Source: Candidatus Freyarchaeum deiterrae (GTDB lineage Archaea; Asgardarchaeota; Jordiarchaeia; Jordiarchaeales; Jordiarchaeaceae). Taken from it: 64,000 bases of DNA. This document shows, piece after piece, positions 1 to 64,000 of this stretch. Every line of letters begins with the position of its first letter. Position 1 is the stretch's first letter. The notes beneath the pieces are model-generated. The model ran no database searches and had not been told where the DNA came from. It was given only the letters and a program-made list of their open reading frames with translations. The DNA is taken from contig CP147778.1 in the NCBI GenBank assembly GCA_037305845.1, positions 2,592,001 through 2,656,000 on the forward strand, written 5' to 3'. A program made the position numbers and the translations under genes.

Positions 1-1807
1 GATAGTCGAGTTTAGATTTTTTTATAGAAGTATCCTTCGAAAGAGAGTTTATAGAATTCAATGTGATGACTTCATTTTTATCATGAAATACCAAAGTTTC
101 TTCGATAAATGGAAGTTTTTTCAATTCGAGTCTAGCGTTGGTTAATAATCTGGGTTTCTGGTGGAATAGACAGACCTTTTTCGGTTTCAAAGCTCTTAAC
201 ATCTTTTCTATTTGTAGAAAATCAGCATGTAGATTTATTATCTCTGAGGGATTTTCAAAGTTAAAAATCTCTGCATTAATTTTGTAATTACACCCTTCAA
301 CTATAATATTTTTGTTGCCTGAAGCCAATTCTATTGCATTCCTTGTTCGTAAAGCACCTGAAAGATAAATCAAATTGTATTTTTCTATCCCGAGTTCAAG
401 TAGTATCGTTTGGATCGCTTTTCCAGTTAAATCTGGTGGATCAAAAATTATTATACTTCTCTTGGTTTGAATTGCCTTTTCAATATCTGACCATCCTAAC
501 ACCCACCTGATTAATGCACTAGAAAAAGGATTAAGTCCTTTATTTATATCCTCTTTTATCACAGGATGAAGATCCTCCTTTCTCGTTTGTATAATTTTGA
601 TGAATTCCAAAATCTTACGGTTTAAAAAGATCGTCGGTCGTTTTTGAAAATCTTTCTTTGTTTGCAAAGATCTGAAATAGTGGAAAATTTTCAAATAAAG
701 AACTATTGCAACACTAGCAGGATCAGCCACAATTAAAACTTGATTATTGTAGATAGCTTTCTTTTTAAGAACAACTTTCAGTTTATTGATAATATATTGT
801 GGAGCTAAATATTTTAGGTGTGCGGAAGATCCATCTAAAAGAATGAAATCTGTATGCCTAGGCAAATCACGAATAATTTGCTTAACTCCTGTAATTGGAA
901 AATAAGTATAATAAGAAAAATCTCCAGTATATAAGAATCTAAAATTATTAAACTCCACAAAAAACATTAAAGAACCAGGCATATGACCAGCATGAAAGAA
1001 TTGGATGAAACCATTTTTGAAAGAAATTTTCTCTTTATTTTCTACGGTAATAACATTTTTAACGACACGAATAATATTCTGGGGTAACTGAATTTTGTCA
1101 TTATTAAAAAAACCAGAAACTGTAGAATTAAAGACAAAAATATCTGAAGTAGTTTTAGAACAAATTACAGGCGTATCTGGATATTTCTCTATAAGAGATA
1201 CTAAACCGCAGCAATGATCATAATGAGCATGGCTTAAGAAAATTAGATCAAGCGATGGGAGTTTATTCTTTAAATTCTCAATATCTTTATGAGATAAACC
1301 GGCGTCGAGAAGAATAGCCTTTTCACCTATCTTCAGGAGAAAACAATTCATGCCTGGTTTCAAACAAATACTTTCTAATTTTAATTCAGCCTTATCCTTA
1401 AAATCCCACTTAGTAAAATCGAAATTAAGTCTTGGAATCCGATCTACATAATCTGAAATAATACTTCTGGGTAAAACAATCCCAGTTAAATAAAAATACC
1501 ATCCAGTATTTTGTGTTAGATAATTTAATTTTTTAAAAGTACTTTTTGAATCTTCCATTCGTAAAACGATAATATCTATTTCGTCGCAACGGATAATTTC
1601 ATCTATTCCCTCTTTATCCCATGACGGTATTTCCTGATCCTCGTAAAAAAACCAATTTATTGCTTCTTCAAAAGATTTCTTCTTTATCTGATTCTTTTCC
1701 AACGCTTTCATCGTCTTAAAATATAGACGCGTTTTATATTGTTGGGGTGAATCTGTAGTAGAAATTGGAATTCTTTTACCCTTAAAGATAAATTCGTTTT
1801 CTTTCAT
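1..1807 (-). CDS. MBL-fold beta-CASP family nuclease with ~140-aa N-terminal extension (3' end runs off the window)
   Basis: Absent from the ORF track. Manual translation from ATG at 1807 stays open to position 2 (MKENEFIFKG...). Motifs LLDAG, SHAHYDH, HAGHMPGS, YTGDFS, LHAD and LFHQ match MBL/beta-CASP motifs. Confidence 0.85.
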   Translation of the reverse strand, partial: MKENEFIFKGKRIPISTTDSPQQYKTRLYFKTMKALEKNQIKKKSFEEAINWFFYEDQEIPSWDKEGIDEIIRCDEIDIIVLRMEDSKSTFKKLNYLTQNTGWYFYLTGIVLPRSIISDYVDRIPRLNFDFTKWDFKDKAELKLESICLKPGMNCFLLKIGEKAILLDAGLSHKDIENLKNKLPSLDLIFLSHAHYDHCCGLVSLIEKYPDTPVICSKTTSDIFVFNSTVSGFFNNDKIQLPQNIIRVVKNVITVENKEKISFKNGFIQFFHAGHMPGSLMFFVEFNNFRFLYTGDFSYYTYFPITGVKQIIRDLPRHTDFILLDGSSAHLKYLAPQYIINKLKVVLKKKAIYNNQVLIVADPASVAIVLYLKIFHYFRSLQTKKDFQKRPTIFLNRKILEFIKIIQTRKEDLHPVIKEDINKGLNPFSSALIRWVLGWSDIEKAIQTKRSIIIFDPPDLTGKAIQTILLELGIEKYNLIYLSGALRTRNAIELASGNKNIIVEGCNYKINAEIFNFENPSEIINLHADFLQIEKMLRALKPKKVCLFHQKPRLLTNARLELKKLPFIEETLVFHDKNEVITLNSINSLSKDTSIKKSKLDY

Positions 1808-2187
1808 GTGGCAAATCCCCACTCTTAGAACCTTAGAATTTTAGATAAGGTACAAAATCGCTTTCTTAAGTGAATAAAATATTAACCAACATTTATTTTT
1901 TTTCATTAAACTTTATTAGTGAATAACGGTTCCTCAGATAAGTAGATTCAGTTCTAACTACAGCCTCTTCATTTTTTTGGATTCTCTTTATCGCAATACC
2001 AAACAAGATATGTTTTCAAGCTCACACGCTATCTTCCTATATCTTATCCAAGAATTATGAGCAAACTTGTCATCATCAATGCTCAGAAACATTTTTCAAG
2101 GTACAAGTTTTCTGCTAAAATCCTCGACTCTTTCTGGTTTCTAATACTCTACAAGGTAACAAATCTTCAGTATCAAGCTAAAAAATG

Positions 2188-2898
2188 TTAGAAATCCTGA
2201 TTTTGCTTAAATTTCATGAAGTTGCATTCATCTAGCATTTTGAGGGGACTTTCTCTGAATGAGAACGCTTCAACAAAGCTTTTATCAATAAAGTTTGAGT
2301 GTTGTTTCCAGAGCTTTTCCGCGGTAGTTTTGCTAAGGACTTCTTTTAGTATTCCTTGTGACTGTTGTAAAAAGTGGATATAACATTCTTCTTTAGGATG
2401 AGTCTTATCAGAGTGGAATTTATGGTAGGCGTCTCTTATGCTTGCATCCCACATCATGAAAATATCAGGTTTAATTATATGTAACGCTTTCGATCCCCCT
2501 GTATACTCAATCGATTGCTTTGATGAGAATATTGAAAATATTTGCTTAATAATCTTAAAGTCTGCGTAATTCAATTCCAACAGATTTTTTCCTTCCAACT
2601 TATTCAAATCTGAGTAACATACATCAAGTGAGGATGTTATATCATTTTCCAAATTATTTCTTTTGGATGTAGGAATCCATCGTAATCGAATTGCATTCCA
2701 TGATGCAATAATCGTTTTGATACCTGCAAACATATGATTTTTATCATTTGGCTTTAAAGCAACAATATCTCTAGAAATCACATACTCCATATCTCGCTCA
2801 TTCATCTCATGATATTTTTTACATCCATTAATGACAGTTAAAGGCTCTTTTAATCTGTTAAGAAAATTTGCCACATCTATCTTCTTCATGAAAACCAA
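2188..2898 (-). CDS. hypothetical protein, DUF6308-like / possible HhH-glycosylase-like fold
   Basis: 236-aa ORF with GGAGG RBS upstream and motif TGGSKALHxxKPxxFxMWDxxIR. Confidence 0.5.
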   Translation of the reverse strand: MVFMKKIDVANFLNRLKEPLTVINGCKKYHEMNERDMEYVISRDIVALKPNDKNHMFAGIKTIIASWNAIRLRWIPTSKRNNLENDITSSLDVCYSDLNKLEGKNLLELNYADFKIIKQIFSIFSSKQSIEYTGGSKALHIIKPDIFMMWDASIRDAYHKFHSDKTHPKEECYIHFLQQSQGILKEVLSKTTAEKLWKQHSNFIDKSFVEAFSFRESPLKMLDECNFMKFKQNQDF

Positions 2899-3096
2899 CC
2901 TCCATAAATTTGATATATGGTAGAGCGTAGAAAATTACTTAGAATTGCAATAGACAAATATACTATCCGTCTTTTTCCCACCTCACGGAATCAAACGGTT
3001 ATATTAAATTTACAATGTATAAATTTATATACTTTTTTAAAATAAAGATATATATTGCGTGATAATTTTTAACCTATAATAGCGAGGTGGAGTAAA

Positions 3097-4203
3097 TTGT
3101 GTGACCTTTTAGCAATGAATTTCAACAAGTCTGTCACTGCAACTTTCTCTCTTAAGGGATTCAAATCTCGAGGAACATTAAATCCAGATGGTTGGGGAAT
3201 TGCTTGGTACCCTGACAAGTCTGTTCAAGTAATTAAAGAGCCGGTGAAGGCGACACAGAGTAATTTGTTCTCTGATGTGCTTAAAGACATGAAGATGGAA
3301 TCTGAAATTTTTATTGGGCATGTACGGCGTGGTTCTGTGGGTGAACCCGCCTATAGGAACACTCATCCTTTCTGGCGTGAACTAAACGGTAAAGCGTACG
3401 TCTTCGCGCATAATGGAAGCCGTAAAAATGATTGGGAGAATAGTTCCCAGCTTGGAAAATTTAAACCCCCTAGAGATACCGACTCCAAGCGTATATTTAA
3501 AGCCCTTGGTGATACTGACTCCGAGAGTATATTCTGCTATATACTCAATTGCATCGAGGAGCAACGTATAGGCAACTGGACCGAAGACTCTTTTAGTTGG
3601 CTTTTAGAAAAATTCACGGAGGTAAATAAATACTGTACTTCCAATTTTGCTATGAGTGATGGCGAACACCTCTTTGTGTATCACGATTCAGGAGGCCACA
3701 ATGGTATGGCATTGGTTTTCAGACATCCTCCTTATGCAGATGTGAAACTGAAAGATGATGAGGAAGAAGTATTGTTCGGTGCCACAAAGGATCCAGAGTT
3801 AAGAGGCTTTATTGTGACTACACTCTCAAAAACTAAGTCCCCTAACCCAAAATACCTAACAAATGAAAATTGGGAGCCAATAGAGCCGGGAGAACTAATG
3901 GTGTTCAAAAAGGGTCGCATGGTATATTCGAGTAAAAGACAAACTATACGCGAGTTAAGTAGACTCACCGAACAAGAGCTTAAAGTGTTAAGCGTAATAA
4001 GACACAATCAACACAAAATAAGCATAAATGAAATAACAAACAAGTCAGGTTACTCAGTGAGAGAAGTGGTTGAAGCTTTAAGATCGCTTAGAGAAAAGGA
4101 ATTAATAAAGCATGATACTACAGATACAGTTCAATGGAATCATAGTAATGCAAACTATTTCACCCAACCATCAAAAAGAAATGAAATATACTGGTTTCTA
4201 TGA
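3097..4203 (+). CDS. class II glutamine amidotransferase (YafJ/EgtC-like) fused to a C-terminal winged HTH
   Basis: N-terminal M-C nucleophile; NPDGWG, HVR, NTHPF, AHNG and GDTDSE motifs; last ~80 aa (LTEQELKVL...SINEI...LREKELI) look like a wHTH. Confidence 0.85.
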   Translation: MCDLLAMNFNKSVTATFSLKGFKSRGTLNPDGWGIAWYPDKSVQVIKEPVKATQSNLFSDVLKDMKMESEIFIGHVRRGSVGEPAYRNTHPFWRELNGKAYVFAHNGSRKNDWENSSQLGKFKPPRDTDSKRIFKALGDTDSESIFCYILNCIEEQRIGNWTEDSFSWLLEKFTEVNKYCTSNFAMSDGEHLFVYHDSGGHNGMALVFRHPPYADVKLKDDEEEVLFGATKDPELRGFIVTTLSKTKSPNPKYLTNENWEPIEPGELMVFKKGRMVYSSKRQTIRELSRLTEQELKVLSVIRHNQHKISINEITNKSGYSVREVVEALRSLREKELIKHDTTDTVQWNHSNANYFTQPSKRNEIYWFL

Positions 4204-4216
4204 TTACCGATTTGCC

Positions 4217-4513
4217 CTACCGGTGTCTTTCTACCTGCGTGATTGAAGGATTGATGCAGATATTCAAAACTCTTCCCTTACGTTGTTTAGAATAAATTAG
4301 TGCTTTATCCTCAAAGATTAGGGAATCAACTTCTTCGGATTTCAGTGGTTTTATTTTAAATATTGCCCCCTGTTTTTCTTCTTTAACAAGCTCGTATCCT
4401 TCTTCTTTTAGTTCATCAATTGTATCTTTAAAAATAAATCTAAGGAGGTTAGTGTTCACTCTTTCATGAAGAAATCCTTCGTATAGTTCACAAATAATTT
4501 TATTATTTTTCAC
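4217..4513 (-). CDS. hypothetical protein
   Basis: 98-aa ORF, no recognised motif. Confidence 0.4.
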   Translation of the reverse strand: MKNNKIICELYEGFLHERVNTNLLRFIFKDTIDELKEEGYELVKEEKQGAIFKIKPLKSEEVDSLIFEDKALIYSKQRKGRVLNICINPSITQVERHR

Positions 4514-4692
4514 AAAGCAAAAAAAGTGTTAAGCTAGGAATCAGCTCTCCCTAGCCGTAACATTTTAAACAACTTCTTCCAAACCCTTGGCTAAACACTT
4601 TACTTCTTACTCTTTCTTCACGAATGTTTAACCGTCTCTACGAAGATTCTTCTCGTATTTGAGAACTTAACCTCAATTCAACCTCTCAACTA

Positions 4693-5040
4693 TTAGCGCT
4701 CACGTACCATTCTATCGATAACCTCAATAAAATCATACGCTTTCTCATAGTCAAAGTCATTGGGAAGACCAAGCTCTCTCCTCAAGAATCCAGTTCTCCT
4801 AGCAATCGACTTAACTTCATATCCCAAGGGTCTATCGAATGAAACTTTAAAATAATCCCAAGTTGTACCACTTTGGTATGAACCATCCTCAGCCACACAA
4901 AGGGTGACGATGGCCTTAAGGCGCTTCGGCTTACTGAGGTTTCTGCTCAACCAATCGTAAAACTCTCGGAAACTCTCAAAGTTATACTCGCCTTTAACTC
5001 TTTTAGGCCAAAACACTTCCAGATTAATTATGGACATCAC
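4693..5040 (-). CDS. hypothetical protein
   Basis: 115-aa ORF with AGGTAG RBS-like sequence upstream. Confidence 0.55.
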   Translation of the reverse strand: MMSIINLEVFWPKRVKGEYNFESFREFYDWLSRNLSKPKRLKAIVTLCVAEDGSYQSGTTWDYFKVSFDRPLGYEVKSIARRTGFLRRELGLPNDFDYEKAYDFIEVIDRMVRER

Positions 5041-5430
5041 CTACCTGAATTTTATGAGTCAAAAAATAACTCAGTTAACTCAAAATTATTCAAGCATTAA
5101 ACATATTTCAAAGCATTATCTATTTAACAAACCATATAAATAAAATATAAAAATAATAGTCATCCGAAAATCGCAGCGTACCAAAAATAAAAAATTATAA
5201 TAGATAAATACCATGTACTCTTGTGAACATAGTATATCACTATAAATCATAATGAAGATTGTATATGTAACAATTACCGATGCTTATTGTTCTTGACTCG
5301 TTTATAATTATCTAACACTATGCTAATAAAGTTATTCAAGTGGCACTTAGCTTGTTTGAAGAAGCTTTTACCTCCCTGCCAGTATAAATTAAACATCAAG
5401 ATAAAAGTTAAATATGTAATGAACTAATAG

Positions 5431-6372
5431 ATGCGAGAAGGATATTATAAACGTGTAGTGGAGTTGGGAGAGTTGAAGGGTATACTCATCAATATTCTGA
5501 GTTTTAATCATCCTCATGCTGCTTCTTTGTTCTCTGAGGGACTCTGGGGTTTTCCAGATAGAAGCGTTAATAGGTCTAGGTGGGCTCACATTGAAATTGA
5601 TGACCCTGTTTTAATTTTTGGCGAACTTGAAGGTAAGCGTGGAGTTTGGTTTTCGGGAGAGATAATTGAAAAGTTTGAAGACCATAAACCAGTTAAGTAT
5701 TGGATTCAGAACCCAACCGGCTACCCCTTACAGATCAGAATTAGATTCAAGTTTCCATCAGAGAAATTGTCATCAGATACTTTGAGTAAGGTTAGAACAA
5801 TTGGTAGGGAGGAGTTATCCTCAGTCTTTGACATTAACATCTTCAAGTCTAAGACTGACCGTTGGTCACTACTCGTCTTTGGGGAGGTTAAGGAGAGAGG
5901 AATCACCTACGAATACGAACCATTTAAAGCGCTCCTAGACGAGTTTCGCACGAGGAATAAAGTCATGACTGTCGAGGAAAAGCCGGAACACGACAAGGTC
6001 AAGGAGCTAATCTACCAGATTGGAGTAATCCAGAAAAGAAATCCTGTTATGGAGTATCAAATAGACGGAAGGAGGCTCGATGTTGTTTGGAAGAGAACAT
6101 CCAAGAGTGTCCCATCGGTGGCCTTCGAAGTTCAGTTTGGGGGAAACCTCTTTGAGGTGTTGACAAAATTGAAACACGCATATGACCTCTGGAACACAAT
6201 ACCAGTCCTAATAACAACGGAGCCACAGATAGACGGAGCAAAACAATGGTTAGAAGGATCATTCCACGAATTAAAAGACGTATTCAGAATAATAGAATGG
6301 AATGAGATTAACAAATATTACAAACTTAAACAGGAGACAAAAAACTTGGAGATAAACCTAGGAATACCATAA
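5431..6372 (+). CDS. EVE (PUA-like) domain fused to a PD-(D/E)xK-type nuclease; putative modification-dependent restriction endonuclease
   Basis: N-terminal GLWGF...W..IEIDDPVLIF...YW...GYPLQIRIRF (EVE pattern); C-terminal RLDVVW...AFEVQ (PD-(D/E)xK with ExQ). Confidence 0.7.
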   Translation: MREGYYKRVVELGELKGILINILSFNHPHAASLFSEGLWGFPDRSVNRSRWAHIEIDDPVLIFGELEGKRGVWFSGEIIEKFEDHKPVKYWIQNPTGYPLQIRIRFKFPSEKLSSDTLSKVRTIGREELSSVFDINIFKSKTDRWSLLVFGEVKERGITYEYEPFKALLDEFRTRNKVMTVEEKPEHDKVKELIYQIGVIQKRNPVMEYQIDGRRLDVVWKRTSKSVPSVAFEVQFGGNLFEVLTKLKHAYDLWNTIPVLITTEPQIDGAKQWLEGSFHELKDVFRIIEWNEINKYYKLKQETKNLEINLGIP

Positions 6373-6603
6373 AAACGCAAGTTACTGAGCGAAGGGCCAG
6401 GTATCGCTCTGAATTAATCTTACTAATAATATGTCAAACTTTTCTTTTATTACTCATAGATTGCGAACACTTCCAAAAACGAGAATTTTTATATATTTCT
6501 ATAAGAAACTGATATTACACCAACAAAAATAGAGTGGAAAAAGAGGATTAATTAATATATGTAAATTTTAAATAGGATTATATAAGTCTCAAGAGGCGAG
6601 AAT

Positions 6604-7929
6604 ATGGTTACGGAGACAGTGACTTATCCCAAAATATTTTCCGGGAAAATGGCACTTGCAACAAGTATCTATGTGTTCGTAATGCTGGCCGGATTCAATA
6701 TACTGGTTTGCTATAGTTTAAGCTTGCAAATCTTCCCCAGCCAATTTAATCCCTCAATAATCACATTTTCTCTGCTGCTTACATCAGCCTGTGTATCTGC
6801 GGTCTGCATAGGGATTATACCGACGAATTCTAGAGTATATAGATCACTGGGTCTTCCAAAGGATGTAAAAAATGATGCTATGAAAATCAGTATAGGTTGG
6901 GCTCTGGCGATACCATCTGCGTTGCTTGCCGTAATCCCTACTCTAGCAGCGGTAACACTCTTGTACTTGATGCAGTATATAGGCATCTTTCCCGCCGTTT
7001 ACCTCACCGTTCTCACAGCCCCTGCTGCCTTATTTGTAATGTGGGTATTCATAAACAGCCTTCAGATAAGACCCGGGGCAATGATATACCTGTCACCAAA
7101 AATTATGGGGGTCTTGCCAGTAGCACTCGCAGCTTGTGTCGCTATATTACTATACGCAGTGTATATCATAATCGCCGGATGGCAGAACTCATTATCCTTT
7201 CTAAAATTTTACTTTCCGTTCACATGGCTCACGTTCGTAGAAATCGTACCAGTAATAAATGTACCAGACGCATGGCCGCTAGTATTATATTCTGGCATTA
7301 TAATACTTATATACGGCGTTGCAGGAGTGGTAGCTTACCTAGCACTCGCAAGGGAAATGATTAACCCACCATCATTAACAAGCGGGCAAATAATTGTAAT
7401 GGAAGCCGGAAAGCCTTTAGAATGGAAATGGAACGAGATTAAAGACACTTTTTCAGAACTAAAGGGAGACATATGGGCCAGCTTTCCCTACCTCAACGAA
7501 GAATCCGTAGAGATGTTCAGAAGACTTCCAACGGAAGGAAAAATAAGGGTTATCACAGGAGTAATAAGAAATAGAGAAGAATTTCTAGAAGGAATCGATA
7601 ATTTAAACAAAGAAGGATGGAAAATAGGCATACGCAAAATCTACATAACAAACGATAGAAACGAAGAAAGCCCAGTATTCCATGACCGCTTCGTCATAGC
7701 GGAAAATATGCTACTTTTCCTAGGAACAGACATTATGAAAGGGTCCATGGTCAGAGAATTCTTCACAACAAAAATACCATCAACACTCATCGAGGAGAGC
7801 AACAAAATCAGAGGACTACTGCGCCACTACTGGGAAATAAAAGAAAATGATCTTAAAAAAATATACGGAGAAACAGCAAAAAAAGTAATCATAACCAAAT
7901 TTAAGGAAGCAGACCAAAAAGAAAAATAA
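6604..7929 (+). CDS. multi-pass membrane protein fused to a C-terminal PLD-like (HDRF) domain
   Basis: About 7 hydrophobic segments in residues 15-250; soluble C-terminal domain with SFPYL and FHDRFVI. Confidence 0.6.
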   Translation: MVTETVTYPKIFSGKMALATSIYVFVMLAGFNILVCYSLSLQIFPSQFNPSIITFSLLLTSACVSAVCIGIIPTNSRVYRSLGLPKDVKNDAMKISIGWALAIPSALLAVIPTLAAVTLLYLMQYIGIFPAVYLTVLTAPAALFVMWVFINSLQIRPGAMIYLSPKIMGVLPVALAACVAILLYAVYIIIAGWQNSLSFLKFYFPFTWLTFVEIVPVINVPDAWPLVLYSGIIILIYGVAGVVAYLALAREMINPPSLTSGQIIVMEAGKPLEWKWNEIKDTFSELKGDIWASFPYLNEESVEMFRRLPTEGKIRVITGVIRNREEFLEGIDNLNKEGWKIGIRKIYITNDRNEESPVFHDRFVIAENMLLFLGTDIMKGSMVREFFTTKIPSTLIEESNKIRGLLRHYWEIKENDLKKIYGETAKKVIITKFKEADQKEK

Positions 7930-8013
7930 ATCTACGTTTGCTAATTTGTGTTTACAAGTATCTAATTAATATTATTTTTTGAGTTTAGCAAAATTTTTCA
8001 TGTACTGATTAAT

Positions 8014-8685
8014 TTAGATATTATTGAGATATTCTGAATATTCTGTGGGATCAGGTATTCTTGCTTCCTTGAATGCTTTTCTTCGGTTTACACATGATTC
8101 ACATTTTCCGCAATGTTTTGGTCCATTAAAATAGCATGACCATGTTAATTGGAAGGGGACACCGAGTTTTGCTCCTAATTTTAGGACTTCCGACTTTGGA
8201 ATATTACTGAAGGGGGCATCTATGTTTATCGCGGTTTCCGTTCCTAATTGTGCCGTTTTTTCAAAGGATTTGTAGAACTCTTTTCTACAGTCTGGATAAA
8301 AAGGAGCATCTGAGCCTTGTGCTCCATAGAAAACTTTTGTTGCGCCAATTGAAACTGCATAAGCAACAGCAACTGAAAGAAAAATAGCGTTTCTAAATGG
8401 AACTATGATAGGTTCGCTGAAAGATGAAGTCATGTCAATACTTTCATCACAAAGAGAGGTTACTCCAACAAATATTTCGTTAAGTGAACTTAGGTCTATC
8501 TCTTTGATTGGAATTCCAAGTTTGTCTGCTATCATTATTGCGTGCTTAGTTTCTTTCGTTGCGATTTGACCATATTTAACAGTTAATGCATATTCATTAT
8601 ATCCTTCTTTTTTTGCCCAATAGGCTAGAGTAGATGAGTCAGGTCCTCCGCTTAGCACTACAACGCATTTGTTGGCATCGCTCAT
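8014..8685 (-). CDS. queC: 7-cyano-7-deazaguanine synthase QueC
   Basis: LSGGPDS PP-loop, VPFRN, YPDC, TWSCY and CGKCESC Zn motif. Confidence 0.95.
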   Translation of the reverse strand: MSDANKCVVVLSGGPDSSTLAYWAKKEGYNEYALTVKYGQIATKETKHAIMIADKLGIPIKEIDLSSLNEIFVGVTSLCDESIDMTSSFSEPIIVPFRNAIFLSVAVAYAVSIGATKVFYGAQGSDAPFYPDCRKEFYKSFEKTAQLGTETAINIDAPFSNIPKSEVLKLGAKLGVPFQLTWSCYFNGPKHCGKCESCVNRRKAFKEARIPDPTEYSEYLNNI

Positions 8686-8700
8686 TTTTATGACCTCTTG

Positions 8701-9123
8701 TTATATCGACCCTAGAACCTCAATCACTTCCTCTACTGATTTGTAGATGCCCCTCATCGGGACTTCTATAATTAAATTTATATCTTCTATCTTTGAAAAG
8801 GTTCGGTAGTCGGTCTTCAGTCCAATAATGGGTTTACCCAGAGCCGCTGCGTATCCGATTTCAAAGGCAACACCAGACTCGACATCTATTCCATCCAGCA
8901 CTGCAACTACTACATCACTCTTCTTAAGTGCTGTGGTGTCTGTTTTATAAATGGTGGTTTTCTCCTCCTTTGTTCCCTCGTTTATGAATAATGTCTCCTG
9001 AGCCATCCAGACCTTAAAGCCGGCGTCTCGGAGCCTTTTGACGATTTTCTCATTGAATGCTCGTTCGCTTTCACTGAACAAAGGTGAAGCTAAGAAAATC
9101 TGCATCCAAAATTCTCCTTTCAT
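8701..9123 (-). CDS. nucleoside 2-deoxyribosyltransferase / nucleotide N-glycosidase family protein
   Basis: IFLASPLF, D..ALKKSD, LDGxDVESG, and FEIGYAAALGKP carrying the catalytic Glu. Real start may be the second Met (MQIFLAS). Confidence 0.88.
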   Translation of the reverse strand: MKGEFWMQIFLASPLFSESERAFNEKIVKRLRDAGFKVWMAQETLFINEGTKEEKTTIYKTDTTALKKSDVVVAVLDGIDVESGVAFEIGYAAALGKPIIGLKTDYRTFSKIEDINLIIEVPMRGIYKSVEEVIEVLGSI

Positions 9124-9198
9124 TTATTTAGTGAAAGAGGCAAATAGGCGAGCTAGTTGTTTTTGTATTTTCTTAACAGTCTATGCTGAAATTGAATG

Positions 9199-10503
9199 TT
9201 ATTCTGATATGGGTGTTATTAAACCTTGTGATAATCGGATTTTGTCGCACCATAAAGCTGTGTTTATTAGGGTACTCATGTCGTACATGTCTACGGGGGG
9301 TTGGTTTTGCTCCGCGAGTAACAAATTTATCTCCAATAGTAATTGATTTTTAGATTTGGGTTTTTCTGGGTCTAATTTGTCGAAAAAGGTTTTGAAGGCT
9401 GGAAATTCTGAAACAATTTCCAGAAACTTTTGTTTTGCTAATCTCTCATCTGAGATTATATTTTGATAAAATTCCAAACCTTTTGGAGTTAGGTATACAA
9501 TTCCACGGGTACGTTTCAATAGACCTAACATTTTTCCGAAGCGGGTGTGATCCCCTCCACTTGTTTCCAGCTTCATGTAAACTAACGTTTGAATCGGCAT
9601 ATTATTCTCAGGACTTGAGCCCAGGTTCTTTATTAGCTCAAAAAATTTTTCTGGTACTATAAGCGGAAGTGAAGTACCCTTTCTGTCAGAACGCTCTCTT
9701 TTTTCTTTGGCGTATGAAAAGTAAAAAATAAAATTCCCAGCATCATGAATTAATTCTAAACGCGGTGGAGCATTCTCTCCGATAGATAAATACACCTCTT
9801 TACACATTTTTATTGCTGGAAGTAAAGTTTTAAGATACTTCGAAACTGTTTCTATTGTTGTATTTTCACTTTTAATGTACTTACAATTGATTTCTGTTTC
9901 TACTTGGAAATCCCCCTGAGAGGCTTCTAATGTTAGAATTTGTTTATCCGATTCCCCGTTACTTGTAATCTTTATCTCGTCCGAGATCGCAGTAACTTGA
10001 GATAGTGCATCGTAAAAAACACCTGCATTCACGTAAGCCTCGCTCAGGTAAGCGTGCTCCTTCGGATCTGGAATTATGGGCTCTGCTATGTAATTCCATT
10101 TAATTCGGTATTTAGTTAGAAGATTTGTGGTACTTCCGCTTAAAACTAATTCATTCTCATTGAAATCAATTTCAAGACTCTTAGCTCTTCTTAGTTGTGG
10201 TAGTATCTTATCTAAAAGAGAAACATCAATGATGTAGTGAGAACTATCTTTAACTTCAAAAGTACTTGATAAATCCGAGCTAGAAACAAAAAAGCTCTTC
10301 TTAAAATTAACATCAGCATAACAATAATTATGAGGATCAATACCCCTTAGGCGTATACCGTCCTGAGTTGCGGAAAATTCAGCATTCTGCAAGAATTTAG
10401 TAATATATTCAAGAATATACAAAAAGAAGTTTTTGTCCTTAACATGCAGAACTGTATCTCTCATGAGAGCCATCCATGCCCACCAACTTCTTTCGAAGCG
10501 CAC
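9199..10503 (-). CDS. PCNA sliding-clamp paralog fused to a ~165-aa C-terminal tandem winged-helix module
   Basis: PCNA-N pattern (AEFSATQDGIRLRGIDP..YADVNFKKSFF) and PCNA-C pattern (SKYLKTLL...EVYLSIGENAPPRLE), then a wHTH wing LGLLKRTRGIVYLTPKGLEF. True start is probably ATG 10473 or 10464. Confidence 0.8.
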   Translation of the reverse strand: MRFERSWWAWMALMRDTVLHVKDKNFFLYILEYITKFLQNAEFSATQDGIRLRGIDPHNYCYADVNFKKSFFVSSSDLSSTFEVKDSSHYIIDVSLLDKILPQLRRAKSLEIDFNENELVLSGSTTNLLTKYRIKWNYIAEPIIPDPKEHAYLSEAYVNAGVFYDALSQVTAISDEIKITSNGESDKQILTLEASQGDFQVETEINCKYIKSENTTIETVSKYLKTLLPAIKMCKEVYLSIGENAPPRLELIHDAGNFIFYFSYAKEKRERSDRKGTSLPLIVPEKFFELIKNLGSSPENNMPIQTLVYMKLETSGGDHTRFGKMLGLLKRTRGIVYLTPKGLEFYQNIISDERLAKQKFLEIVSEFPAFKTFFDKLDPEKPKSKNQLLLEINLLLAEQNQPPVDMYDMSTLINTALWCDKIRLSQGLITPISE

Positions 10504-10504
10504 T

Positions 10505-11563
10505 TTAAATTATTTCAGAAATTTGATACATACGCTTTTTTAACTTTGCATATTCCCACAAGTATTTAAGACTAGAAACTTTCTTGGTTCCGTCAGGATT
10601 CATGGAAAATATTCCATCAATATATTTCTCATACTCATCCTCCCCGATGCTGAGTAGAATCTGCGCATTTTGAGCCTCCATTTTCATAACATACTCATTG
10701 TGAATAGCTCGGGCAGTCCAATCATTAAACAATCTTTCAGGCTCTGATCTACATATAGGGCAATCACAACTGCTCTGTAAAGCTTTAACCTGCGCAGGCC
10801 CCCTATTGTTGTTACTCTTTCCTCCAAAACTAGCAATTCCATAACCACAATAATATTCACCAGTTCCCGGAAAAATCACATTACCATAAGCCGCTTTACG
10901 CCTGTACCCCGAAGAATCGGTGCTATCCGCACCAAGATAGTAAGTAAGATGCAATGTCAAAGGCGAAGAACCAGTCCCGAGCAAATGTACCTTAAAATCA
11001 GTTAGCCGCCTCACCCCAGATATAGCTAACGAAAACATATCTATGAGTTCTTTCCTAGGTTGGCGATCCCCAAAAAACCCAGTAAAATCAGAAAAATCTG
11101 AACTCACGATACTACCGAGAGCAATCATATCACTATCAACATTTTTCTGCATCCATTCCAGATTATCGTATAAAGATTTCTTACTCCAGGAATGAACAGA
11201 AGGAACTAAACGCCCACGAAGAGTCGTACAATCCTGCCAATAAAGTATATTTTCTCTAGTTTTAAACCACAAATCTTTCATATGGGAAACAGAATCCCCC
11301 GGAGAAAAAGGAAAGTCCAAAGGAATAGCATAAACAGGATTAAATGACTCCTGAACCGCAACCACACGATTACGATCTAGATCTATCCCCTGCATTCGTG
11401 CAGTGAACGCTCCATTATCCAAAAATAAATTCTCAGTCCTATAATTTAGAGACGGAGAAATATCTTTGTAGTAATTAAATACCGAATCCATGACAAAATC
11501 TTTTTCTCGATTTTTAATTACTGGGTCCTTCTGCTCACCAATCCAAAGTATCTTCGACTCCAT
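10505..11563 (-). CDS. tRNA-guanine transglycosylase-like protein (catalytic barrel only; DpdA/arcTGT-like)
   Basis: FLDNGAF, PLDFP, VHLLGTG, ADSTDSS and Zn site CDCPIC-x16-HN; 352 aa with no PUA domain. Confidence 0.85.
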   Translation of the reverse strand: MESKILWIGEQKDPVIKNREKDFVMDSVFNYYKDISPSLNYRTENLFLDNGAFTARMQGIDLDRNRVVAVQESFNPVYAIPLDFPFSPGDSVSHMKDLWFKTRENILYWQDCTTLRGRLVPSVHSWSKKSLYDNLEWMQKNVDSDMIALGSIVSSDFSDFTGFFGDRQPRKELIDMFSLAISGVRRLTDFKVHLLGTGSSPLTLHLTYYLGADSTDSSGYRRKAAYGNVIFPGTGEYYCGYGIASFGGKSNNNRGPAQVKALQSSCDCPICRSEPERLFNDWTARAIHNEYVMKMEAQNAQILLSIGEDEYEKYIDGIFSMNPDGTKKVSSLKYLWEYAKLKKRMYQISEII

Positions 11564-11614
11564 CCCTCAACCCTCATTTGAAATTCTTTTTGTCTAGAAT
11601 TTCTACTATTCTCA

Positions 11615-13198
11615 TTAAAATTTCTTCATCTCCTCTATAACATCTGGCGTATATCCTCCATGTTCTGTTAATCTTTTTGTATTAATCATAACAGTAAAAG
11701 ATAATGGAACAGCGCTACCGAAAATATAAGCTTCCCCAGGACTTAATGATTTGATCTCTTCCAAATCCTCATCAGTAACATGCTCTGATATAGCCCTAAC
11801 ATATCTTTGGTCATCAGGATTTGTTAAACGTAAAATAATTTGTGTATTGCATTGAGAAAGGACATCACTGTCAACTCTGCTTGGACGCTGGCTTACAATC
11901 CCTAATCCCATCATAAACTTTCTTCCTTCTTGAGCAATTCGTTTTAAAGATGGTTTTGATGCAGTCATTTCTCCACCCGAGGGCATAAATCTATGAGCTT
12001 CTTCAAAAATTGTTAAAACAGGTGGAATTTCATCTAGCATTCTCCCTTCCAATATTTTATTAGCAACTATTGCTATGAGTGCTTGTTGAAAAATCAGCTC
12101 CATCCCCGACATATCGATTATTGTTAACTGTCCTTTCTTTACTAGTTCCAAAATTTTAATAACCGGTTCACCAATATCTTTACGAATAAAGGGAGCTTTA
12201 TCATAAAGTAATTCTAATTTTGTATTTAAGATATGAGGAGAAGCCTCTCCATAAACTACCCTTCCTGCAACTTCACTCAGTTTATTTTTAATTTTTTCTA
12301 TATCTGTTGTGCTTCTTAGATCTGGATCTTTATGAATTGCTGACCAACCAGCTTGTAAAATTCTCCTCTGAGCCTCAGATATATCATGCAATTTTTCTAA
12401 TAAATAGATTATTTGATAGGTTTCCAAATCCCCCAGATTAACGCAAAGCCTTTGACTCTTTCTATCTTTATGAAACTTATTCTCGAATCTCTTATCTAGC
12501 AGTTTTTTAACTTGCTCAGCCGCTGTCACATAAATTTTTGTTTTATTAATAACTTTTTTAGAATCTGAGTTTCCTGCTCCACGTTCGCAGCACAGAGAGC
12601 TATACTCCCCATGAGGATCAAAAATAATTATAGGAATGTCATACTCCCTTGCTATCTGTTCAATAATAACAGCAACAGCCCAAGATTTACCCATTCCCGT
12701 CATTGCTAATACACAAAAATGTTTAGTCAATATTTCATTAAGATCTAGATGCACATCTATATTTTCGTTCATTCTAAAGCTCCCAATTACTATACTTTTG
12801 TTTAATGGTTTAATTTGTTCTTTTAAGAAATTTTCATCTGCAACAAACACCTTTTCTCCAATAGAGATTGGAGTCCTTGGTCTTCTAAATATAGTTCCTT
12901 GCCTTCTACCAATAATCTCAATTTCTCCTACTATGTAATCCTCAAACTCGCCCCGTATTCCTATACTTTTAGCATTAATATCCGTTTTAGACTCATATAG
13001 ACTTGATAACTGAACTGCACTATCTTGGTCAATAAGATAATTTCTCCTGTTAATAGAGATGATTCGCCCTAATTGTTTAGTCCCGTCTGCATTTATCTCT
13101 ACTAGCTCCCCAACACGTACATGACCTCCCGGTTTAGTAGAGAACTTAATTCGAGATATGGAAGGTGTCTCGAAAACAGTACCTATAAATGAACTCAT
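11615..13198 (-). CDS. herA: HerA-family ATPase/DNA translocase
   Basis: N-terminal HAS barrel; HFCVLAMTGMGKS (Walker A), IFDPHGEY, IFEEAHRF (Walker B), EGRKF...SQRPS. Confidence 0.93.
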   Translation of the reverse strand: MSSFIGTVFETPSISRIKFSTKPGGHVRVGELVEINADGTKQLGRIISINRRNYLIDQDSAVQLSSLYESKTDINAKSIGIRGEFEDYIVGEIEIIGRRQGTIFRRPRTPISIGEKVFVADENFLKEQIKPLNKSIVIGSFRMNENIDVHLDLNEILTKHFCVLAMTGMGKSWAVAVIIEQIAREYDIPIIIFDPHGEYSSLCCERGAGNSDSKKVINKTKIYVTAAEQVKKLLDKRFENKFHKDRKSQRLCVNLGDLETYQIIYLLEKLHDISEAQRRILQAGWSAIHKDPDLRSTTDIEKIKNKLSEVAGRVVYGEASPHILNTKLELLYDKAPFIRKDIGEPVIKILELVKKGQLTIIDMSGMELIFQQALIAIVANKILEGRMLDEIPPVLTIFEEAHRFMPSGGEMTASKPSLKRIAQEGRKFMMGLGIVSQRPSRVDSDVLSQCNTQIILRLTNPDDQRYVRAISEHVTDEDLEEIKSLSPGEAYIFGSAVPLSFTVMINTKRLTEHGGYTPDVIEEMKKF

Positions 13199-13206
13199 AC
13201 TATCAC

Positions 13207-14331
13207 CTATAACCTTTCATGAAATTTTTCCTCATAAAGCAAATGATAATATTCTGGTAAATCCTTCCTTGTAAAATTTTTTAGAAGCTGTATAATTCTA
13301 TGTGCACTTTTCTTCCTTAATTGCACTTTCATGTGTGCAGCAAATAACGGCAGAGGATATCCCGGTCTCAGAGAAAAATAACTAAAAGATGTAAATAGTT
13401 GAAGGATTTGGTCCAGTTTGTGTTTAAAAAATCCTGGAATTTCTATAAAAAATGGTTTTTGATTTGTATTTATTTTGATATACATACCTATTATATTACC
13501 TTGAAGCATTTCAATGGGAACCTCAGAACGTAAAGATTGAGTTACTTCAACATATTTTGTTCTTTTAAGATTTTTATCCTTAAATAAGTATTTAATCATG
13601 CTATATTCTGAAACTTGAGAATACTCTCCATTTGGTTTCCATTTTGAAATAAGTTCCTCCATTGATTGAATATCTTCGTCTGTGAATTCATTCTTCGAAT
13701 TTCCATTGCTAAGAGATTTGACTAGTGATAAAAAATATTTATTAGCTTGACTGTCTTTCACAACAGCAATAACTGGTATATCTTCATCCTTAAGATAGTT
13801 GAAGAATTCTGTTGAAACCTTAACATATTCATCATGAACCTCATTTATCCATGGTACTCGATCCACATGTTCAAAAAGAGCGTTATCGGGAAATGTAATA
13901 GTTCCATCAAGGAAAACCAACTTTGGAAAATTACCACTTTTATTTAATTCTTCTAAAACACTATGGGTTATTTGATATTCAAGTGTCTTCATAGATACCG
14001 AATTCACTAAACTGGAATAATATGGTGGTATAATCGATATTTTGGGTAGGTATCTTTCTATACAACCTTTTGTAAAATATGCATAAGCTACAGCTAATAA
14101 AATTGAAGTAGCCTCATACTCTTCTTGATAACTCCCACCATCAGCTGCAACTACATTAGTCTCTAAATCTTTCAAATCTGGTTTAGGTCCGTCTACTATA
14201 ATGTCGGGAATTAATTCTTTCGCGTCTTCCTCAATCTTGTGAAAAATCTCTTTAATTTTTACAAGCTCATTATACCTTCGTTTTGATATTTCACTTATAT
14301 AGCCATCAACTTCAGTTTCATATGAACTCAA
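13207..14331 (-). CDS. nurA: NurA-family nuclease
   Basis: AADGGS, VFLDGT, AVVKDS and GYPLPLFAAH motifs; lies 8 bp upstream of herA. Confidence 0.88.
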   Translation of the reverse strand: MSSYETEVDGYISEISKRRYNELVKIKEIFHKIEEDAKELIPDIIVDGPKPDLKDLETNVVAADGGSYQEEYEATSILLAVAYAYFTKGCIERYLPKISIIPPYYSSLVNSVSMKTLEYQITHSVLEELNKSGNFPKLVFLDGTITFPDNALFEHVDRVPWINEVHDEYVKVSTEFFNYLKDEDIPVIAVVKDSQANKYFLSLVKSLSNGNSKNEFTDEDIQSMEELISKWKPNGEYSQVSEYSMIKYLFKDKNLKRTKYVEVTQSLRSEVPIEMLQGNIIGMYIKINTNQKPFFIEIPGFFKHKLDQILQLFTSFSYFSLRPGYPLPLFAAHMKVQLRKKSAHRIIQLLKNFTRKDLPEYYHLLYEEKFHERL

Positions 14332-14335
14332 CTCG

Positions 14336-14944
14336 TTACCTCCTTAGCATATTAACTATAGGTCTGAGGTGCGGATACTTATCAAGAATAGTTTTTTTAT
14401 TGTTTTCAATAAACGTTAAAACTTCTTCGAGTTTACTTTTCGTTATCTTAACTTTTTTGCTCCAGTTTTCATCAAATACATGGCTATTTAAGTATTTTAT
14501 AAAAAACTCATGTAATTCCTCATCATCCCTAAGCCTAATAAGTATATCCTCAATCTTAATTTCAATTATAGAATCAATTCTCTCTTTGATTGGTTTTTCT
14601 ACTTTGGGAACTGTGGAATATTTGGTACCATGCTTTTTTCGTAACTCTGATAAAATTGCTTTATACTCATCTCTATTAGCAGTTAATACATCATGGAAAA
14701 CAATAGGTGTGACAATATTGTTTTTCTCGTCTACGAATCCAATATCCACATTATACGGGCTTATTATTTCTTTTACTTTTTCATGTATAATCTCACCTAT
14801 ACTTTCAATTGTATACGTCTTGTTGCCAATCTTTAATTCAATTTGTTTCCAACCATAATTTATAGATGGATGATCTAAGGGAGTTAGTAAAATTTTATTT
14901 TCAAATGTTTCATTAAAACTCTTTAAAAAAATAGGTTCACTCAA
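14336..14944 (-). CDS. hypothetical protein, operon member
   Basis: 202 aa; TTG start overlaps the upstream stop (TTGA); 4-bp gap to nurA. Confidence 0.7.
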   Translation of the reverse strand: MSEPIFLKSFNETFENKILLTPLDHPSINYGWKQIELKIGNKTYTIESIGEIIHEKVKEIISPYNVDIGFVDEKNNIVTPIVFHDVLTANRDEYKAILSELRKKHGTKYSTVPKVEKPIKERIDSIIEIKIEDILIRLRDDEELHEFFIKYLNSHVFDENWSKKVKITKSKLEEVLTFIENNKKTILDKYPHLRPIVNMLRR

Positions 14945-17900
14945 GATGCCACCTTCTCTCTTATGATTTTATATCTAATTTCTTGTTTCTTTTTTATAGA
15001 ACCTCCATCTCTGAATTCACTTGTTATTGTATTTCTATAAAGTAGTCCGTCATTAAATATCTCTTCGATTTTACTTGGTTTACATTTGAGATTCCTAATT
15101 ATATTTTTAAGATCATCTTGAGCAAAATCATCATTCTTTCCATTTTTTAGTAATGCCTCAAGTAATATGTATCTATTTTCAGGTAAATTTTGAATTAAAT
15201 AAAGATATTTTTCAAAGTTGGTAGTGCCTTTACATTCCATATTTTCTGATAAGTATTTCTCCCATTCGGGATATCGAACGAATAATTCATTAATTTCAGA
15301 AACCATTTTCTCTATAGACATTAGAGTATCTTCATCACAATTTCTCTTGAGAAAATCCACATAATCTTTAAGAAGAAATAGATCTGATTTAGCCAATTCT
15401 CTTAATCTTGATTTTTCCAAACTACCATTCAGTTTCCCAGGATATTTTATTTCCAAATCTTTTAATATTTCATCTTCCCTGCGGGGCTGAGAAATGTCAA
15501 CTCTTATGCTTTCATATTTTTTCCACTGTTCATAAATATTTAAAGCGGTGTTAAATTCCACTATAGTTTCTGATAAAAATTTTTCCGCTTCTTGTAATAT
15601 TTCGTATCCTCTTTCCAATTCTTTTTTAATAGTTTCCAATGTAGATCTAAGTAACATGACATTATCTGTTTTGAAAAATAAATTATAAATTCTTGTAGAT
15701 AAATCTTCTACAGTTTTTTTGTTCATTGAATTAGAAACAAGACAAAGTTTTACTGCAATTTTTTGTGACCATGCCTGCAAGAAATTATCAGAGGGTAAAT
15801 TATACTCCTTTAGGGTATCTTTAATTTTGGAAAGCTCCTCTTTCTCCTCGGATTTTTTAATTTCAAAATTTATAAGATTGGTATCTGCGAGTTTAATTCC
15901 TTCTACTATTTCTCTTAAAAGTAAGTCATTAACATTTTGATGAATTTTCTTTATCTCTTGGACAAGGTCATCATCAGGTTTAACATAAAAATCTGAAATT
16001 TTATCTATTATATACGAAATTCTCTTATTATAAATACTTTTTTTATTGTAATCCATTTTAGAAAAATCTTCAGAACTAATGTCGTCTAATTCTAGCTTTA
16101 ATTTACCTAATATTGTTTTTTCAGCTTTGGACAAAGTAGCGCCAGGTATATCCTCCTTACTAATATTTTTTATTAATTCTAAAGCTTGAGACAATAAATT
16201 ATTGGGGCCAATTAACTTAATTCTCTCATCTTTAATTTCTATTAACTTTCTAGTAGTTAAAATTTTAGAAAGAAATTCATATTGTTGAATCCTAGAATAT
16301 GAAGTAAAGTATTTTTTCACAGAATTTTTAAATTCATCTACCCGAACCTCTTCTTCTCTAAAAAGAGAGAGAAATTGTTTTTCGTACTTAGAAACTTTGG
16401 AACCAATAATTTTACCATTCTCAGCTAATTCCATAAACTCCGAAAGGGTTTCAATTGCTAAATTACGCAAACCACCATCAACAGCTTTTTCAACAGTACC
16501 GATTTCCCCACCTAAATTACCTCCTTCTATACATATAGAAGAATAGGAAGAACTTTCTCTTTCAAATTGCCTTTTAAGTTCAACTTGAAGAGAACGGTCA
16601 ATATCCATAGAAACAGCATCAAATAATATCCCTTCGCTTTGCTTAATTTTTTCTTGTAACCCTGTAAAGGGGATAGTAAAACCTTTCTCAACTGCCTCAT
16701 TAATATATGTGCTGACAGAATCTCTTATAATTTTTTTAATAACATCTATGTTAGAATTAAGTATTTCACCAAGACCTTTTTTATCAAGTTTTTCGATAAA
16801 AAGACGATTTTCCATTTTACGAATCGCTGTTGCTGCTTCTCTTTTAGGCTCAGTAGTGTATGGATCTAAAACTATAATCCCTAAATCTGCTTTAATACCC
16901 TCAAGTTCAACTTTGATTTCATTTACATAGCTATCTATGAAATCTGAATATTTTTCAGGATGATAAAAAATGGCTACTTCATATACGACCTTTGAATCAG
17001 GAATTATTTCAAATTCTCCATCAATATAAGAATAACTGATGGATGTATGAGTGCAAGTCCGTTTGCTATATCTTAATTCATTTCTAATTATCTCTTGAAC
17101 ATTTTCATGTTTCAAAATCGGATCTTTATCCATATATTCTTTAATTTTTTCCGCAAATTTTGATTCTATTTCAGGAGAAAACCCGTATATCTTTTTTAGA
17201 TACTCGTCTGAAATTCTAATCACTCGAATTATACCAAATTCGTCATCTAGGTACTTCCTAAGATCATCATCCGCAATGTCAACGAATAGTATATAATAAG
17301 CTTCTCCATTGTGAAAAATTCTTTCTTTTTCTAGACCCTGAAATTTCTCTTTTAAAGTAGGGTTTATTTCAAGTTCCTTTAATTGAATATTGTACTGATT
17401 ACATTGAATTAGTATTGCCTCTCTTCTTATTGCATGTTCAAATTTTTCTATAATATCTTTATACTGATTCGGAAGATCTTTTATAATATGCCATTTTGGA
17501 TTAAATAATAAATAATAAAATAATTCTTTTGTTTTTTCATCGAAAGCTGTTACTATATTTCTCAAAAACGCGGGGTCTTTTAATGAAACGCTTACATCTC
17601 CTACTTTAATCTCAGGATTTTTATTAATTAAAACCTCTTTAATTTTATTAATATCAATTTTTTTGCCTTCTTTCCTCCAAAGATTCTCAAAAAGCTCAAA
17701 AAATATTTGAACGTAGGTTCGTGGGTTTTTCTTATTTACGCCTACTCTCCCTTCGTGTACACGGGGTGTAATAGCAAAAATAGAATTTATTACGCTTTCA
17801 TCAAAAAAATCTTCTATTTTATAACCTTCGCTCTCCATATATCTTCTAATTATCTCGTACGCAGAAAAATAGTCTAGGTCTCTTAAATCATATCTCTTAA

Positions 17901-18498
17901 CGACTACTCTTTCAGTAACATCTTCACGTGCTCTTTTGGAAACTTTTTCGTCTTCTGTTAGTCCGCTGATTACGTCAAAATAATATTTAAATGTTTCAGG
18001 ATGTAATGATAAAAGCAAGACAAAATATTTGTTACTATCTATTTTTTCTATTTTATTATCAACAAGAGATCTAAGGTCGTTTAAAAATTTTTTTTCTTCA
18101 TCTGATAATGTTGATTCTTCGCCTTCTCTCTTTTCTATTAGTTTTTGTGCTTCGTCTAAAAAAATTAATATTCCACTTTCTTTTTGTTTAGCTTGATTAT
18201 AAGCTTTTTGTAGAATATCTGCCAAATCTGGAATTTTGTCCAAATCCTTATATATAACTTCTAGTTTACCCCATCCACCCTCATCTTCACTCTTACTGAA
18301 TTTTTCTCTTAACTCTTCTATAATAGTTGTTTTTCCTTGACCATATTCTCCTATAATATTGATTATAATTAGCTGTCTTCCTGCATTGTTTTTTATTAAT
18401 TCTTTAATCTCTTCGAGTTCTAGATCATATCCTACTGGGGATATCTTTTTACCTCCAGGTGCCCCAACTTGGGGAAAAGGGTTTGGTATTTTTCTCAT
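14941..18498 (-). CDS. large P-loop ATPase (AAA+/STAND-like N-terminal domain, helical/coiled-coil C-terminus)
   Basis: N-terminal NPF, Walker A GEYGQGKT, Walker B IFLDEAQ, later NPR motif; 1185 aa. Confidence 0.82.
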   Translation of the reverse strand: MRKIPNPFPQVGAPGGKKISPVGYDLELEEIKELIKNNAGRQLIIINIIGEYGQGKTTIIEELREKFSKSEDEGGWGKLEVIYKDLDKIPDLADILQKAYNQAKQKESGILIFLDEAQKLIEKREGEESTLSDEEKKFLNDLRSLVDNKIEKIDSNKYFVLLLSLHPETFKYYFDVISGLTEDEKVSKRAREDVTERVVVKRYDLRDLDYFSAYEIIRRYMESEGYKIEDFFDESVINSIFAITPRVHEGRVGVNKKNPRTYVQIFFELFENLWRKEGKKIDINKIKEVLINKNPEIKVGDVSVSLKDPAFLRNIVTAFDEKTKELFYYLLFNPKWHIIKDLPNQYKDIIEKFEHAIRREAILIQCNQYNIQLKELEINPTLKEKFQGLEKERIFHNGEAYYILFVDIADDDLRKYLDDEFGIIRVIRISDEYLKKIYGFSPEIESKFAEKIKEYMDKDPILKHENVQEIIRNELRYSKRTCTHTSISYSYIDGEFEIIPDSKVVYEVAIFYHPEKYSDFIDSYVNEIKVELEGIKADLGIIVLDPYTTEPKREAATAIRKMENRLFIEKLDKKGLGEILNSNIDVIKKIIRDSVSTYINEAVEKGFTIPFTGLQEKIKQSEGILFDAVSMDIDRSLQVELKRQFERESSSYSSICIEGGNLGGEIGTVEKAVDGGLRNLAIETLSEFMELAENGKIIGSKVSKYEKQFLSLFREEEVRVDEFKNSVKKYFTSYSRIQQYEFLSKILTTRKLIEIKDERIKLIGPNNLLSQALELIKNISKEDIPGATLSKAEKTILGKLKLELDDISSEDFSKMDYNKKSIYNKRISYIIDKISDFYVKPDDDLVQEIKKIHQNVNDLLLREIVEGIKLADTNLINFEIKKSEEKEELSKIKDTLKEYNLPSDNFLQAWSQKIAVKLCLVSNSMNKKTVEDLSTRIYNLFFKTDNVMLLRSTLETIKKELERGYEILQEAEKFLSETIVEFNTALNIYEQWKKYESIRVDISQPRREDEILKDLEIKYPGKLNGSLEKSRLRELAKSDLFLLKDYVDFLKRNCDEDTLMSIEKMVSEINELFVRYPEWEKYLSENMECKGTTNFEKYLYLIQNLPENRYILLEALLKNGKNDDFAQDDLKNIIRNLKCKPSKIEEIFNDGLLYRNTITSEFRDGGSIKKKQEIRYKIIREKVAS

Positions 18499-27814: not shown

Positions 27815-29008
27815 TTATAGTGAGTGTAGGTATTCTTCTAACTTTTGTACGCCTTCCAGTATGTCTTGCATGGATGTGGCGTAGCTTATTCTGATGTGGC
27901 CTTCTCCGTTGCTTCCAAAAACCTTTCCGGGAGTGATGCATACGCCTTTACTTTCTAGTAGTTGTTCTGCCAGCTGCGAACTGTCGTTGGAGTATTCTGA
28001 AATGTTTGGAAAAGCATAGAATGCTCCTTTGGGTGTTTTGCATGTGACTCCGTCGATTTGGTTTAGGGCTTTTACAATGGCTTTTCTTCTTTTGTCGTAT
28101 TCTTTTCGCATTTCCTCGACGCAGTCCTGAGGCCCTCTAATCGCCTCCACGGCTGCCTTCTGTGCGAAGCTGGTGGCGCAGGTGGTTGAATTCTGCTGTA
28201 TCTTCGACATTTCATCAACTATTTTCTGGGGAGCTGCGATGTATCCCAGTCTCCATCCGGTCATGGAATATGTTTTCGAGAAGCCGTGAATGTACACCGT
28301 CTGGTCTTGTAGCTGGGGGAAGCTTAGTATGCTCGTGTTTTTGAATCCATCATATGTTAGGGCGTCGTATATTTCGTCTGAGAAGATGATGAGTTTGCTG
28401 TCTCGTGCTATGTCTGCTATTGTTGCCATTTCCGGTTTTGTGAGTGCTCCTCCTGTGGGGTTGTTGGGTGTGTTTATGAATATGGCCTTGGTTCTGCGTG
28501 TTATTGCTTTTTTGAGTGCTTCGTCATCTATTGAGTAGTCTTCCTGGAAGGGGACTTCTTTGGGTACGCCTTCGGCCATGGTTACGATGTCTTTGTAGCT
28601 GGGCCATACTGGTACGGGTATTAGTACTTCGTCTCCGGGGTTTATTAGGGTTTGAACTGCGCAGAATATGGCGTGTTTGGCTCCGGGGGTTACTATTATC
28701 TGGTTTGTTTTTATTTCTGCTCCGGTTCTTCTTTTTATGTCTGTGGCTATGGCTTCGCGTAGTTCGGGGATTCCTTTGCTGCTGGTGTATTTTGTGAATC
28801 CTTCGTTGAGGGCTTTTATGGCGGCGTCTTTGATGTGTTGGGGGGTGTCGAAGTCTGGTTCTCCTACTTCGAAGTGTATGATTTTTTGTCCTTTTTGTTC
28901 GAGTTCTTTGGCGATTTCGAGCATTCGGATTGTTCCGGAGGCTGGGATTTTTTCCATGCGTTTGGCGGTCTTCATAATCATCGTCATAGTGGGTTTCCTC
29001 TCCTCCAA
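27815..29008 (-). CDS. PLP-dependent class I aminotransferase (aspartate aminotransferase family)
   Basis: GEPDF, TPGAK, NTPNNPTG, SDEIY, GFSKTYSMTGWRLG (PLP Lys), IRISY. Confidence 0.95.
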   Translation of the reverse strand: MEERKPTMTMIMKTAKRMEKIPASGTIRMLEIAKELEQKGQKIIHFEVGEPDFDTPQHIKDAAIKALNEGFTKYTSSKGIPELREAIATDIKRRTGAEIKTNQIIVTPGAKHAIFCAVQTLINPGDEVLIPVPVWPSYKDIVTMAEGVPKEVPFQEDYSIDDEALKKAITRRTKAIFINTPNNPTGGALTKPEMATIADIARDSKLIIFSDEIYDALTYDGFKNTSILSFPQLQDQTVYIHGFSKTYSMTGWRLGYIAAPQKIVDEMSKIQQNSTTCATSFAQKAAVEAIRGPQDCVEEMRKEYDKRRKAIVKALNQIDGVTCKTPKGAFYAFPNISEYSNDSSQLAEQLLESKGVCITPGKVFGSNGEGHIRISYATSMQDILEGVQKLEEYLHSL

Positions 29009-29234
29009 TAATCAATTATTCATCCATTTTAAACATTTTGCATAAATCACGCTTCCCGAATACTAACTCTCAATAAAGTAAACGTTCAACTTTCATAAAA
29101 AAATTAGGTTTGCAGAAAAAATGGGGGATATGTTGTTGGTGTTTGACGGTGTTTTTTCGCTGTTCTGCTGGTAGCCTGTTTCTACGTTTTTTTCCTGTTT
29201 TTGGTTACACGCTTCTTTTCTTTTTCTTTTGTGT

Positions 29235-29576
29235 TTAGGCTTTTGATACCAGGATGTCTTTGCCTTCTACTTTGACTTTGTATGAGGGTTCGTCCTTGAT
29301 CTTTGGGGGTGTGGAGCCTTTGGGGCCTGCGACGGCTTTTCCTGTGGTTACGTCGAATTTCGATCCGTGTTTTGGGCAGGTTACTATGTTGCCTGATAAT
29401 GTTCCTTTGTAGAGGTCTCCTCTGAAGTGCGTGCACTTGTCGCCTATGGCGTAGTACTTTCCGTTCACGTTCGCAATCATGACTTCGTTTTTTTCAAACT
29501 TTACATTCTTCATCTTTCCCGAAGGGATTTCTGAAGTTTCAGCAACTTTTACAAAACTCAACCATATTCCTCCCAA
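29235..29576 (-). CDS. Rieske [2Fe-2S] ferredoxin
   Basis: CTH...CPKHGSKFD motifs. Confidence 0.9.
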   Translation of the reverse strand: MGGIWLSFVKVAETSEIPSGKMKNVKFEKNEVMIANVNGKYYAIGDKCTHFRGDLYKGTLSGNIVTCPKHGSKFDVTTGKAVAGPKGSTPPKIKDEPSYKVKVEGKDILVSKA

Positions 29577-30001
29577 AAACTATTCTGTGTAGTTAGAAAT
29601 AGTGAGGGGTTCAATGCTTAAAAAAATTGCTGCGTGACTATTTTGTATTCTATTTTTTGCAATTCTGTTGGAATTAGTGTGTTGAAACTAGGATGTTGTT
29701 TCCCTCAACTTTGACTTTTTGTGAGTCTGGTTCTTCTTATTGAAATGTTTCTTCATTTATCGCAAAAAATCTTTTTCTTTTCCACTTTTTTCTTTGGGGT
29801 GAGATGATATTTTTCGGTCGGGTGGTGAGAATGTTTTAAAAAAAGTTGTGATACTTGAAAGTGGAAAAAAATTTGTAGAAAAAATAGTTCAACACTTAAA
29901 AAGAGAAAGAGGTATCTGAAAAATGTAGCCTGAAAGGGTATTTTTCGAATAAAGCTCAATAGTTGTTGTCACAAATAATAATCGGACTTGGTTTAATACA
30001 C

Positions 30002-30931
30002 TTAGAGTCCCATCATTTTGAACGAAAGCATACTTGAAGGGCTTACTAAGCTGAATCCTCCATCCACGATGATTACCTGCCCTGTTACGTAGCTCGCCTC
30101 CGGTGATGCTAGGTAGGCTGTCATCGATGCTATATCTTCTACTGTACCCCACCTTTTAGCAGGTATGTCATTGCCGAGGCTTGATAAAATTTCCGCCATC
30201 TTTTTTGTCATACCAGCAAGTATAAGTCCAGGTGCGATCGCATTAACGGTGATTCCTTTATGGGCTACCTCTAGTGCTAGAGATTTTGTAAGTCCTATTA
30301 TTGCGGCTTTCGCTGCAGCGTAACTGGAAGCGAGCGCGTCCCCGCTGATTCCCGCTAGTGCGGACATGTTGACTACTCTTCCACCCGCCTTCATGTTTTT
30401 AAGGGCGGCTTTGCAGAATAAGAACGTGCCATCAACATGAACTTTGAACATGTTATCCCATCTATCTAATGGCGTGTCGACAAACAAACTCGCATCAATT
30501 ATTCCAGCATTATTTACAAGGATATCTATGCTTCCATAACTTGCCTCGGTTTCTTCCACGACCTTTGATACTTGTTCGACGTTTCTTACGTCACATTGTA
30601 TGCACATCGCCTCTCCGCCGAACTCTTTGATTTCATTAACTGTTTTTTTCGCCTCGTCCTTGTTGGTGTTATAGGTAAAACAGACCTTTGCTCCTTCACG
30701 AGCAAAACGCCGGGTAATCCCGTTTCCTATTCCTACACTGCCCCCTGTCACGAGGGCGTTTTTGCCCAACAGTCTTCCCTTTACATACCCCATCTCCATA
30801 GTTTCGGGAGCTGTTTTGGACTTATCTAGGGTTGCCCCAGTTTCAGCTTTCTTCACGCTGGGGGCTTCAACTACCTTTTTTTCTTTTTTCTCTTTTTCTG
30901 ATTCTTTAATTTGCTTCTTTTCCCAAGTCAT
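30002..30931 (-). CDS. SDR-family oxidoreductase (FabG-like) with charged N-terminal extension
   Basis: TGGSVGIG, NNAG, YAAAK, NAIAPG, VTGQ..VDGG. Confidence 0.92.
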   Translation of the reverse strand: MTWEKKQIKESEKEKKEKKVVEAPSVKKAETGATLDKSKTAPETMEMGYVKGRLLGKNALVTGGSVGIGNGITRRFAREGAKVCFTYNTNKDEAKKTVNEIKEFGGEAMCIQCDVRNVEQVSKVVEETEASYGSIDILVNNAGIIDASLFVDTPLDRWDNMFKVHVDGTFLFCKAALKNMKAGGRVVNMSALAGISGDALASSYAAAKAAIIGLTKSLALEVAHKGITVNAIAPGLILAGMTKKMAEILSSLGNDIPAKRWGTVEDIASMTAYLASPEASYVTGQVIIVDGGFSLVSPSSMLSFKMMGL

Positions 30932-31243
30932 TCTATGGCCTCCTGTAATTTAAACATACAAATTGTATTGGGCACTTAGTATTGTGCCGAAAATTAGGGC
31001 GTTGAAGAAGGGACTTATTTCCGACATTATTTTAAACCTCTCTTCTTCTTTTGAAAGAGTTTGTATTTAATTAAAATTGGTTGAATTTTTTATTGATTGT
31101 TGAGTCCAACTGCTTCCATCGATAATGATGGTGGTGTCGCTTTCCTCTTTAACCACTAAATATATAATTCTGTTATTCGATTTATATTTTTTTTCATATT
31201 TTATTTTAGCATGGCTGCTAACCGTTGTCCGAAACTTACCCAT

Positions 31244-32446
31244 CTAGGACATTCCCCAGTGGTGTTCGATTCCCGCTTCATCAAGGAGCACCTGCCTTGC
31301 GGCATGAACCTCTCCACTCTTTCGGGCGTTTAGTGTCTCCGCCCAACTGGCGGCGACGGAAGAAGCTAGATTCAACGCAGCGTTCAGGTCACGGTCGGCT
31401 TCGAAACCGCAGCTCTCGCACTTGTACGTCCTTTCGGAAAGCGGCATTTCGTCCTTCACGGCTCCGCAGTTGGAGCACCTCTTCGTGGAAGGGAAAAAGG
31501 GGTCGGCCTCCACGACTACACCCCCGTACCACTGGGCTTTGTACTTCAGCTGGCGGAAGAACTCTCCGAGCCCCGCGTCTGCGAGCTGCTTCGCCAGGCG
31601 GTGGTTCTTCAGCAGCCCAGCCAAATTCAGGCTCTCCACGCCGATGACCGACTTGGTTCTCGCCAGCATCGTCGTGGCCTTGTGCTGGGCGTCCCTGCGG
31701 ATGCTCGCGATTCTGAACTCACACCCGGCAAGCTGCATCCTTGCATCAAGTCTGTTCTTGCTGTTTTTCATCTTCCTAGAAAGCGACCTATGGAGCCGCT
31801 TCATCTTCCGCTCGTATCGAGTAAGCGCCTTGGGATTCTCGATGACGGCTCCATCGCTGAGCGTGGCGAGTTTGGAAATACCTACATCGACGCCGACAAC
31901 TGGGCCAGTGTTGACTGAAACTTCGATTTTCTCCTCGACCTGAAGGCTCACGAACCACCGCCGCCCTTCTCTCTCCGAAACTGTTGCGGATAGGATGTGA
32001 ACTTCTGCTCCTTTGTCGGTCGGAAGATAGTCTTTCTCTTTCAATCGGACCCTGCCGATTCTTGGCAGTTGGATTGAACCGTGGAAAACTCTGATGGAGC
32101 CGGTGAGCCGGAAACTGCTGATTCCGCGTTTCCTACTCCTGAATTTGGGGTATTTCGCCCGTCCCTCGAAGAAGTTCTTGAACGCCCTGTCGAGGTCTCG
32201 GAGAGCCTCCTGCGGGGCGCACTTGGAGACCTGGTACATCCACGGAAAGCCCGTTCGCTTAAGCGCGTTCAACTGCCGGTGTAGCTCGATGGCGTTCGAG
32301 GATTTACCCGTCTTCTCGTATTCTTCCTTCCTCCGAGCGAGACCCCAGTTGTACGCAAACCTCGCCGCCCCACTGTGCTTGAGCAGAGCCGTGCGCTGGG
32401 CATTGTTGGGTTCTAGCTCGGTTTTGTAGGCGCGATTAATCAACAT
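31244..32446 (-). CDS. tnpB: IS607 TnpB RNA-guided endonuclease
   Basis: Likely start MLINRAYK (ATG 32446); GVDVG, GVESL, CSNC/CESC and DRDLNAA, so the RuvC triad is intact. Confidence 0.93.
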   Translation of the reverse strand: MLINRAYKTELEPNNAQRTALLKHSGAARFAYNWGLARRKEEYEKTGKSSNAIELHRQLNALKRTGFPWMYQVSKCAPQEALRDLDRAFKNFFEGRAKYPKFRSRKRGISSFRLTGSIRVFHGSIQLPRIGRVRLKEKDYLPTDKGAEVHILSATVSEREGRRWFVSLQVEEKIEVSVNTGPVVGVDVGISKLATLSDGAVIENPKALTRYERKMKRLHRSLSRKMKNSKNRLDARMQLAGCEFRIASIRRDAQHKATTMLARTKSVIGVESLNLAGLLKNHRLAKQLADAGLGEFFRQLKYKAQWYGGVVVEADPFFPSTKRCSNCGAVKDEMPLSERTYKCESCGFEADRDLNAALNLASSVAASWAETLNARKSGEVHAARQVLLDEAGIEHHWGMS

Positions 32447-33011
32447 CTTTAGTCGCCTCCTCCAGCGCCCTCTTGGCCCTATTTTTCGCCGCCCTCTTCC
32501 CATACAGCCTCGCACAGAAACTTGTCAAGACATCCACCATGTCCTGCACCAGATCATCGTTGCATTCGGTCTGGTTTATAACTTGCAACTGACGATTGGC
32601 GGCCGCCAAAGCGGCGGAAATGAACTCCTCTGCTCCGAACCGAGCCAGACGATCCCGATGTTCGACAACTATGATGGAGATGGATGGGTCGGCAAGGAGC
32701 TTCAATAACTGTTTGCGGTGCCCGTTCAACAAACCAGACCCAGTTTCCTGAACTTCCTTGATCACCTTCAGGCCTTGAGCGGCGGCGTAGTCGCGTAGGC
32801 GTTGCATCTGCCGCTCCAGATCCGATTTCTGGTCGGCTGATGAGACCCGCGCGTACAGGGCTGTATTGTTTGTTGCAGTCGGTGTTTCGTGGACGAGGAT
32901 TGTCCCGGTGGGTAGTTGTTCGGTTGGTCGCGGGAACTTGCCGGAACGGTAGAGGCGGTACGCGGTTTTGTAATCGATGCCCTGTTTCCTCGCCCAATCA
33001 GCTAGTTTCAT
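32436..33011 (-). CDS. tnpA: IS607 transposase (MerR-like HTH + serine recombinase)
   Basis: MKLADWA...YARVSS.DQ..DLERQ, HRDRLARFG, SFCARLYG. Confidence 0.95.
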   Translation of the reverse strand: MKLADWARKQGIDYKTAYRLYRSGKFPRPTEQLPTGTILVHETPTATNNTALYARVSSADQKSDLERQMQRLRDYAAAQGLKVIKEVQETGSGLLNGHRKQLLKLLADPSISIIVVEHRDRLARFGAEEFISAALAAANRQLQVINQTECNDDLVQDMVDVLTSFCARLYGKRAAKNRAKRALEEATKDVD

Positions 33012-33240
33012 AATAGTATCACATGACCATATATGGTATTATATGGTATTAAATATTTCTGCTGTTGCTAACCCTGCTTCTCGGGGAGGATTCGCCCCCT
33101 CTAATACAACTTAACACCAATCAAAAAAGCAAAAAAATTCAAGATTCCGAAGTACTACTCAATAAAAAAAATATATTAGTCCTTAACACTATTATATACA
33201 GTAATGTTATGACCAACGTAATTAAGAGAGGTGACGGAAA

Positions 33241-33945
33241 GTGGACAAAGCGAAGACTTCAGATTTTAAAATGCTTGATGATGTACCAAATACAGAGCCC
33301 GATCTCGAATCCTTTACAGCAATACTTGTGCAAGGTTTAGCCGCGGAAGAAAAAATCTACGGTCAAGTATTCACCACTCTATCAATAAAGAACGCCTTAA
33401 ATTACATTGCTAAAAAATTTGGAGAAAAACCGCCGGAAGATATCAAAACCTTAAGCCAGCTGCGTGAATACATACTCGCATTGACCGAAAAACACCACAC
33501 CGCTTATCATGCATTTGTATACGCTCAGTTCAAGACTGAAAATGAGCTCCAAGGCCAAACTGGGGCAGGGGCTCGAATGGGTTCAGTAGAGGTTTATAAA
33601 GGCACGGAGAAGAAATTAAACGTTGAAGAGCGAAACGTTGATTTAGACAATGTTATATCAACCTACCGCCAGGCAACGATCGCGATGAAAGTTGCTACTC
33701 GGGAATTTGGATATAAAAAGAATAAGGATGGAAGTGTAGATTTAGTCTTGCCAATGTGTTACTCTACGGATGTATGCCAATATATCTTTGAAGAGGGATT
33801 GCTAAAACGGCCCGACGGTAGAGTGCGGTGCACTCGCGCATTTGGCATATCCCAGTTCTTTAAACTGGCTACGAATGAAGATTGGGACTATGACCTACTA
33901 GAAACTTTCAAACCATATTGCATGATAAGAATATACCCCGTCTAA
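33241..33945 (+). CDS. hypothetical protein with four C-terminal Cys (possible V4R-like sensor)
   Basis: 234-aa ORF with GAGGTGA RBS; C-x5-C...C...C in the C-terminal half. Confidence 0.5.
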   Translation: MDKAKTSDFKMLDDVPNTEPDLESFTAILVQGLAAEEKIYGQVFTTLSIKNALNYIAKKFGEKPPEDIKTLSQLREYILALTEKHHTAYHAFVYAQFKTENELQGQTGAGARMGSVEVYKGTEKKLNVEERNVDLDNVISTYRQATIAMKVATREFGYKKNKDGSVDLVLPMCYSTDVCQYIFEEGLLKRPDGRVRCTRAFGISQFFKLATNEDWDYDLLETFKPYCMIRIYPV

Positions 33946-34145
33946 CCACTATTTTTGGAAGAAATGATTTAAACAAACCTCCGGTGAAGTAGATTCGCCC
34001 GATTCTACCCCTTATTTTGGGGTTCTAAATTGGAAAAGAAGCTCTATAAAAGCTCCTTTTGGAGGCAGAATCGAACGAAACTACATCGGCTATTTTATTT
34101 CATAGAGATAATAGTTAGCAAATTATTTTTTCCAATTGTGTTGAT

Positions 34146-34272
34146 TGGTATTCTGAATGTTAGGAGTTCTTTTAGTGTCCAGATGCGGTTTGCGATCCCG
34201 GCTGCTATGGCAGGTGTTCTCTTCTCCCACTTCTTTCTTCCGATCCCTTCAACCTAATCCTTAGGGCTTTCT
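34146..34272 (-). pseudogene. C-terminal remnant of an IS1-family-like transposase
   Basis: Manual translation ...GRKKWEKRTPAIAAGIANRIWTLKELLTFRIP resembles the TPAMAAG..D.IWT..ELL tail of IS1-like transposases. Confidence 0.6.
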
Positions 34273-34349
34273 TGCGAATCCTCAGTAAAAAGGTCTTTGA
34301 TACACGCAATAATAATTCTTATATATCTCAGATTGGCTCGTTTTTATTT

Positions 34350-35303
34350 ATGATAATCGATTTTAGTGCTCATTATATGTCGTCTTCCGTGGCAAAAATT
34401 TTCTTGTCTGCAGGAAGGCAGTTTTTGTATCCACAAAAGAGTGATGACGCAGAGGAAAGACTGAAAATTATGAGAAAATATGGGATCGACATGCAGGTCT
34501 TGAGTCAGACGACTCCGATGCTTTCGGGAATTGAACCGAGGGAGGCTGCTGAAATCTGCAAAGCCTCAAACGATGACATTTATAAGTTGTGTGTGGAGTA
34601 TCCTAACAAATTTGAGGGGTTAGCCATCGTCTCTCTTCTGGATGTTGAGAGTGCTCTGGAGGAGTTGGATCGCGCCGTCAATGATATGGGTTTCAGGGGG
34701 GTCACCATTGCAACTAACCAGAACGGTACGGGGCTGGACTCTCCTAGTTATGCACCGTTTTACGACCGGGTCACAAAATACGATATCCCCATCTTTCTGC
34801 ACCCAACTAACTGGAGCTCCTATCCTCTGCTTGAGGGAAGGGATGGCTTCGGTCTCATGTTCATAATAGGCTGGCAGTTCGACACCACTCAGGCATTATG
34901 CCGCCTGATATTCGGCAAAGTTCTGGAAAAATATCCTTCGCTCAAAATTGTTACGCATCACCTGGGCGGTTTCTTTCCTTATAGTAGAGTGGAGACTTTC
35001 TATGAGGGGCTTCTCAGGCAATCGTTGGTGCTGAAGAAACCCTTGGCGGAGTACTTGAAGCAGATCTACGGAGATACGGCTCTAAGTGGAATGGGCAGGG
35101 TAAGAAAGGAAATACTAGACCTTGGCTATGCGTTCTTCGGGTCGCAGCGTATAGTTTTCGGGACGGATTATCCATTCGGCTCCGAGGGTGGGGAGGGTTT
35201 CGTTAGAGATAACCTGAAACCGATAAAAGACCTCAAAATTTCAGAAGAGGACAAGAGCAGAATATTCGAAAAGAATGCTAAGAGGCTCCTAAAAATAAAG
35301 TGA
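34350..35303 (+). CDS. amidohydrolase-2 family protein (ACMSD/LigW-like)
   Basis: Likely start MIIDFSAHY; PIFLHP, HHLGG, FGTDYPF, NAKRLL. Confidence 0.88.
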   Translation: MIIDFSAHYMSSSVAKIFLSAGRQFLYPQKSDDAEERLKIMRKYGIDMQVLSQTTPMLSGIEPREAAEICKASNDDIYKLCVEYPNKFEGLAIVSLLDVESALEELDRAVNDMGFRGVTIATNQNGTGLDSPSYAPFYDRVTKYDIPIFLHPTNWSSYPLLEGRDGFGLMFIIGWQFDTTQALCRLIFGKVLEKYPSLKIVTHHLGGFFPYSRVETFYEGLLRQSLVLKKPLAEYLKQIYGDTALSGMGRVRKEILDLGYAFFGSQRIVFGTDYPFGSEGGEGFVRDNLKPIKDLKISEEDKSRIFEKNAKRLLKIK

Positions 35304-35360
35304 AGCGGGCTGGGAATCTTTTTTATAGGTGTTTCTTATTCTACTAAGGGTGGTGATGTT

Positions 35361-35642
35361 GTGACTGCGAGTGTTGAAGAGATTTCAGCGGCTCTGGGTT
35401 TGAGTAAAGAGGAGTTGATTAGGAGGGGTGTTAGAGCGTACTTGGAGCTTGAGCTGAGGCGGCTTAACTCCGAAATAATGACTCTCTACCGTCGATACAA
35501 CGTCAAGTCACTTAAAGAATTGGATGAGAAAATTAGCAGAGGAGAGCTTAGTGAAACTGACACCTTCGACGACTTCACAAAGCTAGATTTCCTCGAGGCG
35601 AAGAGGGACGAGGTGGAAAAGTTTCTGAGGAGCACGAGTTGA
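35361..35642 (+). CDS. putative antitoxin
   Basis: 93 aa; stop overlaps the next start; same arrangement as the 26648/26892 pair. Confidence 0.65.
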   Translation: MTASVEEISAALGLSKEELIRRGVRAYLELELRRLNSEIMTLYRRYNVKSLKELDEKISRGELSETDTFDDFTKLDFLEAKRDEVEKFLRSTS

Positions 35643-36022
35643 CCCAAAGGGTAAGCAAGACATATGACAAGCTGACGGAAATAATTCTGCGATCTTTTCC
35701 TGAGATAGTTGTTTCTATTGATGAACCTTATGGTAAGCTCAGAATTTATCTTGTTGATGGGAGCTATCTCGATGTTTGGTTATCACATAAAATTCCTAAT
35801 AGATATGCTTACCACTGGGAACACAGACACATAGATGGCAAAGTACATCGACATGACAATCGTCCCCACGAATCTCTAAAACACATGAAAACTTACCCTA
35901 AACATTTTCATAACGAAACAGAGAACAACATACAGGAGAGCCGCATAAGCGAAAAACCTGAAGAGGCACTAATCTACTTTCTAAACTTCATCAAAGAGAA
36001 AATCCAAAAACCAAAGGCTTAG
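35639..36022 (+). CDS. DUF6516 / TumE-family toxin-like protein
   Basis: YAYHWE...RHDNRPH...TYPKHFH. Confidence 0.75.
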   Translation: MTQRVSKTYDKLTEIILRSFPEIVVSIDEPYGKLRIYLVDGSYLDVWLSHKIPNRYAYHWEHRHIDGKVHRHDNRPHESLKHMKTYPKHFHNETENNIQESRISEKPEEALIYFLNFIKEKIQKPKA

Positions 36023-36261
36023 AGAAACTTGAAAAATCAACTTACTATAGATTAGTGGCTTCGTCAGCCTAGAATTTATAAATTATGATGGTAGAATAAT
36101 TATAAGCTAATGCGAATTTTTTTAGAAAAATGGATTTTTATGTATTTTTCTCAAAGTTTTTTGTATAAAGTTCTTTTTTTTGATGTTTTATTGCGATTTT
36201 CCCAAATTTGAACAAAAGCTATAAAAACTATTTTGGCGCCATAATATCCTAGTGAGCAATA

Positions 36262-36507
36262 ATGACAATGCTTGGAGTGTGGAATTGTAAAATGGAGCTA
36301 GAAGTTGAAACTAAAAAAATGCAAGCTGTTGCCCTAAAGCAGGAACTGGAAAAAATGGGTATAAGCAACGAGCAACAGGTTAAAGAATTGTGGGAAGAAT
36401 GCATATCAAAAACTCCTGCACTTAACGGGAATTTCAACTGCAATATATCCGTCAAGTTCCTAAACAAGTACTGCGTAGCCGACATAGAACTCACACCCAA
36501 ACAATAA
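36262..36507 (+). CDS. hypothetical protein
   Basis: 81-aa ORF (start may be MELEVETK). Confidence 0.45.
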   Translation: MTMLGVWNCKMELEVETKKMQAVALKQELEKMGISNEQQVKELWEECISKTPALNGNFNCNISVKFLNKYCVADIELTPKQ

Positions 36508-36743
36508 AAATCTCTTCCCTATACGGGAAACCAAATTTTAAGAAAACGAAAAGAAGACCAATACTCACATATCCTTTATTTTCGAAAATGCCCGAAAATT
36601 GGAGAGAATTTACTCATTTTTGTTAATTGTAATGCTCTGCTTCCCGGGTTGCCTAAAACCAAATTTTTGCTTCTGTTCCTCTTCAATAAAGTATAAAAGT
36701 GTATTCTTTTTTCAGTATCATGATTTTTTAATAGTGATTTAGA

Positions 36744-37244
36744 GTGGTTCTGATGATTAAACTGGTTATTTTCGATGCTGATGAAACCCTATGGACTACT
36801 TATGGATACTGGGCTAGTTTACTTGTTCCTCCCCTGGAAAAGGTCAATGATAGTGAGATAAGAGACTCGGAAGGTAAAAGGCTCACTCTGTTTGATGGTG
36901 TTAGGCAGCTGTTGGAAACTCTGAATGATAGGGGAATTTTGATTTCGCTGGTTAGTATTAACGATCATGAACCAAATAGAGTGGCTGAATGTTTGGAGCT
37001 TTTTGAGTTAGACCGCTTTTTTGTTTATCCGCAGGTTGATTGGGGTGATAAGGGTCAGAACATCAAGAAAGTTTTGAATCTCCTGCGGGAAAACGATGGG
37101 AAGATACTCAAGTATGATGAAGTTTTGTTTGTGGATGACCTTCTACCCTTCATAAAAAACGCGAAGGCGGCTTGTCCGGGTATTAAAACCCTTCATATCG
37201 GCAGCGAAATATCTGTTGTTACCGAAATAATGAACTTCTTATAA
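36744..37244 (+). CDS. HAD-IIIC phosphatase (MDP-1-like)
   Basis: IFDADETLW, LVSIN, K and LFVDD HAD motifs. Confidence 0.85.
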   Translation: MVLMIKLVIFDADETLWTTYGYWASLLVPPLEKVNDSEIRDSEGKRLTLFDGVRQLLETLNDRGILISLVSINDHEPNRVAECLELFELDRFFVYPQVDWGDKGQNIKKVLNLLRENDGKILKYDEVLFVDDLLPFIKNAKAACPGIKTLHIGSEISVVTEIMNFL

Positions 37245-37502
37245 GAAAAATAGGGACATAATAGTTCAAAAGCTGGGAGAAAAATAAGTCACTTACAATT
37301 ACTGATCAAAGTATTGCTCTGAAAACTTGAGGTTTTCATAATTTGCTCAAAACAATTTTAGCGTATGAGGTTTTATCCTCATAATTGCTTTTCCTTCTTT
37401 GTCGAGACGCTAAATTAATTATTTTTTACAGTGGATATAAATATTATAATTCTTACAAAAAATATAAGTATTGTTATTTCACAGTTTATTTGGTGACCAT
37501 AA

Positions 37503-37772
37503 ATGTCTACAATCCAAGTTGACGAGGAAACAAAAAGAAAACTTTTAGATATTGCCGGCCGGCTTCAGTCTGAGCTTAAGAAAAATGTCACCTTTAATGA
37601 CGCAATCAGGTTTCTCATCGATGAGTACGAGGGGAAGAAAGACTTCAGTGCCTTACGTCCCTTCTTCGGCGTTCTAAAGAAGAGTCCGGAAGAGGTGAGG
37701 AGGATTCTAACTGAACTCAGAGACGAGGAGGAGAAGAGACTTGAAAAGTTTACAGGGCAATCTAGCGGTTGA
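37503..37772 (+). CDS. VapB-type antitoxin
   Basis: STIQVDEETKRKL...TFNDAIRFLI; overlaps the PIN gene. Confidence 0.75.
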   Translation: MSTIQVDEETKRKLLDIAGRLQSELKKNVTFNDAIRFLIDEYEGKKDFSALRPFFGVLKKSPEEVRRILTELRDEEEKRLEKFTGQSSG

Positions 37773-38175
37773 CACAAGTGCTTGGGTAGAATACTTCCTA
37801 GAAACAGAACTTGGAGAGAAACTTGATAACTATCTCAGTTCCCCTGAGCCCAAAAAAGTTTACATCTCCCTGTTCACACTCTCCGAAATTTACTACGTGC
37901 TGTGCAGGGCTGGCGGAGAAAAACTAGCCGAAGAAAGCTTAGAAACTCTAAAAGCCATAAAAGACTTGGTTATAGAAAGATCTGTGGATTTGGCTGGGAA
38001 AGCGGGAAGTCTAAAATGCAAAAGAGCAATATCACTAGCCGACTGCACTTGCATATCCTTGGCAGAAAAATATGGATGTCAGGCTCTCTTCGCTAGGAAA
38101 GAAAGAGAAATAGAAGAGGAAGAGAAGCGGAAACCATTCAAAGTAAAATTGATTTTCCTTGAAGAACAATATTAA
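37741..38175 (+). CDS. vapC: PIN-domain toxin (VapC)
   Basis: AVDTSAW, LSEIYY, ISLADC. Confidence 0.85.
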   Translation: MKSLQGNLAVDTSAWVEYFLETELGEKLDNYLSSPEPKKVYISLFTLSEIYYVLCRAGGEKLAEESLETLKAIKDLVIERSVDLAGKAGSLKCKRAISLADCTCISLAEKYGCQALFARKEREIEEEEKRKPFKVKLIFLEEQY

Positions 38176-38255
38176 TATTCGTAAATGACAATAATTGTTG
38201 TTAGAAGTTAGAAGTTAAGTTCTTTGTATGCAGTTAGAAGCAAGGAGGACTAAAA

Positions 38256-38744
38256 ATTAGCTATCCAAACTACTCCTGGGTTGATCATCCAAAATATAAA
38301 AAATGGCTAAGTGAGTACGTTTCAAACCTATTACAAAAACTGGGCGAAAGAGTTATTGCACTACTTGTTTTCGGTTCAGTCGCCTCCGGAAAAGCTCGAT
38401 TTGACAAGGAGTACCAGAGCGACATAGACCTCCTAGCCGTTATCAAAGACTTACCGGTAGACTACTTCGATAGATCGATGTACAAAATAGGCATAGAAGG
38501 CATGACGGGAATCGGCTTTGATTCCATATGGTACACCCCCGAAGAGATGCCGAAAATCGTGGAGAGGAAACCTCCGTTCATCCTCGACGCTCTGGTACAC
38601 GGAATAATTATTTATGATACCGAGCAATTTATGGAGAAAACAGTTGAGAATCTCAAGGAAGAGCTGAAGAGGAAGGGTGTTAAAGAAACGGAAAAAGCTT
38701 GGGTGTGGCCCACCAAAAAATTCATGGAAGAAATCGAATTCTAA
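38256..38744 (+). CDS. minimal nucleotidyltransferase (MNT) domain protein, apparent ATT start
   Basis: Frame of track ORF 38478-38744 is open upstream to a stop at 38237 and contains VFGSVASG...SDIDLL; GGAGG lies just upstream of ATT 38256. Confidence 0.75.
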   Translation: MSYPNYSWVDHPKYKKWLSEYVSNLLQKLGERVIALLVFGSVASGKARFDKEYQSDIDLLAVIKDLPVDYFDRSMYKIGIEGMTGIGFDSIWYTPEEMPKIVERKPPFILDALVHGIIIYDTEQFMEKTVENLKEELKRKGVKETEKAWVWPTKKFMEEIEF

Positions 38745-38917
38745 AAACACCTTGGCAGAATTTTTTGTGATGAATTGTCAATATATTAGACTCGTTTATT
38801 TTCCGCCCGACGTTCTAACGATTTTTTTCACGAAAACTTAATATGCTTTTAAATTGGAGCGTTCACTGTCTGGAATTAAGCGTTTTATTTTGAGAAACCA
38901 TTCCACCATTCTTCATA

Positions 38918-40126
38918 ATGGAAATTAAGGAAGTTGAGGTAATGGGTCCGCTTGATGGTATTAAGGTATTGGATTTGACTCGTCTTTTACCCGGTGATTA
39001 TTGTACCCTGCTTCTAGCCGATCTGGGCGCGGAAGTGCTTAAGGTAGAGGAACCGGTAGTCGGAGACTATGTTCGCTGGTATCCTCCCATGGTTGGGCAG
39101 GAGAGTGCGATGCATCATCTTTTGAACCGGAATAAGAAGAGTATTACTCTTGACCTTAGGAATGATAGGGCGAGAGAAATCCTGTACAAGCTAGTCAACG
39201 AGTATGATATTCTTATTGAGAGCTTTAGGCCGGGAGTTACGAAAAAACTGGGTATCGACTATGAAATACTGGAGGATATAAATCCCAAGTTGGTGTACCT
39301 TTCACTCACCGGTTATGGTCAGAGTGGTCCCTACAGGGATTTGCCGGGGCATGACATTAACTATATTGGACTCGCGGGGATACTAGGAATCACGGGTGAG
39401 CGTAATGGGCCGCCGGTGATACCCGGTGTACAGGTAGCGGATCTTTCGGGCGGTATGTTTGCAGCTTTCTCGGTTCTCAGTGGAATAATTTCTCGTGATA
39501 GAACGGGCAGAGGGCAGTACATTGATTTTGCTATGCTTGATGGTGTGATTTCATGGCTCACGGTTCACGCCTCGACGTACTTCGCAGGAAACGTTAATCC
39601 TAAAAGGGGTGAGATGCCTCTATCTGGAGCTTTGCCGGTTTACAATGTTTACGAAACTAAGGACGGCAAATATCTTTCTGTGGGCTGCTTGGAGGATAAG
39701 TTCTGGAAAAACCTGTTTAAAGCCATTGGAAGGGAGGATATCCCAAATATTGATGTGTCTTTCCAGAATCTGCGTTTTGACATGTTGGATGAGGTTACCG
39801 CGGAGCTGAGAAAAATTTTTCTTACAAAAACTAGGGATGAGTGGGTGAAACTTTTCTGGGAGCAAGAGGTTATTGCGGGTCCAGTTTACACTTTTGAGGA
39901 GACCTTTAAAGATCCACAAGTTAAGGCGAGAAAGATGATTGTGGAACTTGACCACCCGGAAGTTGGCAAGCTTAAACAGACCGGTATTCCTGTCAAGTTC
40001 TCAAAGACTCCTGGCGAAATTCGAATGCGTGCACCCCACTTGGGGGAAAACACTGAAGAAATTCTCCTAAGTCTAGGTTACAGTGAGGAGGAAATAAAAC
40101 AGTTAAAAAATGAAAAGGCTGTTTAG
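38918..40126 (+). CDS. CaiB/BaiF family III CoA-transferase
   Basis: PLDGIKVLDLT, DLGAEV, NRNKKS, FRPGV, GHDINY, QVADLSGG, APHLGEN. Confidence 0.95.
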   Translation: MEIKEVEVMGPLDGIKVLDLTRLLPGDYCTLLLADLGAEVLKVEEPVVGDYVRWYPPMVGQESAMHHLLNRNKKSITLDLRNDRAREILYKLVNEYDILIESFRPGVTKKLGIDYEILEDINPKLVYLSLTGYGQSGPYRDLPGHDINYIGLAGILGITGERNGPPVIPGVQVADLSGGMFAAFSVLSGIISRDRTGRGQYIDFAMLDGVISWLTVHASTYFAGNVNPKRGEMPLSGALPVYNVYETKDGKYLSVGCLEDKFWKNLFKAIGREDIPNIDVSFQNLRFDMLDEVTAELRKIFLTKTRDEWVKLFWEQEVIAGPVYTFEETFKDPQVKARKMIVELDHPEVGKLKQTGIPVKFSKTPGEIRMRAPHLGENTEEILLSLGYSEEEIKQLKNEKAV

Positions 40127-40240
40127 TCTAAACTTTTCAAAGAATTCATAAGTCTGTAATACTGTCGTACACTCCTTAAACTTAACAATTACCACGCGTT
40201 ATTAGTGGTTTACTAATAGGAACACGGTTTTGACGGAGGT

Positions 40241-41692
40241 TTGTTGTTGAGTTCAACGATAGTGGAGCAGCTTAATCCGCTTTTCCATGCGAAATCAACT
40301 GCTATTATCGGTTTGTCCAAAAAGATTTTTAGTGTCGGTGCCATGGTCGCTCAGAACATAATCGATGGGGGGTACACTGGAAACTTTTACGCTGTGAATT
40401 CCCATTCAGATACGGTTTACCATGATATGAAGGCTTATCCCTCTTTGAAGGAGATTCCTGAGGAGGTGGATTTAGCCGTTATTGTTACACCCGCAAATAC
40501 TGTACCCGAAATAATGCAGGAGTGTGTTGACAATAATGTTAAAACAGGTATTCTAATTACCGCGGGATTCTCCGAGCTAAGGAATTCCGAAGGAAAACAA
40601 CTCGAGGAGGAAATACTAAGAATAGCCAGAAGCGGCAAGCTACGCTTTACGGGAGGTAACTGTAACGGGGTGAGCAGTGCTTCAGTAAGTTTGCATGCTC
40701 TTCTCTCTCCCATAAGACCGAACTTCGGAAACGTGGGAATACTCAGTCAGGGCGGCTCCCCCGGTGTAGCTATGATAAGCTGGGCAAACAGGTTCCGGAT
40801 CGGAATAAGTCTATACACGAACGCTGGAGACGAGGCGAATCTCAAGATACCGGAGCTGCTTGAGTATTATACTCACGACCCTCAAACCAAGGTCATCATG
40901 ATGTACCTGGAGGGCATCAAAGACGGACGCAGCTTAATGAACTCTGCCAAGGTAACTACCAAGAAAAAACCTCTCCTAATCTACAAAGGGGGAACAAGCG
41001 AATTAGGCAAAAAAGCAGCCATGGCACACGTGGGAGCTCTCGGAGGGTCGAACGCAGTATGCGAAGCCGCTTTCCGACAAATAGGTGTAATCCAAGCTAA
41101 AAGCATCGACCAGATGGTGGGAATAGCCGCAGCCTTCAGCACACAGCCCCTACCCAAGGGTAAAAAAGTGGGAATAATGACCATAGGAGGAGGGCTAGGA
41201 GTGGTGACCAGCGATTACCTGGGAGAAGAGGGAATAGAGATTCCACCTCTTCTAGAAAGCGAAGTTGAACACTTGGATCAATTTTTGCCTCCGCACTGGA
41301 GTAAAGCGAACCCCGTTGATACCACTGATGGAGCTATTGACGCCAGAGTTTTCAGCGAAATCACGGAAACACTCCTGAAAAAAGAAAATATAGATGGCAT
41401 AATACTGATAGGACTGGGCATGAGAGAAGCTTTCGGAAAGCTCCACTATCTTCCAGAATTAGGTGATCTCGTATCTCAAGAGGAGGTTCGCACAGCTCAA
41501 GAACTGGAAAAATTAATGGATAAGTACCAGAAACCCATACTAGCAGTAAAAATATACGCTGCAGAGGACAGTCCTACGGTCGCAGAACTCAGGCAGCGTG
41601 GAATCCCCGTGTATGAAACCCCACAGGATGGCGCAGCAGCCTATAATTCACTAGTAAAATACTACGATTACCAGAAAAATAACCTAAAGTGA
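40241..41692 (+). CDS. ADP-forming acyl-CoA synthetase alpha subunit
   Basis: CoA-binding domain, GGNCNG, SQGG, YLEG, AHVGAL (phospho-His), NPVD. Confidence 0.9.
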   Translation: MLLSSTIVEQLNPLFHAKSTAIIGLSKKIFSVGAMVAQNIIDGGYTGNFYAVNSHSDTVYHDMKAYPSLKEIPEEVDLAVIVTPANTVPEIMQECVDNNVKTGILITAGFSELRNSEGKQLEEEILRIARSGKLRFTGGNCNGVSSASVSLHALLSPIRPNFGNVGILSQGGSPGVAMISWANRFRIGISLYTNAGDEANLKIPELLEYYTHDPQTKVIMMYLEGIKDGRSLMNSAKVTTKKKPLLIYKGGTSELGKKAAMAHVGALGGSNAVCEAAFRQIGVIQAKSIDQMVGIAAAFSTQPLPKGKKVGIMTIGGGLGVVTSDYLGEEGIEIPPLLESEVEHLDQFLPPHWSKANPVDTTDGAIDARVFSEITETLLKKENIDGIILIGLGMREAFGKLHYLPELGDLVSQEEVRTAQELEKLMDKYQKPILAVKIYAAEDSPTVAELRQRGIPVYETPQDGAAAYNSLVKYYDYQKNNLK

Positions 41693-41774
41693 TTATTTTT
41701 TTATTATTATGTATCTTAACGTCTTGAAAAATCATAAATAGGGAATTACCTATAATTGGTTACAGTGATGGAGG

Positions 41775-41999
41775 ATGTTAGTTAAATTCGAGGTTTATAA
41801 TGACGGCGAATACTGGTGTGCTCGTGGTATCGGGGTGGATATTTTCACTCAGGGTAAGACACTGGATGAACTCATGGGAAACGTAAAGGAGGCAGTTGAA
41901 CTTCATTTTGACGAGGTGTTATCCTCAGGGGTGGACATACAGATATTGTCGATATTCGAGTTTGAGGTGCGCTCACTTGCCGAAGCTGCCGGTAGTTAG
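41775..41999 (+). CDS. hicB: HicB-family antitoxin
   Basis: IFTQGKTLDELMGNVKEAVELH. Confidence 0.85.
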   Translation: MLVKFEVYNDGEYWCARGIGVDIFTQGKTLDELMGNVKEAVELHFDEVLSSGVDIQILSIFEFEVRSLAEAAGS

Positions 42000-42225
42000 C
42001 GGAGAAAAACTGGTAAAACTGTTAAGGAAGATGGGATACGAGGTAATCCGGCAAAGAGGTAGCCATATAGTACTACGAAAAATAACGGAAGGGGGAGAAC
42101 ATAACATTACTATACCTAATCACCATGAGATCGCAAAAGGAACACTTAACGACATATTATCAAAGGTATCAATATGGAATAATATATCGAAGGATAATTT
42201 GATTGATATGCTTAAGAAAATTTAA
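41977..42225 (+). CDS. hicA: HicA-family toxin
   Basis: TTG start LPKLPVVSG; RQRGSH; IPNH.EIAKGTL. Confidence 0.88.
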   Translation: MPKLPVVSGEKLVKLLRKMGYEVIRQRGSHIVLRKITEGGEHNITIPNHHEIAKGTLNDILSKVSIWNNISKDNLIDMLKKI

Positions 42226-42425
42226 ATTTAAAAGAACAAAAAGTAAGAGCGGTAAGAAGTCACTATAACTAAATCAGCGCTCTACAAGATTTGACTCTGG
42301 AAATACAGATTGGACTTCCTTTTTAGATAAAAGAGTATTCAATCAAGAGTGGTTTCTGTATGCTAAATACCTACTTTTATTATACTTTATATATGAGAGG
42401 TGAGTCTGGGGCTTCAGGGTAATGG

Positions 42426-42968
42426 TTATTTCCTTGCTCCTTTCTGGACTGGTGCTTGCTTCAATTTTTTCTTTAGGGCTTCTATGGCTCCGCCTTCTTT
42501 TATGATTTCCATGAGGAAATCTGGGAGTTTCGTTCCTTGGAACTCTTCGTGGGTTCTGAGGTTTCTGATTATTCCTTCTTCGAGTTCGATTTCTATAGTG
42601 TCTCCTTCCTCGAATTTTTGTGTGGCGTCTTTGCACTCTATGAGCGGTATTCCGAGATTTATGGCGTTTCTGTAGAATATTCTCGCGTAGAAATCTGCAA
42701 CTATGGCGCTTACTCCTAGTCTTTTTAGGACATAGGGGGCTTCCTCTCGGCTTGAGCCGCATCCGAAGTTTTTGCCAGCGACGATAATGTCTCCCGGCTT
42801 CACATTTTTCGCGAATCTGGGGTTAACCATCTCCATGGCGTGGCTTGCCAGTTTGTCCTGGTCTCTTATGGTTAGGTAGGGGCCGGCGATAATTACGTCA
42901 GTATCAATATTGTCTCCGAATTTCCAAACCTTTCCTCGAATAACTTTGCTCATAAACATTCTCTCCAT
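42426..42968 (-). CDS. leuD: 3-isopropylmalate dehydratase / homoaconitase small subunit (LeuD/HacB type; substrate not resolved)
   Basis: GDNIDTD, NFGCGSSRE, ARIFYRNAINLG. Confidence 0.92.
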   Translation of the reverse strand: MERMFMSKVIRGKVWKFGDNIDTDVIIAGPYLTIRDQDKLASHAMEMVNPRFAKNVKPGDIIVAGKNFGCGSSREEAPYVLKRLGVSAIVADFYARIFYRNAINLGIPLIECKDATQKFEEGDTIEIELEEGIIRNLRTHEEFQGTKLPDFLMEIIKEGGAIEALKKKLKQAPVQKGARK

Positions 42969-43003
42969 TAGTTTAACTTCATAAATTTGCTTTTCCGTTA
43001 TTA

Positions 43004-44308
43004 TTATTGTGCTTGTTGTTTAACTTTTCTGGGGTCGGTTATTTCGCCCTTTACTGCTGAGGCGGCGACTGTTAGTGGGGATGCTAGGTAAACCTTGCTG
43101 TCTTTGCTGCCCATTCTTCCTATGAAGTTTCTGTTTGAGGAGGATATACAGACCTCTCCGGGTCCCAGTAAGCCGGAGCTTCCTCCGATACAGGGTCCAC
43201 AGTGTGGGTTGCAGATCACGTTTCCTGCGTCCATGAATATGTCTAGGAGTCCTTCGTGCATCGCTTGGGTGTAGACTTCTCGGGAGGCGGGAATAACTAT
43301 TCCTTTTACTTCTCTGGGAATTTTTTTGCCTTTCATAATTTTTGCTGCTGCCCTTAGGTCTTCTATTCTGCCGTTTGTGCATGAGCCTAGGAATGCTTGG
43401 TTTATTTTGATTCCCTCGACTTCTGAGACTGGAACCGAGTCTCCGGGGCTGGGGGGCATTGCTACTTGGGGTTCGAGGTTGGATACGTCCATTTTTATGA
43501 CTTCTTCGAAGTCGGCGTCTGGGTCGTTTTTCACCACTTTGAATTTTTCCTCTGTTCGAGACTTGACCCACTCGACGGTTTTTTCGTCGGGTTCAATTAT
43601 TCCAGCCTTGGCTCCAGCTTCTATAGCCATGTTGCTCAGGGTGAATCTTCCGTCAACACTCAATTCTCGGACAGCTTCTCCAGCGTATTCCATGGTTTTG
43701 TAGGTGGCTCCTTCCACTCCTATGTCTCCTATTATCCTGAGAATGATGTCTTTGCCCATAATGCATCTCGGAATTTTGCCCGAAATCTCAAACTTCATGG
43801 TGGCTGGAACCTTAAACCACAACTCTCCAGTAGCGAGAACCATAGCCATATCAGTGGAACCTATACCGGTACTGAAGGCTCCGAGGGCACCATAAGTCGT
43901 GGTATGAGAGTCGCTCCCAACAATGAGGTCTCCTGGCTTTACGAAGCCCATCTGGGGGAACACCACATGGCAGATTCCCTCACGCATCCCTAGCCAGTTA
44001 TCAATATTGTACTTGTCCACAAATTCCTGGCACTTCTGATGGATAATAGCCTCATCCACTGTTCCCGCAGGAGTCCAGTGGTCTATTAGTGCCACTACCC
44101 GATTCGCGTCCCACACATGATCCAAGCCCAGTTCATCGTAAATCTGGGCGATGCGCAGTCCGGTCAACCCTTAGCATGAGGAGGGCTGATTTCCGAGCAT
44201 CTCGTGTACCATGACGCGGTCAATCGTGGCGTTTACAATGTCTCCGGGCTCAACCTTCTTGTTTCCGGAGTGGCTAGCCAAAATCTTCTCCGAAATTGTC
44301 ATTCCCAT
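43004..44308 (-). CDS. leuC: 3-isopropylmalate dehydratase / homoaconitase large subunit (LeuC/HacA type), interrupted by a 33-nt insert at 44158-44190
   Basis: True start ATG 44308 ([11 protein letters not shown]) is in frame with the track ORF but separated from it by TAA at 44173-44171. DH, GICH, DSHT, GSCTNGR, CGPC and SNRNF motifs are intact. Confidence 0.9.
44158..44190 (-). other. candidate bulge-helix-bulge mRNA intron (33 nt)
   Basis: 4-bp helix UCGG/CCGG, 3-nt bulges AAA and ACU, 8-bp intron stem UCAGCCCU/AGGGUUGA; canonical cleavage removes the stop and keeps the frame. Confidence 0.7.
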
Positions 44309-44446
44309 AAATCAAATCCTCCAAAAGATAACAATCCAATCAATTACCTACAACACTACTACTCCAATCATAATAATTTTGCATTGAGAACAAGTAACTT
44401 ATTCCCGCATGCTTTTTTTATTTTTTCATCATAGCTCCAAATTCTC

Positions 44447-45574
44447 TTAAGATTTTTCAATTTTTTGCACTACTGCGTCTCCAACCTCTGAGGTGGTACT
44501 CGGGGTTATACCGCTGTACTTTCCGTAGCATAAATCTGGTGTTCTAATACTCTCCTCACTCAGAACGCTGGCGACGGCTTCTTCTATTTTAGCGGCTGCT
44601 CTTTCGCACGCTTTATCATTGTGCTTTAGAGCTAACCATTCGAGCATCATTTTTCCGGAAAGGATGGAACCTATTGGGTTCGCTTTGTTTTGACCCGCTA
44701 TATCGGGTGCGCTGCCGTGAACTGGTTCAAACATCCCGTGTTTCTCACCGATATTCCCGCTGGGAGCCATACCCATTCCACCGATTAGTACTGAGGAAAG
44801 GTCGGATAGTACATCGCCCATGAAATTCGATGTCACCACTACATCATAATGTTCAGGTGTTCTAATCATCCACTGGGTCATGGCGTCAACGAACACGTAG
44901 TCTCTCTGAACCTTCCCATAGCTTCCTGCTACTTCGTCGTAAATTTTTCTGAAGAATCTGCATCCGTCCAACACGTTGCTCTTATCAACGCAGGTCACAC
45001 GATTCTTACCGTCGCTGGGGGCACCGTTACGCCTCAGGCATAATTCAAAAGCGTAACGAATAATCCGTTCAGCTCCCTTTCGGGTAATCACTCTGACATC
45101 GATAGCAAGTTCATCAAGTCCTCCCCTGCTCAGCATGCCTCTGATGGGTACGTAAAGCCCCTCGGTGTTCTCCCTGACCACCATGAAGTCCACATCTTTG
45201 GGACCCTTGTCCAGAATTCGAGACTCAATTCCCTCGAACAACTTGGCGGGTCTTAAATTAACATAGAGATCCAAATCAAACCTCATACCCAGCAAAATGT
45301 CTATACCCGCAAGAACACCGTTAGGCTTGACTGCTCCGGGGTACCCTATGGCTCCGAAAAGAATAGCGTCGTTATTCTTGCAGGCCTCCCAGGCTTCGTC
45401 AGGCCACTCCTTTCCACTCTCCAGGTAGTACTTGCCGCCGCACGGGTACTCCTCAAAATCGTAATCAAAACCGGTGACCGCGTCTCGGGCAGCCTCCAGA
45501 ACCTTGACGGTTTCCGGAACAACTTCTCTGCCTACTCCATCACCGGGAAGAACCACAATCTTGTATGCCCTCAT
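44447..45574 (-). CDS. isocitrate/isopropylmalate dehydrogenase family (LeuB/AksF/tartrate dehydrogenase-like)
   Basis: Likely start MRAYKIVVLPGDGVG; NLRP, RENTEG, VDKSNV, GDVLSD, FEPVHGSAPDIAG. Confidence 0.93.
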   Translation of the reverse strand: MRAYKIVVLPGDGVGREVVPETVKVLEAARDAVTGFDYDFEEYPCGGKYYLESGKEWPDEAWEACKNNDAILFGAIGYPGAVKPNGVLAGIDILLGMRFDLDLYVNLRPAKLFEGIESRILDKGPKDVDFMVVRENTEGLYVPIRGMLSRGGLDELAIDVRVITRKGAERIIRYAFELCLRRNGAPSDGKNRVTCVDKSNVLDGCRFFRKIYDEVAGSYGKVQRDYVFVDAMTQWMIRTPEHYDVVVTSNFMGDVLSDLSSVLIGGMGMAPSGNIGEKHGMFEPVHGSAPDIAGQNKANPIGSILSGKMMLEWLALKHNDKACERAAAKIEEAVASVLSEESIRTPDLCYGKYSGITPSTTSEVGDAVVQKIEKS

Positions 45575-45710
45575 CAAAATTATTCCTCCGTAGGGAAGGA
45601 AACGAAATCGTTGACATATAAGCGTTATGTTCAACTGATTTTAACCTTAATCCTAAAAACCGGGGACGCTCAATAAATTATTCCTGACGGGAAGGTTGAA
45701 CATTGCATGA

Positions 45711-46643
45711 TTAATTAGAACTACTTTTCTGGAGGAGGGAGTATCCTTCCAGTTTGTTTCCTTCGATTATGTTAGCCATGCGTAGAACGTTAATCGCTCT
45801 GCGGGTTTCAATACTGTTGACCTTCTCAATCTTCTTGCTGCAGGTCTCCCAAATCTTCAACTCGTCAACTCTCTCATTTTTAGACAGAAGTTCAGAAATG
45901 CACAACATACAGAATAGCACAGTTTCAAAGGACTTGACCCTTTGGGTGACATCAACTCCCTTATGGGTCAGTTTGTGATAAATGTGGAACATATTCTGGG
46001 GAGCGGGCTCGGGACCTGCGTATTCCACCACCCCCAACCTCATGAGTTCTGACATCCGTGAATAAATGGAACTCTCCTTCTGTCCCTTAACTCGAGCAAT
46101 GTCCGCGGGAGAAATCGGCTTCTTACCCATAATCTTAACAATTTTTTTCAGGTAACCGGGCAACTGGTCGAAATCCAGCTTAACATCGTTCCTGAGTTTG
46201 TAGTGAATCTTAACTGTTTTCACAAGCCCCATCTCTCGGAGCTTCTCCAACTGGGACCAACCAGTACGCCTACTAACACCCAAAAAACGCATCAGCTGCA
46301 TATTGGTCTTAGGGTTCTCCAATGCTAACAGGTAGCGCAGCTTACCATACAATTTTAAACAATCAATATCACCAAACAAGTCCATAGCCAAAAAACCGAG
46401 CGGAGTCAAAACAAAATCACCATTAGCTGCCGCTATAAATCCCGATTTAGTAAGGGGCTCCAGATACCTTTTCTGAAACTTGGAGGCAAAATCGCGCTCA
46501 AAGCCAAGCCTCTCCATTAAGGTGTTAGAGTTCAGTCTCTTATTCTCAAAGAGTAAATTCATTAACGCTTGGCGATTCTTGCTTGCCAATGCCCCTATGG
46601 CTTTTTCTACTCCAGCTCGTTCAACGCTCAACGAATTCACCAT
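45711..46643 (-). CDS. multi-winged-helix transcriptional regulator
   Basis: Several wHTH repeats (LEPLTKSGFI...LTPLG; LEKLREMGLV; MSELMRLGVV...LTHKG). Confidence 0.7.
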   Translation of the reverse strand: MVNSLSVERAGVEKAIGALASKNRQALMNLLFENKRLNSNTLMERLGFERDFASKFQKRYLEPLTKSGFIAAANGDFVLTPLGFLAMDLFGDIDCLKLYGKLRYLLALENPKTNMQLMRFLGVSRRTGWSQLEKLREMGLVKTVKIHYKLRNDVKLDFDQLPGYLKKIVKIMGKKPISPADIARVKGQKESSIYSRMSELMRLGVVEYAGPEPAPQNMFHIYHKLTHKGVDVTQRVKSFETVLFCMLCISELLSKNERVDELKIWETCSKKIEKVNSIETRRAINVLRMANIIEGNKLEGYSLLQKSSSN

Positions 46644-46716
46644 CTAAATAATAAACAGGAAAATTACTACAGAAAAATGATAAATAAAGAAAGGAAAAAA
46701 GTGGGGAAATAGTTTA

Positions 46717-47985
46717 CTAAAGCAATGAATTCAGGAGCTCAATTAGCTCATAGATTTCCAGCTTGCTGCCGCTATCTTTTATGCCGTCTCTAAGGTTGAG
46801 GAAACAGAACGGACACGAGGTGACTATTGCTTCGGCTCCCGTTGCTTCGGCTTCCTTAATTCTCTCTTTCGCAGTTTCTAGAGCTAGCTCTGGGTACTGG
46901 GTTTTGACACCTCCACCCGCACCGCAGCACCAAGTGTTGTCTTTGATTCTGTACATTTCTACGAACTTTATGCCAGGAATTTGGGTAAGTACGTATCTTG
47001 GGAGTTCATACCATGCTTCCTTCTCTTTCTCTATTGCTCTGGTATCTACTAGCCAGTTCTTGCTCTGCTCTAACCGTGTCTTCTCTATGTTGTCTGCGAT
47101 GTGTCTCGTTAGGTGGCAGGGGTCGTGCCAGGTGACTGTCTTGTTGAACTCCTTCGTTATTTTGAGTTTTCCTTGTTTCATCAAGTCTGCTACATACTCT
47201 ACTGTGTGTACGGGTTTGAAGGGTAGTGGTTTTCCCGAGTATTTCGGATAGTCTACCTTAATTGTTCTGTAACATCCGGCGCAGCTGAAAACTACTGTTT
47301 TGTATTTGCTGAATGTTTTAATATTCTGCTCCATAACTCTAGTTGCATCATCGAGCTGTCCGGTTCTGAACAGTGGTGAGCCGCAGCATACTTCATCTTC
47401 TAGTATGGCTATTGGTTCTCCAATTTTGCTAAACAGACTTGCCGTTGCTTCGGCTACGTTTTTGATTCTGTAAGAGCCGGTACATCCCACGAAGTAGGCG
47501 GTTTTAGCGGTTTGAGTCTTCTTTCCCTTGAACCAACTGGTTCTTGTTGCGTGTGGTTCATTGTATGGGTTGTTCTTCTCCTTTATGCTTTTGGCTAGCC
47601 CCGCAGTCTTCGGTGCTAGTTCTACACCTTTTTCTACCAGTGTAGCTCTTAGGGCTTCAATAACATCGACGGTAGGAATCTTGTTTTCACATTGTGCTGC
47701 GCAGTTTCCGCAGGTGGTGCACTGGTATATTATGTCTCTCATTGCTTCATCCGGTACCAGGTCCTCTTCTAAAACGGCTCTAGCCATCCACATTTTCCCA
47801 GAGTTGTAAAAGCCTTCCCACTGCTTGCTCTTTCCAGCTGGGCACCCTGTTACTATACCCTCATAGAGGGTGCCTTCATGCTCACCTATGCCTTCTTTGT
47901 CCGGTTCACCCGAAAACGCGAATCTGCAAGCTCCACAGTGAATGCATCGGTAGATTTGTTTTTTCATACTTTCTAATCTTTCCAT
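46717..47985 (-). CDS. Fe-S oxidoreductase with CCG domains (GlcF/HdrD-like)
   Basis: CIHCGAC, CTTCGNC...C, VCCG, HDPCH, WCCGAGGG, SCPFC. Confidence 0.9.
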   Translation of the reverse strand: MERLESMKKQIYRCIHCGACRFAFSGEPDKEGIGEHEGTLYEGIVTGCPAGKSKQWEGFYNSGKMWMARAVLEEDLVPDEAMRDIIYQCTTCGNCAAQCENKIPTVDVIEALRATLVEKGVELAPKTAGLAKSIKEKNNPYNEPHATRTSWFKGKKTQTAKTAYFVGCTGSYRIKNVAEATASLFSKIGEPIAILEDEVCCGSPLFRTGQLDDATRVMEQNIKTFSKYKTVVFSCAGCYRTIKVDYPKYSGKPLPFKPVHTVEYVADLMKQGKLKITKEFNKTVTWHDPCHLTRHIADNIEKTRLEQSKNWLVDTRAIEKEKEAWYELPRYVLTQIPGIKFVEMYRIKDNTWCCGAGGGVKTQYPELALETAKERIKEAEATGAEAIVTSCPFCFLNLRDGIKDSGSKLEIYELIELLNSLL

Positions 47986-47997
47986 TTTATTAACCTC

Positions 47998-49476
47998 CTA
48001 AGGAATCGAGAGTCTTCCAGGATGCATGATGTAGTTTGGATCCCATATCGCCCTTATCTGCTTGAGAATCCTATGATAGGTCTCTGCTTTGGCATACATC
48101 AGTGGGGCGTGCACGTATGGGTCTGGCCTGTACTCCACCCAACCCTTCTCAAGGAATATCTCAGTGGTTTCACGGTTTAACTTTTGGACTTCTTCCATGC
48201 TTTCTGGTTTAGTGGCATCGTAGCATATTATTGGCATGCATATGGCTTCCCGGGCATGATCTATGCTCGCCACCCACATGACTGGTGGGAATCCATGTTC
48301 AACCATTTTCTCGTTGTAGATTTCGGAGAACTCAGCGCAGTCCTTCCAGGGCGTGTACCAAGTGATGAACAGAAACCCTGCATTCCAGAGCGAGTATGGA
48401 ATAGCGATCTTGTTAGGCTTCTTTAGCCTGCTTGCTATCTGCTTGGGGTGAAGCATCTGTTGCGGTAGCTTATGGCCAGTTTTAACCTCATAATCCTTCA
48501 TAATTTCATCAATTCTCTTAGTTACAAAGTCCAACTCCTCTTGAGTGTACGCCCAAACCTCAAAGTTCATCCACCACTCAGAAATACCCATCTTCTTATA
48601 GGCTTCATAGTCAGTAGGAACCTTATCCTGTGGCCATCTTGCCATAACCAGAGGCCAGTTTCCTCCCTGAACCATAACACAGTGATCTGATATACCCATT
48701 TCGTACTTGGATACTTCGAGTGTTGCGTCCTGCATATCGTATGGGTTGTCCATTCCGTAGGCCACTACTGTTTTGAAGTGTGGATGAGGAACGATTTTAA
48801 CAGCGGCTTTGGTGATGACTCCCATTGTTCCCTGAGCACCTAAGAACAAGCCGCCAATGTCTGGTCCGGGACCCCACTTGTAGAACGGTTTCGCTCCGGG
48901 TAAGGCCCAGCTTCCGGTATAAATCACGTCACCCGAAGGTACTACAATTTCTGCACTCATTACCATGTCTGCCTGGGGGCCGTATCTGCCGGTCACCATG
49001 CTGAATCCTCTTTCTAGTGCGTCACCTAACACCGTTGCTGCTGGTGGTGCGCCGTCAGGCACTGGTGGTGCCCATTCCGGGTAGTTTTTTCTGAAGTAGG
49101 CCCATATTGTTCCGCTTCGCACTCCGGGTTCGACCACCATGTATCTGCAGTCTGTGTCAACCTCTATGATTCGATCCATTCTTGACATGTCGAGCAGTAT
49201 CCCGCTGGGGGATATAAGTGGTGAAGCGAATCCTCCGCTTAGCCCTCCGGCTACTGGGGTTACCGGGTTTTTGTTTTCGTTGGCTAGCATGAGTACTTGT
49301 CGGACTTCTTCCACATTCTTCGGGCGTACTATTACTTCCGCCGGTGTGGATTCTAGGCCCATAATTCCCTTCGAAACATAAGCGTAGCGCATTGGAACGC
49401 TGTCATTGACATATTCTTTTCCGACAATGTTTCCTAATGCTTCAACTATTTCCTTCGTTACTGGATTATAACTCAT
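47998..49476 (-). CDS. FAD-binding oxidoreductase (GlcD/VAO family)
   Basis: VRP..VEEV, DMSRMDRIIEVD, VEPGV, GAQGTMGVITK, DPNYIMHPG. Confidence 0.9.
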   Translation of the reverse strand: MSYNPVTKEIVEALGNIVGKEYVNDSVPMRYAYVSKGIMGLESTPAEVIVRPKNVEEVRQVLMLANENKNPVTPVAGGLSGGFASPLISPSGILLDMSRMDRIIEVDTDCRYMVVEPGVRSGTIWAYFRKNYPEWAPPVPDGAPPAATVLGDALERGFSMVTGRYGPQADMVMSAEIVVPSGDVIYTGSWALPGAKPFYKWGPGPDIGGLFLGAQGTMGVITKAAVKIVPHPHFKTVVAYGMDNPYDMQDATLEVSKYEMGISDHCVMVQGGNWPLVMARWPQDKVPTDYEAYKKMGISEWWMNFEVWAYTQEELDFVTKRIDEIMKDYEVKTGHKLPQQMLHPKQIASRLKKPNKIAIPYSLWNAGFLFITWYTPWKDCAEFSEIYNEKMVEHGFPPVMWVASIDHAREAICMPIICYDATKPESMEEVQKLNRETTEIFLEKGWVEYRPDPYVHAPLMYAKAETYHRILKQIRAIWDPNYIMHPGRLSIP

Positions 49477-49870
49477 TTCATTTCCTCCACGCGTGTTTGT
49501 TGCTATGTGGGAAACGGGTTACGTTTTACTGACATTATTTATTAATATTTTGCCAACATTGCTACATTAGACATACTGTTGCTTCTGAAACTCGTTTAGT
49601 AATTTTTGAATTATGTTTTGTTCCTCTCTTATGGGGTGGGTTTCGTTTTACGCCATCGAAGTTTGGTGTAGTTAAAGACATTTTTATGTAATTTACTACA
49701 TCATGCTCCAAACGACAATAACTCTTAACGAATATAAAGTTTATCGCAAACCCACAGCCAAAATAATTGGCAATCAATTATTACAAAAGAAGCTCTCATA
49801 AAAGTACAGAGCCCTACGCTAAAAAATGCAAAGCAAATTCATTTTCAGTCATTTTATAGTCAACATATCT

Positions 49871-50194
49871 TCAAAGCACTCCTAGCCATTGCTCCTTTCC
49901 GTCCTCTGCGTAATGAACCGTAGACATTAATCTGTTCTCTTCTATCTGCTCATCTAGGTAGAGGCTTCTCAAAATTATTCTGTATGTTGTGCCACACTTG
50001 TTACACTTGATTTTGTAGGTCTTAATGTTCAGAATTTTGTTTCCGTCTTTTTCTGTCGTTTCCTGCCTATCTAGCAGTTCAAGTTCGTCTTCGTTTGGGT
50101 TACCGCATTTCATACATTCTCTAAGATTGAATCCCTCCATGCCTCGGTTCCCTACAGGAATATACGCTTTGCCAGGAAGATCTCCAACGCCCAT
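49871..50194 (-). CDS. zinc-ribbon protein
   Basis: CMKC...CNKC pairs. Confidence 0.65.
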   Translation of the reverse strand: MGVGDLPGKAYIPVGNRGMEGFNLRECMKCGNPNEDELELLDRQETTEKDGNKILNIKTYKIKCNKCGTTYRIILRSLYLDEQIEENRLMSTVHYAEDGKEQWLGVL

Positions 50195-50390
50195 CTACTA
50201 TTCCCTCTAAATTTGGTGATTAAGCTCTTTTTGAAACACTCCATTCCTAATACTTATAACTATCGAGAAATCTCCCCCCTAGTTTCTTATCGATTAATTT
50301 TTTAATGGAAATGAAAATATTTCTGTTAGAAAAGTTAAAATCGGGATAGTATTTACTAGTTAATCTAAAGCGGTTTATGAAGAGGTTGAT

Positions 50391-52904
50391 ATGCAGGCAA
50401 TAATATTGGCTGGAGGAGCCGGAACTCGGTTAAGGCCTCTGACGGTTAATGTACCTAAGCCTCTGGTTCCGGTTGGCGATATTCCCATTATGGAGCACAT
50501 GATAAGACTTTTGAAGAGATATGGTATAAAGGACATAATTATATCGTTGGGATATATGAGTGAGAAGATTGAGCAGTATTTTGGTGATGGTTCAAGTCAC
50601 GGAGTTAAGCTACTTTATTCCTATGAGAAGACCCCTCTGGGGCCTGCGGGAGGAGTTAGACATGCTCGAGAACTTATTTCGGGCAGGTTTATCGTTGCCG
50701 CTTCGGATCTTTTGACCGATATTAACTTGTCTAATTTTGTGTCGGAGCACCAGAAAAGAGGGACTATAGCTTCGATAGCGTTAACTAGATCCGTTAGCCC
50801 TACCGCGTTCGGCATTGTTTTTTTGAATGATGACGGTTACATAACGCGTTTCCTTGAGAAACCAGCTTGGGGGGAGGTTTTCAGCGATATAATAAATGCG
50901 GGTATCTATGTTTTGGAGCCCGAGATTTTGGATATGATACCCGAGGGCGGAGAATATGATTTCAGCAAGGACCTTTTTCCAAAAATGGTTTCCGAGAATA
51001 AGGAATTGTTTGGATACACTATTAAAAATTATTGGCTGGATGTTGGGACTCCGCAAAAATATCTGGAAGCCAACTATGATGTTCTTAAGGGTTCGGTTAA
51101 AGTGGATTTACCTCATAAGAAGGTTAAGGATGGATTATGGATAGGGGAAGGGGCCAAGATTGATGATGATTGTGAAATTTATCCACCAGCAATAATTGGA
51201 GACTCCTGCCGTATAAGTAAGGGAGCGGTTATTGATCGTTTCAGTGTGATTGGTCCTGGCTGTTATGTGGGCGAGGGAGCTAGGATAAGTCGTTCCGTTG
51301 TTTGGGGTAATTCTTCTATACATAAATCTGCCTCGCTTCGTTCCTGTGTAATAGGTGCGAGGTGTGAGGTGGGTGAGAAGAGCAGTGTACTTGATGGAGC
51401 AATTATTGGTGATGACTGTATTCTGGGTCCAGAGAGTCTGGTGCAAGAAAACGTTCTTATCTGGCCTGATAAGGTGGTTCAGAAGAATGCTATCGTTAAC
51501 ATGAATATAATGTGGGGAGTGACCTGGAAGAAGAGCCTTTTTGGAGATTACGGCATCACTGGTGTTTCAAACTTGGAAATCACGCCGGAATTCGCTACCA
51601 AACTTGGGGCGGCGTTCGGAACTTACTTGGGGGAGGGTTCAAAAGTGATAATTGGCAGGGATACTTACCTGATATCCCGAATGATTAAGAGAGCTTTGAT
51701 AGCTGGGCTTCAGTCTGTGGGGGTGAATGTTTATAATGTTAGAGTGCTACCCACGCCTTTGATAGAGGAGGCTGTTAGAAGCTTTAAAGCTGAGGGTGGG
51801 GTATCACTAAGCGTTCCCCGCGAAAATGAGAACCTGATCAACATTAGAATGTTTGACTCCGAAGGAATAGATCTGAATGAGAGTCAGCAGAAAAAGGTGG
51901 AGGACATTTTCTTTAAAGAAGCCTTTAAGCGGAGCCAGCCTGTCGGTGTGGGTGACATACTTTATCCCACGCGTTTTGTAGAATCCTACCTAGAATATTC
52001 TCGGAACTTTCTGGACACAAAACTGTTATCCTCCTCCAAAAAGCGTGTCGTAATAGACTGTGCCGACGGAAGCAGCTCGATGATTGCACCCCCGTTCATC
52101 CGGGAACTGGGGTTCGAAGTTGTCACACTCAACGCGTTTCTTGGGGACTCTTTTCCCAAAAGATCTACTCCCTCCGCTCCCGATTCTCTCTTCACCCTCA
52201 AAAAGACGGTGAAAGCCCTAGATGCGGACCTAGGTGCAACCTTCGACAGTGATGCGGATAGAGTGTTATTTGTTGACGAGAAAGGTGAGGTGATGAGTGG
52301 GGACACCTCGGTGGCTCTTTTAGCCCAAGCGGCTTTAACCGAATATGGGAAAGATAATAAAATAGCTGTGCCAATCAGCACTAGCCAAATTGTGGATTTG
52401 ATAGTTTCCGAGTACGGAGGAACAATGATTCGAACCAAGCTGGGGTTAAGACCACTAGCGGAGGCTGTGATACGAAACAAGGCAATATTCGGAGGAGAGG
52501 AATCCGGAGGCTTCATCTTTCCAAGGTTACACCCCTTCCGTGACGGTGTAATAAGCATCGCTAAGCTTCTCGAATTTCTAGCAAGAACAAAACAAAACCT
52601 CTCAGAGATAACAAAAGAAATCCCAAGATTCTACACTATGAAAGAATCCATATCAACCCCCATACAACATAGAGGATTAATTATGCGAAGAATCCTCGAG
52701 GACGCAGAAGGAGAAACATTCGACACAATTGATGGAATAAAAATATACCTTGATAAGGGTTGGGTTCTAATCCGCCCCTCATCAGATGATCCTGTGTTCG
52801 ACATTTTCGCAGAGTCGCAAACTGAGCAAAAAGCCCAGGAACTTATCAAAACCTACAAGAAAGAAATACAAGAAATCCTATCAGAAACTGAAAAAGCCAT
52901 ATAA
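50391..52904 (+). CDS. mannose-1-phosphate guanylyltransferase / phosphomannomutase-like fusion
   Basis: LAGGAGTRLRPLT..PKPL NTP-transferase, hexapeptide repeats, PGM/PMM domains (DSDADR, GGEESGG). Confidence 0.92.
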   Translation: MQAIILAGGAGTRLRPLTVNVPKPLVPVGDIPIMEHMIRLLKRYGIKDIIISLGYMSEKIEQYFGDGSSHGVKLLYSYEKTPLGPAGGVRHARELISGRFIVAASDLLTDINLSNFVSEHQKRGTIASIALTRSVSPTAFGIVFLNDDGYITRFLEKPAWGEVFSDIINAGIYVLEPEILDMIPEGGEYDFSKDLFPKMVSENKELFGYTIKNYWLDVGTPQKYLEANYDVLKGSVKVDLPHKKVKDGLWIGEGAKIDDDCEIYPPAIIGDSCRISKGAVIDRFSVIGPGCYVGEGARISRSVVWGNSSIHKSASLRSCVIGARCEVGEKSSVLDGAIIGDDCILGPESLVQENVLIWPDKVVQKNAIVNMNIMWGVTWKKSLFGDYGITGVSNLEITPEFATKLGAAFGTYLGEGSKVIIGRDTYLISRMIKRALIAGLQSVGVNVYNVRVLPTPLIEEAVRSFKAEGGVSLSVPRENENLINIRMFDSEGIDLNESQQKKVEDIFFKEAFKRSQPVGVGDILYPTRFVESYLEYSRNFLDTKLLSSSKKRVVIDCADGSSSMIAPPFIRELGFEVVTLNAFLGDSFPKRSTPSAPDSLFTLKKTVKALDADLGATFDSDADRVLFVDEKGEVMSGDTSVALLAQAALTEYGKDNKIAVPISTSQIVDLIVSEYGGTMIRTKLGLRPLAEAVIRNKAIFGGEESGGFIFPRLHPFRDGVISIAKLLEFLARTKQNLSEITKEIPRFYTMKESISTPIQHRGLIMRRILEDAEGETFDTIDGIKIYLDKGWVLIRPSSDDPVFDIFAESQTEQKAQELIKTYKKEIQEILSETEKAI

Positions 52905-53092
52905 CATGAAAAATCGACCGCAAATAAGAAAGAGCAGAAAAGAAAAGTGTGAGAACACAGAACCAGGTGTTTAGACCTAAACTAAAAAACTACATTTTAA
53001 AATAATCAAAAATTGGAAACTTAACAAACTGTGTGGAGTGGTTTGTTTCTCAAGGTTTAGGGTAGAGTAAAGTAGAGTAAATCTAATTCCTT

Positions 53093-53650
53093 TTATTGAC
53101 TCTTTTTCTTGGGTTTTATTTGTGTTGTGAATGATTCTAGAACTATTGTGGATAGAATTTCGAAATAAGCTCCCGGGGGTTCAGGTGCACCCTTGACTCC
53201 TCTTCCCGTGTAACTTTGCTCCTTGGCTTTCTCTCTTCCCACAATCTTGATGGTCTCATCCGCAATTTTACCTAGGGACGAGTCTTCCCAAGATGTTATA
53301 GCAACAATATTTCCTTTAGATTCCTTGGTTGCTTTCGCCACAGCTAAAACTTCGCTTGTTTCACCACTACCAGAAACGGCGATAAGCAGATCTCCCTCTA
53401 CTATTGGAGGAACTAGGTCTACCATCTCGATGCTTATAAAGTAAATCTTGTAGCCCTTCTGGAGTAAACGCATTGCAAGCATCATACCCGCAAAAGAAGA
53501 CCTTCCCTTACCGGTAACAAAAATTCTGTTCGCATTTTTGATATACTCCTCAAGTCTTACGAAGTCATCAAAGTTGATTAACTTCATGTTTTCGTGCAAT
53601 TTTTCGAAAGTGCTGTTTATCGCCTCTATAAGACCATCATTTTTTCCCAT
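53093..53650 (-). CDS. SIS-domain protein, 6-phospho-3-hexuloisomerase-like
   Basis: FVTGKGRS, AMRL, AVSGSGET, P.GAYFE. Confidence 0.85.
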   Translation of the reverse strand: MGKNDGLIEAINSTFEKLHENMKLINFDDFVRLEEYIKNANRIFVTGKGRSSFAGMMLAMRLLQKGYKIYFISIEMVDLVPPIVEGDLLIAVSGSGETSEVLAVAKATKESKGNIVAITSWEDSSLGKIADETIKIVGREKAKEQSYTGRGVKGAPEPPGAYFEILSTIVLESFTTQIKPKKKSQ

Positions 53651-53899
53651 TCTTGTAACCTCCTAAAAGTCCATGGACTTCCAATACCTTTCCTTTTATA
53701 TAACATAAGAATTATTTAATTCCCTTCTAACATACTCTATTAAACTTTTTCATTTTTCCAATCCCAGTTGCCCTTAAAAAAGAATTAACCGAAATCATAA
53801 TAATAATTAAAAAACCCAACACTCACAACGTTTTATACTTTTCTTAAGAATTTAAATTTAAATAAGATAAACTGGTATTCCAAGTGGATATTGACAATT

Positions 53900-54328
53900 C
53901 TACAACGCTTTCTCCATTTTTTTAAACGCGTCATCAAGTTTGGATTTTTTATCCTTATCTTTTTCCTTCACGAGTTTTTCAAGAGTGTAGAACTCTGATA
54001 GGGCGGGAAGCCGGCCCCTGAGGTTTATTGCTGCGAGCCGTGATATGTGAGAGTCTTCCATGATAACTATGACTCCAGTTTTATCTGTGACCTTCAAGAG
54101 GAAGGAGATGCTGTTGTTTATGCTGTCTCCTATATGCATTCCTGATAAAGGGAACTTTTCGTAATAGTCAAGAAACTCCTTTGAAACATTTCCCTTTTCA
54201 CCCCAAACCCTGTGTTCTATGTCAACTATAGCTACTGCTAATGGTTTCCTGCTACCAGTGTTCAGCTCAACAAGCTCAATTAGCCTTTCTGTGTTGATTT
54301 CTCCACTCAAGGATTTAACCTCACACAT
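53900..54328 (-). CDS. small alpha/beta protein, tandem paralog 1 (possible Roadblock/profilin-like fold)
   Basis: Shares AxAIVD..VWGxKG and KVTxKTG...NLRxRL with the two upstream copies. Confidence 0.7.
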   Translation of the reverse strand: MCEVKSLSGEINTERLIELVELNTGSRKPLAVAIVDIEHRVWGEKGNVSKEFLDYYEKFPLSGMHIGDSINNSISFLLKVTDKTGVIVIMEDSHISRLAAINLRGRLPALSEFYTLEKLVKEKDKDKKSKLDDAFKKMEKAL

Positions 54329-54334
54329 GTCGTT

Positions 54335-54364
54335 AATGTAAATATGTATTTACATTTTATATAT
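54335..54364 (-). promoter_or_regulatory. TATA-like box with adjacent perfect inverted repeat (possible operator)
   Basis: AATGTAAATA-tg-TATTTACATT at 54335-54356 lies between the start codon and TTATATAT (54357-54364); similar TATA-like boxes precede paralogs 2 and 3. Confidence 0.5.
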
Positions 54365-54531
54365 GTTTGTTTGATGACAAATTGTATGGACATAAAAAAA
54401 ATAAATAAATTTTGGCTTAATTTATTTGGATTATTCATCATTCAGGAAGCCGAGTATAAACACACGGGTGAATGGTGTTATAATTGAAGAAGGTTTTTGT
54501 GACTAGGCCAATCCCTTCAGGGTAGGGTAGT

Positions 54532-54900
54532 TCACTTGATGAATTTCTCGAGAGTGTAGAACTCTGATAGGGCGGGAAGCCGGCCCCTGAGATTTACTTC
54601 GGCGAGCCTAGATATCCGTGGATCCCCCAAAATAACTAAGGCTCCCGTTTTCTCAGTGACTTTCATGAGGAAGGAGCCACTGTTGTTAATGCTTTCCCCT
54701 ACATTCATCTCTGATAGAGGAAATCTCTTGTAGTATTTGAAAAACTCCTTTGAAACATTTCCCTTTTTACCCCAAACGTTGTAGTTTAAGTCAACTATGG
54801 CCAACGCTATGGGCTTCCATTTACCAACGTTGAGCTCAACGAGATCAATAAGCCTATTTACAACAGTTTCTTCACTCAAGGAAAATCCTCTCTCTCTCAA
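54532..54900 (-). CDS. tandem paralog 2 (C-terminally shortened)
   Basis: Homologous to both neighbours; ends EKFIK*. Confidence 0.7.
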   Translation of the reverse strand: MRERGFSLSEETVVNRLIDLVELNVGKWKPIALAIVDLNYNVWGKKGNVSKEFFKYYKRFPLSEMNVGESINNSGSFLMKVTEKTGALVILGDPRISRLAEVNLRGRLPALSEFYTLEKFIK

Positions 54901-55131
54901 AATTAATTAATCTAAGTAAAATGCTGACATGTTATATATCTATTTTACGGTGATAAATTACAAAAGGATAGCATTAGCGTGAAAATTTCCAAGTAAGTTA
55001 TTCGTCGGTTAACAAAAGTCACAACTAAACGCGCCAAAAAATAATCAGAAACTACTAAAATTTTTATAATCTACAATCTCGTCATTGCAATTCTGAGAAG
55101 GCTCATCCATTCAAACGCCTATTATGATTGT

Positions 55132-55536
55132 CTACCACATTGTCTTCTCATTTTTTCGCGCATTGCCCAATGTGGTTTCTTTCTCCTTTTGCTTGACGAA
55201 TTTTTCGATATTGTGGAACTGTGATAGCGCGTTGAGCCGGCTTCTAAGGTTTATTGTGGAGAGCCTTGATATGGTTGGGTTTCCCATAATAACTATGACT
55301 CCGGTTTTATCTGTGACCTTCATCAGGAAGGAGTTGCTGTTGTTAATACTGTCTCCAACATGCAAGCCTGATAGAGGGAAAGTCTTGTAGCAGTTGAGAA
55401 ACTCCTCCGGAACGCTTCCCTTCTCACCCCAAACCTTGTAGTTTACGTCAACTATTGCTACCGCTACAGGCTTCCAATTACCAACGTTCCGCTCAACGAG
55501 CTCAATCAGCTGGTCCACATTAATTTCCTCGACCAA
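55132..55536 (-). CDS. tandem paralog 3
   Basis: Homologous to neighbours; GAGGGTG RBS. Confidence 0.7.
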   Translation of the reverse strand: MVEEINVDQLIELVERNVGNWKPVAVAIVDVNYKVWGEKGSVPEEFLNCYKTFPLSGLHVGDSINNSNSFLMKVTDKTGVIVIMGNPTISRLSTINLRSRLNALSQFHNIEKFVKQKEKETTLGNARKNEKTMW

Positions 55537-55616
55537 GTGAACACCCTCTTCTCATAATAATGTGAATAAAATATTATAAGCTATATATGTCTTTTATGGT
55601 AATAAATTATAAGGGC

Positions 55617-56088
55617 AATGAAAAATTAGGTAGATTTTAGCCTTAAAAGAACTATTCCGAGAAATAATGATCCCTGAAGGAGTCCATAGAGAGGTAGTAA
55701 TCGAAGGCTGGGGTCTTCCGGGTTCCTTGGAGACTTCGGAAGCGATAAGAACAGATTTAATAAAAGTTGTTCAGGTCATGGATAAGGAAAAAGCTAGAGA
55801 GATAATGGAAGAGTATAAGTGAGTTTAAGTAATGCTGAGGTAATTCAACTGGCTAAGGAAATAAATGCTACAATTGTTTTGGCAAACGAAGAGGAAATAA
55901 GAGAGGCAGCTGAATCTTCTGGATTTAAAGTAAGAGGTTGTTTGGGTGTATTAATTGAGGCGGTAAAAAATAAAATTATATCTCCTCGGCAAGCAATACA
56001 AGATATTGATAATTTAGTAAAGTCTGGTTATCGAATAAGTGATGACATAATTAATAACATAAAGGAGAATTTGCGGAGGCTGAAATAA
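55617..56088 (+). pseudogene. DUF3368-type PIN toxin pseudogene (decayed 5' end, frameshift near 55818)
   Basis: KELFREIMIPEGVHREVVIEG...EEYK* continues in another frame as SLSNAEVIQLA...GCLGVLIEA...GYRIS. Confidence 0.7.
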
Positions 56089-56306
56089 TGAATGTTACTC
56101 CGGCGATTCCAGAGAGAATACGAGAGAAGTTCTTAAAAGAGATATTAGAAATGTACGCTCAAGGCGAGCTGTCGGCAAGTAGAGCATCACAAATGCTAGG
56201 AGTGCCCAGAGCTGCTTTCTATAAGATTCTAGCTGAAACAAACACCCCTTTACCGAAGAAACTGAATGAGAGCATCAAAAGGGAACTCAAAGAGTTACTA
56301 AAGTGA
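56088..56306 (+). CDS. UPF0175-family antitoxin
   Basis: MYAQGELSASRASQMLGVPRAAF; TAATG coupling to the PIN gene. Confidence 0.75.
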   Translation: MNVTPAIPERIREKFLKEILEMYAQGELSASRASQMLGVPRAAFYKILAETNTPLPKKLNESIKRELKELLK

Positions 56307-56628
56307 AAGAAACAAAGCCTTGAGAGATAGAATTCCTCCCTGTCTCGCTAATTCCCACGTTTTAGAATACAGAAAAATTCAAGCTGAAATGAAAGCTGCT
56401 TATGAATTCTTTTGTTCATTTTATAAGATTAATAGGCCAAGAGGCTAGGTTTCTGAAAGGATTGTGCTATTCTTGAAACCTTGCTAAAATATTCAACCCA
56501 GATTTTCAACCAGTCATACTATTATAAAAAAGGTTAATAAACTGGAAGTTTCACTAAGTTAGAAAACACAAGATCAAAATATCGGGATTAGAAATTAAGG
56601 AAACCAAAAGCTGAAAGGAGGGGCTTAA

Positions 56629-57621
56629 TTGAAAAAAGTTCTTGTGTCTCGGATGCTCCCCGAAATGGCGTTCCAGATTCTGGGCCAGACTGCGAATGTT
56701 GAAGCAGATTTTAGGTACATGCCTGATAATAAGGCGGAATTACTGAAAGAATTGAGAGACACGAATGGACTCTTAGTGTTGCCACAGAGTGTAATCGATT
56801 CTGAGATTCTTAACGCCGCTAAGAAGCTTGAGGTAATATCACTTATTGGAGTAGGTTATGAAAACATTAATTTGGAGGAGGCGTCGAGGAAAAAAATTCC
56901 CGTGGCTTACACTCCAGTTTCCGCGAAATGCGTGGCAGAACATACCTTCGCTCTGATTCTGGCAGTATCTCGAGGCATTGTTTTGGCAGACGGTTATGTT
57001 AGGTCAGGAGAATGGAAGGAGCTGGTTCCAATGGTTGAGCCGGGCACCGATCTTTCCGGAAAAACTCTCGGCATAGTTGGGCTGGGAAGAATTGGAAGCG
57101 AAGTGGCTAAGAGAGCCAAGTGCTTCGAAATGAACGTGGTTTACTATGATGTCGAGCGTAACAAAGACAAAGAAAAGGAGTTAAACGCAAAATTCGTTTC
57201 CCTAGATGAGCTGTTGTCCTCATCGGATTTTGTAACACTGCATACCCTCTTAACTTCTCAAAACAAACACATGATAGGTGAAGAGGAATTTAAAAAAATG
57301 AAGCCCTCAGCATATATCATAAACGCTTCCCGGGGACAAATCATAGATCAGAACGCTCTATACGAAGCCCTAATCCAAGGGAAGATTAAAGGCGCTGCAC
57401 TGGACGTTTATGAAAAAGAACCGGTACCCGCTGATGACCCTCTTCTAAAACTGAAAAATGTGGTCTTCACACCCCACATAGCAGCCAACACTGTAGAAAT
57501 TAGAATTAGTATGTTTCTTGCGGCTGTTCAGAACCTAGGGCAAGCATTGAGCGGAGAAAACCCAAAGTATCTAGTAAATCCTGAGGTGCTACCGAGCAAA
57601 AAATCATCGAAACCGAAGTAA
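56629..57621 (+). CDS. D-2-hydroxyacid dehydrogenase (glyoxylate reductase-like)
   Basis: GVGYENI, VAEH, GLGRIG, INASRG, LDVYEKEP, TPHIA. Confidence 0.93.
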   Translation: MKKVLVSRMLPEMAFQILGQTANVEADFRYMPDNKAELLKELRDTNGLLVLPQSVIDSEILNAAKKLEVISLIGVGYENINLEEASRKKIPVAYTPVSAKCVAEHTFALILAVSRGIVLADGYVRSGEWKELVPMVEPGTDLSGKTLGIVGLGRIGSEVAKRAKCFEMNVVYYDVERNKDKEKELNAKFVSLDELLSSSDFVTLHTLLTSQNKHMIGEEEFKKMKPSAYIINASRGQIIDQNALYEALIQGKIKGAALDVYEKEPVPADDPLLKLKNVVFTPHIAANTVEIRISMFLAAVQNLGQALSGENPKYLVNPEVLPSKKSSKPK

Positions 57622-57791
57622 ATCATGTTTGCCAATAAACTTTTTAACAGCCTGTCAGGCCGAATCACTTTTTTAGAAAATGGCAAAATTTTTATGAATA
57701 TCCATCCTTCTGAAAGGAGAGAAATATTTTGCATTTCTAAACAAAAATATGATGCATACAAATTATTGGATTATTTTTAGAGGTGGTGTGA

Positions 57792-59024
57792 TTGCCCAAA
57801 GAGGGTCACGTATCATTTGAGGATTTAAACATGAATTTTGGTTATAGCACTTTTGAAGGAAGCTTGTTTCTGTACACCGAGGAAGAAAACGAGTTCAGAC
57901 AAGAATTTAGAAAATTTGTAAAGAACGAAGTTGAACCCGTAGCCGACAGAATAGACCGAGAAGAGAATTTTGACCTTATTCACGGTACACTGAAAAAAAT
58001 GGGTAAAAAGGGATACCTAAGCTTAGCCTTCCCAGAGGAAATCGGAGGCGGCGGAAAAGGACTGGTTTACCGAACAATAATGGGAGAAGAATTAACAGCC
58101 CTAAACTACGCGACCGCTGTGACTTATGGAGCCAGCTGTGCGCTCTACGCTATGCCGATAATAAAACATGGTACACAGGAACAGCATGAGACGTTTCTAA
58201 AACCAATAATGAACGGAGAAAAAATTGGAGCAATAGCCATGACCGAACCCGGAGCAGGATGCGACGTTGTGGGAGGAATGCGGTGCAGCGCCAAAAGAAG
58301 CGAGGACGGATACGTTATCAACGGTGAGAAAAGATTCATAACAAACGGGTCGAAAGCAAGCTATCTTTTACTGTACGTGATAACCAATCCCAGCGTTAAG
58401 GCCAACCAAGGAATAAGCGCATTCATATTCCCCACTGACACCGAGGGATTCGAGGTAGTGAAGGACTATGAACTGATGGGAAGGCGGGGGTCAGTAAACT
58501 CTCTTCTAGCCTTCCATGATTGCTGGGTTCCCGAACAATGCCTCCTAGGCGAGGAAAACAAGGGCTTCAATATTCTGATGAGCGGTCTAGACGGCGAGAG
58601 AGTTTTCGCAACCAGCCAATACATGGGAATAGCAAGATCCGCATTCGAAGTAGCCCTAAAATACTCCGCTCAGAGAATGCAGTTCAAAAAAGCCATAAGC
58701 GAGTTCGAAGGAGTCAGCTTCAAACTGGCCGAAATGTACGCCAACATAGAGGCTTCAAGACTATTAGACCTCAGAGCCGCAAGAATGATCGACGCAGACC
58801 ACAAAGCCACAAAGGAAGCAGCAATCGCCAAATTCTTCACTACAGACATGGCAGTAAAAACCTGCACAGAAGCATTGCAAATACTGGGCGGAATAGGCTA
58901 CACAAAAGAGTATCCATTAGAAAGATACTTCAGAGACGTGAAAATTGGACAAATAAGCGCCGGAAGCTCCGAAATCATGAGGTTCCTCACCCAGAGGGAA
59001 CTATTCAGAGAGATTGGAGAATAA
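57792..59024 (+). CDS. acyl-CoA dehydrogenase
   Basis: AMTEPGAG, NGEKRFITNG, R.QF, QILGGIGY...ERYFRD. Confidence 0.95.
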   Translation: MPKEGHVSFEDLNMNFGYSTFEGSLFLYTEEENEFRQEFRKFVKNEVEPVADRIDREENFDLIHGTLKKMGKKGYLSLAFPEEIGGGGKGLVYRTIMGEELTALNYATAVTYGASCALYAMPIIKHGTQEQHETFLKPIMNGEKIGAIAMTEPGAGCDVVGGMRCSAKRSEDGYVINGEKRFITNGSKASYLLLYVITNPSVKANQGISAFIFPTDTEGFEVVKDYELMGRRGSVNSLLAFHDCWVPEQCLLGEENKGFNILMSGLDGERVFATSQYMGIARSAFEVALKYSAQRMQFKKAISEFEGVSFKLAEMYANIEASRLLDLRAARMIDADHKATKEAAIAKFFTTDMAVKTCTEALQILGGIGYTKEYPLERYFRDVKIGQISAGSSEIMRFLTQRELFREIGE

Positions 59025-59091
59025 ACTGATTGTTCAACAACAATATTCTCCAAAATTTTTATTTCTGTTTTTTTTTGGGAACTGTTTTTGT

Positions 59092-60252
59092 TTAGAACAT
59101 ATATTCCCAGGCTCTGTCTACGGCGAATTCTCGATTCTTGAGTATCTCCGCTTTGGTCATTTTTCCAGAGGCCACTACCTGTATTTCCTTGAGAATTCTT
59201 TCCCCCGATTCTTGTAAGGTTTCTTTGCCCTCTAGTACTGGGCTTACATCGATATCGAGATTATCACCCATTTTCTCGAAGGTGCGATGGTTACCGGTTA
59301 TTTTGATTACGGGAGCTATTGGGCTTCCCATGGGCGTGCCGAGACCGGTAGTGAACGTTATCAGCTGTGAACCTGCTGCTGCAAGACCTGTTATCGATTC
59401 AACGTCTCGCCCCGGTTCATCCATTAGATATAATCCTTTGCTTGGGGGTTTTTCCGCATACTCTAATAACCCTTGTACGGGTGAGTGCCCCGCCTTGCAG
59501 ATATTTCCCAGCGATTTTTCTTCTATGGTTGTTATTCCGCCTGCTATGTTCCCCGGGGTTGGTTGCGTGCCCCGGACATCAATTCCCAAGGATAGAACTT
59601 TGGATATGTATTTGTCTACTGTGGCGTAGATCTTTTTTGCAATCTCCTCGTTTACTGCTCTTTTTGCCAGCAGGTGTTCGGCTCCTATCCACTCTGTGGC
59701 TTCGGGAAGTATAGCCGTTCCACCCGCCTTAACAATCATGTCTGCGGCTACCCCGACTGCCGGGTTTGCTACTAGCCCCGAAGTTGCGTCTGATCCTCCG
59801 CACTTCAAGCCAAGAATCAGTTCGCTCAGGTCACATTTTTCTCTCTCAAACTCGGAGGCTTCTTCGGATAAGCCTAGCAGTATTTCCACTCCTCTCCTGG
59901 TCGCCTTAAGTGTTCCACCCTCATCTTGAATGTTTATGTACTGCACTGGTTTCTTGAATTTAGCGATCTCGTCGGCAACTAGTTTGGCTGGCACATTCTC
60001 GCACCCTAATCCCACAACCAGCGTGGCTGCAACGTTGGGGTTCCGTCCAAAACCCACAAAGGATGAAATCACTCGCATAAAATCTGCACCCAAATGCCCA
60101 CACCCCAACGGATGTGTAATATAAACCGCGCCTTCAACATCATTGGCTACGTTTACCGCAACCTGGTTAGCACAAACTACACTAGGAATTACCAAGAGGT
60201 GGTTTCTTGTTCCTACCGTTCCATCATCTCTTCTAAAACCTTGGAAACTCAT
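59092..60252 (-). CDS. UxaA-family dehydratase large subunit (altronate dehydratase / SuyB-like)
   Basis: GTRN, GLGCE, KCGGSD, TPGNIAGG..TIEEKSLG, FTTGLG. Confidence 0.9.
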   Translation of the reverse strand: MSFQGFRRDDGTVGTRNHLLVIPSVVCANQVAVNVANDVEGAVYITHPLGCGHLGADFMRVISSFVGFGRNPNVAATLVVGLGCENVPAKLVADEIAKFKKPVQYINIQDEGGTLKATRRGVEILLGLSEEASEFEREKCDLSELILGLKCGGSDATSGLVANPAVGVAADMIVKAGGTAILPEATEWIGAEHLLAKRAVNEEIAKKIYATVDKYISKVLSLGIDVRGTQPTPGNIAGGITTIEEKSLGNICKAGHSPVQGLLEYAEKPPSKGLYLMDEPGRDVESITGLAAAGSQLITFTTGLGTPMGSPIAPVIKITGNHRTFEKMGDNLDIDVSPVLEGKETLQESGERILKEIQVVASGKMTKAEILKNREFAVDRAWEYMF

Positions 60253-60578
60253 TTCCTTTCCCTTCTCTCCTGCACTAATTCTATAGAGTAGACACTTTCA
60301 ACGTTTTGAACATGGACATGCTCCCCTTCCTCTATCGGTTGGGTGGCTATCCCTATGACTTCACCGTATTTGATTACTTTGTCTCCTTTCGATATTTTGG
60401 ATACTGCAAACTTGTGTCCGAAAGGAATTTTCTGTTTCACCTTAATACTTCTCGTTTTTCCTCCTATAACTAAGGGGACACTTGTTCCCTGTTCCAGGTC
60501 TTCAATAACGGTTGCCACATTATCGTTGGGACCCATAACAAGTGCTTTATTAACCATACTAACTAAACTCTCCTCCAA
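60249..60578 (-). CDS. UxaA-family SAF-domain small subunit (SuyA-like)
   Basis: DNVA, IPFGHKFA, IKYGEVIG, GEHVH; ATGA overlap with the large subunit. Confidence 0.9.
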   Translation of the reverse strand: MEESLVSMVNKALVMGPNDNVATVIEDLEQGTSVPLVIGGKTRSIKVKQKIPFGHKFAVSKISKGDKVIKYGEVIGIATQPIEEGEHVHVQNVESVYSIELVQERRERK

Positions 60579-60638
60579 AATAAATTCCCGTTTTTGAATA
60601 AATTCAAAATAGACACCACCTTGGTTCTTCCCTGGTGA

Positions 60639-62057
60639 TTATTTGTCTCTCCCGAATATTTTTTTGTATCGGTATAGTGTTGCGATAGCCTTTGCTGCGT
60701 TTTGGACCGAATTGATTAATGGTATTCCTGATTGGTTGAAGACTTCAATGGCCTTCTTAACTAAGTCGTAGTCTCCGAAACTGTAAAGTATAATTGTCTT
60801 CTCGCAATGTTTGTCCATTATTTCTTTATAAAACTTGTAAAAGGGAGTCAAGTCTAAACCCATACCGTTAGGCTTGGCTATAATTCCCGGAGGTGCGGCT
60901 ATCATAAACAAGCATCCCACGTTTTTGTCTTCAAGAACCGCCTCCAGCACCTGAGCTCCGACCTCCAACATGGCTGGTCCAATATCTACAGGATTTTTGA
61001 TAGATGTCCAGTAGGGAACAACTTTTTTCATCTTTTCCACTGTTTGGGGTTCAAACTTGGCTAGTTTAATCCCCTGTTTTTCCAGTTCGTCGCAGGTCAT
61101 AGCGGCCAGTGAACCCGAATTCGTTATGATTGCGACTCCCTCCGATTTTGGAAGAGGCTGGGTAGCGAAGACTTTGGCGAAGTCTAGGAGCTCTTCGACA
61201 CTGTCAACTCTTATAGCTCCCGTCTGTTTCAGAACCGCGTCAAATATTCTATCATCGCCGGCGAGGCTTCCCGTGTGGCTCCTTATCGCTCTGGCACCAG
61301 CTTCGGTTCTTCCGCTCTTGAGAACCAGAACCGGCTTTTTCCCTGTTACGCGTTTGAAGGTTTCAATGAATTCTCTTCCCCTACCCTTTTTTATTCCCTC
61401 TAGATACAGACAGATAACTTTGGTTTTTTCGTCTTTCTCCAAATAGTTCAACACATCTATTTCGTCAACATCACACTTGTTGCCTAATGTTATGACCTTG
61501 CTTAATCCAAATTTGTTGGCTCCAGCCCAGTCTATTATCACTGTTCCAAATATTCCCGACTGAGCGATGAAAGCCGCGTTTCCCTCCGTCAGGCTATCTA
61601 TATCGATCTCCGCCGTGGAGAATCTGTTTGAGAGATTGGTTATGCCGACACAATTAGGACCGATAACCCGCATTCCATTCTTTTGGGCTATTTCTACTAT
61701 TTCCTGTTGTCTCCGTGCACCCTCCTCGTCTACTTCGGCGAAGCCGGCGGAAAGAACAATCACATATTTTATTCCCTTCTCAGCGCAGTCTTTCATCGCG
61801 TTTGGGGCGGCTTCACTTGGGACGAGGAAAATCGCTAAATCCACGTTATCGGGTATATCCTTCACAGATTTGTACGCCTTCACTCCCATTATTTTATCAG
61901 CCTGAAGGTGAACCGGGTAAACTCTCATATCGGTACGTGAAAGAATGCTTTTGGTCACGAAGTATCCGAATCTAAGCTTTTCACTCGCACCTATTATAGC
62001 CACAGATTTTGGACTAAAGAACGCCTCTAGGTTCATATTCTTCTCCAAGGGCTTCAC
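60639..62057 (-). CDS. ADP-forming acyl-CoA synthetase alpha subunit (second paralog)
   Basis: PKSVAIIGAS, GPNCVG, AQSG, YLEG, SHTGSLAG, NPVD. Confidence 0.92.
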   Translation of the reverse strand: MKPLEKNMNLEAFFSPKSVAIIGASEKLRFGYFVTKSILSRTDMRVYPVHLQADKIMGVKAYKSVKDIPDNVDLAIFLVPSEAAPNAMKDCAEKGIKYVIVLSAGFAEVDEEGARRQQEIVEIAQKNGMRVIGPNCVGITNLSNRFSTAEIDIDSLTEGNAAFIAQSGIFGTVIIDWAGANKFGLSKVITLGNKCDVDEIDVLNYLEKDEKTKVICLYLEGIKKGRGREFIETFKRVTGKKPVLVLKSGRTEAGARAIRSHTGSLAGDDRIFDAVLKQTGAIRVDSVEELLDFAKVFATQPLPKSEGVAIITNSGSLAAMTCDELEKQGIKLAKFEPQTVEKMKKVVPYWTSIKNPVDIGPAMLEVGAQVLEAVLEDKNVGCLFMIAAPPGIIAKPNGMGLDLTPFYKFYKEIMDKHCEKTIILYSFGDYDLVKKAIEVFNQSGIPLINSVQNAAKAIATLYRYKKIFGRDK

Positions 62058-62247
62058 CTTTACCGTATTTCCTTTTTTCAGGACAATAGTGTTCCTAGAT
62101 TTAACTTTTCCCTAATTAACTTTTTATTCCATAAATATCTAAGATACTTATAGCACTTACCGAGCTGTGGTTCGATAACGTTTAAGTTAAGGCAAGCTTA
62201 GTTTAACTATACAGAAATACGCAGAGGGATGTTATATAAAGGAGGCT

Positions 62248-63243
62248 ATGTTTTATACAAAATTGGGAGATAGTAAATTACAGTGTCACCTTTGTCGACA
62301 CGAGTGTGTTATTGCGGATGGAAAGACCGGGATTTGTGCAGTAAGGGAAAACCAAGGAGGCACATTGTACTCACTGGTTTATGGGAAGGTGATTTCCATA
62401 AGTGTGGACCCGGTCGAGAAGAAGCCATTATACCATTTTCTTCCTGGAAACGATACTTACTCATTTGCCTGTCCCGGTTGCAATTTCAGATGTGAGCACT
62501 GCCAAAATTATGAGATCTCTCAGATGCCTAGAGATAAGCAAGTTATACTGGGAGACGAACTTACTCCAAAGGAAATAGTGAACGACGCCTTGGCACAGCA
62601 ATGCAAGAGTATTTCCTACACTTATACTGAACCAACAATATTCTTCGAATTCGCCTACGACGTAGCCATACTTGCGAAAAAAGAGGGTTTGAAAAACATA
62701 TTTGTTACAAACGGCTACATCAGTGAGGAGCCGCTGAGAACCATCGCCCCCTACTTGGACGCTGCAAACATTGATTTAAAGGGCTTTACCGAGGAATTCT
62801 ACAGAAAAACATGTGGGGCTAGATTGGAGCCTTTGCTCGAGTCAATTAAGCTCTATAAGGAGTTGGGAATCTGGATAGAGATAGCGACCCTCATAATTCC
62901 TGATCTGAACGACTCCGAAGAAGAGCTTAGGCAGGCGGCGCGTTTCATCAAAGGTGTAGGAGAAGAGATACCCTGGCACGTAACCGCATACTACCCCGCT
63001 TATAAGATGAGAAAACCACCAACACCACCAGAAACCCTGCGAAAAGCGAGAGAAATCGGATTGAAAGAAGGCCTAAGATACGTCTATGAGGGAAACGTGC
63101 CCGGTGAGAAAGGAGGAAACACCTACTGCTACAAGTGCGGAGAAACGTTGATTCGCAGATACGGATTCAATGTTCTGGAGAACAAAATTAAAAATTCAAA
63201 ATGCCCCAAATGTGGAACCACAATCGACGGCTTATTCGACTAA
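62248..63243 (+). CDS. amrS: AmmeMemoRadiSam system radical SAM enzyme
   Basis: CHLC..C...C, DPVEKKPLYHF, GCNFRCEHCQN, YTYTEP, C-terminal CYKC/CPKC. Confidence 0.92.
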   Translation: MFYTKLGDSKLQCHLCRHECVIADGKTGICAVRENQGGTLYSLVYGKVISISVDPVEKKPLYHFLPGNDTYSFACPGCNFRCEHCQNYEISQMPRDKQVILGDELTPKEIVNDALAQQCKSISYTYTEPTIFFEFAYDVAILAKKEGLKNIFVTNGYISEEPLRTIAPYLDAANIDLKGFTEEFYRKTCGARLEPLLESIKLYKELGIWIEIATLIIPDLNDSEEELRQAARFIKGVGEEIPWHVTAYYPAYKMRKPPTPPETLRKAREIGLKEGLRYVYEGNVPGEKGGNTYCYKCGETLIRRYGFNVLENKIKNSKCPKCGTTIDGLFD

Positions 63244-63336
63244 CAAGTTTCTCTCAATTTTATACAAATCTTGTTTATGAATAGCGCTGATAATTCAAGT
63301 GTTCTGGTGGATGAAAAGTTAGTTTCGCTCTCTGGA

Positions 63337-63546
63337 TTATTTGCTTATAGCATTTATTCTTTTTCGGGTTTCTTCAATCTTGTCTTTTAGACCCGCTTTA
63401 GTGTAGTAGCTAATCGCTCCCTCTAGAAGTTCCTTCGCCTTCCCGGGTTCGTTATCGTGAAGATGCTGTTGGGCTAGTTCCACGTTGTAGTCGCCTCTTT
63501 TTTCTAAATATTTTATTAGTTGATCACTTGCTTTTTCATCAGACAA
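63337..63546 (-). CDS. small helical (TPR-like) hypothetical protein
   Basis: 69 aa; A..LL..A..YY.KAG helical-hairpin pattern. Confidence 0.5.
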   Translation of the reverse strand: MSDEKASDQLIKYLEKRGDYNVELAQQHLHDNEPGKAKELLEGAISYYTKAGLKDKIEETRKRINAISK

Positions 63547-63829
63547 GTTATCACACTCTCTCTACTCTAAATTCTTATAAGCTATCTTGTTTTCAGTTCA
63601 TATTACATTTTTGGTTTTTCACTTATTTGATATTTAAATAATACTTTTGAGCTTTTCCACAGATGATCAGTTTACAGAAATTGGAAATTTCTAACTCCCC
63701 TTTCTAAAGGAATAATATTACTGTATATCATAGATGAGAAAAGAAAAATTGGCGAAATTGTGGGAGCCGCCGGCAGAGAAGAGTTGAAAAAAATTCCAGG
63801 AAAAATATTGGGTTTAAAGACCATCTGAA

Positions 63830-64000
63830 CTACTTTCCTTCTCGAATGACTTCTCTCAGATAGTCTAGAAACCTCTTGAACTCTTCTTCAGTCTCTAAAC
63901 CGTACAAGCCCAATATTTTCTGATAAGCGTCGTATTTTCCCTTTTGCTCTTCAAACAATATTTTCCAAATATAAGCTCTCACCAATGATCTGAGGGTGGT
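63830..64000 (-). CDS. 3' end of a hypothetical protein running in from beyond the window
   Basis: Open frame TTLRSLVRAYIWK...EVIREGK* with stop at 63830-63832. Confidence 0.5.
   Translation of the reverse strand, partial: TTLRSLVRAYIWKILFEEQKGKYDAYQKILGLYGLETEEEFKRFLDYLREVIREGK

Follow-up and report, generated by a model that had tools for sequence, protein, structure and literature searches.

A predicted tRNA-type intron within the coding sequence of a LeuC/HacA-family gene in the Asgard order Jordarchaeales

In the genome of Candidatus Freyarchaeum deiterrae, a gene encoding the large subunit of a LeuC/HacA/DmdA-family dehydratase is broken near its 5' end by a short insert carrying an in-frame stop codon, and the question raised by this locus is whether the insert is spliced out of the message, skipped during translation, or the mark of a split or a dead gene. 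The host genome consists of one contig of 3,576,204 bases, and the closest relatives of the host are named Jordarchaeia, Ca. Jordarchaeum madagascariense and Freyarchaeota. The window analyzed here is a stretch of 64,000 nucleotides of this contig (CP147778.1, positions 2,592,001 to 2,656,000). From the comparison of sequences set out below, it appears highly probable that the insert is a genuine archaeal tRNA-type pre-mRNA intron of the bulge-helix-bulge (BHB) kind, removed by the endonuclease EndA, with ligation of the exons by RtcB.

The interrupted gene and the anatomy of its insert

The host gene lies on the minus strand, with its start at 44308 and its end at 43004, and its uninterrupted reading stops at a UAA (44173-44171) after 45 codons. 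The gene and its neighbors are arranged as follows (the 15 variants are described in the next section).

44447..45574, minus strand: LeuB/AksF/tartrate-dehydrogenase-family gene, intact, immediately upstream; below all equivalog cut-offs
44318..44322, minus strand: Shine-Dalgarno-like GGAGG ahead of the exon 1 start codon; GGAGG before the start in 15/15 variants
44191..44308, minus strand: exon 1, comprising 39 codons and the first base (A) of the Met codon at the junction, with the conserved His-Glu/Asp pair of the family
43004..44157, minus strand: exon 2, the remainder of the LeuC/HacA/DmdA-family dehydratase large subunit, 384 codons
42426..42953, minus strand: LeuD/DmdB-family small-subunit gene, intact, immediately downstream; above the TIGR02087 cut-off

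The codons of exon 1 align to positions 1-36 of the PRK00402 profile and those of exon 2 from position 42 onward. The large subunit scores above the cut-offs of TIGR01343 and PRK00402 (with exon 2 alone, 552 bits versus a cut-off of 385) and below the LeuC and HacA equivalog cut-offs. More generally, none of the three genes, whether for the large subunit or its LeuB-like and LeuD-like neighbors, reaches a LeuB, LeuC, LeuD or Aks equivalog cut-off, and their pathway may be other than leucine synthesis.

Between the two exons, the predicted intron and the elements of its BHB motif occupy the following positions.

44158..44190, minus strand: putative 33-nt BHB intron, with an 8-bp stem (44189-44182 with 44171-44164), a variable 10-nt loop and the in-frame UAA
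44199-44197 with 44156-44154, minus strand: exon helix, UGC with GCG, 3 bp
44193..44196 with 44160..44163, minus strand: 4-bp central helix, 5' strand UCGG (exon) with CCGG (intron); paired in 15/15 variants
44190..44192, minus strand: 5' bulge AAA, predicted cut 44191/44190; exon side always A, intron beginning with A or G
44157..44159, minus strand: 3' bulge ACU, predicted cut 44158/44157; intron ending in C, U or A, exon side always U

The original prediction had placed the helices, bulges, stem, loop and UAA on these very bases of the minus strand, and all of them match; deletion of 44158-44190 likewise yields the 423-aa product that it had announced, with the junction VHEMLGMRIAQ. It had also made its case dependent on the insert being supported by reads. 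The insert is real and not an assembly error, as five independent Logan contigs encode an identical truncated downstream protein and a further assembly carries an identical insert. In that further assembly of the same organism (positions 1370-2673 there), single-base indels are present just past the identical insert and in the upstream gene, and these are probably long-read errors.

A motif of equal strictness occurs in the host genome at a frequency of 7.4e-5 per site and length. No second copy of the insert was found in the host genome, and no Rfam family matches it at gathering score. The stability of the whole region is unremarkable (folding z-score of -0.48). The exon helix measures just 3-4 bp, and a slipped register competes with it: in this copy, folded as isolated RNA, the slipped exon helix has a pair probability of 0.3-0.87 versus at most 0.15 for the canonical one and leaves a 5-nt 3' bulge, the canonical fold lying about 1 kcal/mol over the minimum energy. 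Because the z-score is ordinary and the slipped helix is favored in this copy, a single sequence is insufficient to decide whether the insert is an intron.

Conservation and covariation across Jordarchaeales

An insert is found at the same codon in all nine orthologues found in Jordarchaeales, which belong to two families and share 69-88% protein identity. Together with loci from other collections, these orthologues provide 15 distinct insert variants, whose lengths (29, 30, 33, 36 and 40 nt) cover all three frame classes. Removal according to the EndA rule nonetheless gives a protein of 418-423 aa reading HEMLGMRI in 15/15 variants. Every variant also has two 3-nt bulges around a 4-bp central helix, plus the exon and intron helices on either side, and the full motif is present at the predicted cut register in all 15 variants versus none at each of 24 shifted registers, obtained by sliding the deletion 1-12 bases each way. 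The predicted cuts bound the variable stretch, the adjoining exon bases being invariant and the first and last intron bases varying.

The pairing itself is maintained through sequence change. Among aligned cells, 95.6% are paired and seven pairs are altered on both sides, against 23-43% paired when the partners are slid as a control; the variants are kin, and these covariation counts are not counts of independent events. In the central helix, one change among the variants is compensatory and several are one-sided, the intron strand reading CCGG, CUGG, CCGA, CUAA or CUGA with pairing kept each time. RNAalifold, unaided, recovers the central helix and the intron stem, yet chooses the slipped exon helix. 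The canonical fold is the minimum-energy structure in 7 of the 15 variants and lies 3.6-6.8 kcal/mol above the minimum in three.

The slipped register, which is possible in 15/15 variants and favored in this copy, raises the idea that splicing is coupled to a regulatory switch, in which the slipped helix would compete with the cleavable fold and splicing efficiency, and with it the level of the enzyme, would track translation or the load on EndA. Such a switch would add to the intron reading rather than replace it, and a role as negative regulator has been proposed for the cbf5 intron (PMC2738675). We regard it as unlikely: the protein sequence dictates the bases of the slipped helix, whose conservation is therefore uninformative, the loop varies freely in both length and sequence, and the intron-bearing genes described below are functionally unrelated. 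The original prediction had read the insert as a spliced intron, possibly regulatory. The first half of this reading gains from the order-wide conservation, the compensatory changes, the frame restoration at five lengths and the homologues with HEMLGMRV/I presented in the following section, while the second half is unsupported.

Synonymous changes exceed replacement changes, e.g., 163 versus 46 codons, with a ratio of about three to one within the genus, and this excess indicates that the gene is alive; both exons are under purifying selection in two families. The claim of the original prediction that the gene and its neighbors are otherwise intact is consistent with this selection and with the intact flanking genes. 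A disabling insertion into a gene whose function is supplied by a paralogue could be envisaged, since the genome contains two additional LeuC/HacA large-subunit paralogues. Such a dead gene would have to reconcile exons that are intact and selected in two families, intact operon neighbors and a frame restored for inserts of all five lengths; its likelihood is negligible, and the hypothesis was discarded as effectively refuted by conservation.

In a quick tree built on exon 2 only, the intron-bearing genes form one clade (SH-aLRT 99), divided by family, and this clade is loosely joined (85) to intron-less genes with HEMLGMR. Among the above-threshold matches in a sample of 301 genomes, no other Asgard genome shows the same kind of break. 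Most likely, the ancestor of the order gained the intron a single time, which is the simplest history. In the second family, the intron-bearing gene has no small-subunit gene behind it, i.e., the neighborhood has changed and the intron has been retained.

The protein junction and alternatives to splicing

Homologues of at most 61% identity are all of full length (78/78 at 415-424 aa), and it was to such intron-less proteins that the original prediction had left the choice between HEMLG and HELTG at the junction. Eleven of the 78 read HEMLGMRV or HEMLGMRI, including proteins named Helarchaeota and Promethearchaeota, and one HEMLGMR homologue was confirmed as insert-free at the DNA level. One intron-less homologue that shares the junction shows no gap in this region when aligned to the solved Methanocaldococcus enzyme. 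The caveat that another 33-nt deletion would give HELTGLR, closer to consensus, does not hold: when the 31 stop-removing 33-nt deletions were scored against a profile of the 78 intron-less homologues, the BHB deletion was the best (43.5 versus 40.8 bits), with the HELTGLR version 2.7 bits lower. We also looked for a spliced full-length protein of Jordarchaeales by exon 2, by exon 1 among longer proteins and among cluster members, and found none in a collection that consists mostly of genes called on DNA, which makes this weak evidence.

The same junction bears on translational bypassing of the T4 gene 60 type, in which ribosomes would take off at GGA (Gly39) and land on a GGA 33 nt further on, giving HEMLGLRI. 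Bypassing is typically recognized by a take-off and a landing codon together with a hairpin and a stop (PMC8211752), and this copy indeed presents matched GGA codons 33 nt apart with a hairpin and a stop in between. However, four variants have GAA or AAA as their landing triplet, through changes that preserve the central helix, the stop lies 3-12 codons downstream instead of directly after the take-off codon, and the intron-less homologues carry a Met that only the BHB cut produces. Bypassing is thus barely conceivable here.

A third possibility is a gene split without splicing, in which an N-terminal peptide of 42-51 aa and a C-terminal chain of 380-387 aa, restarted at UUG (44167), would assemble into one enzyme. 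Gene callers annotate two parts in all relatives, the upstream stop often overlapping the UUG, and UUG is present in most inserts of the first family. Nevertheless, the restart codon is not conserved, some inserts of the second family offering only CUG, starts and stops fall at differing places, and the restart, unlike the exon 1 start, has no Shine-Dalgarno sequence at a working distance. A split gene would moreover leave the exon-intron helix, the fixed 3-nt bulges and the compensatory changes unexplained, and inserts of the same geometry in kae1 and within the catalytic codon of cbf5 (see below) cannot be split genes. We therefore hold this arrangement to be very improbable. The His-Glu pair just upstream of the insert is the counterpart of the Gln-Asp that binds the substrate in aconitase, and a product devoid of exon 1 is therefore unlikely to work.

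Returning to the intron reading, the central helix, the bulges with their flanking helices, the restoration of the frame and the presence of EndA and RtcB are the four testable criteria, and by all of them the insert is classified as a predicted BHB pre-mRNA intron. Archaeal EndA cuts each bulge after its second base. In the proposed mechanism, folding of the transcript would pair four exon bases with four intron bases close to the intron's 3' end, between two 3-nt bulges, the pre-mRNA adopting the canonical register. A two-subunit splicing endonuclease would then cleave after the second base of each bulge, as suggested by EndA chemistry and the presence of the enzyme, and RtcB, also encoded in the genome, would ligate the exons. 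Excision of the 33 nt would rebuild an AUG at the junction and give the 423-aa large subunit. The common ancestor of Jordarchaeales would have acquired the intron a single time, and it would have been retained because it is removed by a machinery on which the lineage already relies heavily for its tRNAs.

Other candidate introns, splicing machinery and known systems

The original prediction suggested scanning other apparent pseudogenes of the genome for BHB motifs. Our scan, which retained motifs whose removal fuses two coding stretches and applied a folding filter, gave 8 matches with the true cut rule, versus 0-1 with the cuts one base off and 1-3 with wrong bulge sizes as a control. A relaxed version gave 7 matches versus 1 and 1 in the controls, while coding score alone, without the folding filter, gave 39 versus 24-29. 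The filtered scan is conservative, as it missed the inserts in alba and fadH, which were confirmed separately. Matches sit within hallmark motifs of cbf5 (GTL-D-PKV) and kae1 (GPG-L-GPC), and also in pcm, hdrC and an HD protein. The candidates are listed below, by genome position or by position in the excerpted locus.

Genome 2203715-2203742, minus strand: kae1 insert, 28 nt, inside the GPGLGPC motif
Genome 1483415-1483446, minus strand: cbf5 insert, 32 nt, splitting the catalytic Asp codon
Excerpted locus 335-366, plus strand: BHB insert in pcm (protein-L-isoaspartate methyltransferase), 32 nt, ISAP-H motif
Excerpted locus 366-396, plus strand: BHB insert in an HD-domain gene, 31 nt, HDIGH-G-PFSH
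Excerpted locus 446-484, plus strand: insert in an hdrC-like gene, 39 nt, second Cys motif
Genome 1125569-1125598, plus strand: alba insert, 30 nt, BHB geometry, frame restored
Genome 2494680-2494713, plus strand: insert in a fadH-like gene, 34 nt, BHB geometry, frame restored
Genome 735531-735558 (plus strand) and 1876899-1876927 (minus strand): additional scan matches resembling typical 28-29-nt introns
Genome 3551591-3551617 (plus strand) and 199081-199135 (minus strand): additional, weaker scan matches

The leuC insert would thus be one of at least eight such predicted mRNA introns in this genome. In Jordarchaeales, 10/10 kae1 loci carry the insert, at lengths of 13-29 nt (down to 13-14 nt in the second family) and with a perfect central helix in nine, and it also occurs in three genomes of 1.3-1.4 Mb from another family; 13 others that were scored lack it. 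For cbf5, the insert is carried by 11/11 loci of the order and by five genomes from three further Asgard families, and 14 lack it. Kae1 is a near-universal tRNA-modifying enzyme, and only one copy each of kae1 and cbf5 was found per genome; these messages must therefore be repaired somehow.

The machinery that would do so is encoded in the genome. Two genes with EndA domains are present, one with the Tyr/His/Lys motifs and the second without the His, as expected for a catalytic and a structural subunit, which we presume them to be, and there is one RtcB gene. The two EndA genes lie near genome positions 1921033 and 1733162. Two EndA paralogues are likewise found in most genomes of this class, whose two families rank first and second in tRNA intron load (bioRxiv 10.64898/2026.10.13.758758), and introns in 92-95% of tRNA genes have been reported (PMC11291895). 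ARAGORN recovered only 17 tRNA genes from the whole genome, several of them plainly mis-called, and this low count is consistent with multi-intron tRNAs defeating standard tools.

The closest precedent comes from Sulfolobales and Desulfurococcales, whose cbf5 intron is of the BHB type, measures 16-44 nt and was shown by cDNA to be spliced (Watanabe 2002; Yokobori 2009, PMC2738675). Like it, the predicted leuC intron is a short BHB intron in a coding sequence (29-40 nt here versus 16-44), with cuts between the second and third bases of the bulges, a variable interior, a position conserved across an order and a hetero-oligomeric EndA; the Asp codon split by the cbf5 insert of the present genome is, moreover, the one described for crenarchaeal cbf5. 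The two cases differ in that the leuC host is a metabolic Fe-S dehydratase of an Asgard lineage with several such introns in unrelated genes, and in that splicing was demonstrated by cDNA for crenarchaeal cbf5 while we infer it for leuC. A 2020 study, for which cbf5 was the sole earlier mRNA example, added a BHB intron that lies in the 5' UTR of HVO_1309 from Haloferax volcanii (PMC7714728). There too an mRNA is a substrate of the tRNA splicing endonuclease, as predicted for leuC, but the HVO_1309 intron is outside the coding sequence and breaks no reading frame, in contrast to that of leuC. The tRNA introns of Jordarchaeia and Atabeyarchaeia (PMC11291895; bioRxiv 10.64898/2026.10.13.758758) share the motif and come from the lineage with the heaviest tRNA intron load known, but these papers cover tRNA genes only, and the 2026 preprint contains neither "mRNA" nor "cbf5". 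As to the product, the predicted spliced protein is a LeuC/HacA/DmdA large subunit of full length (TIGR01343, PRK00402; solved relatives 4KP1, 4NQY and 4KP2). Our literature search for Asgard mRNA introns, with subscription papers mostly outside its scope, found only papers on tRNAs, and as far as the literature could be searched, BHB introns in coding sequences are those of the cbf5 family only, plus the one 5' UTR case. What is new here is the host gene, the lineage and the number of introns.

Taken with the other candidates, the leuC insert is very probably spliced, as part of a multi-gene system. It seems quite likely that in Jordarchaeales and other Asgards tRNA-type splicing of protein-coding messages is routine and genome-wide, with kae1, cbf5, pcm, hdrC, alba and leuC dependent on it and with introns as old as the order and down to 13-14 nt in length. 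If so, the closest prokaryotic relatives of eukaryotes would carry out mRNA splicing in multiple genes by means of the ancestors of TSEN and RtcB. Eukaryotic RtcB still ligates XBP1 mRNA. An intron conserved in a metabolic gene, in addition to those of kae1 and cbf5, would also make endonuclease-based mRNA splicing far commoner than assumed.

A practical consequence concerns annotation. Public annotations of this gene are wrong throughout the order: the database proteins of at least 70% identity, 42 out of 42, lack the N-terminus and measure 334-390 aa, and metabolic reconstructions and pseudogene counts of Asgards accordingly need an intron-aware pass. In the window itself, ARAGORN detects no tRNA gene, and the translations alone suggest two further gene pairs, one resembling a PIN-domain toxin-antitoxin system (37500-38175) and the other a HicB/HicA pair (41775-42225).
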